Shown one piece after another: positions 1-60,738 of a DNA stretch of 60,738 bases. The notes beneath the pieces were generated by a model. It saw only the letters and a list, made by a program, of their open reading frames with translations. It did not search any database and had not been told where the DNA came from. The DNA is from Fonticula alba ATCC 38817 (lineage: Eukaryota; Protista; Nucleariida): the NCBI GenBank assembly GCA_000388065.2, contig KB932201.1. The stretch is one strand, 5' to 3'. The number at the start of each line of letters is the position of its first letter. Positions within the stretch are counted from its first letter, which is position 1. The translations under genes and the position numbers were made by a program.

Positions 1-584
1 AGGGGTGTCCCTTGCCCCCGGCGCAGGCGCCGCGTCCCGGTGTCCCATCCGCTCCTCCTTCCCTGTGGTGTGGCAGCGGGAGGGAGGGGGGGACTCGGTG
101 CAGGGTGACGCGCGAATGAGGGCTCTCATTTGGCGAGCAATTTGTGGATGTCCGCAAATTTGTGCATGCTAATGAGGGGCTCAGCCGCGGTGGAGGGAGT
201 GGCGCTTGGGTTCGTACACTGGCGTGGTGCTTGCTAATATTGGATTCCCGATCGTCCCCTCGGGGCTCGATTGATCCATTGCCTCGACTGGGCTTGGGCG
301 CGGCACGTAGCAAGGCAGCAAGGAAACACGCATAGTAACCATGACCGCGCCGGTGGCCGGGGTTCCGCCCCTCTCTCGCCGCGCCGGGCTGGAGGATGCC
401 CCCGGGGTGGTGTGTGTGTGTGTGTGTGTACATGTGGGTGCGTCTTGGCGCATGCTCCCGACTGAGCGGTCACCCGGAGGTAGGGACGGCCGGGGGAAGG
501 GGCGGGGGGGGGGGGGGGGGGGGGGGAGGGGGGGGGGGGGGGGGGAGGGGGGAGGACACGATAACAACAACATCAAGACCAAGA

Positions 585-1106
585 NNNNNNNNNNNNNNNN
601 NNNNNNNNNNNNNNNNNNNNNNNNNNNNNNNNNNNNNNNNNNNNNNNNNNNNNNNNNNNNNNNNNNNNNNNNNNNNNNNNNNNNNNNNNNNNNNNNNNNN
701 NNNNNNNNNNNNNNNNNNNNNNNNNNNNNNNNNNNNNNNNNNNNNNNNNNNNNNNNNNNNNNNNNNNNNNNNNNNNNNNNNNNNNNNNNNNNNNNNNNNN
801 NNNNNNNNNNNNNNNNNNNNNNNNNNNNNNNNNNNNNNNNNNNNNNNNNNNNNNNNNNNNNNNNNNNNNNNNNNNNNNNNNNNNNNNNNNNNNNNNNNNN
901 NNNNNNNNNNNNNNNNNNNNNNNNNNNNNNNNNNNNNNNNNNNNNNNNNNNNNNNNNNNNNNNNNNNNNNNNNNNNNNNNNNNNNNNNNNNNNNNNNNNN
1001 NNNNNNNNNNNNNNNNNNNNNNNNNNNNNNNNNNNNNNNNNNNNNNNNNNNNNNNNNNNNNNNNNNNNNNNNNNNNNNNNNNNNNNNNNNNNNNNNNNNN
1101 NNNNNN
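585..1106. other. Assembly gap (N run) flanked by poly-G tracts
   Basis: Ns directly visible. Other gaps include 2667-3611, 8096-8185, 10175-10735, 11812-12111, 24502-24606, 26021-26030, 31146-31215, 36180-36319, 38234-38279 and 46523-46620. Confidence 0.99.
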
Positions 1107-1162
1107 GAGGCCGATGGCATGTGCATGGCCAGCGGGAGGGGGCATACGAGATTACAAGGGGG

Positions 1163-1198
<36 letters not shown>

Positions 1199-2666
1199 GC
1201 GGCAAGGTTGAGAGGGTGAGCCCTGCTATACGGCCACGGACGGGGCCAGGCCGGGAGGTCCGAGGCATGGACCCTCTCCCGCGGACGGGCCCCAGAGAGG
1301 GGATAGGCCGTTTGCCGGGCGCTTACGGCGAGCCCTGGGCCGGACGTCGCGAGTTTACGAGGCGCCCCGGCGGCCGGGGCCGAGCGTGCATGCGTCGCGC
1401 CCCCGGGGGCGGGCGGGCCCGACAGCGCGGCAGGCGCACGTCGACGGGCCCGGCGGAGCCCGGGGCCATGGGCGGCCGGCACGGTGGCGGGAGTCGCGAC
1501 CAAAAGAGGGCCGATGTTTCCCGGCTGCTCGCCAACCGCTGGACCACCGGGTGCGCGACGCCTGGTGAGGCTGTAAACAGACTGCAACGCCCGGGCCGGT
1601 CCCCCCCCCCTCCCCCCGACGCCGGCGGTTTCCCGTGCCGGCCGGTATGCACTGGCACTCGGGCGCCCGGAGAGTTGGTGTCCGTCGCCCCGGGGAGCCG
1701 TCCGGCCCCTCTCGCCGTTCTGTTCCGGGGCGGGGGTCGGCGGTCGGCGGGCAGGGGCCGGGGGTCGGGAGGCCTTTCCCGCCTGGCGGAGTCTCGACAG
1801 AGGGGCGAGGGGAGCGAGGGGGCGGAATTTCGCCCCGTATCGGCGTGCCGAAGGTGAGGTTGCCTTCCGGGGAAGTTGGAATCGCGCGCGGGCGAGAGGG
1901 CGCGGCCAGCCGCAACTGGCCCCCCCCCCCGTGTGGGGCCGGCTACCGGAAGACGCCGGCCGCAGGTCAAATGCGGGCCGCCGCGCATGGGGGGGGGGCG
2001 GCTCACAGCGTGAGGTACACCGTGCAAGAATGGTTTCTCCGTGCCCGCGGCCCACCACTTGGTGAGGCTTCCCTTGGCCGTGGTTGCTCCCCGGCCGGCG
2101 GCGGGGAGGGTGGGGGCGAGAACTTGTCTCCCCCCCCCACCCGGCAGATCGAGCTCCCAAACAAAGGAATCCAGCCCCCGCAATATCTCATTTACGCCAG
2201 AAAACGACCCCCCCCCCTCCCCCGCCCGGCCCCCGGCCCCCCCCCCCCAGGAGAGGGACACCCACTCCGGCAGGTTCCGCCGGGGCACGCGCAGGCTTGC
2301 GCTCGCCGCGGCCGGCGGCCGCGGCAGGGACTGGCAGTTCCCCTTTCGCCGGGACCTGCAGCCCGACATCCCCCGGGGGCCACATTCCGCCGGGCCACCC
2401 TCGGGAGGCCTCGCATGACAACGGTCCGCATCGGCCGATGTCGCTTGTCTCTGGTGCGCTGGTAACAGGGAGCGTCACGTGCGGAGGCGCAATGCTATTT
2501 CCTCGAGACAGGAGCTGGGGCATTCTGGTACATCGGACTCGCGGGCCCTCGTCAGCTCGTAAACTGGCATCGCTTGGCGGCGGAGCTGGGGCCCATTGCC
2601 AGCGGCCCTGTTCGGCCGAACGCGCAGGAGGCCCCCGCGGTGGTTGCGCGCCGCTCCTCTTGGATG

Positions 2667-3611
2667 NNNNNNNNNNNNNNNNNNNNNNNNNNNNNNNNNN
2701 NNNNNNNNNNNNNNNNNNNNNNNNNNNNNNNNNNNNNNNNNNNNNNNNNNNNNNNNNNNNNNNNNNNNNNNNNNNNNNNNNNNNNNNNNNNNNNNNNNNN
2801 NNNNNNNNNNNNNNNNNNNNNNNNNNNNNNNNNNNNNNNNNNNNNNNNNNNNNNNNNNNNNNNNNNNNNNNNNNNNNNNNNNNNNNNNNNNNNNNNNNNN
2901 NNNNNNNNNNNNNNNNNNNNNNNNNNNNNNNNNNNNNNNNNNNNNNNNNNNNNNNNNNNNNNNNNNNNNNNNNNNNNNNNNNNNNNNNNNNNNNNNNNNN
3001 NNNNNNNNNNNNNNNNNNNNNNNNNNNNNNNNNNNNNNNNNNNNNNNNNNNNNNNNNNNNNNNNNNNNNNNNNNNNNNNNNNNNNNNNNNNNNNNNNNNN
3101 NNNNNNNNNNNNNNNNNNNNNNNNNNNNNNNNNNNNNNNNNNNNNNNNNNNNNNNNNNNNNNNNNNNNNNNNNNNNNNNNNNNNNNNNNNNNNNNNNNNN
3201 NNNNNNNNNNNNNNNNNNNNNNNNNNNNNNNNNNNNNNNNNNNNNNNNNNNNNNNNNNNNNNNNNNNNNNNNNNNNNNNNNNNNNNNNNNNNNNNNNNNN
3301 NNNNNNNNNNNNNNNNNNNNNNNNNNNNNNNNNNNNNNNNNNNNNNNNNNNNNNNNNNNNNNNNNNNNNNNNNNNNNNNNNNNNNNNNNNNNNNNNNNNN
3401 NNNNNNNNNNNNNNNNNNNNNNNNNNNNNNNNNNNNNNNNNNNNNNNNNNNNNNNNNNNNNNNNNNNNNNNNNNNNNNNNNNNNNNNNNNNNNNNNNNNN
3501 NNNNNNNNNNNNNNNNNNNNNNNNNNNNNNNNNNNNNNNNNNNNNNNNNNNNNNNNNNNNNNNNNNNNNNNNNNNNNNNNNNNNNNNNNNNNNNNNNNNN
3601 NNNNNNNNNNN
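2667..3611. other. Assembly gap (945 N); may hide coding exons
   Basis: Ns directly visible. An open + frame runs into the gap from about 2471. Confidence 0.99.
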
Positions 3612-3807
3612 CTTCCCGTCTCCTTCTCTCGCCTCCCCCCCCCCCCGCAGTCCATCGGCAGGGCTCCACACATCCCCGAGCCATTTACCAACCGAATAGG
3701 CCTGTTTGCATGTTGAATGCAGGCGCAGATGTCGGCTCTGCTGAGCGTGTGGGTGTGTGGGCGTCTGAGCCCGCAGATGGGCGTGTCTGTTTCGGGGCCC
3801 CGACGAA

Positions 3808-3818
3808 TGCGCGCGCGC

Positions 3819-3849
<31 letters not shown>

Positions 3850-3870
3850 TGTGTCTGTGTGTGTGTGTGT
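3808..3870. repeat. (CG)n-(TG)n alternating purine-pyrimidine microsatellite, representative of many in the window
   Basis: Similar compound tracts near 9460-9500, 31640-31680, 33177-33262, 41138-41213, 47810-47830 and 56327-56365. Confidence 0.9.
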
Positions 3871-4154
3871 GCTCATGTATCCTCCACAAGGACTCACGCG
3901 CAAGCACACGCGCAAGCACACCCGACCTTCCCGGAGAAAAAAAGACCTACCCAGGCGCGAGGTCCCCTCTGCGAAGGGGATCTCTTCACCGGGTTTCTGG
4001 CAAGCCCTTTTTTCCCGTTTCCTTACCGCCAAGTGAGTGCCACCTCGCATCCCTTCCGCCTCCGCTCCCCACTCCTCCCCCCCCCCTCCCCACTCCTCCC
4101 CCCGCCCAATGGCACCGTCCCTGACCCGCCATCACCCCTCCTGAAGCCTATAGT

Positions 4155-5195
4155 ATGTCCCCTGTGCCTTGTCCACTGGATCCGGCCGGCGGGCTCGTCA
4201 GCGGCCCGTCGCCGGCGGCGCCTGCTTCACCTCCCTCCTCGGCCGACTTCCTCTCCGAGTCGGATCTCAGTTCCTCCATGACAGATCTCCCGCCGCTGGT
4301 TGAGGCCAGCTCCTCCTCCTGCTCGGATGATGATGATGATGATGACATCCCTGCGCCGGACCTGCTGCTGGCGCCGGTTGTCAGCCACAGCATTGGCGTG
4401 GACCTGCCAATCATCTCCGAGCGCCAGGCCCGGCTTGATAGCCTGTTGGCCCATAGGCCGACAGTCGACGACCTGGTCCGGCGGAACCTCCTGACTCGCG
4501 GTGCGCACCACCTTCCCTTGCCCCTCCTTCGTGTACCTGTGCCTCGCCGCCGCCTTCCGCTTTCTCTCTGCCCTTTCGCTTGCATGTTCGCCTGGCCATG
4601 GGCTAGCGCGCTGCCCGTCCCCTCTCCTCTGCCTCTCTGACACCACCAGGGCCCCGTTCCCCCCTGCCCCCCCCCCTCTCTCTCTCTCTCCCTCTCTCCC
4701 TCTCTCGATGACTGCCTCCCTCTTCTCCCGGAATGCAGCGGCCACCGATGTTGCGCCGGCCGTGCGAGCTACTCTCTCCGCGCTGGAGCGCTCCCAAACC
4801 GAGCGCGCGCTGATGTGGGCACTGGAGCACCGGCTCCCCCGGTCGCGCCTCGTCGAGCTGAACATGCTCAACGGTGCGTCCCTCTCTCCGGATCGATCTC
4901 TTTGTTGGTCACATGGAGGGGAATCCCCCGCTGGTCATTTCGCATGCTGACTCTTCCTCTGTTTGCTGCCCCTCCCCCCCCCCCCCCCCCCGGATACAGA
5001 TATCGACGCCGATCCACAGGCACCCTCGCGCCGAGGAAGCATCCCCAGCAGCAGCCGGCCCACCTGTCCGAAGAAGCTGGCCGAGCTGGCCGGTCAGAGG
5101 GACATCCTGAATTCCCTCGACAGGAAGCTGCGTCTGCGCCCCTCGCGTGACATGCTTATCGAGCATAACTACCTGAAGGGTGCGTGCTCTGTCCG

Positions 5196-5239
<44 letters not shown>

Positions 5240-8200
5240 CCCCCTCCCTCTCCCTCCCTTTCCTGCGTCCTGGCTGGGCACACTGCTCCGGCTGGCAGGA
5301 CTAACCCACCGAGTGTATCATGTCCCTCCTTGCCGATGTCCCCCCACCTCCCATCCCCCCATCCCCCCATCGCGTCCAGTCGGCCAGCCGGAGATGATTC
5401 TGGCCCGTGAAAAGCTCCAGCGGCAGCTGACCGTGCGCAGCCTGAGTGCCTCGCTGCAAACGCGCCACGAGCCACCCTCGCGGATCCTGACACCGACTGA
5501 GTCCGAAACTTCGCTCTCGGCCTTCGATTCCGTCCGTGCTCCTGGCCATTCTTTCTCCTTTCTTCTTGCCTGCATTCCTTCTTGGGATCCCCCTTTTCCT
5601 GACCCCATGTCCCCATACGCTTGGACACCCCCCCCCCCCCCTCCCTCCGGTCTCCGGCGTAAATGCACGCCAACGCCCTTTTCACAGACCACCTGCGAGG
5701 ATGGCGCCGGCACGGAAATCCCCCCCGCCGGCCTGACTGAAGCCAGCTCCGTGAACACTGACGGCTCGCTGGCCCCCTCTTCCCAGCATTTGACCCCCCT
5801 GCGGCCATTCAGCCTGCCGGCCACGGCCACGCGCTCCGGCCTGGCTCGACGCATCCGCGAAACACAGCGCATCCTGGCGGCACAGCATGCCGAGGTGGCC
5901 CCCGGTGCCGGGTCCGCCAGCCGGGGCATCATCCCCTGGCCCCAGCCCGGGACTACTCCCCCCTCGGCGGCAGTGGCCTATGCCATTGCCAACTCCCACA
6001 ACTACGCCAATGCCCATCACATGGTGGTCGGCAATCCGGCGGCCGAGCGCAAGCTCAATCACCTGCGCACCCTGCGCAAGGAGGGCCGCTTCGTGTGCAG
6101 CCATTGTGGCGGCGAGGACCATCGTGGCCGGGATCTCGCCTCCCCGCGGTACTCCTACACGGAGTTCTTCAGTGAGAGCGAGTGGGTTCCGATCCCGGGG
6201 CAGCCTGGTGACGACCCGGCCGATGCCTTCTTCCACCATCACCACCATGGTGGGCGGCATTCCTTCCCCGGTGCCGGGGTCGAGCCGGCCTCCGAGTATG
6301 CCACCCCGCTGCGGCGGCCCTTCCACCACCCGGAAGCGCGTGCGCGGCAGCTTTGCAACCCCTGCTTTGGGGTTTGCGTTTGCGGGCAGGCGGCTCCACG
6401 GGCATTTGCCAATCTGCCGGCCGTCGTGGAGGTTTCCAGTGGGCTGGCCACTCCGGGCACCGCTGTCGAGGGGGTAATTGGCGTGCCCCCGGCCGAGGCG
6501 GACACCCTGGGTTGCGACAATTGCGGGTCCCTGGCCCCGCGGTGCGGTCCGGCCAGTGTGGCCTGGTGGCCGGCCCCCTCGCATCCGCAGCCCCGGTCAC
6601 ATATGGACATCGAACGCCGGCGTAATGAGCAGCTGGACTATGCGGCACAGTGTGACGCGGAATTCCGCCGTCTGCAGGCGGCTGGCCAGTTGCCGGCCGT
6701 GGTGGACGGGCGTCCCCGTACCGGGCGCCGTGTGCGCTTCCTCGGGATTGATGTCGACCCGGCTGGGCCCCATCCTGGCTCGGCATCGGCCTTGTCTTCC
6801 GGTGCTCTGAGTGATGGCTCGGAGGCTGGCGATGAGGGGGATGCTGGATCCGGCGAGGAGGTGGATGTGGTGTCGGTTCGGCCGGTCGGCGCCGGGCGGC
6901 CGCTCTTCAGCACGGCCACCGCCTTCGCGGCCTTCAGCCCGTATGCCGCCGGAGCCGGGACCCTCGACGAGGAGGGCCCGCATTCGGATCCGCGGGCCAT
7001 CAGCGGAGTGCGCTACTTTGCGCGGTATCGCTTCCGGAATTGCTTCAATGACGATTGCTACCTGCTGGATTCCCGCATGTACGACGACATCGAGGGCGAG
7101 GAGGCATTCGAGAGTGCCCTGCTCGAGGCGGACAAGGCCGCATCGGACTTCCGAGTTCGTCGACGCGAGGAGATGGCGGCTGCCGGCGGCCGGCGCTCTG
7201 TCTCGCTGCCGGAGGAGGACGACTCATCCATGCACTGTGCCTCTGACAGTGACACCGACGCCGATGACACGTACTACTATCACCACCAGATCAGCCAGCG
7301 TCTTTTGGCGGCGGCCGAGTGCTGGCCCCAGGCCGGGGCCAGTGTCTCGGAGGAGGAGGAGGAGGCCGAGCCGGCGGAGGAGGATGACGAGGCGGCTGCC
7401 GGGCACCATGGCGATGCCCAGCCCCAGCAGCCGGCCACAGCCAGTGTGTCGCCCACTGAGGCGGTGGCCAGCCTGGCGGATGGCGATGTCCCTCCCATGT
7501 CGCCGACGGTGGGGGATGATGATCTCCCGCCGCTGGTGCTGGTCGAGTACTCCGACGAGGACACCACCGACTTTGATGTCGAGGCCCGGGCCAGCTCCGG
7601 TGCCGATGGTGGCAAACAGCAGGCTGTCGATGATACCGATGGCGATGCTGATGACGACGGCGATGACGACGACCACGACGACCACGACGACGACGATGAT
7701 GATGATGATGACAGTGAGCAGTATCTCACCTGCAGCGTCGGGCATGATGACCTGAATGCCGCCGACTCGGGCTCGGCCGGTGGCTACTTCCCGCCGGACA
7801 ACGAATGCGAGTTCTTCCCCGTGGAGAATCCCGCCCTGCGGGCCTCCATCCCGGGGGTCGGGGTTTTCCTGGAGTCGGAAATGCCGCCGAGCCCCATCGT
7901 TGACCCGGCCACGCAGCAGGTTTCCTTCTCGGAGGACATCATGCTTAGCATCCCGGTGGTGCACTATTACCGGGGGTTCCACTTCCTGGAGCCGGATCAT
8001 GACGGGAATGTCTTTGCCATTGCGCTGGATGGTACGCACGTGTGGCCGATTTTGTGGCCTCACTCTTGGCCATGTGCCGTCTCCCCCCCCCCCCCNNNNN
8101 NNNNNNNNNNNNNNNNNNNNNNNNNNNNNNNNNNNNNNNNNNNNNNNNNNNNNNNNNNNNNNNNNNNNNNNNNNNNNNNNNNNNNCCCCCCCCTTGCCCC

Positions 8201-8360
8201 CTGCCAACAACCAGCCACTCGTCGGAATGGTGACCACCTGCTGAACTCGACGCGCGTGTACTTGCATGACCCGCGTAAGGCGCTGTTCTACTTTGCCGAT
8301 CGGGGAGCAGGCAAGGTCTTCTGCTATGATCCGCGCTCGGGGCTGACCATCTCCATCTAA
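4155..8360 (+). CDS. RPEL-repeat (G-actin-binding) protein with long acidic, Cys/His-containing C-terminal region; 6 exons
   Basis: Phase-consistent GT-AG exons: 4155-4500, 4739-4873, 5000-5179, 5380-5531, 5688-8031, 8215-8360. RPEL motifs RLDSLLAHRPTVDDLVRRNLL and SLDRKLRLRPSRDMLIEHNYL, plus two degenerate copies (ALMWALEHRLPRSRLVELNML; SLSASLQTRH). Confidence 0.85.
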
Positions 8361-8906
8361 ATGAGGATGACCCTGCCCGGCCTTTGTGCCATGTCTCCCC
8401 ACATCCCCTCCCCTTCCTTCACCTCCTGGGGCCGTTCCTTGCACACACTCTTGGCCCCTCGCCCCCCTCCTCCTCTCCTCCCTCCCCCCCCCTCATCTTG
8501 GCGAGAGGGGTTCTAGATTCCCCCCTCTCTCCGTCCCTTGTAGTTTATGATCATGTCGCGTCTTCCCTTTTCTCCTTCACTCCGCGTCCGCCTCCTCCCT
8601 CCTCCCCCCCCTCCTCCTAGACTGCGCACGCTAGGTGCGCCAGTCAGCCACCCCTGTGTGCACGGTGTAGCCCTCTCGGCCTGCGCCGTCTCCCCTCCTT
8701 GCCTCTTGTTCCAAACGTGGCGTCCCCTCTTTTTTTTTTGTAATCCCCTGTCACCATGTATATACACCCCTTTCAAGCCATCACCTGCTGTTCCTTCGAT
8801 CGATTGCGTCGATCTCCTGCTTCCCCCACGCTTTCTGAATGGCACAATGCGCGCTTCTATTTGACAAGTGAGGAGGAGAAATGTAAGTGAGCTACCACCA
8901 TTACGA

Positions 8907-9455
8907 CTACTGCTGCTGCTGCTGCTGCTGCTGTTGCTGCACGGCGGCCCGCTTCAGCGCCGGAGCGGGCATCCCCTTTAGACGAATGAACATGCCACTG
9001 CCGGTGGAGTGGACGTCCGGCCCGTCAAGGTCCAGCTCGGGAATCGGGGCTCCGGCCAGAGGAATCGCACATAGCGCGCCCTCTACGTGGACCTTGCGTC
9101 CAGCGACCGAGGTGACGCGCGCCCAGAAGGCATATTCGCCACCCTGCAGGTCCGGGGCGCCGGGCATTTCCGCGCCCCCGGCCTCGTTAAAGTGCTCTTG
9201 AAGGTCCAGGAAGCCCGGAACAAACTTCTTGTAGTGTACATTCAAGCTGGCCGTGGCCACGGGGTAGCCGCTGAACCAGACTGTGTTACCGAGAACCGTG
9301 TCCAGCAGTGTGGCGACCGCCCCGCCATGGATGCAGCTTGGGGGGCCCTCTAGTTGGGGGAAACGCAGGAACCATGGCCCCGGACGCCAAGTGGAGCAGA
9401 GAGGGCCGTCAGAAAAAGAAGAGGGGGAAAATGCGCAAGGTGGCATGTCAAAGTG

Positions 9456-9495
<40 letters not shown>

Positions 9496-10149
9496 CGCGC
9501 ACGCACCGCATGTCTCGCCAAACTTGACCAGGCCGCGAAGGACACCGCCACCCAGGAGCGGGGGCGAGGTCTCGAATAGTTCGGCATCCGGGCCGGTCAC
9601 CGGCTGAACGTCAAGCTCGGCCGGAGCAAAGGCCATACGCAAGAGCATGCCACCGGAGCGGCCCTCACCAGTGCGCCAGGGGCCGCGCAGGTAGTTCCGA
9701 GAGGGGGTCTGGTACGCGCCCTTGTCTCCGCGACTGACCAGGCGGAAGTCCAGCGGCACGCGCAGCCACCCGGCCGGGCTATCGGGGGGCGGATGCCCTG
9801 CGCGCGCGCTGTCGGCCTCGATCAACGCCCGCAAGGATGCCTGCCCAGTCGACGAGAGGGCCGGCGGGGGGGAAGCCACCAAGCGCTCGAAGAAGTCCAC
9901 CGCCGGAGGGGACCACGGGAAATCGATCCCCTCGGGGGCGGGGGCCAGCGAGTTGGCGCGCATCAACTCGGGCAGAGTGATGCGCTCGACATTCGGCACA
10001 GCAGCTGGCGATGAGAACTCCCGCACCGGGTGGGAGACCGGCAAGGAGGCAGCAGCACGAGCGGCGGTCAGCACCGACCCAGCGCGGAGGCCCAGCACCG
10101 GGCTCACATGTGCCGCCAGCGCCCGACCGAGCGAAGGAAGTCGGCTCAT
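8907..10149 (-). CDS. THEM4/THEM5-like hotdog-fold acyl-CoA thioesterase, probably mitochondrial
   Basis: Exons 10149-9507 and 9349-8907 join to give VKFGETCEGPPSCIHGGAVATLLDTVLG...VATASLNVHYKK, the hotdog thioesterase motif. The Arg/Ala/Ser-rich N-terminus resembles a mitochondrial presequence. The start lies next to a gap, so it is less certain. Confidence 0.85.
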
Positions 10150-11551
10150 GATGGGGGGGGGGGGGATTTGGGGANNNNNNNNNNNNNNNNNNNNNNNNNN
10201 NNNNNNNNNNNNNNNNNNNNNNNNNNNNNNNNNNNNNNNNNNNNNNNNNNNNNNNNNNNNNNNNNNNNNNNNNNNNNNNNNNNNNNNNNNNNNNNNNNNN
10301 NNNNNNNNNNNNNNNNNNNNNNNNNNNNNNNNNNNNNNNNNNNNNNNNNNNNNNNNNNNNNNNNNNNNNNNNNNNNNNNNNNNNNNNNNNNNNNNNNNNN
10401 NNNNNNNNNNNNNNNNNNNNNNNNNNNNNNNNNNNNNNNNNNNNNNNNNNNNNNNNNNNNNNNNNNNNNNNNNNNNNNNNNNNNNNNNNNNNNNNNNNNN
10501 NNNNNNNNNNNNNNNNNNNNNNNNNNNNNNNNNNNNNNNNNNNNNNNNNNNNNNNNNNNNNNNNNNNNNNNNNNNNNNNNNNNNNNNNNNNNNNNNNNNN
10601 NNNNNNNNNNNNNNNNNNNNNNNNNNNNNNNNNNNNNNNNNNNNNNNNNNNNNNNNNNNNNNNNNNNNNNNNNNNNNNNNNNNNNNNNNNNNNNNNNNNN
10701 NNNNNNNNNNNNNNNNNNNNNNNNNNNNNNNNNNCCATGTGGGGGTGCGATCGCACGTGAAAATCCGCCGGGACCCGGGTCCTGACACCTCCCCCGAAGG
10801 TGAGGGTGTTTTTTTTTTTTTACCTCGCGCGTGAGCACGATCCCTGGGCGGCTGCCTCGGGCCGCTCCCTCGGCCTGGTGGAATCTGCCCTGGGCTGCCG
10901 GACTTCCGTCTCTTGGGGGCTGAACACTTCTTCATGTTGGTGGGCATTGTCCTCCGCCCTGGCCCCTCCCCCATTCCTCCTCTCCCCCCACCCCCTCCCC
11001 TCCGCCACTCCTCCTCGCTGTGCCTCCTCTTCCGTCTGCTGCTTTTCGTGCTCCACTGTCCGGGATTCCCTCCTGTCGACTCGCCTAGCTCGGCTGTCCC
11101 GCGCTCTTAAGTATCCCTCCCCTGCCCGGGACCCTCTTTCCGCACGCCCATCCTCCGAAATCCGAACACGGTACATATTGGCGGCGAGGACAAGGTTGTA
11201 TGAAGGGGGTAGAAGAGGAGGCAGGGCTGGCACAGCGCATAAAGTCAGGCGTGCCGAGACCCAGAGCAATGCAAGTGCAAGATGGGGCCAGGAGGAAGGG
11301 TTGTGCCGATCTCGGAGATGCAAGAATGTCGACGGCAGAGGCGCCCCACATAGGGTCCCCGCCCCCCCCCTCCCTCCCCCTCGAACACCCTGTGCGCTCC
11401 TCCGGGAAGGGGAGGGCGGGGCACAGGGACGGGGAAGGAGAGTGGGGCATCTTTCACATGATCTGGCGGTTGGAGAAAAAACGAGAGGAGGGGGAGGGCG
11501 GAGAGGGACGGCGAGAAGGGACGGGGCGAAACACCCGGCGGCGGGTGGGAA

Positions 11552-13055
11552 TTATTCGCGGCCGAAGAGGCCCATGGTCTTCTGGTAGGTGAAGCGGCAA
11601 CCGTCCACCAGGTAGGAGGGGAGCTCGCACCAGAACTCATAGTTGGGAATGGCCTCGAGGCCACGCTTCTCGTTGAACTTGTGCTGGTAGAGGAACCCAA
11701 GGGCGAGGTAGAGGAGGGCCGAGACGAAGAAGCTGCATGTGCCGGCAGGATGACAGGCAAGGTCAGTTGGCGCAAGGATATCGGGACAGGGCAGGGTGCG
11801 GCGTGGGGGGGNNNNNNNNNNNNNNNNNNNNNNNNNNNNNNNNNNNNNNNNNNNNNNNNNNNNNNNNNNNNNNNNNNNNNNNNNNNNNNNNNNNNNNNNN
11901 NNNNNNNNNNNNNNNNNNNNNNNNNNNNNNNNNNNNNNNNNNNNNNNNNNNNNNNNNNNNNNNNNNNNNNNNNNNNNNNNNNNNNNNNNNNNNNNNNNNN
12001 NNNNNNNNNNNNNNNNNNNNNNNNNNNNNNNNNNNNNNNNNNNNNNNNNNNNNNNNNNNNNNNNNNNNNNNNNNNNNNNNNNNNNNNNNNNNNNNNNNNN
12101 NNNNNNNNNNNNGAGCGACAAAACAGAGAGTCGAGGGGGAAAGTAGCAGGGCCGGCGCGGAGGGCATCCCGCAGTGGGCAACCGGGGCAAGATGGACGCA
12201 CATCGGTTGAGGCGCAAGTGAAAGCGATGTTCAGGCTACGGATGACGTTGTTCCGGCAGGCGGTACCGCCAGACTGCTTGAGGTTGGACTGGCCCTCCAC
12301 GGCTTTAAGGGGGGCGGCATGGAAGGAGAGCCGCAGGAAGAGGGAGAGAGAGAGAGAGGAATAGAAGGAAGGACGGGTGGGGGTCAGCTGGAGAATGGAG
12401 GCGCAAGCGCCAGCGGCCAGCGGCCAGCCGATGATAGGCCACCCGAGCACGCACCAGGGTTTGGGGTCACACCATTGTGGACGGTAGACAGGGTGTTGAG
12501 AGGGGCCTTGCGGGCGTCCAGCTCACAGGCGTAGGCAGAGGACGCCGGGCATGCGGGATCGTTCTCCGGGATCTCCAGCGGAGCCTTGTTCAGGAAATTG
12601 CATGGGTTGAGGTAGTACATGTTGCCTGCGCCTGCCGGGAGAAGGTAGTTCCTGTGTTTGTGGCAGGGGAGGGAGGCAGGTTAATGCCAAGGAACAGGGG
12701 GAGCATAGAGACGGTTGGGAGGAGCAGTAGGAGGGCCGAGGATTGTAGACGGCGTGGGGGAAAGATAGGGAGAGAAGGAGGAAGAAGGAGGGCGAGAGTG
12801 TGGAGGAAGCAGCAGAGGAAAGAGAGAAGAGAGAAGAGGGACGAGGGAGGAGCGGAAGAAAGAGAGAACGCACTTGCTGGCGAGGGGATTCAGATCGATC
12901 TTGCGGCCATCTTCCAGCGCAAAAGTGCACAGGTCGTTGGCCGAAACCTGGGTCGCCTTCAGGCCATCGATGGTGATGGTGGGCAGCGGGCTGGCCGAGA
13001 CGGAGAAAATGAGACCGAGCAGCAGAAGCCCCAGGAGGGCGAGCGGCGAACGCAT
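11552..13055 (-). CDS. Mannose-6-phosphate receptor homology (CD-MPR/ATG27-like) type I membrane protein
   Basis: Signal peptide MRSPLALLGLLLLGLIFSVSA. MRH-like Cys pattern (DLCTF..KIDLNPL; YYLNPC; GGTACRNNVIRSLNIAFTC). TM segment, then YQHKFNEKRGLEAIPNYEFWCELPSYLVDGCRF, typical of MPR/ATG27 tails. Several GTGCGT-donor introns; one exon is probably in gap 11812-12111. Confidence 0.8.
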
Positions 13056-16000
13056 AGCGCTCATGGAGAGCACAAGGAAAGGAGGAGGGAGAAGAGAAGG
13101 GAGGAGGGGGAGGGGAGGGGGGGGGGAGGTTGCATGCGGTGTCATGGCCCCGGCTCCGGGGGAGACCACGATAAATTGCCCGGAAGAAGTGGGCATCCAT
13201 TAGCCGAGGAGAATATCATGCGACGCGGCCGGGGCTCGGGCGGAAAACTAGGAAACGGGGTCCCTCCGAAGAACTGGCCACTGGATCCCCCCTCCCCCCC
13301 CCCCCTCCCCCCCCTCCAGGCCGCGAGCACGACCAGGGAACGGGCAAAGAAGGGTCGACCTACAGGGGGGGGCGAGGGGGCGGAGGGGGCAACGCCTACA
13401 AGTACAGTAGCCGACACGCCACGGCACCCCGAACAACATGCAACATTGTTATTTCTTCCACTGTCGCGTCATTCTCGCACATTTGCGCATGCGGTTGCCC
13501 ACATGCACCCCGGCCGAAGGGCCCTGCCGGCGGTCACCACGGCCGGGCCGGCCTCCGGCGCAACGGCAGACGCTGCGATCGGACCTCACCGGTGGGCGGC
13601 CGCGGTGGAGCACCCTCTCCTCGGCCGCGCCGGCCACAGGGCCCCCACACGAATGTGCAGGACGTGTCAAGCGCCATCGCGCTCCGCCCTAGACCACTGG
13701 CATCCGAGCTCGGGCCGCCGGGCCGCCGTCTTTCCAAGTTCCCCCTCTCGCCCTCCCGGCATGTGTTTATCGCGTGGGGCAGAGCCGGTCACGAGCATGC
13801 CCTGCTCCGGGCATCGGCGTCAACCGGGGGCCCGGCCACTGGCGACGAGCAAAAGCGCACCGTAGAGAAGGCGCGCACAGGAAATGACTTTTAGCGCCTC
13901 GGTGTTGATGTCCCCCCCCCCCCCCCTCCCCCCGGGCGGGGATAAAATACACCAGCTTGGCGGTTTGAAACACAAATAAATGTCCACACAAGCGCACACA
14001 CACACACACGTACACGAGCGCATCGTGCGCCGGGTGGCCAGGCGTGTGCGGGATCGGTCTGGAGGTGGGGACCCCGTCTGGCGGCAATGCAGTTCCCGAC
14101 CTGGGCACGGCGCTCAGGTGTGCGCCGCCGCCACGTCGGCCGTTCTAGAGCCTCACAGGCCGGGATAGTCTGCCCCTCGCGCGGAAGAGGAGGGATGTAT
14201 TATTGTTCGGCCACACGGACGGCGCGCGCCCCTTTTTATCTAATTTTATTTTCCACCCCCCCCCCCCCCGGCCGGCCGGCCGGCCGGCCCCCAGCCGGGG
14301 GGTTCCATCCACAAGGGCGGAATTATTTCCCCCCCCCCCCCCTCGCAGCCGCCTATACAGTGCCTGGATTTCAATTATTCTTCTGAAGTGTTCCCTCCAA
14401 CGTCCCCTCTGCCGGAAGCGACTCCGCAGGGGGGAGGAGGACAAAAATAAAAAACATAAGGCGCCGCCCCGAATTTCGCCCCGACCCTCTGCCTGTCCCT
14501 CGTGCCACTCTCAATGCACCTTGATCCGGCGAGAGGACGCACACACATTGGCACTTAGCCGCAGAGGGGGCCCCCCCCCCCCCCCCCGCCCCGCCGGAAC
14601 GGGCATTCAGCGATATACGTGCTCAAGGTGGCACCCTCCCCCAGACACCCTCGCCCTCCGGCCGCCCGAGACACACGGCGCCCAGCCTTGTGGATGTTTC
14701 TCTTTCTCGCTCCCTCCACACCCAGGAAAATGAACACAAGGCTCCTCATGTGGGAACACCATTTGCGCTCGATTAATTTAACCGAGAAAGGGGGCTAAAT
14801 GCGCACCCCGGTCGAGCGGCCAACGTGCGGCGCGGCGCCACACAGGGACATACGAAACACACGGACATACACACGCAGGAAGACAGACACACATGCGTGT
14901 ACATGCGCGGGGGGAAATGAGGGCGCCGATGGGTGTGCGTGCGCGTATGAGCACGCTCGGTGCGCGCATCGGCAAGAATGTTTGCTACTATGCATGTATG
15001 TGCACAAGGGCGGGGGAGGGAAACTGTGTGCATGTAGGTGCAGTGGCGCGCGGAGCGACCACAGACAAGTCTACTCCTCATGGGAAGGAGAGGCGCTATT
15101 GGCACAAGAGAGAGGGAGATAGCGGCCAGGGAGGGAGCAAGACATGGGGGGGGGGGGCGGGGAGAGGAAGAAGAAGAGGAGAGGAGGGCGGCGGAGAACG
15201 ATGCAGAAGAAGCACCATCACCATTTTGACCCCCGCGAAGAGGCAGCACCAAAGGCAGGGCACACAAACAAGGCATTGGGCAAGCGCGACAGAGGGTGCG
15301 CGCCGTTTCGAGGGCGGAAGGGTGTTAATCCACAATGGTCGGAGCGGGAGGGTAAAGGACCCCCTCTCCACGAGGAGAAACAGGTATGGACCCGCAAGCA
15401 AGACCGTGATAGCACGGGCACGCAGCCAGGCGCAGGTGCAAGGTCGGGAGGGGGAAGAAAAATGGGAGAAGAACCCCCCGGAGGGGGATAGACCCACCGA
15501 CGGTGGCACCCCTTGGCCCGCAGGTAAACATCAAAAAGGGGGAGAGGCAGTCTGCAAAGTAACAAGCAGGGCGCTCAACAGGACAAACTAGGGGAAAGCC
15601 CCATGTCGGGGCACAGGGGGACACACTGACAAATGGCCTTCGCGGCCAGGAGCGATCAGGTGGGCTAAGGGAAGAAAATGGCTATCCGACCGTGTGCCGA
15701 GGGTGCGGAGAGCAACCCCGCAGAGCACGGAGGGGAGGGAGGGGGGGGGGGAGCCGGAAAAGGGCGACGTACAGTGGCAAGGGACGATGTCCAGGTAGGA
15801 TGATAAGGGAGGAAAGAGGGAGGGTAAGGTGGTCGGTGAAAGGAAAGGAGGCCGAGTACCACCAGCAATCGGAAGAAACCAGATACTCCATCGCGAAAGG
15901 AAGAGAAGCAGTCACGATTGGGCGGGAGAGAGAGAGAGAGAGAGGGTGGAGGAGGAGGTAGAGGAGGGTGACTGCGATCAAGGGCGCTCTGCCATCGGCC

Positions 16001-16264
16001 GCGAAGAATGCATGCTGTGGAGGAGGAGAGTTGTGCGCGTGTGTGCGTGTGTGCGTGTGTCCGTGCGTCCGTGTGTCCGTGCGTCTGTGTGAAAACACAT
16101 AAACGTGCAAAAGAGCAGGCAGACGGCCGCATAATTTGCACAAACACCGACACACAGACAGAAAAAGAAGGGAGGGGGGGAGCAAGAGACACACAGGGAC
16201 GAAGGCGACGGGGTGGAGGAAAGGCACAGGATTAGGCCCAGTGTCCGCCTGAGTGGGGACCATT

Positions 16265-17354
16265 TCAGCTGGAATGCGGCTTCGAGGCAGGTGCGTCGCT
16301 TTTCGGCTGGGACTCTTGGCTCGCCGGGGTGGCAGCAGCGCGACCGGCCCGGCCAGCTCGGGCCTTACCTGCTCCTGCCCCGGTGGCAGCCGAGGCGCCA
16401 GGCCCACGAGCTGAATGCCCAGGTCCCGATGCCCGGCCAATGCCACGACGATCTCCACGTCGACCGGACTGCCCGGACGACGGCCCGGACTGCCCGGACT
16501 GGCCCCCACGTCGGCCAGCACCCGAGCCGTGGCGCGGCTGCAGCGGCTGCTGGAGCTGCGACTGATGGCGAGGATGGTGGTGCTGGACAGCCTGGTGGGA
16601 GTGGTGGACGGGGGGCGGCGCGGCGGGCAACCCCGGCACAGGCCCGCCCGAGGGCGGAGCATGATACTGCGGCGAGGGCGCAAGATGAGGGGGCGGCGCG
16701 TGGGATGCGGGCACTGGCGAGGGCGCCGGCGGTGCAGGCTGGAGATGACCCATATGCTGCCCCGGGGGCGGTGGTGGCCCCGGCATCGACGCCAGCGGAG
16801 GGTGGTGGAAGTGGTGCCCGGGAGACGGGGGGTGGCCATGGTGCCCGCCCCCGGACAGAGGCCCATGCTCCAAGTGCGGTGGGAATCCACCGCTCTCAAA
16901 AGCGTGCGGCTCATGCGACGGCGCCGACGGTGGCGGCGCCGGCGCCGGCACCGGGGTGGAGAAGGGCGCCACCGACTGGCCCAAGTGGAAGGAGCCACCC
17001 TGAGGGGGACGAGGACCACGCGACCCGGGTCCCATGGCGGGGGCCGGCGCAAGGAGCGGCTGAATGTGTGATGGCAGCCCGGCCGATGAGGCAGGTGCAC
17101 CATCAGGCCCGGGATACCCGCGATCCCCGACAGGGTAATCCGATAGGGGAGGAACGCTCGGCGAGTGGCGATAATGCCCCTGGGAGCCGGGGGGGTGGGC
17201 GAGCGGCGGCAAGCCCGAGCCAAGGTGCGACACCGGAGCAGAAGGGGCAGGAGGGGGAGGCTGGGCGTCACCATAATACTCACCGGAGTAGGTATGGCGA
17301 TGGGCCGGCGGGGGAGGAGGGGGCTGGTGCTGCTGCTGCGTCGGTGCCGGTGGT

Positions 17355-17387
<33 letters not shown>

Positions 17388-18757
17388 TGATAATGCTGCT
17401 GCTGCTGGTGCTGCTGCACGGGCCCCGGAGGCGGCGGCTGCTGCTGGTGCGGGTGCGGCTGCTGGTGGCTGTGCTGATGTCCCGGGGCATCATAATATGG
17501 GTAGTGCGGGTTGGAGCTCGGCCGATCATCATACCAACCGCTCTGGCTAGCAACGGAGCCTGCCGGCTGGCCAGAACCATGGACCGACACCGTTGCCGGA
17601 CCTGCGTGATACTCACCCGAACGGTTTTGGTGCTGGTGCTGGTGCTGGTGCTGGTGCTGGTGGTGTTGCTGCACCAATGGCGGCCCCTGCGGCCGCGAGG
17701 ATCCATGGTGGTAGTGGTGTGCCGGACCCGGGCCGGATGACTCCGAAGGGTAGCCTGGAGTCCCGTGTGACCCGGGCAATGAAGTCCGCCGAGATGGCGG
17801 AAGACGCGATTCACGTGTAACTGAAGGGGGCAACGCTGTCGGTGGTGACGGGAAGAGCTGGTGCGTGGAAGTCGATGCAGAGGCCGCGGCTGAGGGAACT
17901 CGCGGGTCAAACGCAGCCGCCGGGACGGCGAGATCGGGATCGGCGCTGGCTGGTGCCGGCAGGTCGGTTTGTCGGTCTCGGCCGAAATTCAGGCGAATCT
18001 GAGTGGAATCCACATGCGGCACGGGAGGAGGAGGGAGGCGAGTCAGTAACAGGGAGAGCTGGACGAAGGGGGGACCTTATGGGGGGTCGGGGGGGGGGGG
18101 AGGGAGGGAGGGACGCTTAAAGGCAGGCCAGGAGCGTACAGATGAGAACTTGGCCGTCGATTGAAGGGAATCGATGGCGCGGACTGCATCAGCCACAGAG
18201 AAGAACCAGACAAACGCGTAACTCTTGTTGCGAGGGCGATTAATCTTGTCCACCAAGCCGAAGGGGGTAAATTCTGCGCGAAGGTCCGCCTCTGTCAGGG
18301 CCTGGGCCTCGGATTGCTGTGATGGGGCATATCAATCGGGTCGATGTCAGAGGGGGGCAGAGAGACAGAGAGAGGGAGGGAGGGAGAAAGGGGAAAAGGA
18401 TGGCGAGAAAGGACGAGCCGCTCGCACATAGCCGATGTACACCGCGCGGGTGGCTTGTCGCAGGGCAATCGCGCTGATGGTGTCCACTGTCATGTGGGAC
18501 ATCAGCTGGGGGCTGGCGAACTTGTAGGTTTGCGGCTCAAGCTGCGGGCACCGGGGCCGGCCGGGACCGAGGCGCACATCGGTGCCCTGGGTTTCGGTTT
18601 CCTGCGTCGCCAGAAGATGGGCCGCCGTCGACGGATGAACAAAGGACAGGAAGGCATGGCGCTTGTCCGGGACAAACTATTCAAGCCAGCGGCAGTGCGT
18701 TGTTGACAGCGCCCATGATGGGGTAGTGGTGGCGACAGCAGCAGCAGCAGCAGCAGC

Positions 18758-18791
<34 letters not shown>

Positions 18792-19325
18792 GCGGCAAGA
18801 GGAATGGTGAGGGGGCGAGGGTGAGCCAGAAAAAAAAAGACAGGGAAAGCAGCGAGGAGGAAAGGTCGATGCCACTTGCGGGGAGCGGGGGAGCCGTGAT
18901 AGCGACATACCTGGACGCTCTCTACAGGACCGTGCTTGGACAGTAGGGCAGACACAAAAGCATGGGCCTCGGCCTCCGGGCCGAGGTTGCCCACATACAC
19001 GACACGATCTTCGGCAATCGAGGTGGTGCCCATGCAACGGTCGCGCACGAAAAATACCTGCAATGGTCGGCCACGGCTAAAGCCCCGGATGGGCATGGCG
19101 ATGGATGCCGGTGCGGAGGTTGGAGCCGAAGCCGATTCAGCGGCCGGAGTTGGGGCCGACGAGGTACAATCGTCGGCGGTGGCGTCCGAGGAGGAAGCTG
19201 GCTTGGCAGGAGGCGTTCCGGAAGGAGCTGACTCGGGAGCCGCCGATTGGGAGGTGGAAGCCCCAGCGTCCGTCGGCTCGGCGGGGGTCGACTCGAGGAC
19301 TTCTGGATCCGCGGCCTCCGGCAGA

Positions 19326-19374
<49 letters not shown>

Positions 19375-21151
19375 GCCCAGATGCTGTCGAGCCGATGGCG
19401 GCTGACTTGGCGGTGGGGGCCGATCCAGCCGGTGTTGCGTCGGTGGTGGCTGGCTCGGCCGGCGCAATGGCAGCGCGCACCTCGGCCGAGAGCTTGGCCG
19501 CACAGGCCAGGGCGTCGGAGAGCTGCTCAAAGTGCACAACCGCCGCGTAGTGCTTGGAAAAGAGGGCAAGTTGGTCAATTGCACCGAACTTCCCGAGGAC
19601 TTGGCGCAGCTCCGCCTCAATGAGAAGCCCGGCTGGGAGATTGACCACGAGCAGGGAGCGGGAGGCTCCATGCCGGGCCATGGCCAGGTGATTTTGGGCG
19701 AGGGGCACCGACGCGGGACTCCACCGGACAATGGGGCTGCTGGCAACCGGGAGGAAGCGCTGTCGATGATGTGGGCATCGGTTGAAGAAGAGGTGCGCTG
19801 TGACCGCCGACATAAAGGTCACCGTGGCCGTGCCAGCATGCTCCACCCGGACAGACTCAATGGGACCGCCAATGAGTGGGGGGTTCGCCGAGAGCGATGC
19901 CGTTTCCAGCAGGTCATACACGTCGTGTGGGGTCTTCTGCAGAGAAGCGCGAGGAGCGTGAGCACGGTGATTTGTGTGTGCGTGTGTGCGTGTGTTTGGG
20001 TTTTCTGTGCATGCGTGCGGGGAAAAGGGGCAAGAAAGAGAGAGAGAGAGAGGATGTCAATAGCGGCGTACAATCGAAGACGCCAAGCCGCGCAGAGTGA
20101 TGCTGCGCCGAGTGACATCCACGTGCGAGGGCGCAGCATCCGGAGAGTATGCGGTCGTCGGGTCGAAAGGCCCTGGAGTCGGGTCCCGAGGCGCTGGTGG
20201 GGGTGTGGCTGACGGCGGCGGATGCAACGGTCCGGAGGGCGATGGCGAGGGCCCTGTGAAGTATTGTGGTTGTTGCTGCTGCTGCTGCTGCTGCTGTTGC
20301 GGATGTTGCTGGTGCTGCGGAGGGTAGTGATGGTGCTGGAGGGGCACTGCGGCCGACATCGGCTGCGAATGCAGCTGTGCTGGCGGCGGTGGCGGCGGCG
20401 GTGGCGGCGGCGGCGGCGGCTGGTAATGATGCGGCTGGTGGTACTGCTGGTGCTGCTGCTGGTGCTGATGATGCTGATGGGGTGGAGGCGCCACAGACAC
20501 AGGAACGGACGGCGGGAGGGAATATTGCTGCTGATGCTGGGATTGCGGCTGCGGCTGTGGCGGCGGCTGATGGTGCGGGTGGTGTGGGTGGTGTGGGTGG
20601 TGCTGGTGGTTTGGCAGCGTTGGTGGTGGTGGCGGCGATGAGGCCAGCGGCTGATGGTGGGCATGTGGCGGGGGCAGGGACAGCGAAGATGGGGGGTGAT
20701 AATGCTGCTGATGTTGCTGCTGCTGATGATGATGATGCTGTTGTTGTGGGGGTGGCGGAGGCTGGTAGTGCTGCGGCGGAGGTTGGTGGTGCTGCGGCGG
20801 AGGCTGGTGATGCTGCGGCGGAGGCTGGTGATGCTGCGGCGGAGGCTGGTGGTGCTGCTGATGTTGCTGATGTTGCTGATGTTGCTGATGTTGCTGATGT
20901 TGCTGATGCTGCTGATGTTGCTGATGCTGCTGATGCTGCTGATGCTGCTGATGTTGTTGGCGCTGCTGACGCTGCTGGGGGTGGCGCTGCGGCGGGTTGG
21001 ACGCCGAGCGACCGGCTCCAGACGGGCGCTGATGCCCGTGATGCCCCGAGGCAAAGCTGTCCCCGGGAGGTGGCCCGGAGCGTGTGCGCTTCGGGCCGTG
21101 CCCACCGCCGCCGGGGCCCGAGTGGGGAGGGTGACCGGCGCGGCGCTTCAT
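16265..21151 (-). CDS. Four-RRM RNA-binding protein of the fungal Nrd1(Msa2)/Mrn1 family, with long Q/H/P-rich N- and C-terminal tails
   Basis: Spliced segments give GGPIESVRV...ARHGASRSLLVVNLP...LGKFGAIDQL...FFVRDRC; DRVVYVGNLGPE...FVPDKRHAFLSFVHP; QATRAVYIG...FTPFGLVDKINRPRNKSYAFVWF; IRLNFGRDR. This matches the paired RRM1-2/RRM3-4 layout of S. pombe Nrd1 and S. cerevisiae Mrn1. Exact exon boundaries are only partly resolved. Confidence 0.78.
20755..20965 (-). repeat. Coding tandem repeats: 21-bp (QHHQPPP)n and 9-bp (QHQ)n
   Basis: Plus strand shows GGCGGAGGCTGGTGATGCTGC units followed by GATGTTGCT/GATGCTGCT units, inside the first exon of the RRM gene. Confidence 0.85.
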
Positions 21152-21390
21152 CGAAGGCGGCGGGCGAGGAGGAGGCAGATCGGTGGTCAGGGTGTCGAGG
21201 GGGTAGGGGGTGGGCGGGAGCAAGGAGGAGGAGAGAGGAAGAAGGAAGAGGGAGGAGAGGCGGTGGAGGTGGGAAGAGGGACTGTTGACAATCCCCCACC
21301 CGGAGGGCGACCAAGGTGCTGCCGTTCAAAAGACGAGTCCCAGAAACTGACCGTGTTAGACACTCTCCCCCACCCCCCCCCCCCCCCCCC

Positions 21391-21467
21391 GGTCTCTCTG
21401 TCCGCGCGCGCGCGCGCGCGCAATATCTGTCAATGCGAGTGTCCTTGAGTCTGTAGGGGGAAGACGG

Positions 21468-21509
<42 letters not shown>

Positions 21510-21580
21510 CTCTCTGTCCGCGCGCGCGCGCGCGCGCAATATCTGTCAATGCGAGTGCCCTGTGTTTGTTGGGGGGAAGC
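21391..21580. repeat. Tandem duplication, period about 116 bp: GGTCTCTCTGTCC(GC)9AATATCTGTCAATGCGAGTG separated by poly-C
   Basis: Copies start at 21391 and 21507. The first 51 bp are identical; the downstream part is similar but diverged. Confidence 0.9.
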
Positions 21581-24421
21581 CCCCCCCCAGGCATGCCCCC
21601 CCCCGCCCGTGATATATCGGTCGGTCCGATAACCTGGCTGAGCCGCTGGAGAAAGTGAGAGAGCGACGAAGAGTCCTTTGTTGTGCGCGAACATGGGCCA
21701 TTTTCGGTCCTGGGCGAGGGCTTTTTCGTCTCACCGCCCGCTGCCGGGACTTCCCACCCCCCGCCAAGAGCAAAAGACAAAGGTGACAGTCGACCGGTAG
21801 ATCTCCGTCCAACCCCGGGGGTGGGCGTTTTGGGCGTCCCCGCGAACACCGGTCATGTAAGAGGAGGGTGTGATGCACTCCGGTCACATGCTGTATTAGT
21901 TGGTGCTGGTGCTGAATCGTCTGCAAATGCAGCACTCTTCGATTTGTTCTGGGGATAGACCGTATAATTGTGGTCTATGGCCGGTGGGGAGACCTTAACT
22001 CTTTCGAGGACGGAACCGAGAGGCGAGAGCAGACATGCGGGCGGGCGGGCGGGCGGGCAAGGCATGCACGAAGAGAAAGTCTCGAATGAGAATGCTCGCT
22101 CCCACTCGAGGACTCCCTCCTCCTTTCCGGCGCTGTTCTTTCTCGGCACAGCTTTGGCATTTGACCAGGAGCACCCGGCATCGCCGCATACTGGAGGGAG
22201 GGGGGCGGCGACTGGCCGGCCGGCCGGCAAAGCCAGGGGGTGCACAGATGACCAGGTACCGTGGGCCGCGGCCCTTGAACAGCCCCCTTGTCTCGGAGGT
22301 GCCAGAGAAACTCCTATCCAACTCGGCCACCCGTGTGAGGCAGGGGCCTGCGACCAACTTCCGGGAACCTCTGGAGACAACCAATCATCGCGTTTGCTGG
22401 GTGTCAAATGTATCTCGCTCTCGGTGCCGATGATGGAGTAGCGAAGCAATAGGAGCGATGATTGTTTGGGGAGAGTTGACTTAGCGACATACGATTGGGC
22501 CATATGCGAGGATCGTGTGGCTTTTTACTGCTCGTCGCGAATCCCCCCTGGCCCGCATACCCACGTCAGCCTCTTGCGGAGGCGCTCCGCCAGTGAGGCG
22601 GACTGGTGGATATGTGCATTTCCATTTCCCCGCCCCCCCCCCCCCCCCCCCTTCCGTCGTCAGGCTCGCTGACTACCTCGCCATCGATGTGGAGCTGGGC
22701 CTCCATGCACGCGCGACGTTGGTGCCAGGAGGAACCGGGGTGCCGGGGAGCAGCCAGGTCCGCGCGATGGCTCGATTGTCTTTCCCCGGCGTGAACTCCT
22801 TCAGAAGCAGCTTCATGCACATTACCCCGCGTAATGCCCGCCGCTCTGTGGCCCTGGCCTCTTCCCGCCAATTCGTCTGACATCGCACATGCACCGGATG
22901 ACCGGGGTCGAGGATCCGGAAATGATCGGAAAGCCCTTCCTCAGAGGGCTTCGGAGATCTTCTCCCGGCGCTGCCAACGGCCTTGCCCAGTTGTTCCGAA
23001 TATGAAAATGGCGAGTACTTGCTGCGGGGTATCGGCGCCGGCGAGCATTGACCGGGCAGCCTGATGGCCGAGGCCCGGTCGACAAGCCTGCGGGGGCAGG
23101 GTCGCCGATTGTACCACCTGAACCATATATTTTGGGGGGAGAGAGAGAGGGGGGGGGCGGGAGGGGGCCCGCTCCTTGGTACGAAGGCCAGGGCCTCCTA
23201 CCGCCCCTTCAACCAGGCCCCAACTCCGGGGCGGGTCCGGTGTCGGTAGGACGTTGCCGGCTCTTCCCGGCATCGACCGTCTATCGGCCGGTGAAGGGGG
23301 AGGGGCTTCCACTCCGGGCTCAGCACAGACGGAGCCCGAGCAAGACGCCTCGGTCTCGGGGCATGATGCGAGGGCCCGGCCCCCCCCCCCCCCCCCCGGT
23401 GATGTGCGCCGCCAGAGTTGACCGTGGGATCGCCCAGCCAGCCCGAATGGCGGGGAGGGGGGCAGCCCAGCCATCGGCCGCGACCGGGGGCTTGGAGGCT
23501 CGTCCAGAAAGCTGGTCACGCCTGGATCACGCGCCGTAAAGAGGAAATTCCAGCCATCCCCTGCAATGGAAGCCCCTGCTTGGCGGGCCGTTGTCAGCCT
23601 TTCCACATGCGCACGCTGGCGGGCATGTATGGGTCTCATTAGAATGGTGGCTTTTTACAGCTTTGGCCCCTCTCTCCCCATCCCCGGAGGGAGCCTGGGA
23701 TTCCATGCTCCCGTCTTGTCCACCACGCCCCTGCCTGTCTCTGCCAGGGGAGGTGGCGAATGCATCGAGCTGCCAACGCTAGGGAGCGCCATACACGCGC
23801 CCCCCTCCGGAACGGGGGACCGTCACACGCAGATGGGAGGAGCGGGTCTTTCGCCAATCGGTCAATAGTGCGGCCGGGTGGCGCACACACGGGCAGGCTT
23901 CCCCACGCCCGGGCCCCTCCTTTCCCCGGGGGCCTGCCCGAGAGGCGACCTTCTCTTCCCGGCGGGGGACTTGACATATTTCCTCCCTGCCCCCCGAGAA
24001 GCCCTGCTGCCAGGCATGGGCGAAGTCCGCCGACCAAGGAATGCCCCCCCCCCTCGCCCCGCGGCGACGCCCCCTCCCCCCCCCCCCATGCCAGGGGTTC
24101 ACCCGGGTGCTGGCTTGACCGGTCGACCGGGCCAAAAGCCGCCCCGGGTGCCACGCTGATCGGCCCGGCGTCGGGCAGCACCTCCGCAGGTGGGATTTCC
24201 TAGGAAATGGAGGAATGTGTGTGTGTGTGTGCGCGCGCGTCCGGAGGCCCGCCCTCGGCCGGACATGGAGGCAGTGCGGGAAGGGGGTGGGACCCGGCGT
24301 GCGGTCCGCGCCAGGCAACACGGCCCGCTGTGTATGGCAAGGACGCTGGCCCTTGAGGCCGATCGGGGGGGGGTGGGTCTTTTTTTTACATTTTCGCCAA
24401 CAGGGCATAGTTGCCAGTCCG

Positions 24422-24463
<42 letters not shown>

Positions 24464-24712
24464 GAGATTGGGAAGTGTACCCGCGCGCCGAGGTGCCTGC
24501 CNNNNNNNNNNNNNNNNNNNNNNNNNNNNNNNNNNNNNNNNNNNNNNNNNNNNNNNNNNNNNNNNNNNNNNNNNNNNNNNNNNNNNNNNNNNNNNNNNNN
24601 NNNNNNCCCCCCCGCCGATGCCCCCTCCCCTCCCCAGTCATCCGTCCGCCCCGCAACGTTGCATTACCCTGGGCTCTCCAGACATTGACTTTTGTCCTGT
24701 GCACACTTCCAG

Positions 24713-25059
24713 CCTCGGCGGTTTCCGCGCTGGGTGGCTGCTCCCTCGCCGACCAGGAGAACCGCAGCAACAAGTACAAGAAGAACTGCGACACTGCCAA
24801 GGCCATTTGCGGGTCCACCTGCACTCGTCTGGTGTATGACATGAACAACTGCGTCTCCTCGGCCAGCTGCATCACCGCCATGTCCACGCATATGTTGGGC
24901 TGTCGTCTGGCTGACCCGAAGTCCCACGGCGCCAACATCGAGGTTGGTAAGGGGTCCTACAACTGCAACTCCGCCGGGTCGCTCTTCAACCAGCCGGCCG
25001 CCCTGGCCACCGGTGCCCTGGCCGTCCTCCTTGCCCTTGTCTCCTCCTATGCTCTGTAA
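24713..25059 (+). CDS. Small secreted 8-Cys protein with GPI-like C-terminal signal, paralog A (exon 2 only; signal-peptide exon probably in gap 24502-24606)
   Basis: Acceptor TTCCAG at 24707-24712. Frame VSALGGCSLADQENRSNKYKKNCD...YNCNSAGSLFNQPAALATGALAVLLALVSSYAL aligns without gaps to paralog B. Confidence 0.8.
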
Positions 25060-25399
25060 AGGGGAGGATGCTTGTTTTTTTTTTCCCCTCTCTCTCGCTC
25101 TCACATCGTGTCCCTCCTTTGGTGGCAGGGGAATACACCTTTTGCCGCGTCACACATGTCCCCTGTGCTTTGAAGGGAGAGGGAGCGCATTTCGTGAAAT
25201 GCGCTGTCTGCACATGGGGGGGGGGGGGGGGAACGAGGGGCGGTCGAGCCCCAGGCGTGGGGCATGAGCAGGAGGCCTCACGCACCTGGGCGATGTTCAG
25301 AAAGGCCTGGGCATGTCCTGCGCCTTGTGGTGGAGGCGAAGAAAAGCCCCCCCCCCCCTCCCCAAACAACAACCTGTTGTCCCAGAGAATGCGTGGGGG

Positions 25400-26740
25400 G
25401 TATCGGGCCTCCGGCACTGTGTTTGGCAGGGAGGGCGACCGAAGGAGGCAAGTCGGGGGACCTACCCCGAGGTGCGAACAACGAAGGGAGGTGCCTCCGG
25501 CACCCGGGGCTGTCCCAGGGCGGCGAAACTCGGAAAGCTTGACTGGCGATTTAAATCACGCCGTGGTTCCCGGCGTGTAGCAGGGTTCACACGGGTTAAG
25601 CCTAAGTCAAGTGAGTGAGGCTTGACGAAGGGCACCAGTGTGATCTGCCACCCGGTTAGTAACCTCTTGGCATGAAGGAGGGGACATACCAACCAGCGGT
25701 TCACGGTCGTCTGTTACCAGATGAGTCAGTAACTCGGCTTGAGACGAGTTAGTGGCAAGCGAAAATAGAAAGGAACTCGGATGTTAAAAAGGGTTCGAGA
25801 GGAAGCCTTAGAACAGGTGTTCGTCGGCCTAACTGGTGCTTCGGCTATACTTCCGTATACTCTTCGACACACAGCTGCTAAGGCTTTCGCTCTCAGGAGG
25901 CTCTCAACGAGAGTCCCCCTTTTTGACCTTTGGGCTCGGTCAGGGGTTGGAACTGAGAACCCCGCGGCTGGGCCCGCCCACCCGCGTATCTCCGTCCTCG
26001 GTCGAGCGTTTATGCCGCTCNNNNNNNNNNTGACGAAGGGTACCAGTGTGATCTGCCACCTGGTTAGTAACCTCTTGGCATGAAGGAGGGGACATACCAA
26101 CCAGCGGTTCACGGTCGTCTGTTACCAGATGAGTCAGTAACTCGGCTTGAGACGAGTTAGTGGCAAGCGAAAATAGAAAGGAACTCGGATGTTAAAAAGG
26201 GTTCGAGAGGAAGCCTTAGAACAGGTGTTCGTCGGCCTAACTGGTGCTTCGGCTATACTTCCGTATACTCTTCGACACACAGCTGCTAAGGCTTTCGCTC
26301 TCAGGAGGCTCTCAACGAGAGTCCCCCTTTTTGACCCTTGGGCTCGGTCAGGGGTTGAAACTGAGAACCCCGCGGCTGGGCCCGCCCACCCGCGTATCTC
26401 CGTCCTCGGTCGAGCGCTTATGCCGCTCGGCCTCGGCGGCCACCTGGCTGTTGTTCTACCCCGCATTCCTCTCCGAGGAATGCTGTTCTGGGATGCTATC
26501 ATTCCCACGATGTAACACGTGTGGCAATTCACTCACGTGTTGCTTCATCTATCGTTTACATGGGGATTCCACTACACGGCGGGACAGCAACACGCCCCGG
26601 CGAGTGATCACGCCGGAAGAAGGTCCAAAATTCCGCTATATGATTCTAGGGTCCCTGTTCGCCCGGCGTCTGCCTTGGCCCCGATCTTCCAAGCAGGGAT
26701 GAGGGCATGTATAGGGCCAATTTGGTGTGCAACGCGTTCC
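25400..26740. other. Hairpin-dense, microsatellite-free structured element of unknown class (candidate endogenised RNA element or large ncRNA)
   Basis: Consecutive perfect stems, e.g. 25453-58/25465-70, 25490-25504, 25606-11/25621-26, 25730-36/25745-51, 25846-50/25855-59, 25786-93/25917-24, 26463-71/26475-83, 26597-602/26611-16. Base composition is visibly more balanced than the flanks. Boundaries are approximate. Confidence 0.6.
25623..26428. repeat. 398-bp direct repeat (25623-26020 and 26031-26428) across a 10-N gap
   Basis: Copies differ at five positions: 25633/26041, 25653/26061, 25929/26337, 25950/26358, 26009/26417. Confidence 0.95.
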
Positions 26741-27772
26741 GATCTCCCTCCTCGCCCCCCCCCCCCCCCCCCGCGCCGCCCCGGGGGGGGGGGGGGGGGG
26801 CGTGGCTGGCAATAGGCGCGTGGCGGGACCGGGAAAAGGTGTTGGCGGGACTCTGCCGGCTTGCCGGTCCTTGGGAGCTCAAACACTGCCGCCGCCGCCG
26901 CCGCCGCCGCCGCCGCAAAGGAGGCCCACTCAGTCTTCAAGACACAGGCGTTTGTGATGTGGATGCTTTCGGAAGGTGAATATGTGCGCGTGCATGTGTG
27001 CGTGTGTGTGTGTGTGTGACCGAGGAAACGACCGGGCTCTTGGGCAGGAGTTGCCAACTAAGCCTTCCGGAAATAAGGCGCCCATTCCGTGGCAGCCCCC
27101 CCAGGGCTCATGCCTTTTTCGGTCGGGGATTGCTTGCGGCTGATGCCTGCGAAGAGAAGGTCAAAATCAAGGCTGCGAGAAGACCCTCTCCGGGCCCCTG
27201 GCTTATAAGAGGCCACACGGCGCGTGGGGTCTGGCTCTCCTCCCGCTCTGACCCGCGTGCGGCCCGGGGCTCCGGATCAAAATGCCTCCGAGTCTCAGGA
27301 ATGCTCGGCCATCCATCCCACGGGGTGTGGTCATTCCCCGGGCCACCCGGATACCGGGGCTCCGGGGCTGCGAGGAGGGGGAGATGAATCAGCTCTCGTT
27401 CAGTGATTGGTTTCTCCCCCATATGGGGATGCCCACAGTCAAGGATTCTCATCACCTCTGAGCTCCCTCCACTGCCAGCGAGTCCAACAAAAAAAAAATC
27501 TTGCCGACGCGCCGGCGCCCCGAGGTGGGGTCGAGCCCAGGCGGGGCGCTTTTTCCCGGCCTGCATCGGCTAGCACAGTCTCCCGGGACTCGGGTCCAGG
27601 TCCGAAGGAGGGCGGCCGTGGGCGATGGGGTCGCAGGCAAAACAAACGACACGCTATAAAGGACGCCCTGTCCTTGATTCCCAACACACGGAGAGGCAGC
27701 AACACACTTTCTCCCTGCACCTTCTCGGACCCCCTCTTGCTTCTCGCCGCTCTCGCTTGCCTCCTCGCCACC

Positions 27773-28317
27773 ATGCGCCGCTCTCAACTTGCCTCCTTCC
27801 TGGTCCTGCTCCTGCTCGCGGTCGCCAGTATGTTACCTGTCTCCTTCTCTCTCTCTCTCTCTCTCTCTCGGTCGTCTTGCTGTGGCGACTGCTCGCCTTC
27901 TTTGTCATTTCCCCTCCCGCTGGCACTGACTCCCCCCTCCCCCTCCCCGACCTTGCTCCTTCGCCTCCAGCCACCGGTGTCTCGGCTCTGGGTGGCTGCT
28001 CCGCCGCGGACCAGGAGAACCGCGACAACAAGTACAAGAAGAAGTGCGACACCGCGGACGCCGCCTGCGGTTCCACCTGCTCTCGTCTGGTGTACGACAA
28101 GAACAACTGCATCTCCTCGTCGACTTGCAACACGGCCATGAGCGTTCTCGTGCTGGCCTGCCGCCTGCATAACCCGAAGTCCCATGCTGCCAACATCCAG
28201 ATTGGAAAGGGCTCCTACAACTGCAACTCCGCCGGGTCGCTTTTCAACCAGCCGGCCGCCCTGGCCACCGGTGCCCTGGCCGTCCTCCTGGCTCTCGTGT
28301 CCTCTTATGCTCTCTAA
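27773..28317 (+). CDS. Small secreted 8-Cys protein with GPI-like C-terminal signal, paralog B
   Basis: Exon 1 (27773-27827) encodes the signal peptide MRRSQLASFLVLLLLAVA. Phase-1 intron 27828-27970 (GTATGT...CCAG). Exon 2 is 27971-28317, with 8 Cys and a hydrophobic tail. Confidence 0.85.
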
Positions 28318-30052
28318 AACGCCAGAGGGCCGGGCGTTCCTCTTGCCCCGCGCGCTTCCCTGGTCGGCGGGGGCTCGAAAGGACAATAGCAATAATAATG
28401 ATAATAATGGCCACCTCATCGCTGCTGTCACTTGCGAACCGATGGGGCCACACGCCCAGCGGTCACATCAGCAGGCCCGAAGCTGATGCTCGTGAAAGCA
28501 GGACGCTTTTCATGTGACGGGCCCCCGTCGCCCAGTGTCCGCCCTCGCGAATGGAGAGCGCCCACCAGAGGGGCATGTCTCTGGGGGGGGGTCTTCTCTC
28601 TGCGCGATCGTGAGCGCGTGTAGGTGAGATTAGGCTCTTCTGGCTGCGGGAGGTGCACTGCGGCAAAATGATGCCTTTCTTCCGGGGGAAGCTTTTCCGG
28701 GAGCCGCACGCCGCCTTGGCACGCGCAGGTGGCAGTCTCTTCGGGGAGGAGAGGGACTTCCGCCGGCCGGGCCTTTTTGTTACGCCGTCAGTTGAGGCAT
28801 TGCGGCGGATCCTCCAATGCAAGGTAACCCGCAATCTCCCATGTGATTTCGCAGCGCGACTCGCGAGGACTTGCTGTGCTCTGAATCTGTCTGCTCATTC
28901 AGATTCCCAGACAGATGTGTTCTGGGGGTTCGCGGCGGCCACCAGCTGTCCCGCATATATTCCAGACAAGCATGCGCGATGCCTTCGGGAATAGACATCG
29001 AGGAAGGGGGGGGGGGGCGACGGCGGTGCTCGCCGGTTTGTTTGGGCAGCCTTCCCGGGCGCATCAGTGTCCCCCACGCGCAGGGCTCTCATCTTGGATA
29101 AGCCTTCTTCCCTGACCTTCAGGCTGCGTCCGGGCGCCAGCATGTTCGGTGGCCATTTGCCCACCTCCTCGAAGGCGCTCCACATGTGGCCGCTCGGGGA
29201 TGTTCCCCGCCTGTGTGGTGGGTATCAGGCCAAGGCGGCTCGGCTGGAGGGGTCCCAGCGGGACGGCGTCCGGCGCAGGGGGAACAGCTCCCCCGAAGAA
29301 GAGTCTCGTGGATATGGCAGGATCACACGACCCAGCCCCACTTCCACCGGGCCCGTTCTGAAGCACATCCAACATGAGTGGTTAATGCGCACATTTTTAT
29401 TAAAATGGAGACCTCCTCGCCCCTCCTTGCACGTTGTCCAGTTTGCCAGGGTATCTCTCTCTGCCTCTCTTGCCGTCTTCTCTCGCCGCTCCTTCCACTC
29501 CTTCCTCCCCCATCCATGGACCGACCTTGGGTGGCCGCTCCAGCGTGGAGCCTTTCTTCATCATTGTCAGCGCTCAGGGCTGGCCTTTTGCCTAATGCGC
29601 GTGAAGATGCCCACTCGCAGACAGGGTGTTGTGCCCGGATATTTGTGAGAGGGGCGGAGAGCCAACCAAAAAAAAGTACAAAGCTGACCACGGTCCCCCG
29701 AGATCGCAAGGGGAGCGAAGCGTACTGAGCGCTTCTCCGAGTGTTGTGGTCTGCCTTTTTGCAGGGTGTCGGCGCGCGTTCTCCACGGCTGGCAAGCACT
29801 CCGGGCATGTTGACCTGCTTGGCGGGGGCGCTCGGTTCCCGGAGAAGGGTGGGACATCGGCTTTGTCGGAAGTTTTATTGGGTACAAGTGTGTTTGTATA
29901 TGAAAGAAGCAGGCCCCGCACGACCAGCTACGAGTGTACATGTATATGGGGGGGGGTCATAAAAAGAGAAGAGGGGCGCGGGAGGGTCACTTCGGGGAGA
30001 CGAGGGATGGGGGGGGGGGTGAAGTCATACGGAAGGCGACACATACGTGCGC

Positions 30053-30846
30053 TTAGGCCTGGAGAACCGAGGGCAGCTCCTTGACCTCAGTGACCAGCTC
30101 CGAGTGGGCCGAAGCGTAGGAGGAGTCGAGCTTCTTGTTGGGGTTCGGGAGCATGATGACACTGGTCGGGCGCTTGGTGGCACCGGCGGCGCCGAGGTCC
30201 TCGCGGGAGGGAACGAACACATAGGGGACGGAGTTGTCCTCGCACAGGACGGGAATGTGGGAAATGACGTCGATCGGGGAGATATCGCCGGCGAAGACAA
30301 CGACACTGTGCTCGGGGTGAGGGGCGGACATTGGGGAGGGAGGGGAGCGGGGACGAGCGGGGACCACAGGCGGGGTAAGCAACGGGGCAATGGCATGGGA
30401 GGCGCAAACGCGAGGGGAAGAATCGGCAGGAAGGGGCCTGCTTCGCACCCGGTCTCCTTCTTGCGGAGGGCCTTGATGACCTCCTTGACACCGCGGCGGA
30501 GCTGCTTGGAGGAGGTGGCTTCGAGAGCGCCGTGGGGGGGGGGGGGAGAGAGAGAGGGGGAAGAAACAACAGGTCAGCTGGAGAGGCGGCGGATGGAGAG
30601 AGAGAGAGAGAGAGGGTGTGTGTGTGTGTGTGTGCGCGCGAGGGGGAGGGGGAGCATCGTACCCTGCTTGACGGTCTTCAGGACCTTCTTGGTCATCTTC
30701 TTGGAGGCCAGAGGCGAGGCGATCTCGCTGACGTTCTTGACGCGGTCCTCGTAGCTGATCTCGGTCTTCTCGGAGGAAGAGGAGGAGGTCTTGCTCTTCT
30801 TCGAGGAGCTCTCCTCCTTGGAGGACTTCTTAGAAACCTTGGTCAT
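30053..30846 (-). CDS. NHP2: H/ACA snoRNP subunit 2 (L7Ae family)
   Basis: Exons 30846-30663, 30518-30449, 30305-30053 give IASPLASKKMTKKVLKTVKQATSSKQLRRGVKEVIKALRKKETGVVVFAGDISPIDVISHIPVLCEDNSVPYVFVPSREDLGAAGATKRPTS. Confidence 0.96.
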
Positions 30847-31829
30847 GGTGGGTGGGGGTGGCCGAGCGAAAGGCAGGTGGGAGACGCGCGGCTACGTGCG
30901 AGGGGGGCGGAGGGCCGGGGGCAAGGAGGACAACAGACAAGAAGAGAGGGAGGGGAGGGAGTGCGATGGGAGAATGTGAGCAAGGGAGGGGAGGGGGGGG
31001 GGGAGAGAACACGGGCGAAAGGGGAAAGCAAGGGCAACTGACTCAGGGGGGAGGGAGGAAGAGCGACTCAGACGGGAGGAATGGGTCGATCGGGGTGGGG
31101 GTATGTCATCGGCCAAGGAGGTCTCCCTGACCTCCAGGGTGCCTGNNNNNNNNNNNNNNNNNNNNNNNNNNNNNNNNNNNNNNNNNNNNNNNNNNNNNNN
31201 NNNNNNNNNNNNNNNCGAATCCCCGACGCCACACTTGCGCTGGTGTGGGGGCGCCCGGGGGCCGGGGCACGCGCCCAGGCCACGCAGCCCTGGATGGTCT
31301 CCCGCTCCCCTGAACTTCGACGGACCAGTGGGTCGGTCGAATGGGGGGCCGGCCAGCAAGAACGAAAAAAAAAGAGGGAAAGGACACCGAGCCGGGGAGG
31401 GGGACTGCGTGGCACAGTCGACGAGGATGGCACACCCATGTGGGTGGTCGCGTGACGTCGGCACATGTGATCGAGAATGGCGTTACGCGGTTCTGAGTAT
31501 TTGGTCAATTAAGGATATCGGTGGGTAACTTTCTGTATTGTCATTCCCTCGGCCCTGCTAGCACGGGCATATTTGCCTGCACATTCGTGCCCTCGGGACT
31601 GGAGAGGGGAGCAGCAGGGTGGGGAGCGCAACAAGCCACAGACACACACACACACACACACACGCGCGCGCGCGTGCGTGCGTACGGACGAGCGTCGCGT
31701 GTGGCGGTGCAACAACATGAGGAAGATAGGGAAAGTGGGTGGCGGTCGCCGAGGAGGAGGCCCACTTGTGCAAGGAGAAAAGAGAAGGATGCAGGGGCGG
31801 CTGACAGGCAGTCGCGGCAGCTGCAGCAG

Positions 31830-33183
31830 CTAGAGGAGTAGATCGCCGACGTCGACATTTCCCAGGTCGGGTCCACGCCAGGCGGCCGAAAGGCCATCAT
31901 CATCGTCCACCAGGAGCTGCGGTATCACCGGGCTGGGATTGGCACTTGTGAGTTCGTAGTCGGAGTCACAATCATCGCTGTCCTCGACAACACGGTCCAG
32001 ATGCATGGGATGGGGCGCCAGCCGTCGGGGATGGCCCCCGGCCGGGGGCAAATCCACGAGCATGCTGTCGGCCATCGAGGAGTGGCGCCGGACCAGGGGC
32101 AGGAGGAATTTCGGCAAATCGTCAACCAGGTCCAGATCGGGATCCAGGCCATCAAGCGGGGGGCTTGGCCCTCCGCCACTGCCGGGGGCACTTTCGCCGG
32201 ACCCGGGCGGACGGAGGAGCCGGTGCGGGTGAAATGCCACCGGGGCCAGTGTTGGACTGGATCGAGGGCTAGCATGCATCGGTGGGCTAGCGGTCGGGGG
32301 GATGGCATGCTGGTGCCCGAGCCGGAGCCGGAGCCGGAGCCGGGGTCCGGCTGGCCGGTGTTCCGGGACCCGGGCAGATCCGGGCTGGGGGAATCCTCGG
32401 TCTCGCTTTCGAGCTGGGTCGACACATCGCCGGCATCAAGATCGAAGTACCGGTGGTGGCTGGCGAGCTGGTAAAATAGCCCACCCTCAAGATGGGCGCG
32501 CAGGTCCGGCGCGACGGTGACCGTGGCCGGCCGATTGAGATCGTCCAGCGCCATGGAGGGCCCATCCTCGAGCGAGAAGAGCGACGAGCGTGAGCGCTGT
32601 GAGGGGGCGGCCGACGCGGCGCCGCTGCTGCTGCCAGCATCGGCCACGGAAAACGACCCGTCCGTCAGGCTGGACACCGAGGCGCCATACGACCTGGCAG
32701 AGGCCACCGAGGGGGCGCGGGATTCGACGGCCATCGATTCGACGGTCGCCGGTGTCCCGGGCCCATCCTGAGCCAAGTGACTGATGCTGGCATGGGCGCT
32801 GGCATCACCGCCAGCTGCATTGCGCAGGGCCGCTGTCGCTCGAGCTATCAGCCGACCGGACGCCTCGTCTGGGCCGTACAAGGTGTGATATCGTTGGAAG
32901 GCTTCCAAAGCCTCGGCATATTGGCCAGCCTCAAATTGGGTGAAAGCCCGACTGAAGGCCTCCACCTCGCGCAGGAATTCCAAAGGAACCTGCTCCTTGG
33001 CGGCCAGCAGCTCATAGATGACCATGCTTCGAGTGCGTGGGTGCCCTTCGGCGCCCGCATGGCGTTCCGAATGGCCGGCCACTTGGATTCGGTCCACCGG
33101 CCGACAGAGAAGCCGCGACCGGCAGCCGCGGTACGTGGACTCGGTGATAAGGATCTGGGTGCCGTAATCCTTGGTGCGCGTGC

Positions 33184-33215
<32 letters not shown>

Positions 33216-33225
33216 NNNNNNNNNN

Positions 33226-33263
<38 letters not shown>

Positions 33264-36200
33264 AAGAGCAAGTGGTCGGTGATGGGGGGGGGGGGAGGGC
33301 GGAACAAGGGAGGGAGAGGGAGAGAGAGAGAGAGAGGGAAAAGAGGATGTGGGAGGCCATATCAGTGGGCGGAGTCGAGAGTCGGGGAAAGAGGAAGAGG
33401 GGGCCGGGAAGGAAAAGAAAGAAAGAAGGCAAGCCCGTGTATGCGCACCTTGTTCAGCTCTTCCATCTTCCCAGCCAGGGACACCTCCTCCCCGACCGCC
33501 GTATAGGCCAAGCGCTCCGAGGAGCCAAGGTTGCCAACCAGAGCCATGCCAGTGTTCAGGCCGATGCGCGACTCAATCAGAGGGTAGCCACGCTTTCGCC
33601 ACTGGGGCCGGAGAGCACGCAGGCGCTCATGCGATCGAAGGGCCGCCAAGCCAGCAAGGATGGCATGCTGCGGCGCATAGAGCGGCGCATTCCAGAAGGC
33701 CATCACCGCGTCGCCGATGTACTTGTCCACCACGCCGCCTCCCTCATGGACGACGGTCGACATCTCGTGCAGATAGTGGCTGATCAGGTCCACCAGTGAC
33801 TCGGGGGCCAGTTGCTCCGAGAGGCAGGTGAACCCGGCGATGTCGGAAAAGAAGATGGTCAATTCGACCGGAACCACCCCGGCAATGGCCTCGCTCTTGC
33901 TGCGCTGCAACAGGCGGACCACGTCTCGAGGGACGTATTTGCTGAAGGAGTTCAAGCCGCGGTCCATGGCATCCAGGGCGCTGCTCATGCGGATGAGCTC
34001 CTTGGTGCGGAAGTTCCGCATGATTGGGGGGGTGCGCTTGGGCTGCGATCATGGCCGCATGAGGGGGGTGAGTGGGCCGGTCACAAAGAAGGCGGAGAGA
34101 GAGGGGAAGGGGGGGGGGGGGAAGAAGCAAGAATGCCGCCTGGCGGGGCGGGAAAAGCAACGGAAGCGGCATGGGCCGAGGCAGGTGGGAAAATGGAAAC
34201 GCACCCCACTGGCATTTGTGAGCGTCGCAACAGCCACCATCTGCTGCGAAGCCGCGCGCAGATGCTCGGAGAAGATGTGCGACATGACGGCCGTCGTGAT
34301 GATGCACACCAGCAGGCATCCGAAGAACTGCCGGGAAGAGGGGTCAGGGCAGGACGACTGGGCGAGCTTTCGCGTGTTTGCATTTGGCCGGCTCCGTGCC
34401 TTTCCAGCGAAGGATCGAACGAAAGAGGAGAGGAGGGAGGACGGAAGGGTATCCTGACGTACCACCAGCGGGAGAGCCATGTAAAAGGTGTTCCGTTGGG
34501 TGACGAGGAAGGGCGCCTGGTGAACAATGGCCACCAGGGCAAATTCCAGACGCGGATTGCCTGAATCCATGATTCCCGGCCCACCGGCCCCGATGAGGAG
34601 CTCCTGCCCAGCGAAGACATGCACAAAGGGCCGTGCCTATCTCGCACGCATCGCCGGTGTCAGTGAAACAGCATGTATGGCCACCAAAGGTTGAGAAGAA
34701 GCGAGAGAGAGAGAGAGGGAGGAAGGGAGGGAGACCGAGAGAGAGAGAGAGAGAGAGGNNNNNNNNNNGAGAGAGAGAGAGAGAGAGGAAGGGAGGGAGA
34801 CCGAGAGAGAGAGAGAGAGAAAGAGAGAGCGAGCGAAGGAGGAAGGCAAAGAGGTGGAGGCACGAACGAGGAAAGGGAAAAGCATGACAACGCACGATGA
34901 TCATGAGGTCCTTCCCGGCGTGGGTAACATCCAGCAGGGTGTATGGCCCGAATTGGACCGCACGCTGCGGAGCTCCATGTTGAGGGGGCGCCCCTTCGAT
35001 GAATGCTTGCCATGACGCGAAGACACCGGTGGTGTTGCGACCGGAGCCCATGTCACCAACCATGGCGGTTGCCGTGTCGCGGACATCCTGATCGAAGTAC
35101 TCCTGGGGGGTAATCAGCCGCCAGAAGCGCGACGCACCGGGACCCAGGGCCGCGGTCGGCTCGGCTGGCGAGTCAAAGGCCCCGGTCGTGGGGTCTGGCG
35201 TGCGCCCATGCCACCGGAGCAGCAATTGCGGATCATTTGCCTCGGCAGCTGACGAGTCAGCCACAATATACCCCTGCTTGTCCACCAAGAAGAGCTTCAC
35301 GGAGCCCGGGGGCTGCGGCAAGGGGAAGGAAAGCCGGCCGGCGAGGGAAGCACAAGGACATGGCAAAGGCGCAGAGAGCCAGCCGATGAAGGGAGGCCGG
35401 GGATCGTGCAAACAGAAGTGATTAGAACCCCAACAGGGAGAGGGCGAGACGGATCGAGAGGCAAGAGGGATCCGCGAGTCGAGAGCGAGGGCCACCAAAG
35501 TGGCGGAAGTTGCGCACCGCCCCGAAAAGAAGTGTCGTCTCGGAGAGGATGCGCGACACCGAGTGCATGGGGAAATCCACACCAACCAAAACCCGACGCC
35601 AAGTGCCCAGCTCCCCGGCAGTTAGCAGCCCAGGATCCCCATGGCCGGGGGGGACCGACAAAGCCAGGCCACAGGTGAGCCCGGGCTCCGGGCTGAAACC
35701 CCCATAGACTGGGGTGCTGGTGCTGCTTGGATCCATGGCACCGGGGCCCACGCCGGCCTCCATGACGTATGGCTGGCCAAAGCCGGCCCAAGGCTCAGCT
35801 GCCATAGCCGGCGCATTTGCCAGGCTCTCGCGCTCTAGATTGGCCAGGGGCACAATCGATGTCCGGCGGGCGGGGGCCTGCTCAAGGGCAGACTGGCCCG
35901 AGCCTGCCGGCAGGTGAACCGTCGAGAGGGCATAGCTCGTCGGGCTCATGCCAACCGCCTTGCATTGCTCGTAATAGACGGGCGGAGGGTCATCAGAGGA
36001 GCCGGAGGACGATGGAGAGGAACCCGAGAAGGAGGCTGAGCCAGAGCAAGACGGTGAGCCTGGAGAGGAAAGGGAGTCCGAGGCAGGGGAGGAATCTGAC
36101 AAGGAGGCTGATCCCGGTGAGGAGGCCGACCCCGGCGAGGAGGCCGACCCCGGCGAGGAGGCCGACCCCGGCGAGGAGGNNNNNNNNNNNNNNNNNNNNN

Positions 36201-37724
36201 NNNNNNNNNNNNNNNNNNNNNNNNNNNNNNNNNNNNNNNNNNNNNNNNNNNNNNNNNNNNNNNNNNNNNNNNNNNNNNNNNNNNNNNNNNNNNNNNNNNN
36301 NNNNNNNNNNNNNNNNNNNGAGGAGGCCGACCCCGGCGAGGAGGCCGACCCCGGCGAGGAGGCCGACCCCGGCGAGGAGGGAGAGGAATCTGAAGAGGGG
36401 ATCGAGCTCGAGGAGGTGGAAGATATCCCAGAGGCAGAGGCAGAGATCAGTGATGAGGCTGACCCTGATCCTGAGGCTGACCCGGTGTATTCACCGCACT
36501 CCGGCTTCACGATCAGACGGGCGATTCGCGCCACACCGCCAGGCAGTCCAGGTGGCACCGGCTGGCCGGCATCTGAAAGGTGGGCCAGCGCATAGGATGG
36601 CGGATCGGCTCGTGACCGAAGCACAAATGCCGGCATGTCCGGCAGAGAGGCAATCTCATTGAAGCCCCATTGGCCGAGGAAGACTCGGCGCACGCCGGCA
36701 AAGGCGGCGCTTGCCAGATCGATGGCAAATGCCTCCCGAAGGTAGCCATCCCAGGAGAGGCGTCGATCATTGGCGAATGTGGCTTGGATGTCTCCCGGAG
36801 CCGAGGTCGGCCCCTCCACAGTACGAGCAGCGCCCATGCCGACCGGGGAAAAGTCCCTTTCGAGGTCGGGGTCCTTGAGCAATGCCGAAACCGAATGGTC
36901 CGGCCCTGTAACCGTGCGCAGCAGTGATGATGCCCATGCCAAGGAAAGTTCCGAATCCGGGTCAGCCCCAGGAACCAAGCCAGTGGTCAGGGCAATGCCA
37001 TGGGCGGCAGCCGCCCGACGGCCGACAGCCGTGAGCACATCTTCCAGTGTGGACATGGCATGCGTCAGCTGGCTGGTGCCCACTTGCTCAAGTGAAATCG
37101 AGGCAAAGCGCTGGGGGCCAAATCGCCGCAGGGGGAGGAGGGGAGGGGCGGGTAAATATCTCGCCTGGGGAGAGGCATGCAAGGAGGGGATGCCAGCATG
37201 TGGGGTACCTCGGCCTCGATCACACACACCGAGGTGATGATGGCCATGCACACGGCGATGACAGTTACATTCACCGTCAGCATGAGACAGCGTAGCGAGC
37301 AGACCAGGCGAAAGAAGGGAGGCCCGGTGCGTCGCTGTGGGCTGGGCGCGGTGCCAGGCACCCCGCCTTCCGACCCATCCGTGGTTGTGGCTGTGGGTTC
37401 CTGGGAAAGGAGAGACCCGCCGCCTCCATGTCTTTCGAGGTATGTGATGTGTCAGCTGCAAGACGATGATTCAAGGCGAAGAGAGGGCGAGAAAGAGAGG
37501 GAGACAGGGGGGGGGGGGGAGAGAGAGAACATATGTGGAAATGTCGGGCGCACGTACGAGGGGAGGCGCCAAACGGCTGTCCGACTCTGAGCCCGCTCTA
37601 GAGCCAGTCGAGATGGAGTAGGTCGAAGGCGATGCGGCGAGGCCGGCGACGTGGGTGCGACCTGGCTGGCTGCCAGTGAGGACTGTGAGGCATCTCGAGC
37701 TTGCTGGCCAAACTGTCGTGACAT
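31830..37724 (-). CDS. Membrane-bound class III nucleotide (adenylate) cyclase of bacterial class IIIb type: TM - extracellular Cache-like region - TM - HAMP-like - cyclase - TPR-like - disordered tail
   Basis: Catalytic exon: ELTIFFSDIAGFTCLSE...VVDKYIGDAVMAFWNAP...RIGLNTGMALVGNLGSSERLAYTAVG. Next exon: YGTQILITESTY...RPVDRIQVAG...IYELL...FTQFEAGQYAEALEAF. TM segments near 37210-37290 and 34270-34330; KLFLVDKQGYIVADS is Cache-like. Both ends of the model are uncertain. Confidence 0.85.
36102..36380 (-). repeat. 18-bp coding minisatellite encoding (PGSASS)n in the cyclase ectodomain, spanning a gap
   Basis: GAGGAGGCCGACCCCGGC units on both sides of gap 36180-36319. Confidence 0.9.
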
Positions 37725-38394
37725 GGAGGTGGAGCGGACAAAAGTGAGAGGGAGAGAGAGAGAGAGACAGAGAGAGGGAGGGAGGGATGGAAAGGAGGAC
37801 CCGGTGGGGGGAGGGGGGGGGGCAAACTGATTTGCCCCCGGGCACAAGGGAGAAGGAGTGGAGAGGGCGAGAGGCGGGGGAGGAGGAGGAGGTGGACGCT
37901 TAGCTGCGGCGGGGGCACGGCCCGGCGCAGTGAAGCCATTTCGGCTGGACGCCCCCGGCCTGATCGACAAACACCCGCAAATGCAGATTGCTGATCCCCC
38001 TCGCCCCTCGCCTCCGGTTCTCCCATAACCTCACTGAGGCACAGATAAAAACAACGCCCACGCAGGCTGATGGCGGTGCGTGTGCTGGCATCCTGATGTC
38101 CCTAGGCGCTGGACTGGAACGCGTGTCCCAGGTCCCCACGGATGGGCACGGCATCGGCTCCCGCACGGGGCCGGGCGAAGAGGAGGGGGGGCTGGTTTTA
38201 TGTGCCTGTATGTGCCTGTGTGTGTGTGTGTGTNNNNNNNNNNNNNNNNNNNNNNNNNNNNNNNNNNNNNNNNNNNNNNCGTGTGCCATTGCTGCCTGCC
38301 AATCAGTAGCTACTACGGCCTTGCAAGGTGACTGGAGTTCAGACTGGAGTTGGGGGGGGGGGGGGGGGGGACCGGTGTCGCGCAGACGCGACCC

Positions 38395-38689
38395 TTACCG
38401 GCTATCACGCTGAGGGGGATGGTGGTGGTTCGGGTCGCCGCTCCAGCTCGGGTGTCCGGGCGACTGGTGCGGCGCTGGCCCCGAGTGCGAGGAGTGATAC
38501 TGGTGCGGCGATGGCGCAAAATGCTGGGATGGGTGTGGTGAGAGCGGCGCCGGCGCCGGTGCCGATGGCTGCTGGTACAGTTGCACTTGCGGGTGTTGGT
38601 GCTGCTGCTGTTGTGCCAGCAGCGTCGGCAGCTGTGTCGGATGGGGATAAAAGTGCGCCACCGAGGGCGGGGGCTGGTAGTGGAAGCGG

Positions 38690-38725
<36 letters not shown>

Positions 38726-38755
38726 TGTTGCTGCTGCTGTTGTTGCTGCTGTTGT

Positions 38756-38787
<32 letters not shown>

Positions 38788-41171
38788 CTGTTGCTGTTGC
38801 TGCTGTTGCTGCTGTCGCTGCTGCTGTCGCTGCTGCTGCTGCTGGCGCCACAGAAGTGAAGAGCCGGCAGGGGAAGGGCTTCGCGCCATCGAGCCGGCCG
38901 GTGAAAGGGCCCCAGGACCAGGGGAGACCGAGGCTGCCGCGGCGGTCGCAGCTGCCACGGCCGCCACCGCCTGTGGATCTACCGGCTCTAGGGCCTGGTA
39001 GAAGACACGCTGAAAGGTGAGCGGCGAGTAGGATGGAGCCACGGGGGACGGGGAGAACAGCGGCCCGGACACCGTGGCCGGCGAAAGATGCTGATGATAC
39101 AGGGGGTAATGCGCCCAGGTCATGTTGCCAGCACCGGACGACGGAGGCCTGGCCCCGGGGAGGGGCGACCCGGTGGTGGTGTTCATGACTGCAGTGGTGG
39201 CAGCTGCCGTTGCCGCGGCGGCAGCTGCCATCGCCGCGGCAGCGGCAGCACCCGACGACCCGCCAAACCCAGACAGGTGAGGGTACAGATGTGCGAAGGG
39301 CCCATAGTTGTGGAAGGGCGAGATCATGTCCGACGAGGTGACTGGCAGCTGCGGGGGAGCCGGGGTCCGGAGCTCTCCGGTGCCGGGATGCACCGGGGTG
39401 CTGGTATATACGCCGGGCGAGCCGCCCGCCAGCATGCCCAGAGCGGTGTCCTGCCCAGGGGGAGCCGGGGACAGCAGGTGCAGCAGACCGCCCCCGGTGA
39501 GGGACGGCGCATGCTCCATCTGGGGATGATGCAAGAGCGACTGATGATGCGGGGTGGCTGTCGTCGTCGTCGGCGGCGGCGGCGGACCGGCCGGCGTTGT
39601 AGCCGCTCCACCTTGAGGTGACTGGTAATACCCGGACAGGGGTGACGGGTGTGCTGGCTGGCCATGTGCCGTGGCCGGAACGCCGGGCGCCGGCCCGGGG
39701 GCCGAGGCCGAAGAGGGCCGCGCCCCGGTGAAGGGCGACTTCCCCGGAGGCCCATGGGGAACGGGCGACTCGGCCGTGGTCGACTCAGCCGAAGCCCCCG
39801 GCCCGAAGGGGGCCGGGCCACGTGAGGCACCGGCGGTGGCCGGGCTACCCATCTCGCCGGCAGGCATGCTGGACACCCGCCCGGCAAAGTCAAAGAGGTT
39901 GGACATGGACTGGGAGGCCAGGGCCGCGGCCACCGGACGCCCGGACAGGTCCACCACCCCGGGCGACGAGGGACCAGGCCCACGGTCAGCCCCACCACCG
40001 ATGGGCTGGCTGGCCGTGGACAGGGGCCCATGCGCCAAAGTGGAAGTGGACATCGAGGAGGGCGGCCGGATGGTTGCCTGTGAAGAGCGATCGGCACTTG
40101 TGTGGTGACCATGATGGCCGGCTCCGGCCCCGGGGGCTGAGGCCATCGGCGAGGAGAGCCCCGGTGTCCCGCCCCCGGGACCGAAGGCCGCAGGGGTCAG
40201 GGTGGCCGAGGCGTCCGGCGTGGAAAGACCGACATTCGCCCCGCCGGGCGGACGCGGCGGCAGGGGCAGGCCACTGACAGACAGGGAGCTTGAAGACCGG
40301 GAGCGCTTGGCTACTGGGGGCTGACTGACCAGCTCGGCCTTCGCCATGGTTTCTTGGGGCGCTTGCGAGTGAGGCGGCAACTGCTCGCCCTGGGGGGGCG
40401 GAGCGGCGCGCGACCGCGTGCTGGTGGCCTTCGGTCGCGAGGCCCGGGGCTTCTTGGCCCCGGAATCGGCCGCCAGTTCGGATATCGACTCGGCGGCCAG
40501 CCCCGGGACCGTGCCCCCATTCGGCATCGGCTGCTTGTCGGTGGACAAGGTACTCCCGGCTGCGGGAGCCTTCGGTTGGTGGGAGTGCGGCCCGTCGGCC
40601 GGGGCCCGAGCGCGGTCGGCGGTCGGCGAGCTTGGTGGCGGGGTTGCCGGGTAATTGGGCACCTCGATCATGGGTGGCTGTGCAAAGCCAACTGCCTGAC
40701 GCTGGGCCAGAAACTGGAACATCCGATCAATCTCCGTGTAGTTGTTGTTGTTTCGGGCAAAGCGCCGATGCTCATTGTTGGCGAAATGCTGCGATGCAGT
40801 CACCCACACGGTCAGGAGTCTGTGATTGGGGCAGGCAAAGGGGGGAAGTGGACAAAGGAAGATGGCCGGGCGGGGAATGGGGGGGGGGGGGAGGGGGAAG
40901 AGGGAGGGGGGAAGAGCGAGCGAAGGAGAGGAGCACGAAATGAAGAAGAACGCACCCGCTCGACATCGGAGAAGGCACGCTGACAGCATTCACAATATCC
41001 CTGGGCGGGGCCGAGCTTCCGCGCGGCCTGAATTCGATCTGCGGTTGAGAGAGCCAGGAACCGCTGGTAATTCCGGTCATTCTCCTGGCGTTGAAGTCTG
41101 AGGGTTGGTTGTTCGCAGAGACGACGTGAGTACATTCGTGCGTGCGTGTGCGCGCGTGCGTGTGTGTGCGC

Positions 41172-41214
<43 letters not shown>

Positions 41215-44200
41215 AGTACGGATGTCAATATAGAGCAGGTCAAGCAGGAAGCGCCGGGAGAGGGGGGGGGGGGAGCGGGATGAAAGCCCCATGGAAACGC
41301 ACCTGGAGACGCTCTTCCGGTCACGACGCTGCCCCACGGGCTGCCGGGGAGCAGGCTTGCGATTCTGGAAGCGCAACTTGGCCGCCGCCTCGAGCTGCGG
41401 CGCTGTGAGCATGACGAAGGGGCAGAGGCTGCTCTCACTCGGGAAGAGGTAAAGAATTGGCACCGAGGTGGAGGGGGAGCGCTGGCTGCTGCTGTTGCCG
41501 CTGCCGACGCCCAGGCCGCCGGTAAACACCTTGTACAGCGGCCGGAATTGCTGCTGCGCATCTTCGATCAGGATGGAGGGGTGCTGAATCGGGATGAAAG
41601 AGCGTGTCTACCATCCGAATGAGGGAGGGGGGGGGGATGGCATTAGTCAGGGCAACCATCGCAGGGGAGCAACAGAAAACGACGAGGCCGGCCAGCCATC
41701 GGGCCCCGGGTAGAGGGGGGTCGCACCTGCTTGGAGGCTCGAGAGGAACGCTTCAGCACGGGAACCGTCGGAGGGAGAGCGGCTGCGACGGCGGCCACAG
41801 CGGCGGTCGGCGACTGCGGGCCAGAAAGCACGGCCGGCGCGCGCATGCTAATGCGTTGCGTGGCCGCAGCCACCGAGGCCGCCACCCGGGACGAAGGGCC
41901 AGAGGGAGCACCTGACCCTGGCTCGACCATCATCAGCGGTGTCAGGAGGTTGAGGAGCTTCTCGATGGTCCAGATCCGGATGCCAAACTCCATGGCCACC
42001 TTCAGGCAGCCGGCCTCGTTGGGGGTGAGCGGCCGGTAGGACTTTTGTGTGGGCAGAAACACGAGGCCAACGAGCGCAAACAGCACATGCAGAATAGAAA
42101 GTCAACATATGGAAGTCGGCCAATGTGGAGGACCAGGGAGCCGGGGCAAAGTAGAGCGCACTCTGACATGCTGTGACCGCGAGCGTGAAGAGGCCGTCAC
42201 AGCGAGCCCGGCCGGCGGCGAGGCGGCCGGTGTGCCCCCGGCAAGTCCCGGCGGCGAGTACACCGACTGGGCACTGGAGGACTCGAATGCCAGGCCGGAG
42301 GCCCGGCTCGGGGGCGTGGGCGCCAAATTGCCAAATGAAGGGGTCGCGATGGCGGAGGTATACTGTCCGGCCGCGCCGGGGGGGAGATTTCCCGCGTGTG
42401 CAGTCAGCCGCACGCGCGCGCTACCAGGCAGCTGCGGCGGCTGATTCACCTGGCTGATGGCCAGCGGAGTGCCGGACGGAGATCCCTGCTGTCCAAGGCC
42501 AGCTGAGGGGCATAGTGGCAGGGTGCAAGAAGGCACACAGAGTCGAGAATATGGGGCCAGGGTCAGCGGCAGGCGCGAAAGGCATGGGGAGGCGGAGCGG
42601 GAGGGGGCCGATGCCAAAGGCAGGAGCACGCGTACCACCGGCGGCGGCGGCGGCGGCGGCTGCCGCCGCAGCCGACGAGGCCGGGCTGACAATTCCAGCA
42701 GCCGGACTTGTCACCCGCACACGATTGCGAGTGTGATACAGGGCGGCATTGTGGCTGCTAGTGCCTCCCGGGGTGCTCAGTCGACCGGTTGGTGAGTGCA
42801 CGCCCCCGGGGCCGGTGTTGAATTCCGGCGTACCGGGCAACGACCGATGATGTGTCTGGGCGGCCAGGGAGGCCGCCGCCGCACAGGGATTACTGATCAA
42901 GTGGGTGACCTCGTGCGAGAAAAAGGGATCCACCGAACCGCCAAGGGCCCGAACGGAGGACCGGACGAACTCGGCCAACTGATCGCCATCAGCACCGGCA
43001 AGCGCCTGCGCCACCGGATTGGCCACCGGTGATTCCAGATGGCCACGGATGATATCGGGATCGGTGGCGCTCTCGAGATTGGCCTGGAGCGAGCGAAGAG
43101 CATCATTCAACAAAATGGCCGCCGTGTGGAAGGTGGAAGATGCCTCGGCCACGAAATACCGACGCCCGGTCAACTTGCCCACTGCCCCGGGCCGGGGAAC
43201 AAAGACGGCCAGCGGCTTGCGCTCCGCGGTCCCGGGAACCGGGGGAAGGGGATTCAACAGGGACCCGGCCCCGGCACTTGTGGCCGGCATCATCGGGGGC
43301 AGCAAACTCCGCACACTGGTGCCCGAAGGTGCGTCGACATTGCCGGGTGCGAAATGCCCGACCGTCAGATCGGCGGCCGTCGCCGAGAGGATGGACTCGG
43401 TGGTGGCGAGCGCCGCCTCCGGGGTGGCCCCGGCATTGGCATTTGCATCGAATGCCGACAGTTGCAGCAGTGCCGAGGCCGATTGTCCAGGGACAGTGGC
43501 ACCACCGCCGCTGGGGTTGCCGACGCCGGCGCCGGCTGCCATTGCAGGCGAAGCACTCAAGGACGCTTGCTGCATCGGAGCCCCATGGAAGGGCGAGTAC
43601 TGCCCATACGGATGGCCACCAGTGACGGACGTCGCCGAATGGAAGGAAGCTTGTGGCAGGTACGAGGGAGGTTGGTATGTGTGCGAGGTTGAGGAGGCCG
43701 GACGTGTGGGCAACCCGGGCAAGGTGCCTGGTCAAAGTGGAGGACAGGACAGGGGTCAATGGCTGGGCATGTGGGGAACCATGGCAATCAGGGGGGGGGG
43801 GGGGAAACCGAGGAGGGGGAGGGCAATCCGAGAGCATACCAGCACGCAGAGACGATGCAGTCGGTCCTGGTGTTTGGAAGGGAGCCGCCGCGTCGGAGGC
43901 CGCCGTGCGCGGGCGCCGCGGTGCGGTGGCGGGCGGGACCGTGGTGCTGCGCCTGCCGGAAGCATCGCGCTCGCGCCCAATCAACAAGGGGGAGGTGGTC
44001 CGGGTGGAGGTCGTTCCGGTAGTGGGGTCCCCGCCACCGGCCCCGGCTGCGGCCGCCGCGGAGGCGCCCATCAGAAGCACGGCGCTCGAGCTGGAGACCG
44101 GGGCCGCGCCGGCGCCGGACGGGCCACCTGGAAGGGAAGAGGCGGCAGTCCCGCCGGTAACGGTGGACGGTGGGAGAATGAGCCGGAAAGGTGGCGCATT

Positions 44201-46491
44201 GTGCCCCGGAGCACGCGGGGCCGGGCCCGGCTCGGAGGGCGAGACGGCCGGCGGTGCTGGCACCGACAGCTGCTGGTACGGGTAGGATTGCTGGTGTCCA
44301 CTGCCGTACGGTGAGGGCGGGTGGGAGAAGATCGATTGACCGGCCGGCCCTGGACCTGGATGGGAGTATGTCGGGGACATGTAGCCCGGCGGAGTGGATG
44401 TCGGCGCATGTGATGGCGATGGCGAAGGTGATGGCGACGGCGCGGCAGCCAAATTCGACCCGACAGTGGGCGCCTGAGTCGAGGCCGGAGCCGCAGCCGC
44501 AGCCGGACCGTGTATCGGTGATGCTTGCTGATGCAGGGGTGGCCCATTTGGCGATTGTGGCAAGGGGGCTTGGTATGCCGGCGACGATTGGTATGGATGG
44601 GATGCTGCGGACCGGGCATATGGCCCGGGCCCGGGGCTGGCGTCTGTGGGTGAGGCACCATGTCCGGGGCTGATGCCGGTCGGGGAAAGGGGCGACACTG
44701 TGCCGACAGCACTCCCCCCACCCTCACCACCAGCACCACCGGCGACAGTCCCTGTGGCGGTGGCGCTGTTGCTGCCGCTGGCGGTGTCATTGCCGGTGCT
44801 GGCGTTGTGGGTGCTACTGCTATGGGTCCTATCACCCGAGACGTGGGTCACTCGCCCGGGCGCTGTCGGGGGACGCCCAGCCGAGCGTAGTTCCGGATGG
44901 GGGTGCTCTGGCGACCCAGCGCCCGGGGCCGGAAATGAAGGAAAGGGACTGGCGAAGCCATCGGACGGGCCAGCCGTCGAGGGGGCGCCTCCCCGGGTGA
45001 ATGGCGGTAGCGGTGTGGGTCCAGGCGAGAGGGAAGATGCGGCACCGGCGACAAACTGGTTGCCAGGGCTGTGTGGCGCGCCCAGGGGACGCGGCGGTGC
45101 GGGCGAGGATCTAATTCGGAGGCCAGGATGGCGGAAACACGAAACGTCAGTGGCACGGGCGGGGGGGGGGGGGNNNNNNNNNNNNGGGGGGTGTCCGGCG
45201 CAGGGGAGGCAAGGCGGCGAAAGATGCGGAACCTGGCATGGACGCACGGGACACTGGGCCGGCCATCGCCATCATTGAGGCGAGTCAGCCGGACGACCGA
45301 GCCCGGTGCTGGCAGGCCGATCGACGAGGATGGAGGGGGCATCGCGGCCGGAATCGGGGAGGTTGGCGAAATTCCAGTCCCCGACGCTGGCATTGGGCTG
45401 CCAGTCGGCATGGCAGCCGGGGACATCCTGGGGCCTGGGGGCGGAGCCGCGGCCGGCGACATGCCCGAGCTCGAAGCCGGGCCTGGAGACATGCCTGAAC
45501 GTGGGGCCGAGGCCGAAGCAGGCCCCGGGTTTGGAGCCGCCACCGGGCCCGAGGCCGGGGGGTAAACTGGAGACATGCCGAGAGCCGAGCCGGAGGCCGG
45601 CTCGGAGTTTGGGCTCAGATGGGCCTGCTGGTTCAGCTGCAGGAGGCGACCTATGGGCGTTTGGGCACCGGTGGAGGAAGGGGGCGGCGAACGGGCCACA
45701 GAGGCAGCCTCATCGGTGGAATATCGCAACGGTGAGCCGAGCAGCGGGCCGCGGCTGCCGATGGCAGCAGAGTGACCCCCGCGGCTCAGGTGAAGCTGGT
45801 GGTAGGGAGATGGTGCACCCGTTAGCAGGGCGGATTCCGCCCGACCCGGCGACGGATACATCATCGAAGGAGTCCCGCCGAAGCCGGGCGTGCTCCGTGA
45901 GCCGATGTCCGATGTCGGCGCTGGGCGCAGGGGCGTGGTGCCCGGGGTGGGAGGTTGCGAGTCCATCGGGAAGAGCGAGGGGAGGGTGGTCAAGCTGCCG
46001 AAGAAGTAGCCGGGCGAGTCGGCCTGAGGAGAGCCGGGCCCCGGGTGCGGGTGCACCAAGACCGGCGTCGGGTGTGCTTGAGGCATGACACCCGGAGATG
46101 TCGGGACAGTGGGGTCCATTTGTGGCAGGGCCGGGGCGAGGGTCCCGGGGTGCGTGGCTGTGGTCACCCTGGAGCCGGGAGAGGACGAGTGGATGACCTG
46201 CGGAGAGGCGTGGAGGGCACTGGCGCCGATCGAGGCCCCGGGGGCGGTGGATAGTGGCGTCGTGGTCACCGCTCCCGACGGGGGGTCCAGCGACGAGGAG
46301 GAGGGGATCCGGTCATCGTGCGACAAGAGCGGCCGGAAAGACACGGCCACGGGAATGATGTCCGAGGGGGAGAAGTGTCCCGGCACGGGAGCCGCGCGCG
46401 TCGGGTCATCGGCTGTCGGAGCTGAAGTGGGGGTGGCGTAGGACCCTGTGGCATTGGTCACGACCCGACCTGCTGGCAGGGGGGAGGACAT
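38395..46491 (-). CDS. DBF4: Dbf4/ASK regulatory subunit of Cdc7 kinase with very large low-complexity expansions
   Basis: Motif N: RRYFV...RALGGSVDPFFSHEVTHLIS and KVAMEFGIRIWTIEKLLNLL. Motif M: HPSILIEDAQQQFRPLYKVF...PILYLFPSESSLCPF. Motif C zinc finger split by an intron: QGYCECCQRAF / HFANNEHRRFARNNNNYTEIDRMFQFL. The start and the N-terminal exon boundaries are tentative. Confidence 0.88.
38692..38843 (-). repeat. Mixed CAG/CAA polyglutamine tract of about 50 codons, with two Arg interruptions, in the DBF4 last exon
   Basis: CTG/TTG triplet run on the plus strand; translates as polyQ in ORF 38395..40989(-). Confidence 0.92.
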
Positions 46492-47858
46492 GGGGTGGCC
46501 GGAGGCGGGAAGAACGGAAGAGNNNNNNNNNNNNNNNNNNNNNNNNNNNNNNNNNNNNNNNNNNNNNNNNNNNNNNNNNNNNNNNNNNNNNNNNNNNNNN
46601 NNNNNNNNNNNNNNNNNNNNGGACTGCCACAGACAAGGGCAGATGCCGAGTGGAGGGCAGAGCGTACCTCGGCCGAGCGCGCGCGCCGGGGTAACGGGAC
46701 CGGGGTGGGCGGAACCGGCGGTGCTAGATCACGCAGGCCTCAACCGGCATTAGAAGGTCCGGAAGGGGCGGGAGGAGACGCCTCTCAGGGCAGCAGTCAC
46801 GAACCACACACGGCCGGAGGGCGCGCTGTGTTCAAAAGGAGGTGCGGATCCGGGGGCGGCGGGGGGGGGCGTGCGGGGGTGGGGGGGGGGGGGAGGGGGG
46901 GGGGGGGGGGGGAAGAAAGAGAGAGGGAGGACCGGGCTGAAGGCACAGGGAAAGGGCTGGATATGGTTTGCGCGACAGGGGACGAGTCAGGGGAGGAGGG
47001 AGAGAGAGAGAGAGAGAAGGAGGGCGGGAAAGAGAGAAGCGGATGGAGTCGAATAGTCCGTCACTCAATCGGGCTGACTCGAGAGACAACCCCTTGAGTG
47101 TGTGTGTGTGTGTGTGTGGTTTTCCGGAGGACAGGCGCCGGACGAAGGGCCATGCATGCGGTGGTGAGCGTCGCGCCGCAGGCGAATCACCCGACAGAGG
47201 CGACTGCGAGAGGGGAAGACTCCCCAACGGTGTAGGGGGGGGGGAGGGGCATAAGCCCTCCTTCGCTCAGGGCACCAACCCCAGCCCGCTGATCGAGATC
47301 GATGGCAGGTGAGGGCCGAAGGGCCGCCCCTCGTCCCCCCCCCCGCCTGGGCACCAGGAGCCCATGGCCCTGGCGGCTCTTGGGCCAGCCCGTGCGCGCG
47401 CGCGCGCACAGGAACAAAGTTGTCCCCCCTCTCCCGCCCCCCCCTCTCCCGCCCCCCGCTGTCCCGAGCGCCAAGTCCGGACCCGGCTGCCCCCCAGGAG
47501 ATCCCCAACTGCTGGGACACGATCCCCGGCCACGTCCCCGCACGCCTGCCCACTCGGAGAGCGGGACGCCTCATCATCATCCTCATCAATCATCATCATC
47601 ATCATCTCTCCCGGCCAGTCACTCCCAGTGCCACAGGACGACCTCGTGGGGACATGTGGCTTCCGGCGGAGACACCGACACCCGGGCCCTGTGCCCGGCA
47701 CTTCTCTGTCATCTCTCGCAACCGGGGAGGAGGGGTGTTCCCTCGCCCCCGTCGGCGCGCCGACGGTCAGGATCCCATGCAAAGACATTCGCCTTCCCTT
47801 GGACCTGGGGCGCGCGCGCGCGCGCGCGCATGCATGTACATGCCGCCTGGCCCGGGGC

Positions 47859-47895
<37 letters not shown>

Positions 47896-48838
47896 AGGGG
47901 GCGGACCGGCCCTCTGTGGCCCGCCATCCCGCAATATGGTGCCAACGCATGGGCGCGGCACGAAACCGCTAGATGTCCCCCCTCGAACCGTATCCGGAGG
48001 GCCCCGGGCGGGAGGAAGGCCGGGGCGCCGCGCAGACTCCCCCAGCGCATCGGCCGGCACCCGACAGCGCGTACGAGCCGGGTGTGGCTTGGGTGGCGGA
48101 AAAAAAAACGCCAGAAACTGTCTTACGCGTCCCGTCTTCTCCACCCCGCCCTCTGGCTCCCGCTTTGCCAGGGCTCACCGCACCTACACGCACGCACACA
48201 CCTCCGGTGGGAGGGGGGGGGGCTGCACCAGCGAATCACTCACCCATGATGAGTGCAGGACAGCCAGAAGGCCCTTGTGTCTCGGCTGGACTCGGTGTCG
48301 GGGGCAAGGTCCTCCCTCCGGGCCACCACTTTCCTAGAAGGACGCCCTGGGAAACAGGCCTCCTGCCGCTGGTGCCGGATGCACGCATGACACGACCCAA
48401 TGGGTGTTCTTGTTTATCAGCATATGGAGGCTGGAGCTGGCTGCTGACACGCTGAGGCGTGATTGACCCATGAGGCTGCCGATCCCCGGATGCCGGCCCG
48501 CGCGGGGGGGGGGGGGGGGGGGGGGGGGGGCCGGGCGGGGGGGGGGGGGGGGGGGCCCGGGCGGGGCCGCCACGCCGGCGGACCCTTCCCCATCCCCGGG
48601 GCTCGAAAGCCGAGACTCGGCGAGGCGCACGCAGCAATCCACCACCTCCCCGCCCGCCCCACTCCGAAGGGAGGTTCAAGGGTCGGCGCCCGACTGCCGG
48701 CCGGTCGCTCCAGCGTCTTCACCCGTGTCTCCCTCGCTCTCCCCCCCCCTTATCTGTCTCTCTCTCTCTCTCTCTCTCTCCCCTACCCCTCTGCCATTTT
48801 GTCTGCTCTCCCGCCCAGCCGCATCGTCGCCAACCGAA

Positions 48839-51195
48839 ATGACCACCACCCGTCCGATGGAGGACGTCCTCATGGACAATGAGGGCCGGCCCCTGGGCAA
48901 GAGCCGCCTCAAGGGAATCCTGCGCGGTGCCGAGCGCCTCTTGAAGAAGGTGCGTCTGGCCTCGCCCTGCCGGCCTCTCTCCCCGCCATCCCGCCCCCAA
49001 GGGTACACATGCCTTTCGTCTGCTGACCCCATGTGCAGGAGGGCCTTGATGCTGAGACGCGCGCCGCGATGGAAGCGCGTGCCCAGGCGGTCAGGGATCG
49101 CCTTGCGGCCCTCGAAGCCCAGGAGCTGGAGGCCGCCTCCGTTGCCCCGGAAGCTGTGGTCGCTGCGCCTGCCCCCTCATTCCGCAAGCGTGAGCTGACT
49201 CAGATTGAGTCGGTCCAGCTGCAGCGCTATAACATGGTCCGGTTCTTTGGTGCGTGTACTTTGTCCGCGCGTGGAGTGGAAATTAGCCCCCTCGTGCTCT
49301 TGTGTGCTTTGTTTGGTCTCTTTGGCGGTGTTCCGTCCCCCCCCCCCTCTCCCTCCTCCCCACGCAATGTGCATCTGTGACTGGCTGGCATTGGCGATGA
49401 TGACGGCTCCCATCTGACAATCACAACATGGGCTTTGTTCCCTCGGCAGATCGCCAGAAGCTCATGCGCAAGCTCAAGCAGGTGACCAAGAAGCTCAAGG
49501 ATGCCGGGGCGCAGGAGCGCCAGGCTCTGGAAGAGGAGCTGTTCGTTATCGAGGGAGATCTCCTGTACAACCGCTGCTTCCCGCTGGTGTACAAGTACAT
49601 TGCCCTCTTCCCGACCACGCCCACCGTGGATGAGCTGGTGGTCACCGCGCGTGATGCCCTTCTGGAGCAGGCCCGGGCGGCTGCGCGGGCTGGCGCCCGG
49701 GCGCCCGGCCTGGCCCCTGGCGGCGGATGCTCTCACTGCGGTGAGAGCCCGGTTATGCGTGCTCTGGAGGCTGCCGAGCAGGCAGATCCGGCACAGGAGC
49801 CCACCCCGCCCCCGGAGGAGGGTCCGACCCTGGCCCGGTGCGCCAATTGCGGCCATGGCCGGACCGTGCACTTGCGTGTGCCGGCCAACACGGTGAAGCC
49901 GGTGCGCAATGTGTCGGCCGATGCGCAGGCCGCCCGTCGAGCCAATCGCAAGTCCCTGGCTGCGACCCTGCGCCAGGCGGCGGTCGACGCGTCGGAAGTG
50001 GACGGTGCCGATTCGGCCATGGTCGACCAGGATGTGGTGGCCCCGGTGTCGCAGCCGGTGGTCCCGCGCAAGCGCCCGGCCACCGACATGCTGGCCGCCA
50101 ATGCTGCGGCACCCGCCCCCGCGGATGCCTTGGTCTCGGCGAATCCCAAGCCGACCGCCTGGAATGCGACCTCCAGCAGCGACAGTGACTCCGATGGGGA
50201 GTTTGTTTCGTGCGAGTCCGGCACCGAGGCGCTGGATGGCGATGAGGATGACAACGACGACGACGACGACGATCGGGATGAGCATGATTCCGAGGACGAT
50301 GTGGATGCTCAGGACGGCGAGCTGGCCGTCGCCGAGCCATCGGCCAAGAAGCGCCGCACCGAGTCGACCGAGGAGCCAGCCCCGGCCCCGGCGGCTGCTT
50401 CTTCCTTCTTCCTGTCTGCGGCACCGGCTGCCGAGGATATCCCCCAAGAACGTGTGCAGTATTTGGTCAACTCTCACGAGCCTCAGGATGTGCGTCTTTT
50501 TTTTTTTCCCCCTCTCTTCCACCCTTTCCCCCGCCTTGGACCGGTGTCTACTGCTGCTCTGCGGCCTTTGGTTGGGCACCCACTCACCCTGCACACCTTG
50601 CGTGATCCTCCGTCGTTGCATGTGCATTTGCACTTCCATCTCTCCTCCCTCTCCGTTGCTTTCCATCGCGCACCACCCATGCACCTAGCTGATGTCCCGT
50701 CGTGAGTGGATCGGCCTCAAGCGCTCGAACCAGGTGAACCACCGCGGTGAGATCCGCAAGGGTCTGCGCTCGGGCTACCTGGCGGAGCCGGTGCTCATGC
50801 GCGAGACTCTGGACGGCAAGGCTCTCGGTGTGATGAAGGCCAGCTCGTCGGCCGCCGGTGGCCGGGGAGACCGTCGCGATGGCCGTCCCGCGTGGAAGGA
50901 CCGCCCTCAGGGCGATCGCCCAGCATGGAAGGACCGCCCCCAGGGCGATCGCCCGGCATGGAAGGACCGCCCCCAGGGCGATCGCCCGGCGTGGAAGGAC
51001 CGCTCGCAGCAGGGGGGGACCGACCGCCCCGATCGTCGCCAGCCGGCCAGTGGCGGCCGGCAACAGACGCGCCCCGCTGGGGGAAACAACAAGGGGGGCC
51101 ATGTCTTCCGGCCGCCGATGCCAACGAACGTCAAGAAGGCCACGTTTGCCAGCATTGATCAGCCCATCGGCACACGTGTTACATTTGACGATTGA
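48839..51195 (+). CDS. EFG1: rRNA-processing protein Efg1 with extended C-terminus; 4 exons
   Basis: Exons 48839-48949, 49039-49249, 49450-50489, 50689-51195 with GTGCGT donors. LRGAERLLKK...QRYNMVRFFDRQKLMRKLKQ...IEGDLLYNRCFPLVYKYIALFP matches the Efg1 (DUF2361) signature YHMVRFFERQKA...DLNY..YP...KYISLFP. Confidence 0.88.
50884..51009 (+). repeat. 33-bp coding tandem repeat, (RPAWKDRPQGD) x ~3.8
   Basis: Units start at 50884, 50917, 50950 and 50983. Confidence 0.93.
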
Positions 51196-53210
51196 GCCAC
51201 TGACACCGATCGGCTCTGTCAGCCGTAAAATACACTTGGTCGCCCTCCTCTGCGGGGTGTGGGCTGCGGGGTGGGGGCGGGGGGGGGGGGCTAAAAGAGG
51301 GGTCTCGGTTGTCTGCCTGCTGCCCGGGTCTGGGGGGGGGGGTGGGCGGAGAAGTCCCCGCTCGCCCCTTCTAATCGGGAGTCAGACGAGCCCCGAGATC
51401 GGCCCGGGGGCCGGGCACCCGGCGCGGCAGGGCTCGGAAGAGGGTGGCGCGCCTGGGCGGACAAGACAGTGAGCGGTTCCCCCCCCCCCCCCCGACCCCT
51501 CGGGCCTGGGGACGCAAGTCCCTGGACCGTGGGGGTTCTTTCGTGCAGGAAGAAAGCACCAGCATGAAGAGCGCATGCCTGCAAAGGACGGGCGCGAGGG
51601 GTACACGGCCCCGGGTCGCAAGGGGCGCGGGGGGCCGTGTGTGTGTGTGTGTGTGTGTGTGCGCGGCGAGGCAAGGGGGGGGGGGGGGGTAGAGCGATAA
51701 GGGAATGGGAAGAAAAATCAAGACGCCGGGACAGCCTGTCAAAGGACTGTGTCGTGCTGTTCCTCGGGGAGCTGCGCGGCTCTCCCCGTTCGGTCCTCCC
51801 ATGCGGGGCCGAGGGGGAGCCGGAAGACCGACCCACCAGGGGCTGGGCAGTGCATGCGCGTGAGCAACAACTTGGGTGGGTCCGGTTGGGGCAGCCGCGT
51901 CTCTTGACAGCCTGAAGGAAGAGAGGGCCCCTTGCCCTCCTGCAGGGAGCCTGCATATGTGTAAGGGCGCCAATATGAAAGAGGGATTATTCGTTAGGTC
52001 ACTTTAGCCGGGCCTTCTTGGTGGGGGACCCATTCCCTGCTGGCTGTGGAGGGGCTGCGGCCTGCGGCCTGTCCTCTGCCGCGGCGCGCTCCGTTGCCCA
52101 TGGCATATGTTCCTCGGGGGCAAATGGTCAAGGTCCGTTGAAAGCGCCTTTTTCCCCATGGAATCCCACCGAACGGCCGTGTGACGTGTCCCGAGTCTAG
52201 GCACTAGACTGTGGAGGGGGGGGGGGGGCGTCCCGGCCGCGCCTCGGCCTCCGCACTTCAGGCAGCTCTCCGAGCCTGGAACCATCGAGTATAATTCGCT
52301 TCCGTGGGGAGGGGGGCTGACTCCGGGCAATTGACGTGGCGCGTCGGTTCGCCGGTAGACAGGCCTTCGAAGAGGGGCAGCTTAACAAGCGGTTCCCCCG
52401 GCGATCGCAGGGCAAGCCGCCGCCCCAAAGGCAGGTCGGACCCACGTCTGGATCGGGGGGGGGGAGGGGGCGGGGAATAGCGAAGACACCTGTAGTCCTG
52501 GGGGGCGGGCCGGGGTGCGTGTGTGCCATTGTGGCGCGGGGCGCGGGCGCAACGGCCGATTGCGCATGCAGTGCGCGCAGGGGGAGCCGCCCGTCTTCGG
52601 GACCGAGGTGCTGGGTAGCCAGGCTCCCTGCCCCCCCCCCCCCCCCAGACTTTGGGCTTTTCTCGCTGGCCAGCTGGGAGAAAGCCGGGACCTCGGTTAT
52701 CGCACCCCTCCCCTTGTAGAGGGCCGGTGCTTGTATGTGTATGTGTGTGGGTGCGGGTGTGCGATGGTAAGCATGGGGCCGGGAGACCCGGCTCCCGGGT
52801 GTTGACATGATTGGGCTGTTCTCGCCCCCCTCCCCCAACTTCCGGCGGGGGTTGCCTGCCTCTTCCAGCGCGGCCGGGCGGTGGCGGCGGCAGGGTGTCC
52901 AACATCGCTCCCCTCTCCCCGGTTCCCCCTGGCGGCCCTCCTGGACACATCGCCGCCGCTCCCCCATTGTCCGCTGCGACTCTTCTGGAAGTACTGTGTC
53001 CGGTTAATCCAGGCTCGATCAGCCCATAATGCAAACACCCTTTTGCATTGACTCTCCCCCTCTCCGTGTCTCGAACTTGTTCGACTTCCCCCTTCCCCCT
53101 CCCCCTCCCCCTACCCCCTCCTCCCCTTCGCCTGCCCGCTGACCCGAGTCCCCGGTCCTTGCTTCACATTTCCGAAGAAAGGCCACGGTTGAAGCCCCCC
53201 CCCCCCCACC

Positions 53211-56320
<3,110 letters not shown>

Positions 56321-59300
56321 GAGCCGGTGTGTGTGTGTGTGTGCGCGCGCGCGCGTGCGCACACGCGCGGTGAGCCGCGGCGGTGAAAGCACACACATGG
56401 GCACATGTGCACGCCGCCGCCGCCGCATATGCTCAGATATGGCGGGCCATCAAGAGGCGCCTCTGCGATACCGGGGGGGGGGGGAGGGTGACCCGATGGT
56501 GATGGGGAGCATTTGCCTGGCGTCCGCTGGGTGTGCCCCCAGAGCCGCCTGGTCCTCTTTCCCTCCTGTTTCTTCCCTTCTCTCTCTCCCCTCCCTTTCG
56601 ATGGCTGTGGCCCACTTTCTCCCCTTCCTCTCGTCTGTCCTGCACGGTAGAATGGATAAGAGCGAGGGGAAGGGTGTGGCCGGCTCTGCTTCTGCGCCTC
56701 TGCCGCGCCTCCGCGGCATGGGGCACCGTATGGGCCGTTCTCCATCACACTCCCTCCTGGTCCTCTTCCCGACTCTCCCCAGTCCTTTCATCGCCGCCCG
56801 CCTGCTTTCGCGCACCGCCCACATATACGCGTATGTGGCTCTTCTGCGTGCGCGAGTGTTTGTGAATCGCATTGTGTGGACGGAGCACGCGCGCACATGC
56901 CTGTCGGAGGGGGGAGAACCCTCTCGATCCATGAGCCTCCCCATTTTTCGTATGTGCGCAAATGCGTGACTCTTGTTCCCTTGTGTCCCACCTTGTGTGG
57001 CTCCCCCCCCCCCCTCTCAAATTTAAAAGCCCATTTGTTTCTTCGATCTCGCACTTGTGTGTGAGCGCGCGCGGGTGCGTCTATGCATGGGGCGGGGCGC
57101 TCTCCCTCCTTTCAGGGCATGGGCCCATTCCGGGCAGGGAATGCTGTGTGGGGGGCGAGATGGATGGGCAGGGATGGGCAGGGATGGGGGGGGGCGCCAG
57201 GCTGCAAGTTTGTTTGCTGTGAGCTCCCGTGGTAGTGGTTTCAATCACGGAAATGGTGCCTCCTTTGTGGGAAGCACAGGAGGGGGCGCGACAGAAAGGC
57301 AAAGGTTCGGTGGCGCGCAGATTGGGAGAGAGAGAGAAAGTGCTCGGCCGGGCGGTGTGCGGCAATTCCTCCGCCACAGATGCCGGTCCGGTGTTACTCA
57401 TTGGATTTGCTTGCCCTTCCTTCGAGGTGTGAGTGTATGTAAATGCAAGTCCATTTTGATGCGTGCGTGTGGGGGTGTGTGTGTGTTCACAAGGAGAGGG
57501 CAGGCTAGGGTGTTGTGGCCGGGAACTTTTCGCACCCATCCGGCGTGGTGAGGCGCCAGCCGCTCGAGGAGCGGGCGTTCCAGCCTACTTCCGGCCAGAT
57601 GGTAGCCCCTTTTTGCTGTGGGCCCGTCCGTCCGCCAAGGGGGTTGGCTCCTCCCGACGTGCCGTGCCAGCGAAAGGTGCCGCCAGGTCGGCCACGACCG
57701 AGCCGGGCAGTATCACCGGAATGTCAAAGCACGTGCGCACGTCTGAAATTGATCCGACCCCATCCATCAGAACCGGATACGCCCGAGTCACGCCATGGGC
57801 ATGAGAAGGCAACTCCTCAGCCGTGTGTGCTCGTGATTCCGCGGCCCGCTTCGAGGTGCCGGCCATGGAGCGCCCCTGGACGAACACCAGAGGCCCCTTT
57901 TCTGACGACACGCCAATAGGGGGCTTCTCGTGGCTTCAGTAGATGCGGCTGGCGCTCGGGCCGCCGCGAGGCCGTCCCCCCATGCATTAGAGTCTCGCTG
58001 GGGAGTGTGGCGCGGAGTGTCGCTGTGCAGGAGTGCGCCAGTGTTGCGAATGCGGTCTCTTCCCGCTCGCTCGCCCGCTCGCTCTTGCTGCCTCCGGGGT
58101 TTGGCCCACGCGGCGGACTCGATTACATGTCGCCCGGCGGGCTTGAGACATCCTTCCCTAGGACCAGGTGTGGGAGCAAGTGGAGCAGGCGGACCGTGGG
58201 CCCGGCTTTGGCGCCCTCGGGCGCTGGTCTTCGGGGGGGGGGGGACGCCCAACCTCCTACCGCGGTCCCGACAATGGTAGCCCGGAGGGTGTTTTTTTTT
58301 CGCCTCTGGCCGGCCACCGGCCGGCGTTCCGAGGGCCGAGTGACGACGCGCTTGTATCGGCCTGCCGCCCTCGGGGGCCGGCGGCCCCTTCCGGGAAATG
58401 GCGCGTTCCCTGTGGAGACAAGACCAGGGTGCCCGAGTGCAGGCGGACCTCGGCCGAGTAAAAGAGTATTGACCCGCCTGAATTTGACTGCGTCGAGGGG
58501 ACCCAGGGGCAGTGGGGGGGGGGACACATATATGGGCTGGGGGATTGTCTCCGTGCCGGAGACCGTGCCCGCATTCGTGGACGGGGGGGCGCCCACTTGG
58601 ATGGACACCAACCGAGGGCATGTCCCCCGGGGCGCGGGGGCCGATGGACGTTCGAGCCGAGTAGGCCCCGGGAACTCGGCGAGGGGGGGCGGCGGTGCGG
58701 GGCTCGCGGCCGGGCCCCCGTGTCAGTCGAGGGGCAGCGAGGGATGCCCCTGTGCTTATGTGACGCCGGGCTGGTGGGTGACGGAGCCGACTCCTGCGTT
58801 CTCCCGAATGAGCGGGGAGGTGGTGCCGAGGGGTGGCCATGCGCCCCATCCCGGCTGCTGCACTGGGAGCCTCCTCGCGGACAGCGGCGGCACATATGCC
58901 TTGAGCATGAATGTGCGTGCCGCGTGCAGCCTGGTCGCTTGCCTTCGCCGACCCCTCACGGAGACGGAGTCCTCTTGAGGTCGGGCGCCCTCCCCGGCCC
59001 TCCGGGCAGGGGGGGGGAGGGAATTGTGCCAGGTTATGGTGTGCGCTTTCAATGCGCCGGGTGCGAGCGCGCACGCGGGAGACTCACTTAGAAGGAAAGG
59101 CGCAGCCTGGCCTGCATGCGCGCCCGACTCGGCCCGAGGGGAGGGCCGCTGGGCGTGGGGCTCTTGGGCTCTCGGAACCGGTGGAGGCTGCCCGCCAGCT
59201 GGGCAGGGGGGGGGCCCAGTCTCTCGGAGGGGGGGGGGGGGGGTGCTCACGCATGCCGGACCCCACAGCCCAGGGGCGAGGTGCTTGCGTGTTACCTCCG

Positions 59301-60738
59301 CCGCTGTGTGCCTCGAGGTGGCCCCGGTTCGGAGCGCGCGAACAATGGGTAATTCGCTTCCCGTCGGCCGGTCCTGGGAATAGGCTCTCACAGGGGGCAG
59401 GGGTGGGGGGGGGAAGCCGGCGCTTCCTTTGTAAACGACCCGCATGGCACCAGAGGCGCGCGCTCGTGCGCAAGCTCACGCCCCCACCAGAAACGATGGT
59501 TCTCACTCGGTGACTGGCGGCCTTCCTCGGTGAGGCCCTTTCGCGGAAGAGCCACGCACTTGGAAGGGGGCTTGCATGTGGAGCAGGTGCGTGCGCGCGG
59601 TGTCGGGGCGAGCGAGGGAGGGGGCAAGGGAGCGGGGAGACGGGGGCACCAGGGGGGGGGGGGGGCGTCTTTGGCGCACCACAAGGCCCGCAGGGGGTTC
59701 CCGGGAAAGCCCGCGGGGCTGCTGCTCCTGGAGGGACACGGGGGACGGGGGCGCGAGGAACGGCCAGCCGGTCCGCCCGGCATGGGCTTCTTTTTTATTT
59801 TTTTTTATGGACTCTCGCATACCCGCCGGCGCGGCCGCGCCTCCTGTGCCTGGTGTCTCAGCCCGGAGGTGCCGAGGGCTGGTCCTGGGCCGAAAGGCCC
59901 AAGTCTCCGACTGGCGAGACTGTGCGACGACCACCCTGTGTCCCATGCGGGCAGCGGGAACACTCTCCACCGCCCCCGGCTGCGCCGCCCCGCGGGCCAT
60001 GCGCGGAGCAGGAATGCTGGCTCGTGGCTTGCGAAGGTGGCCCCTCCCCCCCTTGGGCTCCTTCTTCACCCCGGTGTGGGTGTGTGCCGAGTGTGCCGAG
60101 GTGGCTGGGGCCGCGGGGTGCTTCAAGCCGCATTGAGCATATTTCCGATGTGCTCTCTCTCTCTCTCTCTGCACGTCGGGCCAGTGTGCTTTCCTGCTGC
60201 TGCTGTCTTCGAGTTTGCAACACCCTCCCGGCTCGGCCGGAGGGTGTCGGCGTGTGGAGCTCTGTGGCGTGCGCTGTGTGCGTCGTCTGCGTGCATATGG
60301 GCGCGCGTGCGTGGATGTTTGTGTGTCCTCTGCACACGTGCATGCGGAGTTTCTCGGCAGCGGGCGAGCGCGCCGGCGGGGGGACGCGGGCAAGGGGAGG
60401 GGGGGCGAGGGGCGAATTCGTTGGGCGCTATCGTTCATCGCGCCAGGCACCGCCGAACAGCCCCTTTCGCACGGCGACCCCCCGGCCTCCCCTACATGTA
60501 GCTGCCCCCTTGGGAAGAGCGCAGCTTCAGCGGCCGATCATGAAACACCGGAGCCTCGAAGGCGGCGTCGCTCATCATGTCCCTGCCTCCTGGACCGAGT
60601 CAGCCCTTGCTGGTGGTGCCATTGGACCGCGCAGCCTTCCCTGCCTGCAGGCGGGGGGTCGTGCTGGATAGTTCCCACCACCGGCCTCGGCAGTGCGCAA
60701 GAACTCTTGGGGCGCGGGTGTGTGTGTGTGTGTGTGTG

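Follow-up and report, generated by a model that had tools for sequence, protein, structure and literature searches.

A hairpin-rich, low-G+C non-coding stretch between two orphan genes of Fonticula alba: a candidate structured host RNA

Fonticula alba is a slime-mould-like protist, sister to fungi, and stands for the earliest-branching lineage of Holomycota. In fungi, telomerase RNAs measure ~1–2 kb, and clade-restricted non-coding RNAs escape detection by Rfam beyond their clade. We analysed a window of F. alba nuclear DNA (60,738 nt, the whole stretch of sequence under study) and describe here a segment within it that appears to behave most like these large clade-restricted structured ncRNAs of fungi. 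In common with fungal-type lineage-specific RNAs (telomerase RNAs, oversized snRNAs), it is ~1 kb long, single copy in the window and non-coding, and it shares with them a G+C content below background, many local stem-loops and the lack of an Rfam match. It differs from them in that no defining motif was recognised, and a TTAGGG-type template is absent. Since the segment showed none of the features that define such families, we file it under no family.

Long structured 3′ UTRs provide a second comparison. The stretch likewise lies downstream of a gene (H696_00963) on the same strand, and its best hairpin cluster favours that strand. However, it starts ~300 nt past the stop codon, beyond G- and C-runs, the UTR would here have four times the length of the coding sequence, and the paralogous gene H696_00964 has no such structure downstream. 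Solo LTRs and non-autonomous transposon relics share with the stretch its size of 0.9 kb, its non-coding character, its foreign composition and an internal block that confuses the assembler; in contrast to them, the stretch has no terminal repeats, no other copy in 60 kb and no target-site duplication visible by eye. The likeness to endogenised RNA replicons and viroid-like RNAs is confined to the hairpin-rich appearance of the stretch. Copies of RNA replicons are marked by RdRp or capsid remnants, ribozymes and unit-length multimers, and the stretch is without any of these.

The locus is situated on scaffold KB932201.1 (4.77 Mb) of assembly GCA_000388065.2, in the 2.7-kb spacer between H696_00963 and H696_00964, where the public annotation is without any feature. 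The initial annotation of this DNA, which was made by a model from the letters, had placed a foreign-looking element between two Cys-rich genes, and these are indeed the neighbours. The bounds of the stretch and the flanking genes are as follows.

24207–25059, + strand: H696_00963, a 118-aa Cys-rich orphan gene, upstream neighbour (public annotation; the ORF ends at 25059).
25346–25363, no strand: C-rich homopolymer tract, left bound of the clean stretch.
25364–26754, no strand: the whole low-G+C stretch without low-complexity sequence, as assembled (gap and both copies of a repeated block included); no period-3 signal.
26755–26800, no strand: C18 and then G18 runs, right bound of the stretch.
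27773–28317, + strand: H696_00964, a 133-aa paralogue of H696_00963, downstream neighbour (public annotation).

A 230-aa ORF at 27625–28317 shows 100% identity to H696_00964. Each of the two genes is the sole homologue of the other among 5.8 billion proteins, no Pfam domain was found in either, and neither further family members nor contigs carrying them were found beyond the two in the window. By sequence comparison, H696_00963 and H696_00964 are thus tandem paralogues and true orphans. Only the last exon can be aligned between them (83% DNA identity over 353 nt). In both genes this exon is Cys-rich and ends in a hydrophobic, GPI-anchor-like tail.

The G+C content of the stretch is 0.55–0.57, compared with a window mean of 0.655 ± 0.036, below which it lies by 2.3–2.8 sd; no other tile in the window is as low. 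The stretch contains neither homopolymers of at least 6 nt nor microsatellites, whereas every other spacer in the window has them, and the balanced composition without G/C runs or microsatellites that had been noted at first sight is therefore confirmed. It is also the only long low-complexity-free run in the window without clear 3-base periodicity, with a period-3 ratio of 1.2–2.3 versus 7.5–9.9 in the neighbouring exons.

Protein searches agree with this picture. For seven to nine ORFs of the stretch, not even a threshold of E ≤ 10 produced a match in Pfam, NCBIfam or PHROGs, and ten ORFs (longest 80–170 aa) were absent from a collection of 15 billion proteins by exact look-up. A k-mer search of 5.8 billion proteins with one ORF and a phmmer search of 1.84 billion representatives with the 132-aa − strand ORF both returned no homologue, and we found no similarity between the stretch and the flanking genes or the rest of the window. 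A coding gene or pseudogene is therefore rejected: there is no period-3 signal, no family match and no homologue of the searched ORFs. A 108-aa + strand ORF (26189–26515), in which the motif LRHT recalls tyrosine recombinases, was dropped as a candidate as it is without profile support.

Close to its middle, the stretch is interrupted by a short gap, and a block of 398 nt is found on both sides of it with 98.7% identity. Both copies abut the gap.

25623–26020, no strand: left copy of the 398-nt block, ending exactly at the gap.
26021–26030, no strand: 10-N assembly gap; two other 10-N gaps are likewise flanked by the same sequence.
26031–26428, no strand: right copy of the 398-nt block, beginning exactly at the gap and differing from the left copy by 5 transitions.

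The five differences between the copies (25633–26009 versus 26041–26417) are all transitions and occur in both directions; the first and the last of them are situated 11 and 12 nt from the block ends. The letters across the gap are not simply continuous, since the contig on the right begins again 398 nt earlier in the sequence. As the region is non-coding, the gap at 26021–26030 affects no reading frame.

The block is probably one segment that was written twice, with its variant versions left unmerged. We favour this interpretation because the gap sits exactly at the copy junction, whereas the junction of a genuine duplication, being unique sequence, should assemble easily, and because the outermost differences lie near the block ends, as they would for the limits of a variant “bubble”. 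A true two-copy tandem is a rather unlikely alternative, and the little probability that is left falls to a block that is present also at other places in the genome. A tandem of more than two units is unlikely because a positive gap estimate would be needed.

If the block was written twice, the element is probably ~0.93 kb in size and not 1.3 kb as assembled. The size of ~1.3 kb given in the initial annotation thus describes the assembly correctly, but it probably overstates the element by the 398 nt repeated around the gap. The de-duplicated figures are 933 nt and a G+C content of 0.574, taken from 25400–26020 plus 26429–26740. Six of the 14 stems quoted at the time, together with the closing helix and the UUCG loop, had been counted doubly. 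Misassembly, which had been named as one way in which the element could prove spurious, is thus likely in this one respect, the block probably having been written twice at the gap; each half is still gap-free with its own gene.

Should the two copies be alleles, heterozygosity at this locus would be ~1.3%, a notable value because F. alba is usually treated as clonal.

The window derives from a draft assembly, with 14 gaps along its 60 kb. Three of them are 10 N long, and each of the three has the same sequence on both flanks; the two at 33216–33225 and 34759–34768 lie in (GT)n and (GA)n runs, with the repeat on both sides. A 61-nt stretch is 100% identical on the two flanks of the 140-N gap at 36180–36319. 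Ten Ns look like a floor value written at repeat-induced breaks, and gaps in this assembly often mark unresolved repeats whose sequence is written on both sides. The practical lesson is that the flanks of a 10-N gap can repeat one sequence, with the consequence that feature sizes and stem counts are inflated.

We located all 14 quoted stems at their places, and the closing helix AAAAAGGG/CCCTTTTT (A5G3/C3T5) indeed pairs 25786–93 with 25917–24; the CUUCGG loop is present at 25839. The statement that short stems tile the element almost end to end is an overstatement, as perfect hairpins cover 37% of the bases. Nevertheless, the hairpins are in excess. Counting perfect stems with loops of 3–12 nt, and the repeat only once, we found 18 hairpins of at least 5 bp, 9 of at least 6 bp and 4 of at least 7 bp, versus 8.2 ± 2.9, 2.0 ± 1.3 and 0.5 ± 0.7, respectively, in 300 dinucleotide shuffles. 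Per 600 nt, perfect hairpins of at least 6 bp reach a density at the top end of the window range, tied with that of tile 28401–29000, where the MFE z-score is near 0 despite the matching density.

MFE z-scores were computed in 150-nt windows on both strands along the whole 60-kb window. Inside the element the mean z is −2.7 on the + strand and −2.4 on the − strand, compared with −0.3 (sd 1.3) outside it, and no 800-nt running mean along the window is lower than the one reached within the element. The comparison with dinucleotide shuffles that had been proposed as a check thus speaks for the element, with the exception of its margins (25400–25500 and 26560–26740), where folding is no better than in shuffles. 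The excess of local structure is real and unique within the 60-kb window. Its main features are the following.

25500–26560, + strand: structured core, whose windows outdo shuffles in folding (z roughly −2 to −7), with z at about −2.5 to −4 over the core and −6.4 in its five-hairpin cluster.
25786–25924, + strand: branched domain of 139 nt, with the A5G3/C3T5 helix closing it; repeated at 26194–26332.
26408–26545, + strand: five consecutive hairpins (26408–32, 26434–53, 26463–83, 26489–507 and 26509–45), the strongest folding signal.
26560–26740, no strand: right margin, of the same composition and unstructured.

The contiguous 710 nt at 26031–26740 have z-scores of −3.7 (+) and −3.0 (−), and the 151 nt at 25780–25930, which hold the 139-nt domain, score −3.9 (+) and −3.8 (−). 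The 166 nt at 26395–26560, which hold the five-hairpin cluster, reach −6.4 on the + strand versus −3.7 on the − strand, an advantage that is due to several stems using G-U pairs. The strand preference is inconsistent across the stretch: the + strand is preferred at 26395–26560, and the − strand folds slightly better at 25400–25700. Most stems are perfect Watson–Crick palindromes and fold equally on either strand. The two copies of the 398-nt block differ at 5 sites only and are therefore uninformative with respect to covariation.

The most extreme z-scores of the window (−6.6 and −7.8) are found at 21360–21560, where two occurrences of a ~60-nt unit, composed of a C-run, GGTCTCTCTGTCC, (GC)n and an AT-containing tail, lie ~116 nt apart and adjoin C23 and C37 runs. 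They are purely due to low-complexity G/C pairing. A second region of low z, 38500–39350, is explained by repeat pairing of a long CTG/TTG-rich run and not by a structured element; this run (38690–38830; CAG/CAA on the − strand) is apparently poly-Q coding.

As stems of this kind need not act in RNA, we considered an ordinary spacer in which inverted repeats exist at the DNA level, promoter/regulatory or neutral, and no RNA structure is formed. The palindromes would then have arisen by template-switch mutation or serve as protein-binding sites. This would fit the mostly perfect stems and the similar z-scores on both strands, and one other tile of the window matches the density of perfect hairpins. 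Furthermore, the largest hairpin of the cluster contains a CACGTG palindrome (E-box/G-box type) in each arm (26514–26541, 12 nt apart), and the paired motifs could equally be protein-binding sites in DNA. However, the matching tile has a z-score near 0, whereas the stretch is negative over ~1 kb. The + strand advantage at 26395–26560 needs G-U pairs, which are meaningless in duplex DNA, and neutral spacer in this genome gathers G/C runs and microsatellites, of which the stretch has none. We therefore regard an explanation at the DNA level as unlikely, while giving it some weight.

To place the stretch among known RNAs, we scanned the whole 60-kb window with Rfam 15 (cmscan, both strands, gathering threshold) and obtained 0 matches; at E ≤ 10, three sub-ranges of the stretch gave only miRNA and lncRNA noise. 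Ribozymes, rRNA, snRNA, SRP RNA, RNase P/MRP and telomerase RNA were not detected by cmscan on either strand, and ARAGORN reported 0 tRNAs, in agreement with the earlier inspection by eye, which had likewise seen no rRNA, snRNA, SRP, RNase P/MRP, tRNA or ribozyme. A literature search on Fonticula ncRNAs, telomeres or endogenous viruses found nothing.

The stretch could in principle represent the telomerase RNA of nucleariids. An 8-mer template for TTAGGG-type telomere repeats was found on neither strand. The template scan covered 16 generic telomere-repeat units (4–10 nt), and the 10-nt word TAAGCCTAAG at 25597–25606, which equals 1.67 units of a 6-nt repeat and would fit a TTAGGC-type telomere, is within chance. 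The telomerase-RNA idea has a slim chance of being correct and is only a lead.

The initial annotation had put forward a reverse-transcribed copy of an RNA replicon (levi/narna/ourmia-like, satellite or viroid-like). In its general look, with dense local hairpins and a foreign-looking composition, the stretch does recall such RNAs, and the repeated block superficially recalls a multimer. None of the specific searches bears this out. Remnants of an RdRp, coat or maturation protein were found neither with Pfam, NCBIfam and PHROGs (E ≤ 10) nor by tblastn of three ORFs against IMG/VR, which revealed no relative. Exact-word scans of IMG/VR contigs and a search of a phage collection gave no match either, so that the comparison with virus databases that had been recommended is negative for these two collections. 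No ribozyme family was detected and the 398-nt block is not a head-to-tail multimer: the unique parts to its left (223 nt) and right (312 nt) match nothing in the block. A multimer of a circular unit is rejected because these unique flanks do not continue the repeated block. Moreover, ~0.93 kb is far too short for a Lenarviricota genome. An endogenised cDNA derived from an RNA replicon of any of these types, whether non-coding or degraded, is consequently very improbable.

The draft state of the assembly, with its 14 gaps, and a G+C content unlike that of the host might also point to an assembly chimera or a contaminant, for example from a food bacterium. Our analysis argues strongly against this. 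No gap separates the left half from the last exon of H696_00963 or the right half from H696_00964, and the stretch is not a contaminant because each half shares one contig with a Fonticula gene. There is no match to E. coli genomes, plasmids or phages, and no coding density, unlike in bacterial DNA. When two words of 21–22 nt were scanned exactly against 185,579 prokaryote species, only two chance matches were found, which represent a 21-nt palindrome in gut MAGs and show no extension. Contamination, raised as a concern together with the first description, is hence not borne out by the prokaryote, plasmid and phage scans, and of all explanations considered here it is the least credible.

A relic of inserted DNA deserves more attention. 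The stretch would in this case be a fragment of a mobile element or a non-autonomous copy (e.g., a solo LTR), or DNA or cDNA captured at a break between C-rich tracts, and it would be without present function. Its composition would reflect recent arrival and its hairpins would stem from the source element. Several observations are in line with such an origin. The stretch is an outlier in G+C (2.3–2.8 sd low) with C-runs on both sides, it is missing from the flanks of the other paralogue, where the 353-nt exon alone aligns between the gene copies, and the 398-nt block broke the assembly, as would a sequence present elsewhere in the genome.

On the other hand, the hallmarks of an inserted element are absent. 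Terminal repeats, whether inverted or direct, are limited to the poly-C tracts, the best other end-to-end local alignments being equal to shuffled controls, and no inverted repeat spans the ends except for G-run/C-run pairs. A target-site duplication, for which a search had been suggested, was not seen by eye. None of the frames carries a transposase, RT or integrase signal, and a second copy was found neither within the 60-kb window nor in overlapping loci of the same scaffold. No relative is present in the viral, metagenome, prokaryote, phage and plasmid DNA collections searched, and two 22-mers from the stretch had no match in metagenomes. Finally, the genome of F. alba is reported to be very poor in transposable elements, with 0.36% repeats (bioRxiv 10.64898/2026.06.24.734286), which lowers the prior for a transposon. 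Taken together, inserted DNA is a possible source of the stretch, albeit one that we would not put first.

We tentatively prefer an unannotated structured host RNA read from the + strand, either a lineage-specific ncRNA or a long 3′ UTR of H696_00963. Four lines of evidence favour a host RNA. First, the folding excess over shuffles is sustained over ~1 kb and is unique in the 60-kb window. Second, the 3′ cluster has a G-U-dependent advantage on the + strand, which is the strand of both genes. Third, the low G+C content without G/C runs or microsatellites fits constraint. Fourth, the stretch is non-coding, as judged by the missing period-3 signal, family and homologue. The “novel host ncRNA” that the initial annotation offered as its alternative is compatible with the excess folding, the low G+C content and the absent coding signal.

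According to this model, a host non-coding segment of ~0.93 kb between the tandem paralogues would be expressed as a structured + strand RNA. This RNA would either stand on its own as a lineage-specific ncRNA or make up the long 3′ UTR of the upstream, same-strand gene H696_00963, and its short stem-loops might serve as protein-binding, stability or processing elements. Transcription, strand and function are all inferred here.

Some observations count against a host RNA. Perfect palindromes on both strands and the preference of the left part for the − strand fit DNA-level inverted repeats, too. The public annotation is blank at this position, no Rfam family was matched even at E ≤ 10, and no homologue of the stretch was found in any collection searched. 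A 3′ UTR of 1.5 kb would be long for a 118-aa gene. An independent functional structured ncRNA gene of ~0.9 kb, from a so far undescribed family, is in itself improbable, although less so than the telomerase version of it. The host-RNA and inserted-DNA readings are close; the former is slightly ahead and the latter nearly as likely.

The ncRNA repertoire of F. alba, a key outgroup of the fungi, is essentially undescribed. If the stretch proves to be a relic of inserted DNA, it would be an unusual vestige, as next to no mobile or foreign DNA is reported from this genome. If it is transcribed, as our preferred interpretation implies, it would be among the first large structured ncRNAs noted in this organism, and it would provide a handle on the expression of two orphan, surface-protein-like genes.
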